From the IMG/VR virus record IMGVR_UViG_2896601577_000010: 14,746 nucleotides of DNA. The stretch is one strand, 5' to 3'. The number at the start of each line of letters is the position of its first letter. Position 1 is the first letter of the stretch. This document shows positions 1 through 14,746 of the stretch, piece after piece. The stretch is from a virus. Taxonomy: Duplodnaviria > Heunggongvirae > Uroviricota > Caudoviricetes. The notes beneath the pieces were generated by a model. It was not told where the DNA came from. It saw nothing but the letters and a program-made list of their open reading frames with translations, and did not search any database. Both the position numbers and the translations under genes were made by a program.

Positions 1-9142: not shown

Positions 9143-9267
9143 TGTTAACTGCTGCCTGGTTAACATTTTCTGAAAAAGCCAGTTAACATTTTTTTTCGCA
9201 CAACAAACTGAATAATAAAGATAAAAACCGCAAAAATACCCGGACAGCCAGTTAACATGTTAACTGG
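9143..9267. repeat. Cluster of GTTAAC-centred motifs in the HNH-TerS intergenic region; candidate cos / TerS recognition sites
   Basis: TGTTAACTG at 9143-9151, GGTTAACATTTT at 9158-9169, CCAGTTAACATTTT at 9179-9192, and the 20-bp perfect palindrome CCAGTTAACATGTTAACTGG at 9248-9267, interspersed with AT-rich sequence. Confidence 0.5.
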
Positions 9268-9355
9268 CCTGAAACGGGAATTTTTTCTCTGCGTGAGAGG
9301 GGCGCGGTGTCCAAAGCGATCGTTTTTTACGCCGGATGATACCCCCGGGGTCGGG

Positions 9356-9721
9356 TTACAGTCCGATGATGTCGTCCTCTCTGCCACTACCTCCGGACAC
9401 CTCCGGCAGCGTCGGATCCGGCATATCACTCGCCGCTTCACGAGCAGACTTTTGTCGATGGCATTCGGTACAGAGCGTCCAGAGATTCGTCTCCTCATTA
9501 CCACCACCGAACTGAAGTGCAATTCGGTGATCGAGTTCACTGTCACAGAGGTCAACCACACGACCACAGAGACGGCACTGCCCGGCGTCCCTGAGCCAGA
9601 TATGACGCTTGAGGGAAACACGTGCACTGCCACTGACACGACGCTGTTCACCCTTCAGAATATTCACCCGTCGGGTATTCAGTGTTTTGATTCTGCTCTG
9701 GAGTGTACGAAGCTCAGCCAT
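9356..9721 (-). CDS. Phage-associated HNH endonuclease (packaging-linked)
   Basis: 121-aa ORF with the motif CRLCGRVVDLCDSELDHRIALQFGGGNEETNLWTLCTECHRQKS. ATG at 9721 is preceded by GGGGA. The HNH-TerS-TerL context is typical of cos-type HK97-like packaging modules. Confidence 0.8.
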   Translation of the reverse strand: MAELRTLQSRIKTLNTRRVNILKGEQRRVSGSARVSLKRHIWLRDAGQCRLCGRVVDLCDSELDHRIALQFGGGNEETNLWTLCTECHRQKSAREAASDMPDPTLPEVSGGSGREDDIIGL

Positions 9722-9762
9722 GTAAAATCCCCGTCATATGGCAATCAGTAAAGGAAATAAAT

Positions 9763-9963
9763 ATGTCATCGAAAAACCGTACCCGCAGAACCACAACCCG
9801 CAATATCCGTTTCCCCAATCACATGATTGAACAGATCAACATCGCCCTTGAGCATAAAGGGTCCGGTAACTTTTCAGCGTGGGTTATTGAAGCCTGCAGG
9901 AGAAGGCTGGCAACAGATGCAACGCATCTGCGCCCGGCCAGCATGACAAATAACGAGAAATGA
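9763..9963 (+). CDS. Small ribbon-helix-helix-like DNA-binding protein (66 aa), possibly YlcI/YnfO-like
   Basis: ATG at 9763 lies 7 nt after AAGGA. MSSKNRTRRTTTRNIRFPNHMIEQINIALEHKGSGNFSAWVIEACRRRL fits a basic tail, beta-strand and two helices. It is divergent from the HNH gene. The longer GTG-initiated ORF from 9703 is disfavoured. The family name is a memory-based guess. Confidence 0.45.
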   Translation: MSSKNRTRRTTTRNIRFPNHMIEQINIALEHKGSGNFSAWVIEACRRRLATDATHLRPASMTNNEK

Positions 9964-10094
9964 ACGTTCGGTTACAGGAGCAGGTACCCACTGTCCTCCA
10001 ACAATATTTCATCTTCATATCCGACGGAACAAGACTTACCCTGCCGGGATGTACAGAATAACAACAGAGTGATAATTAATTTCTGATGAAATAA

Positions 10095-10421
10095 TCAGGG
10101 TGCGGAAGGACTAAAGATAAACGTTTTCTTCACGCCTTTACACGGCCTGTCCTTCTCAAATCGCCATTTTGCCATCGCCTTTACAACCTGCTCATCAAAC
10201 AGATGGTGCGGCTCTGAACGAATAAACTCAATTCGGGTGACAGTACCATCAGCACCAATATCAAACCTCACATCAACCCGTCCCTTTATATAATTTGCCG
10301 CTGCATAGGCCGGATATTGTGGTAATGCCTTAACCAACTGTCGGGGCATATCTGTTTTATGTTGCGTACAGCCCATAACCAGAGAAGACAACAAAATAAT
10401 TAACGGAAGATTTCTTTTCAT
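10095..10421 (-). CDS. Lipoprotein with a TonB C-terminal-like domain (moron, low GC)
   Basis: MKRNLPLIILLSSLVMGC is a signal peptide with lipobox LVMG-C. The mature part (...PQYPAYAAANYIKGRVDVRFDIGADGTVTRIEFIRSEPHHLFDEQVVKAMAKWRFE...) resembles the TonB_C fold signature. ATG at 10421 is preceded by GGGGA. GC content is visibly lower than the flanking phage genes. Confidence 0.6.
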   Translation of the reverse strand: MKRNLPLIILLSSLVMGCTQHKTDMPRQLVKALPQYPAYAAANYIKGRVDVRFDIGADGTVTRIEFIRSEPHHLFDEQVVKAMAKWRFEKDRPCKGVKKTFIFSPSAP

Positions 10422-10453
10422 TTTCATTCCCCGCACAGATAAAAATAAGTCTT

Positions 10454-10484
10454 ATTCTAACAATGCCGCCCTGTCGGTCATCAA
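10454..10484 (-). promoter_or_regulatory. Candidate sigma70 promoter for the lipoprotein gene
   Basis: On the minus strand: TTGATG (-35, plus 10479-10484), 16-17 nt spacer, TGTTAGAAT (extended -10, TAGAAT at plus 10454-10459), about 30 nt upstream of the start codon. Confidence 0.3.
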
Positions 10485-10759
10485 TCCTCTGCTTAATGGC
10501 AACGACAATTATCCGACTTAAATCACAAATCAGACACATGACATAACAGGGCTTGCGAGGTAACACATCGTCCTGTTTCTTCCACCATCGCACCGGACTG
10601 GCGACTATGAGGGGACAACGCCGCGCTCCGTTAACGCGGTAAACCCCGGTGTGTATCGTTTTAGATTATCCCCGCACACTCGCGCAGAGGAGTCTCCCTG
10701 TCGGGCTGCGGTCTCTGTTAATGAGGGAATACAGCGACGATACGGCGCATCAGCAAAAC

Positions 10760-10789
10760 TTAGTTCAGGCACTGAGTGCGGATATAGTC
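10760..10789 (-). pseudogene. Displaced 3' end of Rz (last 8 codons plus stop), separated from the gene body by the IS insertion
   Basis: Joining 12054-12056 to 10786-10760 through one copy of the duplicated GTC restores ...LEGAQDYIRTQCLN-stop, which parallels the lambda Rz C-terminus ...LEGTQKYINEQCR. Confidence 0.6.
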
Positions 10790-10832
10790 TGAGGTGTACT
10801 GGCAATAGCGGACACTACCATTTGTTCTTTTT

Positions 10833-11651
10833 TTAAGCAGTCATCTGATGATATTTTTCCCTGAAGGCTGCCGGGGAGATATTCCCCAGACGAGAGTGAC
10901 GACGCTGACGATTGTAGAAAATCTCAATGTATTCCCGTATTACTGAGATGGCTTCATCCCGGTTATTAAAACGATAGTGGCTCAGGCTCTCATTTTTCAG
11001 CGTTCCCCAGAAGCTTTCCATCGGAGCGTTGTCGTAACACTGACCTTTACGCGACATTGATGTTTTCAGACCAGACTGCTCCTGTATGACCCGGTAATCG
11101 TATGCGCAGTACTGTGAACCTCGATCAGAGTGGTGGATTAGCCCGGCAGGTGGGCGCTGGCTCCTGAGCGCCATAAACAGGGCTTTACCTGTCAGCTCTT
11201 TTGTCATGCGCTCTCCCATGGCGTAGCCGACAATTTCGCACGTATAAACATCTTTGATGCCAGCGAGGTACAACCATCCCTCCTGTGTGGCAACATACGT
11301 CAGGTCCGCCACCCAGACCTGATTTGGTGCTGTAGGAGCGAACGTCTGGTTCAGCAGATTTGGCGCAACTGGCAGATTGTGGTTCGGGTTCGTAGTCGCT
11401 CTGAACTTGCGTTTCTGCTTACAGCGTAGCCTTAGCTCCTTACGAAGACGTGCCAGTCGGTCACGACCAACGATGATGCCATTCTCTGCCAGCTCCGTCT
11501 GGAGCCGCCGGGTTCCATATGTTTCGCGAGTGCGGATATGTGCCACCTTAATCTCCAGTTTTAGCCGCTCATCACTTTGTTTTCTGTCTGAGGGTTCATG
11601 CTGTACCCAGTTGTAATAACCGCTCCTGGATACACCAAATACCTGACACAT
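10833..11651 (-). CDS. IS3-family transposase OrfB (DDE catalytic domain)
   Basis: 272-aa ORF with ...VWVADLTYV...HHSDRGSQYCA...CYDNAPMESFWGTLKNE... (DDE/rve signature). The frame continues upstream to the slippery site, as expected for OrfAB. Confidence 0.85.
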   Translation of the reverse strand: MCQVFGVSRSGYYNWVQHEPSDRKQSDERLKLEIKVAHIRTRETYGTRRLQTELAENGIIVGRDRLARLRKELRLRCKQKRKFRATTNPNHNLPVAPNLLNQTFAPTAPNQVWVADLTYVATQEGWLYLAGIKDVYTCEIVGYAMGERMTKELTGKALFMALRSQRPPAGLIHHSDRGSQYCAYDYRVIQEQSGLKTSMSRKGQCYDNAPMESFWGTLKNESLSHYRFNNRDEAISVIREYIEIFYNRQRRHSRLGNISPAAFREKYHQMTA

Positions 11652-11686
11652 CGCTTCAATGGGAAATTGTTGTCGCCATTGTTCGA

Positions 11687-11989
11687 TTAACGCGTATTTT
11701 TCAGCGACTCCTGTGCAAAATACGCTGTTGCTTTTTTTAATATATCTCGCTCAAGGCGAGCTTCATTTAACGCCTTACGCAGTTGCAGAATTTCAGATTC
11801 CAGTTCAGCCACCGTGCGGGAACCAGGAGTACCGAGCCCTTTTCTGGCGGCGGTAACCCATTGTCCTAAAGTGCCTTCAGGAAGGGATAATCGGGAAGCG
11901 CCTTCACTGATCGAAAGTTGATTTTCAAGAACCGTTCTGACAGCTTCGGCTTTGAACTCTTTAGAGTAACGTTGGTTTTTTCTGCTCAT
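11687..11989 (-). CDS. IS3-family transposase OrfA (HTH DNA-binding subunit)
   Basis: 100-aa ORF MSRKNQRYSKEFKAEAVRTVLENQLSISEGASRLSLPEGTLGQWV... with a C-terminal leucine zipper-like region. ATG at 11989 is preceded by AAGGAG. Confidence 0.85.
   Translation of the reverse strand: MSRKNQRYSKEFKAEAVRTVLENQLSISEGASRLSLPEGTLGQWVTAARKGLGTPGSRTVAELESEILQLRKALNEARLERDILKKATAYFAQESLKNTR
11741..11750 (-). promoter_or_regulatory. Programmed -1 ribosomal frameshift site (A7G) for OrfAB transposase fusion
   Basis: Minus strand ATATTAAAAAAAGCA encodes ...ILKKA near the end of orfA; the orfB frame is open upstream to this point. Confidence 0.5.
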
Positions 11990-12050
11990 TATTAGCTCCT
12001 TCTGATGCCATTCTATTTCAGGAAGGAGTGTCCGTTAAACTCAGGCTACC

Positions 12051-12494
12051 TCAGTCCTGTGCCCCTTCCAGCTGCTTCTGCATTGTCATCAACCGTTCTC
12101 TGAGGATGAAATAATCCCGTTCAGCGGTGTCTGCCAGTCGGGGGCCGGTTGCATTATCCACGCCGGAGGTGCCGGTGGCTTCACGCACGGTACCGGAGCA
12201 GGTGGCGTTGATCCGCAGGCGCTTACGACCAGCGGCAACATCAGCACGCAGAGTTTCATTTTCAGCTCTCGCATCGGCTAATTCCCTCGAGTATCTGGCA
12301 TCAAGTGCAGCGACATCACGCTGGCGTATCTGCATATCAGTAATTGTCGCGTTCGCCAGCTCCAGCTCACTGGCTTTTTTATCGCGCTGCTCTTTGTAGA
12401 TGATGGCGTGAACACGGTAATGATTCAGCCCCAGACTAAGCGCACCACAGGCCACCAGCAGGGCAATGATGACCACGCACAAAACACGGTTCAT
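12051..12494 (-). pseudogene. Rz: Rz (i-spanin), C-terminus truncated by the IS insertion; stop codon supplied by the IS terminus
   Basis: MNRVLCVVIIALLVACGALSLGLNHYR...ERDYFILRERLMTMQKQLEGAQD has an N-terminal TM segment and coiled coil, very similar to lambdoid Rz. The reading frame ends in the TGA formed by the first three bases of the IS inverted repeat (12051-12053). Confidence 0.8.
12089..12274 (-). CDS. Rz1: Rz1 (o-spanin lipoprotein), embedded in the +1 frame of Rz
   Basis: MRELKMKLCVLMLPLVVSACGSTPPAPVPCVKPPAPPAWIMQPAPDWQTPLNGIISSSENG has lipobox LVVSAC and a proline-rich mature part, closely resembling lambda Rz1. Entirely nested within Rz. Confidence 0.75.
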   Translation of the reverse strand: MRELKMKLCVLMLPLVVSACGSTPPAPVPCVKPPAPPAWIMQPAPDWQTPLNGIISSSENG

Positions 12495-12495
12495 A

Positions 12496-12609
12496 TCACC
12501 ACCAACGGATTGCCCAGACCAGAACAGCAATTGCCACAATACGAATGGCAAAAGCTGCCGCTCTTGTTAAATCCAGACTGGCTGGCGTCTCCACTTCAAT
12601 GCCTTTCAT
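12496..12609 (-). CDS. Candidate small membrane protein (37 aa) translationally coupled to Rz
   Basis: ATG at 12609 lies 9 nt after GAGG. MKGIEVETPASLDLTRAAAFAIRIVAIAVLVWAIRWW has one predicted TM helix. Its TGA at 12496-12498 sits 1 nt before the Rz ATG (TGAtATG). It is not in the supplied ORF track (below the length cutoff). Confidence 0.3.
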   Translation of the reverse strand: MKGIEVETPASLDLTRAAAFAIRIVAIAVLVWAIRWW

Positions 12610-12704
12610 AATGGACAACCTCAGAAAGAATCTTTTATACTTCCTCACAGGGAAAGCACCTCCCTCACCATAATTTCTCCCTTGCCTTACTCAAGGTCAG
12701 AAAA

Positions 12705-12748
12705 CACAAAACCCCGCTTGCTGCCAACAAACGGGGTTTTTACTTTTA
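12705..12748. terminator. Bidirectional intrinsic-terminator-like hairpin between the endolysin and the Rz region
   Basis: AAACCCCG (12708-12716), a 15-nt loop, then CGGGGTTT (12732-12739), followed by TTTTTACTTTTATT on the plus strand and preceded by the complement of TTTGTGTTTTCT (T-rich on the minus strand). Confidence 0.45.
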
Positions 12749-12829
12749 TTCACTTAGGTTTTGCCAGTTCACAGGACTTCGTGTTATCCGCCCGCGTGAG
12801 CAAGCGTCATTTTTCAGCAAAATATTCTG

Positions 12830-13363
12830 CTACCTGTCGATACCCCAGCACGCCAGCGCGCTCTCCTGGTCACGCCGCGATACCTGCCCGTAACAGTTAT
12901 TTGAGCGGTTCCGACAGTCCCTGCCGCCGTCATATATCCAGCGACGAATTTCAGCACATGCACCTTTCCGGTCTCCGGCGTTCAGTTTCCGGTAAAACGT
13001 TGAGCTGAAACACTTACCGGGGCCAATGTTGTACGGACAGAATGACGCGATCCCCGATTTCTGGGGTTCGGTCAGCGGCACTTTGATGTTTTTCTCCACC
13101 CATGCCAGCGCCTTATCACGTTCAATGGCGTTAACCTGGTCGCATTTCTCCTTCGACAACTTCATGCCCGGGACGACAGGTTTACCATCCACCAGAATGG
13201 CACCGCGGCAGATGGTCCAGATACCCGCGCCATCACGGTATGCCGTGGTGTGGTTACCTTCCTTTTCATCCAGAAACTGGTCGAGAATGTCAGGCGCAGG
13301 CGCACCAGCGGCAATCAGCGCCAGAACGGCAGCCGACAGGCCGTATCTGATTTTTGCGTTCAT
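12830..13363 (-). CDS. Phage lysozyme R, SAR (signal-anchor-release) endolysin type, glycoside hydrolase family 24-like
   Basis: 177-aa ORF. The N-terminus MNAKIRYGLSAAVLALIAAGAPAPDILDQF is a weakly hydrophobic SAR-like segment, followed by EGNHTTAYRDGAGIWTICRG (E/D/T catalytic motif of T4/P21-type lysozymes). Resembles the Qin-prophage RrrQ lysozyme by recall. Confidence 0.85.
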   Translation of the reverse strand: MNAKIRYGLSAAVLALIAAGAPAPDILDQFLDEKEGNHTTAYRDGAGIWTICRGAILVDGKPVVPGMKLSKEKCDQVNAIERDKALAWVEKNIKVPLTEPQKSGIASFCPYNIGPGKCFSSTFYRKLNAGDRKGACAEIRRWIYDGGRDCRNRSNNCYGQVSRRDQESALACWGIDR

Positions 13364-13468
13364 GGATATTTATCAGGATTTATCGGTTTCTGAGCCCTGG
13401 ATATGTTTATCAGTTCCAGCCTGTTGCCTCAGGCTGCTAACAGGTCAATACAATCATGAGGATTATTT

Positions 13469-13741
13469 ATGGACAATAACACCATTTCTCTACAGGAGTT
13501 GCTCGACAGCATTTCCAGGCTTCGGGAAGACGTGAATACCCTTACCGTCGCCTTCTCATATCTGGCATTCTCAATTCCAAGGGAACAGATGCAATCAACG
13601 CTGGCATCAATCCAGTTTGAATCATGCAATCCCAAATGGTCTCAGGAACAACAAGACTCTTTCAGGCGGCTTGCTGTATTACTGGATGAAAAATATGCTG
13701 GTAAAATTACCATTTCGGCGGACTCTTCAGAGAACCCGTAA
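13469..13741 (+). CDS. Hypothetical protein (90 aa), low GC, opposite strand to the phage late genes
   Basis: ATG at 13469 lies 8 nt after GAGG. MDNNTISLQELLDSISRLREDVNTLTVAFSYLAFSIPREQ... has no recognisable family. Its 3' end overlaps the 3' end of the 13707-14051 gene by 35 bp (convergent). Confidence 0.35.
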   Translation: MDNNTISLQELLDSISRLREDVNTLTVAFSYLAFSIPREQMQSTLASIQFESCNPKWSQEQQDSFRRLAVLLDEKYAGKITISADSSENP

Positions 13742-14051
13742 TTATTCCCGGTAGTTTTCCTCTGTAGGTTATCAACACATCCTGCGCCTCTAAAATTACG
13801 GGGCGCTTTTCCGGCGACTGCTCATCCCCTTCACATAACCCGGCAGCAACATCCAGGAAGACCTGTCTGATGCTCCTTCTGGCTGCTGCCTCATAAAACT
13901 CCAGCGCGGCACCTTCAACACGGTCCAGCGAGATGTCCAGGTCAAAAATTTCACCGTCAAAGCGTTTTTTGTCCCGTAACGCTAAAGTTACCGTAACTTT
14001 ATTCTCAAAATTGCGGATCCCTTTCACAATCAGTTCATAGTTTTGAGTCAT
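13707..14051 (-). CDS. Phage protein, possibly YdfR/DUF1327-like (114 aa)
   Basis: ATG at 14051 is preceded by GGAGAG. MTQNYELIVKGIRNFENKVTVTLALRDKKRFDGEIFDLDISLDRVEGAALEFYEAAARRSIRQVF... The upstream part of the 159-aa track ORF is encoded by the IS911 terminus and is excluded. The family assignment is from memory and unverified. Confidence 0.5.
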   Translation of the reverse strand: MTQNYELIVKGIRNFENKVTVTLALRDKKRFDGEIFDLDISLDRVEGAALEFYEAAARRSIRQVFLDVAAGLCEGDEQSPEKRPVILEAQDVLITYRGKLPGIITGSLKSPPKW

Positions 14052-14113
14052 TGAATTACTCTCCCCGTGCAGCCTTACGACGGTCCTCTCTGATTTTGAA
14101 ATACAGGTTAGTC

Positions 14114-14415
14114 TGAAGTGGCACACTGAATTTGGCCACCTGAACAGAGGTGATATGCTCACCTCAGAACAACACAGGTGCTCCAATGAAAAAAAGAAAT
14201 TTTAGCGCAGAGTTTAAACGCGAATCCGCTCAACTGGTTGTTGACCAGAAATACACGGTGGCAGATGCCGCCAAAGCTATGGATGTTGGCCTTTCCACAA
14301 TGACAAGATGGGTCAAACAACTGCGTGATGAGCGTCAGGGCAAAACACCAAAAGCCTCTCCGATAACACCAGAACAAATCGAAATACGTAAGCTGAGGAA
14401 AAAGCTACAACGCAT
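14114..14415 (+). mobile_element. IS911-like (IS3 family) left-end fragment, interrupted by IS1
   Basis: Starts TGAAGTGGCACACTGAATTTGGCCACC (IS3-family TG terminus), with the orfA ATG 72 bp in. The element ends abruptly at the IS1 terminus at 14416. Confidence 0.7.
14186..14415 (+). pseudogene. IS911 OrfA (InsN-like) truncated after about 77 codons by the IS1 insertion
   Basis: [76 protein letters not shown] matches IS911 OrfA. The frame then reads 7 IS1-encoded codons (MVMLPTY) to a stop at 14435-14437. Confidence 0.8.
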
Positions 14416-14746
14416 GGTGATGCTGCCAACTTACTGATTTAGTGTATGATGGTGTTTTTGAGGTGCTCCAGTGGCTTCTGTTTCTATCAGCTGTCCCTCC
14501 TGTTCAGCTACTGACGGGGTGGTGCGTAACGGCAAAAGCACTGCCGGACATCAGCGCTATCTCTGCTCTCACTGCCGTAAAACATGGCAACTGCAGTTCA
14601 CTTACACCGCTTCTCAACCCGGTACGCACCAGAAAATTATTGATATGGCCATGAATGGCGTTGGATGCCGGGCAACTGCACGCATTATGGGCGTTAGCCT
14701 CAACACGATTTTACGTCACTTAAAAAACTCAGGCCGCAGTCGGTAA
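14416..14746 (+). mobile_element. IS1 (partial copy, truncated by the window edge), canonical isoform
   Basis: Begins with the IS1 inverted repeat GGTGATGCTGCCAACTTACTGATTTAGTGTATGATGGTG. insA starts 55 bp in. The A6C frameshift motif TTAAAAAAC is at 14720-14728. Confidence 0.9.
14471..14746 (+). CDS. insA: IS1 transposase InsA
   Basis: 91-aa [94 protein letters not shown]. Confidence 0.9.

Follow-up and report, generated by a model that had tools for sequence, protein, structure and literature searches.

Many phages, colicins, microcins, and siderophore-antibiotic conjugates enter the cell through TonB-dependent transporters. The locus described here raises the question of what a prophage does with a small gene for a TonB C-terminal domain (CTD) that is carried on a lipoprotein rather than on TonB itself. 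The gene lies in a 14,746-nt stretch of DNA (the window), a Caudoviricetes sequence (IMG/VR record IMGVR_UViG_2896601577_000010) that belongs to a defective E. coli-type prophage. The reading preferred here, which is plausible by analogy and to which we assign a probability of about 0.4, is that the uncoupled, lipid-anchored TonB domain acts in a dominant-negative manner and damps the TonB-dependent entry of phages, colicins, and microcins. A natural TonB decoy of this kind would act through the Ton box, which all these transporters share, and thus could alter, in a single step, how sensitive a cell is to an entire class of agents. If so, it would be unlike Cor or Llp, each of which blocks one receptor.

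The gene, its slot, and its distribution

In the list of open reading frames (ORFs), the coding sequence, stop codon included, occupies positions 10095-10421 of the minus strand, and its translation is a protein of 108 aa (MKRNLPL...SPSAP). The same start codon is present in RefSeq WP_000828072.1 (327 nt), and a Shine-Dalgarno-like GGGGAA (10427-10432, minus strand) can be read about 6 nt 5' of the ATG at 10421. As the first-pass annotation of this DNA had proposed for a lipoprotein of ~108 aa with the lipobox LVMG-C, the ORF starts with a signal peptide (10368-10421, minus strand; identified by reading the sequence). In this signal peptide, K2/R3 and a hydrophobic core precede the lipobox L14-V15-M16-G17-C18 (nt 10368-10382), and Thr follows Cys18. 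V15-M16-G17-C18 was scored as a match to the pattern [LVI][ASTVI][GAS]C; Met at the -2 position of a lipobox is unusual. The lipobox Cys is invariant in an alignment of the lipoprotein subfamily, and the protein is predicted to be lipidated. Since Asp does not follow the Cys in any family member, sorting to the outer membrane is also predicted, by the Lol "+2 rule". Only seven residues (T19-M25) separate Cys18 from the aligned domain.

With a GC content of 44.0% (GC3, 41%), the gene differs from the window as a whole (54.3%) and from its neighbors (54-59% overall; TerS, 54%; HNH, 55%; Rz and lysozyme, 56%; TerL, 58%), as had been claimed at the outset. This composition is that of a moron, and so is the pattern of presence and absence: in related phages the gene is missing, or the slot holds other genes (KilA-N for JLK-2012, bor for phage 21). 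A terminator of its own, a further feature of morons, was not seen, as a terminator scan of 9700-10900 gave no intrinsic terminator and the 150 nt downstream of the gene fold no better than shuffled sequences (z = 0.44). A search of 9600-10900 against Rfam, at E values up to 1, returned no RNA family.

The gene order in the window is lysozyme, Rz/Rz1, IS600, the lipoprotein gene, ynfO (opposite strand), HNH, TerS, TerL, and portal. The convergent neighbor (9763-9963, plus strand) is a YlcI/YnfO family protein, as judged from the annotation of a near-identical locus and from the translation. IS600, a member of the IS3 family (10790-12052, minus strand), is annotated in matching genomes as "IS3-like element IS600 family transposase". 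Its breakpoints were obtained by comparison with the intact prophage L001, bases 7087-7090 of which align on both sides, and they place the insertion ~26-29 nt before the Rz stop codon. The Rz/Rz1 pair is complete at 12051-12551 and 12089-12274. Because IS600 sits between Rz and the lipoprotein gene, the latter is separated from the lysis genes and from the transcription of the late operon. The prophage is decaying, its TerL being frameshifted and two IS elements having inserted; the lipoprotein gene is nevertheless intact.

The first-pass annotation had also placed the gene at the site where λ carries bor. It does lie between the lysis and the packaging genes. However, phage 21 contains bor and this gene side by side, on opposite strands and ~480 bp apart; thus, the lipoprotein gene adjoins the slot of bor and does not replace bor. 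Like λ Bor/Iss, it is lipoprotein cargo with its own promoter between the lysis genes and cos, but the two proteins have no similarity, and Bor is tied to serum resistance, not to TonB.

A small lipoprotein that is encoded beside lysis genes might be a lysis accessory or an outer-membrane, spanin-like protein, and the best PHROG match is in fact phrog_1267, "Rz-like spanin" (E 1e-42). This assignment was rejected as very improbable. The window already has its separate Rz/Rz1 pair, phage 21 has annotated i- and o-spanins plus this gene, the globular TonB_C fold is not the short, proline-rich Rz1 type, and family members exist in chromosomes outside phages. The PHROG label was most likely carried over from the gene neighborhood.

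Location bears as well on the idea of an Llp-like, lytic-cycle factor, made from late read-through transcripts, that would inactivate a TonB-dependent receptor, sparing progeny virions from debris and stopping superinfection during the latent period. Llp acts from the same face of the membrane, and the gene is directly downstream of the spanin genes, on the late-gene strand, in phage 21, in JLK-2012, in the intact E. coli prophage, and in prophages of Klebsiella, Citrobacter, and Sodalis. Nonetheless, such a role is quite unlikely. The gene has its own conserved promoter, to which a Fur operator is added in relatives; some members of the family are chromosomal, with no phage context; and in the window the gene has stayed intact although IS600 separates it from late transcription. 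Furthermore, the central tail fiber of phage 21 matches λ J (BLASTp e-value 0, according to the annotation of the record), which points to LamB as the receptor, and LamB is not TonB-dependent. By the same token, self-exclusion is an unlikely purpose for a protein that damps TonB-dependent entry.

Some version of the gene is found in 1,616 of 5,426 complete E. coli genomes (~30%), always as prophage cargo, and its carriers include phage 21 and several Stx1a-converting phages; thus, any effect of the protein would matter for phage therapy, colicin ecology, and the iron nutrition of pathogens. The cargo slot between lysis and packaging genes is common to prophages of E. coli, Klebsiella, Citrobacter, and Sodalis. 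All copies found in a scan of viral sequences were from E. coli and had an identity of at least 97%. The gene itself is not new, having long been annotated in databases: RefSeq calls it "TonB family protein", the phage 21 record "TonB C-terminal domain protein", and older labels read [quoted passage not shown] or "TonB fragment". The first-pass annotation had named, as a competing identity, a widespread housekeeping lipoprotein unrelated to prophages. This applies in part, as chromosomal, non-prophage copies are present in Serratia, Klebsiella/Raoultella, Erwinia, and Gibbsiella. The Serratia copies share one chromosomal site, with the minCDE region on one side and dsbB on the other.

The words "partial" and "fragment" in these labels, together with the coverage of only about the last third of TonB, would be consistent with a dead, functionless piece of a captured tonB. 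That explanation, too, was rejected and is extremely improbable. The protein has acquired the signal peptide of a lipoprotein, in which the Cys is invariant; its promoter is conserved; and the family has spread to at least eight genera. The gene is under purifying selection, with a dN/dS of 0.11 between the window gene and the phage 21 copy and a further value of 0.20, at synonymous sites that are saturated. These values, its integrity within a decaying prophage, and its frequency among E. coli genomes argue that the gene is functional.

A TonB fold without the energy transducer

Residues 26-104 (10110-10346, minus strand) form a TonB CTD that aligns with residues 153-231 of E. coli TonB, as found by Pfam, by phmmer, and by an AlphaFold (AF2) model searched with Foldseek. 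The score for Pfam PF03544 (TonB_C) is 55.3 bits against a cut-off of 24.6 (E 9e-15), and that for TIGR01352 is 55.1 bits against a cut-off of 27.1. The phmmer search of PDB chains matched 1u07, 2gsk_B, and 2grx_C; the alignment to E. coli TonB extends over 79 residues without gaps (E 1e-15), and identity to the TonB CTDs of E. coli and Salmonella is 36-41%. Given a 23-sequence alignment as input, AlphaFold returned a model with a pLDDT of 86.5 overall and above 96 within the domain; an input of nine close homologues instead gave a pLDDT of 63.8. The elements of the model (helix 38-42, strands 47-55 and 61-70, helix 76-83, strand 94-103) reproduce the TonB C-terminal fold of a short helix, two strands, a helix, and a third strand. 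The top Foldseek matches are the same E. coli TonB CTDs (target-normalized TM-score, 0.88-0.92; rmsd, 1.1-1.4 Å), and the best eleven matches are all TonB or FusB C-terminal domains. For the TonB chains of the BtuB:TonB and FhuA:TonB complexes (2gsk_B and 2grx_C), the rmsd to the model is 1.1-1.2 Å. Both the Pfam score and the fold match, the latter obtained by the structure prediction and fold search that had been recommended, bear out the original claim that the mature part is a TonB_C domain.

Several details of the TonB CTD of E. coli and Salmonella (PDB 1u07, 1xx3, 2gsk chain B, 2grx chain C, and 8rd6), to which the domain is homologous, have been kept along with the strand-strand-helix-strand core. 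The third strand of the TonB CTD is the strand that pairs with the Ton box, and in the lipoprotein it is present at residues 94-103, aligned to about TonB 221-230. The YP motif (Y163-P164 in E. coli TonB) is kept as well, with Y36 invariant and P37 at least 90% conserved in the 23 sequences, as are an aromatic residue within the domain (W213/W86) and another near its end (F230/F103). The modeled match to TonB, including the strand for Ton-box pairing, would favor an action on the TonB system.

The rest of TonB is missing. Against the NCBIfam equivalog models for TonB, the protein scores 49-74 bits where the cut-offs are 265-448, and only the C-terminal ~80 positions of the models match. The N-terminal transmembrane anchor of the energy transducer is absent, residues 1-18 being instead a cleavable lipoprotein signal peptide, and so is the proline-rich spacer with which TonB spans the periplasm. 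Without anchor and spacer, the lipoprotein cannot be energized by ExbB/ExbD. It further differs from TonB in ending four residues past the third strand and in having family motifs of its own, SEPxHLFD and KWRFE.

In the alignment, L33 takes the place of TonB Q160 (the phage 21 type has Y there), Y39 that of R166, and K31 that of R158. Thus, the side chains of Q160, R166, and R158, which are TonB contacts, are replaced in the lipoprotein, and this would speak against the damping of TonB-dependent entry. Q160L is a functional suppressor allele of TonB, and in co-crystals TonB 158-235 binds the Ton box through its three-stranded sheet (PMC2533080). Among viral structures, a Foldseek search of the BFVD library gave no match at E < 0.001, the best being a 256-aa protein at E 0.08; the fold of the lipoprotein is thus rare among catalogued viral proteins.

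A putative extended -10 promoter and Fur boxes

A promoter scan, combined with conservation, identified an extended -10 element, TGT-TAGAAT, at 10454-10462 on the minus strand (TGTTAGAAT). The scan alone does not exceed chance (two promoter-like sites against 1.7 expected). However, TGn-TAGnAT is conserved in position in the relatives from phage 21, Citrobacter, P0034-type prophages, Klebsiella, and Raoultella, down to a protein identity of ~43%. Two weak candidates for a -35 element (10476-10484, minus strand), TTGATG (10479-10484) with a spacer of 19 nt or ATGACC with a spacer of 16 nt, came from the scan and the sequence, and neither is conserved in relatives. Since TTGATG is 19 nt from the -10 hexamer (16 nt from TGT), it is a poor -35 element, and the promoter would be of the extended -10 type. 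A promoter of its own, as first proposed for the gene, is supported by the position-conserved -10 element; the spacing of 17 nt first given for TTGATG is corrected to 19 nt. Together with the low GC content and the recurrence of the same slot in several genera, the conserved promoter would be in keeping with autonomous cargo.

A Fur-box-like element, AATAAGACTTATTTTTATC, at 10438-10456 on the minus strand, overlaps the -10 element and the expected start of the transcript, which would be ~7 nt past TAGAAT, near 10447. It agrees with GATAATGATAATCATTATC at 13 of 19 positions, and a match of at least 13/19 somewhere in a 60-nt stretch has a chance probability of ~0.025. Fur boxes of relatives occupy the same position and are far better matches: in 8 of 11 lineages a strong box (15-17/19) is present beside the start codon, where the background is 4.5e-5 per position. 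Among the chromosomal copies, the scores are 17/19 in Serratia, 16/19 in Klebsiella and in Erwinia typographi, and 15/19 in Raoultella and Gibbsiella. Strong boxes are found at prophage copies too; a perfect 7-1-7 TGATAATtATTATCA is present both at the Klebsiella chromosomal copy and at P0034-type prophage copies, and the Raoultella copies are one base off. No Fur box is present at the phage 21 copy. Judged by these comparisons, the element in the window would be a degenerate remnant of a Fur operator. Because the operator overlaps the promoter in most relatives, the gene should turn on there in iron starvation, and the boxes suggest an original role in the iron starvation of the host, which would link the family to iron and to TonB. 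With the control by Fur that is predicted for Serratia, Klebsiella, Erwinia, and others, the gene would be an additional, so far unstudied part of the response to iron starvation.

Such control also raises the possibility that the lipoprotein is an iron-starvation factor that helps or regulates TonB-dependent uptake, rather than inhibiting it, and that phages carry it for the iron nutrition of the lysogen. It might serve at the outer membrane as a docking site for the TonB CTD, for ExbD, or for peptidoglycan, or it might order the Ton boxes of unliganded transporters. The strong boxes at both chromosomal and prophage copies, the conserved chromosomal position in Serratia, and the presence in phage 21 of sitABCD, an iron/manganese transporter, together with the gene all argue for this role. 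The derepression expected of the chromosomal relatives in iron starvation argues for a benefit when iron uptake is most needed, with which an inhibitor of uptake fits poorly. On the other hand, we know of no TonB system that requires such a component, E. coli genomes of the K-12 type work without the gene, and the 30% of E. coli that have it carry it only as prophage cargo. In the E. coli phage copies, moreover, the operator has decayed (13/19) or is absent (phage 21), so that the gene would be uncoupled from iron status. Finally, an uncoupled TonB domain in the periplasm inhibits, according to the preprint cited below. A helping role is rather unlikely.

Possible action on TonB-dependent entry

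In the preferred reading, that of an uncoupled, dominant-negative domain, the small lipoprotein would present a folded TonB CTD at the outer membrane on a tether of ~8-10 residues. Transcription in the lysogen would be from the extended -10 promoter of the gene, which, with IS600 upstream, is likely to be the sole source of transcripts, and in this E. coli lineage the decayed Fur operator would no longer govern it. By β-strand pairing, the uncoupled domain would then occupy Ton boxes, either those of transporters in the outer membrane or those of TonB-dependent colicins on their way in; alternatively, it may pair with the C-terminal domain of TonB itself. With either target, phage, colicin, and microcin entry via TonB would be damped, and the uptake of siderophores and B12 would pay some cost.

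Two precedents suggest by analogy that such a protein could be inhibitory. The Llp lipoprotein of phage T5, which is located in the outer membrane's inner leaflet, disables FhuA from the periplasmic side. According to a preprint, the periplasmic TonB fragments 33-239, 103-239, and 122-239 inhibit the activity of the TonB system, with loss of ferrichrome transport and iron-deficient growth (bioRxiv 10.1101/2020.01.05.895219). Like the lipoprotein, these fragments place a TonB CTD in the periplasm with no coupling to energy. However, they are artificial, soluble, overexpressed, and longer, whereas the phage protein is natural, predicted to be lipid-anchored, limited to a domain of ~83 residues, and probably driven by its own promoter; to this extent, the published inhibition counts against the comparison. 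The short tether would be a further obstacle. Also counted against an exclusion function are the consensus match as the basis for the promoter, the missing terminator, and the outcome of a search with the PADLOC defense models, in which the sole match, to a cyclase model, was not significant (E 0.04).

A broader proposal, which is tentative and rather unlikely as a whole, would combine these observations. Enterobacteria would have an unrecognized, Fur-controlled, outer-membrane lipoprotein with a TonB CTD that modulates the TonB system from the side of the outer membrane. Its capture by temperate phages would have taken place several times, and in E. coli the phage copies would have escaped regulation by iron, yielding a broad exclusion of TonB-dependent phages, group B colicins, and microcins by way of the shared Ton box and not of a single receptor.

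The first-pass annotation knew of no phage-encoded TonB-C mimic described as an exclusion factor. A full-text literature search, in an incomplete collection, agrees, as it found no function for a phage-encoded or lipoprotein TonB_C protein; a text search of the phage 21 genome announcement (PMC9119081) did not find the word "TonB". The nearest functional parallels are T5 Llp and the Cor proteins of φ80, N15, and lambdoid phages, which are likewise small, phage-encoded lipoproteins; they reside in the outer membrane, exclude phages, and reach their target, the TonB-dependent transporter FhuA, from the periplasmic side. A search of the phage 21 tail region for cor found none. The action of Llp is allosteric and confined to one receptor, whose plug it remodels, whereas the target of a TonB mimic would be the Ton box that transporters have in common, so that many receptors could be affected. 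Llp and Cor are also unrelated to the lipoprotein in sequence and fold, since the Pfam, PHROG, and PDB fold searches gave only TonB-type matches and phrog_1267.

The TonB_C lipoprotein and its domain

The TonB_C lipoprotein is encoded on the minus strand by an ORF of 108 codons (10095-10421; MKRNLPLIILLSSLVMGC-TQHKTDM-PRQLVKALPQYPAY...FIFSPSAP), and a Shine-Dalgarno-like GGGGAA lies ~6 nt before its ATG at 10421. RefSeq WP_000828072.1 has the identical start and an equal length. The span of 10095-10485 assigned in the first-pass annotation corresponds exactly to this coding sequence plus the proposed promoter. The lipoprotein assignment made there agrees with the N-terminus, where, as in a lipoprotein signal peptide, K2/R3 and a hydrophobic core lead up to the lipobox L-V-M-G-C18, followed by Thr at +2. 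The low GC content is also evident, at 44.0% (GC3 41%) versus 54-59% in the flanking phage genes and 54.3% in the whole window.

The proposal that the mature part is a TonB_C domain is borne out by profile matches, structure prediction and Foldseek, each of which finds similarity to the TonB C-terminal domain. The 108-aa protein matches Pfam TonB_C at 55.3 bits (cut-off 24.6) and TIGR01352 at 55 bits; with the full-length TonB "equivalog" models, only the C-terminal ~80 positions align, and scores fall far under the cut-offs. Among PDB sequences, the best matches are enterobacterial TonB C-terminal domains, with residues 26-104 aligning without gaps to E. coli TonB 153-231 (E 1e-15). An AlphaFold model built from 23 sequences has a pLDDT of 86.5, and >96 across the domain (an input of 9 close homologues gave a weak model, pLDDT 63.8). 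Foldseek superposes the 23-sequence model on E. coli TonB at an rmsd of 1.1-1.4 Å (target-normalised TM-scores 0.88-0.92); TonB from the BtuB:TonB and FhuA:TonB complexes is among the structures matched. In these complexes one TonB strand pairs with the Ton box, the transporter segment bound by TonB (PMC2533080); residues 94-103 of the lipoprotein are the counterpart of this strand. The protein is thus a TonB C-terminal domain on a lipid anchor, with a tether of ~7-10 residues. Since it contains neither a transmembrane anchor nor a proline-rich spacer, it is not an energy transducer. The model has almost no counterpart in a viral structure library, and a search of defence-system models gave no significant match.

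Prophage setting and distribution of the gene

The gene lies between the lysis and packaging modules, as first described, with an IS element intervening after Rz. In minus-strand order, lysozyme (13363-12830) is followed by Rz/Rz1 (12551-12051/12274-12089), IS600 of the IS3 family (12052-10790), the TonB_C lipoprotein gene, a convergent plus-strand YlcI/YnfO gene (9763-9963), and then genes for an HNH endonuclease, the small and large terminase subunits and portal. An intact prophage that is almost identical (95.8% over 6.8 kb) serves as reference: IS600 entered Rz 26-29 nt ahead of its stop codon (four bases align on either side of the breakpoint), replacing the last Rz codons and splitting the late operon from the TonB_C lipoprotein gene. 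Against the same reference, two single-base gaps divide the large terminase gene (6848-8507) into three reading frames. An IS3-family transposase orfA begins within 14150-14746; it is apparently followed by IS1, which probably cuts it and extends past the window end. This clustering of IS elements suggests a host rich in them, for example Shigella or an E. coli lineage related to it. Provided that the gaps are real and not sequencing errors, IS600, IS1 and the split large terminase gene mark the prophage as defective.

Although the prophage is decaying, the TonB_C lipoprotein gene is intact. Genes of this type are under purifying selection: the two E. coli subtypes compare at a dN/dS of 0.11 and two prophage copies at 0.20, with synonymous sites near saturation; that the gene is a dead fragment is extremely unlikely. 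The interval at 10500-10790 (~340 bp from the Rz stop of the intact prophage to the TonB_C lipoprotein start) is at least 96% conserved among E. coli prophages and contains no convincing ORF or Rfam match. JLK-2012 annotates a 69-aa hypothetical protein within it, and a KilA-N gene occupies the same slot in that phage.

The gene is not new, and its annotation is widespread: in RefSeq it is "TonB family protein", in phage Lys8385Vzw "protein TonB", in JLK-2012 "putative tonB-like membrane from phage origin" and in the classical lambdoid phage 21 "TonB C-terminal domain protein"; "TonB fragment" and [quoted passage not shown] are also in use. The protein presents a known domain in a variant architecture, and no function for it is reported in the literature accessible to full-text searches. 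By blastn with the gene, it is present in 1,616 of 5,426 complete E. coli genomes, ~414 with the window subtype (at least 95% nucleotide identity) and ~1,201 with the phage 21 subtype (71% protein identity). PHROGs places the protein in phrog_1267 (full-length match, E 1e-42), whose label is "Rz-like spanin" (category lysis). The members of phrog_1267 are TonB_C lipoproteins, so this label probably reflects a mistaken transfer from the gene neighbourhood. A spanin-like role is highly unlikely.

Full HMMER and profile searches reveal a family of 107-133-aa lipoproteins of the same architecture in Klebsiella, Raoultella, Citrobacter, Serratia, Erwinia, Gibbsiella and Sodalis. Prophage copies (K. 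pneumoniae, Citrobacter, an unassigned P27-like prophage, Sodalis, and Klebsiella phage ST13-OXA48phi12.4) share one slot, between the spanin and the terminase genes. Chromosomal copies have no phage genes nearby: in Serratia the gene lies between the minCDE region and dsbB-nhaB-fadR (identical in 3/3 places shown), in Raoultella and Klebsiella it adjoins lacZ-lacI, in Gibbsiella it adjoins ahpCF, and Erwinia also has a chromosomal copy. In K. aerogenes, one copy is part of an island and has an integrase beside it. Because such chromosomal copies exist, the family is not phage-specific, which goes part of the way towards the alternative first raised, a widespread housekeeping lipoprotein unrelated to prophages. 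In Raoultella, the gene immediately downstream of the chromosomal copy encodes a YagU/DUF1440-type inner-membrane protein (locus L083, 6738-7301), and a DUF1440 gene is also cargo in a Klebsiella phage with the lipoprotein (L100, 1277-1903), which may be coincidence or a functional link.

The candidate promoter and a predicted Fur operator

A promoter scan finds an extended -10 element, TAGAAT preceded by TG (10454-10462, minus strand). Candidate -35 elements are poor (TTGATG at 19 nt and ATGACC at 16 nt from the -10), and the two promoter-like sites in 1.2 kb are about as many as shuffles yield, so that the scan is weak alone. However, when the 90 nt upstream of family members are aligned, TGn-TAGnAT is found equidistant from the start codon in the window, phage 21, Citrobacter, P0034-type, Klebsiella and Raoultella genes. 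The candidate promoter thus draws its support from the -10 element, conserved in position across relatives, and not from TTGATG, first taken as its -35.

In most of the aligned genes, TGn-TAGnAT is directly followed by a predicted operator for the iron repressor Fur. Best matches to the consensus GATAATGATAATCATTATC reach 17/19 in the Sodalis prophage and the Serratia chromosome; 16/19 in the Klebsiella chromosome, Erwinia typographi and the Citrobacter prophage; and 15/19 in Raoultella, Gibbsiella, and the K. pneumoniae and P0034-type prophages. A perfect 7-1-7 TGATAATtATTATCA is present in the Klebsiella chromosomal and P0034-type prophage copies, and Raoultella copies are one base off. These boxes lie ~22-64 nt before the start codons (comparison loci L088 5919-5937, L104 5937-5955, L091 5962-5980, L092 1609-1627, L111 4904-4922 and L107 322-340), and in most loci the box is the single best match within 6-12 kb. 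Scores of at least 15/19 occur in these loci at a background rate of 4.5e-5 per position (~0.003 per 60-nt stretch) and in 8/11 representative lineages, which, given shared ancestry, reflects conservation and not independent origin. Strong boxes overlap the promoters of chromosomal and prophage copies alike, and their retention at 35-45% protein identity argues for a functional operator. At the corresponding position, the window contains AATAAGACTTATTTTTATC (10438-10456; 13/19, P about 0.025), which looks like a decayed operator; the phage 21 copy has no Fur box at its promoter. We infer iron repression to be the ancestral state of the family, a control that has been partly or wholly lost in the E. 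coli phage copies.

Possible action on the TonB system

The reading we favor, with a probability of roughly 40%, is that the lipoprotein acts dominant-negatively on the TonB system. Since Asp follows the lipobox Cys in none of the family members, the +2 rule would place the protein in the outer membrane, where an uncoupled TonB domain would be displayed at the point at which Ton boxes emerge. By occupying Ton boxes, or by pairing with the domain of TonB itself, it could then lower TonB-dependent uptake; among the agents affected would be phages that need TonB, group B colicins and microcins. Two precedents support such an action. Periplasmic TonB fragments 33-239, 103-239 and 122-239 inhibit the TonB system, according to a preprint (bioRxiv 10.1101/2020.01.05.895219), and the T5 lipoprotein Llp disables FhuA from the periplasmic side of the outer membrane (bioRxiv 10.64898/2026.03.26.714494), the same membrane face proposed here. 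A lytic-cycle role like that of Llp is unlikely; in the window, IS600 severs the gene from late-operon read-through.

Counting against dominant-negative action, the lipoprotein replaces three TonB residues that we take to be contact residues (Q160 by L, R166 by Y, R158 by K). TonB Q160L, however, is itself a working suppressor allele (PMC2533080). The Fur link also speaks against dominant-negative action: it implies that the gene is advantageous when iron is scarce, and an inhibitor of uptake would not be an obvious source of such an advantage. The idea of a TonB decoy that excludes phages and colicins remains a reasonable and directly testable hypothesis that needs reframing; the phage gene belongs to a bacterial lipoprotein family predicted to be Fur-regulated, rather than being a phage invention.

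Given the Fur link, the main rival is that the protein helps or regulates iron uptake, which we consider possible but doubtful; this reading fits both the Fur boxes of the relatives and the presence of sitABCD alongside the gene in phage 21. Phage 21, which has bor as well as the TonB_C lipoprotein, carries the iron/manganese ABC transporter genes sitB, sitC and sitD adjoining its tail-fibre genes (L115 8968-11001; OL657228.1 21967-24502), so that its cargo includes two iron-related loci, the sit genes and the gene for the TonB_C lipoprotein.

Follow-up and report, generated by a model that had tools for sequence, protein, structure and literature searches.

The DNA analysed here, which we call the window, is a stretch of 14,746 nucleotides from a virus of the Caudoviricetes (IMG/VR record IMGVR_UViG_2896601577_000010), in which only positions 458-14113 are prophage sequence. 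The distal part of a lysis cassette lies on the minus strand and consists, in this order, of a DUF1327/YdfR gene, the gene for a 177-amino-acid lysozyme, a 37-amino-acid ORF, and the gene for the i-spanin Rz, within which the gene for the o-spanin Rz1 is embedded (Table 1). Beyond Rz comes the gene for a lipoprotein with a TonB_C domain, followed by the HNH, small and large terminase, and head genes. The 3' end of Rz is interrupted by a complete copy of the insertion sequence IS600.

This remnant holds an intact endolysin gene and no intact holin gene, which sets it apart from a functional lambdoid lysis cassette. Only the last codons of a class II holin are left, and the rest of that gene, together with everything upstream of it, is replaced by the 5' fragment of an IS3-family element, whose OrfA looks IS911-like. 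This fragment is itself cut by an IS1 at position 14417, and another IS1 bounds the remnant at the opposite end. The late regulatory region is missing from the remnant in the window.

Table 1. Position, strand and characteristics of the features discussed, in window coordinates
Feature	Position	Strand	Remarks
IS1	1..457	-	runs off the window; interrupts the gene of the major tail subunit (238 residues) at residue 112
TonB_C-domain lipoprotein gene	10095-10436	-	beyond Rz
Orphaned Rz 3' end	10760..10786	-	8 codons (YIRTQCLN) and the original TAA stop
Target-site duplication GTC, copy distal to Rz	10787..10789	.	
IS600 (IS3 family), complete, 1264 bp	10790..12053	-	transposase and Rz read in one direction
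Right inverted repeat of IS600	10790..10817	-	
IS600 orfB, 272 aa from the first ATG, -1 frame	10833..11651	-	Pfam rve PF00665 (E=2.7e-25) and HTH_21 PF13276; intact
IS600 orfA, 100 aa, HTH_Tnp_1	11687..11989	-	Pfam PF01527 (E=1.3e-20); intact
Stem-loop, 12-nt arms	11692-11725		just downstream of the A7G run on the transcript
A7G slippery run, programmed -1 frameshift	11731..11738	-	IS position 316
Left inverted repeat of IS600	12026..12053	-	5'-TGAGGTAGCCTGAGTTTAACGGACACTC on the minus strand; opens with TGA, the present Rz stop
Truncated Rz (i-spanin), 147 aa	12051..12494	-	Pfam Phage_lysis PF03245; ends ...LEGAQD-stop
Target-site duplication GTC, copy inside Rz	12054..12056	.	codon GAC (Asp147) on the minus strand
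Rz1 (o-spanin lipoprotein)	12089..12274	-	Pfam Rz1 PF06085 (E=1.7e-21); lies within Rz in a different frame; intact
Endolysin (phage lysozyme), 177 aa	12830..13363	-	Pfam PF00959; tblastn 1-177 in one frame; intact
DUF1327/YdfR gene	13707-14051	-	
Class II holin remnant, last 18 codons (residues 54-71 of 71)	14059..14112	-	tblastn with a related holin; match to the prophage extends to about 14113
IS3-family 5' fragment	14114..14416	+	matching E. coli records name it 'IS3 family transposase, incomplete'; stands in place of the missing holin part and of everything upstream
IS1	14417..14746	+	runs off the window; IS1A family transposase; inverted repeat GGTGATGCTGCCAACTTACTGATTTAGTG starts at 14417

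The IS600 element and its target site

A first-pass annotation of this DNA had recognised an IS3-family, IS600-like element of 1264 bp, and this identification holds. Over 1264/1264 bases the element shares 99.8% identity with copies annotated as 'IS3-like element IS600 family transposase' among the RefSeq features of E. coli, shows 8 mismatches and 0 gaps against the IS600 copies of five STEC insertions, and falls overall between 99.4 and 99.8% identity to annotated copies. IS600 was first described in Shigella sonnei and is abundant in Shigella, EIEC, and STEC O121, O103 and O26; matches to it are present in 3,487 of the 5,426 complete E. coli genomes, at up to 43 places per genome. Its terminal inverted repeats, TGAGGTAGCCTGAGTTTAACGGACACTCC and TGAGGTGTACTGGCAATAGCGGACACTACC, are imperfect, with arms of 28 nt that are 71% complementary, and the termini read TGAGG... 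and ...CCTCA, thus displaying the 5'-TG...CA-3' ends that the IS3 family requires.

Both transposase frames are intact, as had been reported, and are connected by an A7G slippery run. The translation of orfB carries the DDE context of an integrase-core domain (WVADLTY / HHSDRGSQY / YDNAPMESF), and the OrfAB fusion comprises 385 amino acids, being just as long as the RefSeq CDS that carries the annotation 'programmed frameshift'. Length (1264 bp, where 1.2-1.5 kb is usual), TG...CA repeats, 3-bp duplication, the orfA/orfB arrangement with its slippery site (A6-7G in this family), and near-identity to known copies all place the element in the IS3 family as an IS600. The intact state of its frames, slippery site, repeats, and duplication is compatible with a copy that may still be mobile.

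The element is flanked on both sides by GTC, which the first-pass annotation had read as a target-site duplication, with the advice to compare the joined flanks with an uninterrupted related locus. When the IS and one GTC are removed, the joined flanks are identical at 174/174 positions, with no gap, to such a locus in E. coli EcPF7, where the gene is annotated as a 155-amino-acid 'lysis protein' with the same C-terminus as the reconstructed Rz. The empty site of EcPF7 has a single GTC, so the duplication is not a chance match. The occupied junction reads GAGTGCGGATATAGTC followed by TGAGGTGTAC, and the empty site reads GGATATAGTC followed by CTGTGCC. Over a longer distance, joined flanks of 1200 bp align in one piece to 345 E. 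coli genomes. The region delimited in the first-pass annotation starts at the original Rz stop codon (10760) and ends at the last base of the second GTC (12056).

Five further IS600 insertions, each at a site of its own, likewise have 3-bp duplications, namely TTC, ATA, GAC, GCC, and GTA. A preference of IS600 for certain target sequences was considered, since some matches of the junction probe included about 20 nt of flank, 91% identical; the flanks of two loci that were inspected had no convincing motif in common with the site in Rz, and these matches were taken as chance.

The truncated Rz and the distribution of its alleles

On the minus strand the interrupted gene reads ...CAG GAC TGA, where the TGA is made of the terminal bases of the IS (12051-12053). 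This stop codon, donated by the IS end, lies in the Rz frame and therefore sets the length of the protein at 147 amino acids, with the loss of eight residues that had been noticed from the outset. The truncated protein clearly belongs to the Rz family (PF03245, E=1e-44, 152 bits; cut-off 25.4), and its match covers profile positions 2-119 of 126, stopping at position 119 because of the truncation. Given that the termini of IS600 read TGAGG, a donated stop codon is a routine outcome, to be expected in about one in three insertion frames, and in one other insertion that was inspected an annotated ORF likewise takes its TGA stop from the IS end.

The deletion of the IS together with one GTC yields a 155-amino-acid Rz ending in LEGAQDYIRTQCLN, which aligns end to end with the Rz of lambda (LEGTQKYINEQCR), including the cysteine equivalent to lambda C152; in the alignment, lambda Rz is about 70% identical to the Rz studied here. 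The reconstruction that the first-pass annotation had judged feasible is borne out residue for residue by a protein of public Shigella genomes, 'MULTISPECIES: lysis protein [Shigella]' (UniProt B2TWN9_SHIB3), encoded on 203 contigs. The eight residues that are gone, YIRTQCLN, are equivalent to lambda Y147-R153 and include the equivalent of C152. Rz1, which had been described as untouched, is indeed an intact ORF that ends 35 nt before IS600, and its translation has a lipobox (...LVVSAC) and a cysteine equivalent to lambda C29.

The consequences of the truncation can be predicted from the genetics of lambda. There, the Rz mutants Q151X and C152X are lysis-defective and their products do not accumulate, R153 being the only dispensable residue, and E150 contacts Rz1 (PMC5295617, Cahill et al. 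2017). Since the allele lacks the equivalents of lambda Y147-R153, the 147-amino-acid Rz is predicted to be a non-functional spanin subunit. The first-pass annotation had assigned the lost cysteine to covalent spanin linkage, and the loss of the C-terminal cysteine stands. However, both Rz and Rz1 of lambda homodimerise through intermolecular disulfides, with function requiring either Rz C152 or Rz1 C29; the disulfide of C152 holds two Rz molecules together rather than Rz and Rz1, and is not needed when Rz1 C29 is present. The lysis defect of lambda Rz truncated at 151 or 152 carries more weight here (PMC5295617). The truncated allele would be a natural test of the chain length needed at the Rz C-terminus, a question that lambda genetics already answers.

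The 147-amino-acid product is already public as well, as WP_039064700.1, 'lysis protein, partial [Shigella boydii]', from 3 contigs. One of these, in GCA_026028555.1, is 100% identical to window positions 12036-14110 and ends 18 nt inside the IS600 repeat. As this contig runs from Rz into the repeat, the junction is real and confirmed by an independent assembly. No complete E. coli genome among the 5,426 matched a 110-bp junction probe with at least 80% coverage, and the exact junction gave 0 matches in the GTDB representative genomes and 0 in the JGI metagenomes. From the counts of 203 contigs with the intact gene and 3 with the truncated one, it follows that the IS600 insertion in Rz is a rare derived allele, whose junction might be used to mark a lineage within S. 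boydii. The recent date proposed for the insertion agrees with this polymorphism and with the empty site found in two nearly identical remnants on complete chromosomes, which are described below.

IS600 adjoins genes annotated as 'lysis protein' in 37 E. coli genomes. A hot spot for IS600 in Rz was nonetheless rejected: two loci that were inspected had different sites and different duplications, one of them downstream of Rz and the other inside an antirepressor gene.

Order of events and alternative readings

The order in which the remnant lost its parts can be read from two complete Shigella-type chromosomes, CP001063.1 and CP049281.1, both of which encode the exact 155-amino-acid Rz without interruption. 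They match the window over 12053-14746 at 99.9% with 0 gaps, including the boundary between the IS3-family fragment and IS1 that cuts the holin, and they match again from 10789 downward, the two alignments abutting at a single GTC. For CP001063.1, the UniProt name of the 155-amino-acid Rz points to S. boydii CDC 3083-94. Because the same holin-cutting IS boundary coexists with an empty Rz site in both chromosomes, the loss of the holin predates the arrival of IS600. The ancestral form is shown by a closely related prophage in CP045784.1, which has the full 71-amino-acid holin and the Q region.

The lysis cassette is thus, as far as its sequence tells, one that was dead before IS600 arrived. 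With no holin and no late promoter, the truncation of Rz would come without the lytic phenotype otherwise expected. Since the holin was already down to 18 codons in the ancestral remnant, the truncation hit a dead cassette, and its functional interest is small. The insertion is best seen as neutral decay, a view that is based on the absence of the holin and of the upstream late region both from the window and from the two reference genomes.

Not every irregularity of the remnant should be attributed to decay. The frames of the large terminase, capsid, connector, and gp17 look split in the window, and their pseudogenisation was considered and then rejected: all 15 indels against CP049281.1 over 10 kb are 1-base deletions in G/C homopolymers of the window, and the references encode an intact TerL of 553 amino acids. 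These frameshifts of the head genes are probably sequencing errors of the source assembly rather than pseudogenes. IS600 and the flank on the Rz side show 0 gaps against the references.

The insertion could also have been selected, if the knockout of the spanin, or a polar effect on downstream genes, tamed a potentially lethal lysis cassette or tuned the release of vesicles, which would make the truncation adaptive. The lysozyme and Rz1 are still intact, IS600 has inserted repeatedly in and around the lysis cassettes of STEC prophages, and, according to the title of a paper on K-12 (PMC7918800), the lysis modules of defective prophages are reportedly linked to vesicle production, all of which we count in favour of this proposal. 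However, with the holin and the late region already lost in the ancestral remnant, no lethal cassette was left to be tamed; the occupied allele is rare, in 3 contigs against 203; and the other IS600 insertions lie in different sites and genes, as expected of a high-copy IS with up to 43 places per genome. No evidence of selection emerged at the IS600 site in Rz, and we regard an adaptive truncation as highly unlikely.

A main effect on regulation, through transcription reading out of IS600 and altering the expression of the downstream TonB_C-domain lipoprotein gene, seems very improbable to us. The two have the same orientation and are about 350 bp apart, which speaks for this proposal, but a consensus scan detected no outward-facing promoter at the distal end of IS600, and the lipoprotein gene has a promoter-like site of its own (10481-10454). 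Promoter-like sites are not enriched in the region either, with 4 against 3.0 +/- 1.8 in shuffled sequences.

Exceedingly improbable, in our estimate, is a more elaborate scheme in which the lysozyme, the truncated Rz, and Rz1, transcribed from the IS elements next to them, would have a role for the host such as envelope remodelling or vesicle release; a truncated Rz unable to pair with Rz1 would alter this role, and precise excision of the IEE type could turn the insertion into a reversible switch. Finally, the misplacement of an IS600 repeat in an error-prone long-read assembly, which the 15 single-base homopolymer deletions relative to the reference and the unpolished state of the source assembly might suggest, is effectively refuted by the full-length IS600 within a perfect 3-bp duplication, by the independent assembly, whose contig enters the IS600 repeat from Rz at that very base and covers 18 nt of it, and by the 147-amino-acid product that NCBI holds from 3 contigs.

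We therefore return to a late and neutral insertion into Rz, an account that, taken as a whole, is almost certainly right, and whose structural part met no contradicting evidence. According to it, an active-looking IS600 transposed into the 3' end of the Rz gene of a lambdoid prophage remnant, in a genome of the Shigella boydii type, and the target, GTC, was duplicated. Read inward, every IS600 end starts 5'-TGAGG, and this insertion fell in the frame that makes TGA a codon, with the result that Rz stops right after Asp147 and YIRTQCLN is lost. By homology with lambda, such a protein would fail to accumulate and to form a complex with Rz1. By then other IS elements had already cost the remnant the holin, the region of the late promoter, and the tail genes, and the IS600 event would represent a rare, late, and neutral step in the IS-driven decay of the prophage.

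Relation to known systems

What is described here is a known element with known behaviour: a clean, textbook IS3-family insertion, with its 3-bp duplication and a terminal TGA that serves as a stop in the frame of the gene. It allows one step to be dated in the erosion of a Shigella prophage remnant by IS elements, and matters little beyond that. In length, ends, ORFs, A7G run, and 3-bp duplication, the element does not differ from known IS600 copies; only its insertion site, which is absent from the 5,426 complete E. coli genomes, is particular.

Rz and Rz1 of the remnant resemble the Rz/Rz1 spanin of lambda, with members of the same PF03245 and PF06085 families, an embedded Rz1, and the C-terminal motif LEG.Q.YI..QC. 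As in the lambda Q151X and C152X mutants, the truncation takes away the C-terminal cysteine region, although here it removes 8 residues instead of 2-3, and its cause is an IS end, not a point mutation. Contrary to lambda, this Rz belongs to a cassette without holin, and the effect on lysis is a prediction only.

A close parallel for the insertion itself is that of IS600 in lacZ of STEC O121:H19, which delays lactose use, is polymorphic within its lineage, and for which excision is documented; in STEC, IS600 is active and can be excised precisely in the presence of iee (PMC9397093). Both cases share the element, the inactivation of a gene by simple insertion, the polymorphism, and a potential reversal through IEE-mediated precise excision. 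However, the lacZ insertion has a visible phenotype, whereas none is expected for the one in Rz. At the scale of the genome, IS-driven pseudogenisation is a known trait of Shigella (PMC8072062). The remnant, bounded or interrupted by IS1, the IS3-family fragment, and IS600, has the same make-up as other IS-riddled cryptic prophages of Shigella, from which it does not differ in substance.

Single-base deletions in the head genes

The comparison of window 775-10789 with the Shigella reference chromosome CP049281.1 resulted in 15 indels, all 15 of which are single-base deletions in the window located within runs of four to seven G or C. These homopolymer deletions cause the apparent frameshifts in TerL (the large terminase), the capsid, the portal region, the connector, and gp17, and they are very probably errors of sequencing or assembly. 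Pseudogenisation of these genes is disfavoured, since every indel is a one-base deletion in a G or C run.

Coordinates of features in the window
Feature	Window position	Strand	Remark
Small ORF, lipoprotein-like, bearing the TonB C-terminal domain (PF03544)	10095-10436	-	a short distance downstream of Rz
Promoter-like site of this ORF	10481-10454		the ORF's own
1-base deletions	9347, 9303, 7966, 7529, 6444, 5165, 4380, 4255
1-base deletions	3654, 3398, 2437, 2136, 2065, 1136, 832

Other genes of the remnant and its relatives

The TonB_C-domain ORF is kept at the same position in many prophages of E. coli and Shigella, where it is annotated as 'TonB family protein', and it looks like a moron. 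The HNH endonuclease gene of the S. boydii CDC 3083-94 locus (CP001063.1) carries 16 extra bases, GGGTGAATATTCTGAA, at the equivalent of window 9670; this tandem duplication is missing from both the window and CP049281.1, and at the CP001063.1 locus the HNH gene is not called.

Insertion sequences cut the genes at both ends of the window. At the tail end, a partial IS1 (window 1-457) leaves the gene for the major tail subunit (238 residues) truncated at residue 112, and the 118-residue product called at this position in CP049281.1 is consistent with the same IS1/tail-gene boundary. At the opposite end (14059-14746), only the last 18 codons of the holin gene remain, cut by the 5' fragment (303 bp) of an IS3-family element, presumably IS911-like, which is itself interrupted by IS1. 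The boundary between the holin and this fragment is common to the window, CP001063.1, and CP049281.1.

IS600 near the remnant and in related prophages

Approximately 0.4 kb past the IS1 closing the right end of the window, CP049281.1 carries a 197-bp IS600 fragment (L022:7116-7312) with 100% identity to window 10790-10986, which indicates that IS600 sequence was present near the remnant beforehand.

Independent IS600 insertions are also found near the lysis genes of related STEC prophages (L003:2771-4187 and L004:4466-5729). One of them, flanked by a duplication of TTC, is located downstream of Rz and likewise donates a TGA stop, in this case to a 51-aa annotated ORF. The other, flanked by a duplication of ATA, has inserted between lysozyme and Rz, where it splits a gene for a KilAC antirepressor.

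Follow-up and report, generated by a model that had tools for sequence, protein, structure and literature searches.

The closest described lysis cassette is that of phage 21, which comprises the pinholin S21, the SAR endolysin R21, and Rz/Rz1. Related gene orders are found in Escherichia coli K-12 Qin (essQ-ydfR-rrrQ-rzpQ) and in the Stx-type phage BP-4795 (S-ydfR-R), in both of which the holin gene is followed after 4 nt by ydfR and then by the endolysin gene; ydfR overlaps rrrQ by ATGA in Qin and lies just 50 nt from R in BP-4795. Lambdoid phages also carry morons, independently transcribed cargo genes such as lambda bor, which sits next to the lysis genes on the opposite strand. Prophages of Bacillus subtilis encode type I toxin-antitoxin pairs, including txpA/RatA and bsrG/SR4, whose two genes are convergent and overlap at their 3' ends.

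The window (the whole 14,746-nucleotide stretch of DNA that was analyzed) contains on its minus strand a lysis cassette of the pinholin type, that is, one with a class II holin, a SAR endolysin, and an Rz spanin, and the interval 13364-14113 is the holin-to-endolysin gap of this phage-21-type cassette in a decayed lambdoid prophage. The most downstream member is an Rz-type spanin gene (i-spanin; 12051-12551, minus strand), which matched PF03245 Phage_lysis (E = 1.5e-44); the listed open reading frame begins with TTG, and the true start is probably an internal ATG (MNRVLCVV...). The endolysin, a 177-aa protein of the phage-21 R/RrrQ type (12830-13363, minus strand), matched PF00959 (E = 3.4e-26), and the best solved relatives of its lysozyme domain were 3HDE (E = 1.2e-19), 3HDF, and 4ZPU, which is RrrD (E = 2.3e-19). 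Residues 9-27 (YGLSAAVLALIAAGAPAP) are weakly hydrophobic, Gly/Ala-rich, and SAR-like, with a Kyte-Doolittle mean of 1.74; the N-terminus is a predicted signal-anchor-release segment. The translation contains the catalytic triad pattern E34-x8-D43-x5-T49 (EGNHTTAYRDGAGIWT), which aligns with the R21 region.

Upstream of the endolysin, a spacer (13364-13468) leads to the start of a 90-aa gene on the plus strand, here called orf90 (13469-13741; RefSeq WP_000369850.1; PHROG 2411, E = 1.1e-58). It converges on ydfR, which encodes a 114-aa protein of the DUF1327 family (13707-14051, minus strand; PF07041, E = 7.3e-43 over residues 1-111), and the two genes overlap by 35 bp (13707-13741). Beyond ydfR are the 3' remnant of a class II (phage 21 S, pinholin-type) holin gene (14056-14113, minus strand), the left end of an IS3-family element (14114-14414, plus strand; orfA from 14186, cut at 14414), and, inside that orfA, the left end of an IS1 (GGTGATGCTGCCAACTTACTGAT...; 14415-14746, plus strand), with insA at 14471-14746 on the plus strand. 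An Rfam scan of the window gave no match but a sub-threshold rimP-leader at 12675-12750, and a tRNA scan of the window gave none. The gene lengths and overlap had been called identically in the original prediction, which had also recognized the SAR endolysin, the YdfR-like 114-aa product, the good ribosome binding site and low GC content of the 90-aa frame, and the nesting of two insertion sequences, all of which are upheld here. Taken as a whole, the locus is very probably explained as a phage-21-type cassette with an IS-truncated holin gene, in which ydfR and orf90 are accessory genes and orf90 is moron-like. The resemblance to phage 21 lies in the PF04971 holin of its relatives, the SAR-like endolysin, and the Rz-type spanin downstream. 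Unlike the phage 21 cassette, this type has ydfR and orf90 between holin and endolysin, and the copy in the window is presumably nonfunctional because its holin has been cut to 18 codons by the IS.

The DUF1327 assignment of the ydfR product is secure (145.2 bits against a PF07041 cut-off of 25), and PHROG 406 was matched over the full length. The N-terminal ~70 aa are common to the window protein and K-12 YdfR, with 81% identity confined to residues 1-74, whereas the C-termini differ: K-12 YdfR has 103 aa, and the C-terminal 44 aa of the window protein are of the BP-4795 type, ending in ...IITGSLKSPPKW. A profile search with this tail returned almost only partial DUF1327 fragments. In K-12, YdfR residues 1-72 are reported to bind the catalytic half of RNase E, as judged by BACTH and pull-down, and the protein to copurify with RNA (PMC13232886). 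DUF1327 is mentioned in one unrelated comparative-genomics paper.

Comparison with BP-4795, whose YdfR tail and flanks are near-identical to those of the window, places orf90 on an indel, since that phage has the order holin-YdfR-endolysin without orf90. The segment absent from BP-4795 measures 306 bp (13410-13715), comprises codons 1-82 of orf90 together with the sequence upstream of that gene, and is positioned precisely at the ydfR 3' end, as either an insertion here or a deletion in BP-4795. The last 8 codons of orf90, which are predicted to be disordered, fall outside the indel and continue into the antisense strand of the ydfR tail, and this is why the two genes overlap. K-12 Qin likewise lacks orf90. 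A larger module of ~465 bp that would include the YdfR tail, as comparisons with K-12 and one other locus (L088) had suggested, was rejected, as the tail is canonical DUF1327 and occurs without orf90 in BP-4795.

Several smaller features of the spacer were considered. The direct repeats of the original prediction are present, at 13364-13376 and 13399-13413 (the second copy had been placed at 13402-13416), as a two-copy short match (family D10) that is indistinguishable from chance. BP-4795, which has no orf90, shares the first copy and, of the second, the ACATATCC portion, both of them located between the indel and the endolysin, so the repeat is not an insertion scar, and a target-site duplication was ruled out. 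The hairpin CAGCCTG/CAGGCTG is likewise real, at 13417-13436 rather than at about 13420-13440; a lineage with 82% identity keeps only part of it (GCCTG..CAGGC), and a role as terminator was rejected in view of this partial conservation and the lack of a U-tract on either strand. The spacer as a whole folds no better than shuffled sequences (z = -0.25). A second hairpin followed by TTTT (13784-13812) also occurs in BP-4795 without orf90 and is thus not specific to orf90. A GAGGA Shine-Dalgarno sequence (13458-13462) precedes the orf90 ATG by 6 nt, and a -10-like TACAAT lies at 13449-13454. The 82%-identity lineage retains TACAAT, TTG-N3, and GAGGA, with the intervening sequence changed. A consensus scan of orf90 matched no sigma-70 promoter and no terminator; the arrangement TTGCCT-19 nt-TACAAT, picked out by eye, has a long spacer, and its transcription start would fall within the Shine-Dalgarno sequence.

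These relationships resemble those of lambdoid morons in that orf90 is small, is present or absent in otherwise colinear late operons (present here, absent in BP-4795 and K-12 Qin), is oriented against late transcription, and has a low GC content (0.451 for orf90 and 0.438 for the 306-bp segment, compared with 0.562 for the endolysin gene and 0.543 for the window). Its homologues also occupy different sites within late operons, in each case opposite in strand to the operon, including a second lysis cassette and a site between tail genes; the Citrobacter homologue lies upstream of a lambda-S-type holin, and another adjoins the tape measure gene. The locus differs from known lambdoid morons in that the 3' end of orf90 overlaps a late gene and in that orf90 encodes a soluble three-helix protein instead of an envelope protein. 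The full moron reading, with a chance somewhat short of even, is that orf90 would have its own promoter, from which it would be transcribed in the repressed prophage, and that convergent late transcription after induction would shut it off. Whichever way the segment originated, the orf90 insertion is old and common and is unrelated to the IS elements: of the 5426 complete E. coli genomes, 1221 (about a fifth) carry the segment, the laboratory strain E. coli B among them.

A simple single-gene moron does not account for a recurring partner open reading frame with one C-terminal motif. Four phage-borne lineages have the orf90 homologue convergent with a late-strand frame, with 3' overlaps of 35, 20, 14, or 7 nt, and all of these partners end in I-x-G-[S/E/D]-L-x-x-P-[P/M]-x-x. 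In the window, the motif takes the form I-x-G-S-L-x-x-P-P-x-W within the last 27 codons of ydfR (13710-13790, minus strand), as delimited by codon-level comparison. The N-terminal parts of the partners are unrelated, being DUF1327, a 238-aa protein without a Pfam match, a 61-aa frame, and an 85-aa coiled coil. The motif, which was defined post hoc from data already seen, ends 95 of the 16,291 open frames in the loci examined, all of them partner frames or BP-4795 YdfR. The motif codons differ synonymously between lineages and their register relative to orf90 shifts, which argues that the motif is selected as protein and is no antisense shadow of orf90. In three other lineages, late-strand intrinsic terminators lie just past the 5' end of the orf90-like gene, so a partner transcript would be antisense to all of orf90; the same terminators also fit the moron reading.

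These observations bear on a possible alternative in which ydfR (or a partner tail) and orf90 form a functional two-gene module that would enter late operons as a single unit and may act as a sense/antisense switch or as a toxin-antitoxin-like pair, with orf90 binding or neutralizing tail-bearing partners. The repeated convergent overlap with a motif-ending partner, the occurrence of the motif on unrelated N-terminal parts and at no other C-terminus in the loci examined, its selection at the protein level, and the terminators beyond the pair all favor such a module. It is nevertheless unlikely, given that each component also occurs on its own. The tail is borne by YdfR without orf90 in BP-4795, and 83 E. 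coli phage records contain the BP-4795-type tail, compared with 3 that contain orf90; conversely, homologues of orf90 are partnerless in Serratia, Winslowiella, Sodalis, and one E. coli locus, and in L088 orf90 adjoins just a 23-codon remnant of a partner. No toxin-antitoxin or defense model matched the pair, and neither protein is membrane-active or nuclease-like. Overproduction of K-12 YdfR reportedly left growth unimpaired (PMC13232886), although that protein lacks the window-type tail, and the motif itself was defined after the data had been seen.

The pair shares with txpA/RatA and bsrG/SR4 a prophage location and a convergent 3' overlap, and RNA duplex formation or transcriptional interference is geometrically possible. 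It differs in that ydfR and orf90 both encode conserved soluble proteins, with no small hydrophobic toxin, and in that neither has a PADLOC match and each is found without the other. Neither protein has a toxin or antitoxin domain in Pfam, NCBIfam, or PADLOC, and neither contains a hydrophobic segment. A toxin-antitoxin-like module, which had been suggested as one explanation of the locus, is therefore weak at best: the convergent pairing is conserved, but co-occurrence is not obligate, which makes such a pair unlikely. A broader version of the same idea, also judged improbable, would make the orf90-family gene and the conserved tail of its partner an ancient portable sense/antisense two-gene cassette, in which orf90 would be made in the lysogen and then either be shut down when the late operon is transcribed or bind the late protein at its tail. 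A marginally better but still low likelihood attaches to the proposal that orf90 encodes a small, soluble regulator or protein-binding factor whose target could be the tail conserved at the C-terminus of its convergent partner.

The data show orf90 to be a genuine protein-coding gene, a widespread but uncharacterized accessory gene and not a substitute for a holin. A further alternative would deny it the status of a gene and take it as a chance or shadow open reading frame antisense to a long ydfR-endolysin intergenic region or to a late-strand gene, for which the 68-codon frame at 13429-13635 (minus strand) is the candidate. This is highly improbable, even though orf90 appears in only three GenBank phage records and even though the measures of substitution treat the two strands alike. 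Within the family, orf90 dN/dS is 0.10-0.40, and the value for its frame (0.24) is matched by that of the antisense shadow frame (0.26), which is also nearly open, with 0-2 stops, in the closest lineages; dN/dS is thus not decisive, and the integrity of the frames across lineages was used instead. All 13 lineages, down to ~27% identity, keep the orf90 frame open, whereas the third-position-aligned antisense frame is broken by 1-4 stops in 12 of the 13. Variable columns of orf90 are distributed by codon position as 39/29/68, and the start codon and Shine-Dalgarno sequence are conserved.

The wider family points the same way. Close homologues number 62; a family profile finds 247 proteins, each of ~90 aa and all confined to Enterobacterales, and the more distant members include chromosomal genes of Serratia and Winslowiella that stand alone between dinI and bssS. 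There, the dinI terminator precedes the homologue, no late-strand gene is called opposite it, and the Winslowiella homologue is followed by an intrinsic terminator of its own. No further loci came from viral contigs scanned with the remote homologues P0077, P0065, P0074, and P0063. The AF2 model is confident (pLDDT 82.7), with helices at residues 8-35, 38-52, and 59-77 and with residues 80-89 below pLDDT 50; the product is predicted to be a cytoplasmic three-helix protein. The protein search proposed for both genes thus placed the 114-aa product in DUF1327 and the 90-aa product in PHROG 2411; orf90 and four distant homologues had no Pfam, NCBIfam, or PADLOC match. A hit to "anti-silencing protein Mip" scored 13.7 bits against a 50-bit cut-off and, with a matching hit to PHROG 10887, was deemed to be chance. 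Family libraries and fold comparison offered no pointer to function, and a literature search for WP_000369850, ybl58, and phrog_2411 found nothing.

The original prediction had described the holin slot as replaced. The interval 13364-14113 indeed holds no membrane-protein open reading frame, the highest 19-residue Kyte-Doolittle mean in six frames being 1.38, well under that of the endolysin N-terminus. However, the last 18 codons of the holin gene survive at 14056-14113 and had been overlooked. They encode residues 54-71 and the stop codon (TNLYFKIREDRRKAARGE before the stop), the very residues that close the 71-aa holin found intact in E. coli CE10, which matches PF04971 "Bacteriophage P21 holin S" (E = 9e-33). 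Judged against other class II holins, the window copy has lost both transmembrane domains and kept only the charged tail and is a truncated pseudogene. Its stop codon (14056-14058) is separated from the ydfR ATG (14051) by 4 nt, a spacing identical in CE10, O121, K-12 Qin, BP-4795, and E. coli B (locus C3029_RS11250-11265). Every intact relative inspected has holin, ydfR, and orf90 together, in the order holin (71 aa), 4 nt, YdfR (114 aa), opposite-strand orf90, and SAR endolysin/lysozyme; in them, the holin gene lies immediately 5' of ydfR. That the ydfR/orf90 pair replaced the holin gene, in a cassette variant that never had one there, is still less probable than a shadow frame, as the lack of a membrane-protein frame is all that favors it, the surviving 3' end refutes it, and the intact relatives oppose it.

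The other explanation offered originally, loss of the holin to the IS elements with the 90-aa frame as an uncharacterized insertion, was essentially right and agrees with the 306-bp indel relative to BP-4795. Sequence homology to intact loci ends at 14113, and the IS end comes next, 62 bp from the ydfR start (14114 versus 14051; ~60 bp had been given). The region 14114-14746 matches, at 98.7%, E. coli records annotated as "IS3 family transposase" and "IS1-like element IS1A family transposase." The IS3-family element is presumably IS911, judging from its terminal sequence TGAAGTGGCACACTG and the start of its Orf protein. It inserted after holin codon 53, leaving residues 54-71, and parted ydfR, the endolysin gene, and Rz from the rest of the holin gene and from everything upstream; the IS1 insertion into it came afterwards. 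The junction is present in no complete E. coli genome, and the load of IS1, IS600, and IS911 may point to Shigella as the host. With its holin lost and the part of the late operon upstream pushed away by the IS elements, the cassette as it stands in the window should be unable to cause timed lysis.

The apparent anomaly of this locus is thus mostly ordinary prophage decay, in which an IS cut short the holin gene within a standard pinholin/SAR-endolysin cassette. What is gained is a small protein family, now cleanly defined (three-helix, ~90 aa, Enterobacterales), that matches no curated family model, that lies within the lysis cassettes of about a fifth of complete E. coli genomes, and that is tied to the DUF1327/YdfR tail by an unusual conserved convergent overlap. 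If the two-gene cassette were real, it would constitute a lysogeny-to-late switch or an inhibitor/target pair, possibly feeding into the binding of RNase E by YdfR. Since K-12 YdfR has been reported to bind RNase E and to copurify with RNA (PMC13232886), the ydfR/orf90 pair offers a cheap and testable entry to the role of accessory genes in lysis cassettes.

In this window, the phage genes are encoded on the minus strand; those for lysis comprise a 114-amino-acid DUF1327/YdfR gene (ydfR; 13707 to 14051, minus strand), a 177-amino-acid lysozyme gene (12830 to 13363, minus strand; PF00959), and an Rz-type spanin gene (12051 to 12551, minus strand; PF03245). A DUF1327 profile search supported the YdfR assignment made in the original prediction (PF07041, E = 7.3e-43), and the ORF listing contains the 90-codon ORF described there (orf90; 13469 to 13741, plus strand), whose 3' end overlaps that of ydfR by 35 bp. 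The classification of the lysozyme as a SAR endolysin is sound, because its closest relatives of solved structure are 3HDE/3HDF and RrrD (4ZPU), its N terminus carries an Ala/Gly-rich, weakly hydrophobic segment (Kyte-Doolittle mean, 1.74), and an E-x8-D-x5-T pattern is readable in its translation. Positions 13364 to 14113 indeed lack a membrane-protein ORF, with no TM-like segment in any open frame. The spacer between the endolysin gene and orf90 contains a short hairpin (13417 to 13436) and a short direct repeat at 13364 to 13376 and 13399 to 13413, the second copy having been misplaced at 13402 to 13416; the spacer folded no better than shuffled sequences. A gap of ~280 bp (12552 to 12829), with a sub-threshold Rfam rimP-leader match at 12675 to 12750, separates the endolysin gene from Rz. 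Relatives carry cargo at this position, namely, ParD/ParE-like genes and a Rha-family gene in the Logan contig L088, the Ant anti-repressor in phage BP-4795, and hypothetical ORFs of small size in an O121 strain; it is a second hot spot of gene insertion.

The claim that the convergent pair had replaced the holin is contradicted by intact relatives. Positions 13300 to 14200 were searched against 5,426 complete E. coli genomes and were covered to at least 80% in 1,037; all of the best 30 of these 1,037 records were annotated with a class II holin family protein, a YdfR family protein, a hypothetical protein, and a lysozyme. The convergent ydfR/orf90 arrangement is common and had been annotated before. 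In CE10 and the O121 strain, a 71-amino-acid holin is followed, after a 4-nt gap, by YdfR (114 amino acids), the opposite-strand WP_000369850.1 (the orf90 product), and the lysozyme. The window and CE10 sequences agree fully as far as 14113, after which the window reads TGAAGTGGCACACTG, the end of an IS3-family element. The 57 nt at 14056 to 14112, next to ydfR, translate as TNLYFKIREDRRKAARGE followed by a stop, an exact match to residues 54 to 71 of the CE10 holin (PF04971, "Bacteriophage P21 holin S"). Only these residues are left, and IS insertion, the other explanation offered originally, therefore removed both transmembrane domains. What looked anomalous is thus an ordinary case of prophage decay in which an IS truncated the holin gene.

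The IS3-family element at 14114, which we take to be IS911, has an orfA that starts at 14186 and is disrupted by IS1 at 14415; in matching E. coli records, the two elements are named "IS3 family transposase" and "IS1A." Another IS3-family element, called IS600 in such records, lies just downstream of Rz (10833 to 11989; ~10.8 to 12.0 kb) and encodes OrfA (100 amino acids, HTH_Tnp_1; 11687 to 11989) and OrfB (272 amino acids, rve; 10833 to 11651). The combination of IS600, IS911, and IS1 hints at a possible Shigella-like host. The prophage is heavily decayed across positions 1 to 9100, where the terminase large subunit gene is split into ATPase (7956 to 8507) and nuclease (6848 to 7462) pieces, a 138-amino-acid portal fragment lies at 3641 to 4057, and capsid, head-completion, and HK97-gp10-like genes are also found on the minus strand.

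When aligned with BP-4795, the window has an additional 306-bp segment (13410 to 13715) that carries orf90 between nearly identical flanks. The BP-4795 locus lacks orf90 and has the order S, a 114-amino-acid YdfR with the same C-terminal tail, 50 nt, and R. The segment comprises the orf90 upstream region and codons 1 to 82; the common flank supplies its last 8 codons and stop, antisense to the end of ydfR, and the overlap of the two genes is thus a consequence of segment position. The ORF, noted originally for its low GC, had been proposed to be an uncharacterized insertion, and this is essentially right. The segment has a GC content of 0.438 versus 0.562 for the endolysin gene, and the orf90 protein matches nothing in Pfam, NCBIfam, or PADLOC. 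The direct repeat was ruled out as an insertion scar because BP-4795 also has its first copy and, of the second, the part ACATATCC. The K-12 Qin locus, with the order essQ, 4 nt, ydfR (103 amino acids), ATGA overlap, and rrrQ, likewise lacks orf90, and its homology to the window stops at about YdfR codon 70 and restarts just before the endolysin ATG. The segment is carried by 1,221 of the 5,426 E. coli genomes, E. coli B among them, and by only 3 GenBank phage records, whereas the YdfR tail occurs in 83 E. coli phage records. In laboratory E. coli B (strain C3029, 2217277 to 2220582), the order is essD-ydfR-orf90 (WP_000370546.1)-rrrQ-lysis protein, and the cassette occupies a Rac-like position, with sieB/ydaF on one side and trkG on the other. 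YdfR itself is a mosaic: its N-terminal 70 amino acids are ~53% identical to BP-4795 YdfR (13842 to 14051 versus 2291 to 2500 of L100, the BP-4795 locus), the tail-coding DNA is nearly identical, and the breakpoint lies near codon 64. Its PHROG matches include longer profiles of 183 and 296 amino acids; in these and in fragments such as P0199 and P0211, ...GSLKTPP is internal, and a coiled-coil extension comes after it.

orf90 is a genuine but uncharacterized accessory gene. PHROG 2411 matches its product over the full length; an initial search returned 62 homologues, mostly of 90 amino acids (lowest identity, 59%, in Citrobacter), and profile searches gave 21 cluster representatives and 247 proteins, none of them from outside Enterobacterales and each ~80 to 100 amino acids long. 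Codon tests restricted to the 237 nt outside the ydfR overlap gave dN/dS values of 0.10 to 0.40, with 39/29/68 variable columns at codon positions 1/2/3. The dN/dS ratio alone is not decisive, because the antisense frame with coinciding third positions scores the same (0.26 versus 0.24). Frame integrity identifies orf90 as a real gene: its frame is open in 13 of 13 lineages examined, whereas the antisense frame carries 1 to 4 stops in 12 of 13. The latter, a TTG-initiated frame of 68 codons (13429 to 13635, minus strand), therefore looks like a shadow of orf90; a comparable 69-codon frame is antisense to the homologue in locus L086. The start codon and a GAGGA Shine-Dalgarno sequence, the good ribosome binding site originally noted, are conserved. 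An AlphaFold2 model built with 52 family sequences (pLDDT, 82.7) has helices at residues 8 to 35, 38 to 52, and 59 to 77; residues 80 to 89 fall below pLDDT 50, and those encoded by the last 8 codons lie inside this low-confidence tail. A fold search found no specific relative.

Homologues occur in several other contexts. In Citrobacter meridianamericanus, a lambda-S-type holin gene (PF05106) is directly preceded by an 83-amino-acid homologue on the opposite strand and is followed by genes for a CHAP endolysin and a spanin (DUF2514). In the Citrobacter prophage locus L005, a HicA/HicB toxin-antitoxin pair (4087 to 4770) adjoins the 238-amino-acid ORF convergent with the homologue and represents a further piece of inserted cargo next to the lysis genes. 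Two IMG/VR contigs carry a ~33%-identical homologue on the opposite strand between tail ORFs of 115 and 242 amino acids, adjoining the tape measure gene, and the Logan contig L088 has the order holin-orf90-lysozyme with the DUF1327 domain missing. Distant homologues in Serratia marcescens and Winslowiella constitute a chromosomal clade of free-standing single genes (X) in the order pyrC-dinI-X-bssS-solA (3001 to 3282 in L095; 3001 to 3276 in L096 and L097). In both, X is preceded by the dinI terminator, and X of Winslowiella has its own intrinsic terminator downstream. A LexA-box-like sequence (aactgtataaataaacagta) is found upstream of dinI in L095. We know of no gene between dinI and bssS in E. 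coli K-12.

In the phage-borne lineages examined, all late-strand partner ORFs convergent with orf90 homologues share one C-terminal motif: ...IITGSLKSPPKW in the window, ...RIKGSLRTPPKR in L087, ...RIIGSLITPPEL in L086, ...KITGSLRVPMKL in Citrobacter, and ...QIFGELKKPPSY in the tail-region contigs. The remainders of the partners are unrelated (DUF1327, a 238-amino-acid protein without a Pfam match, a 61-amino-acid ORF, and an 85-amino-acid coiled coil), and among 16,291 open frames of the compared loci, the motif is C-terminal only in these partners and BP-4795 YdfR. Since the overlaps vary (35, 20, 14, and 7 nt) and the motif codons differ synonymously, the motif is selected as protein. In three lineages, moreover, a late-strand intrinsic terminator lies ~100 to 125 nt beyond the orf90-like start, so that a partner transcript would run antisense across the whole of orf90. 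This regularity is the best evidence that the convergent pair is a functional two-gene module. However, the tail belongs to the canonical DUF1327 profile and is found without orf90 (as in BP-4795), orf90 relatives occur without any partner, toxin-antitoxin and defense models give no match, and overproduction of K-12 YdfR, whose C terminus is unlike that of the window protein, caused no growth defect (PMC13232886). K-12 YdfR was reported to bind the N-terminal half of RNase E, and RNA copurified with it (PMC13232886). The toxin/antitoxin-like module originally suggested is unlikely despite the conserved convergent pairing, and a functional link of orf90 to the YdfR-type tail is possible but improbable.

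Within the ydfR tail coding region, 43 nt past the orf90 stop, a hairpin rich in GC is followed by a short T-run (GCGCCTC-9 nt-GGGGCGC-TTTTCC; 13784 to 13812, plus strand) and could mark the end of an orf90 transcript; it is not specific to orf90, because BP-4795 has the same sequence. A consensus scan showed neither a promoter nor a terminator for orf90. The placements in Citrobacter, the tail-region contigs, and the Logan contig fit a portable cargo gene (a moron, independently transcribed within a phage late operon) oriented opposite to that operon. The likeliest reading, at slightly less than even odds, is that orf90 acts as such a moron, with its expression directed against late transcription.
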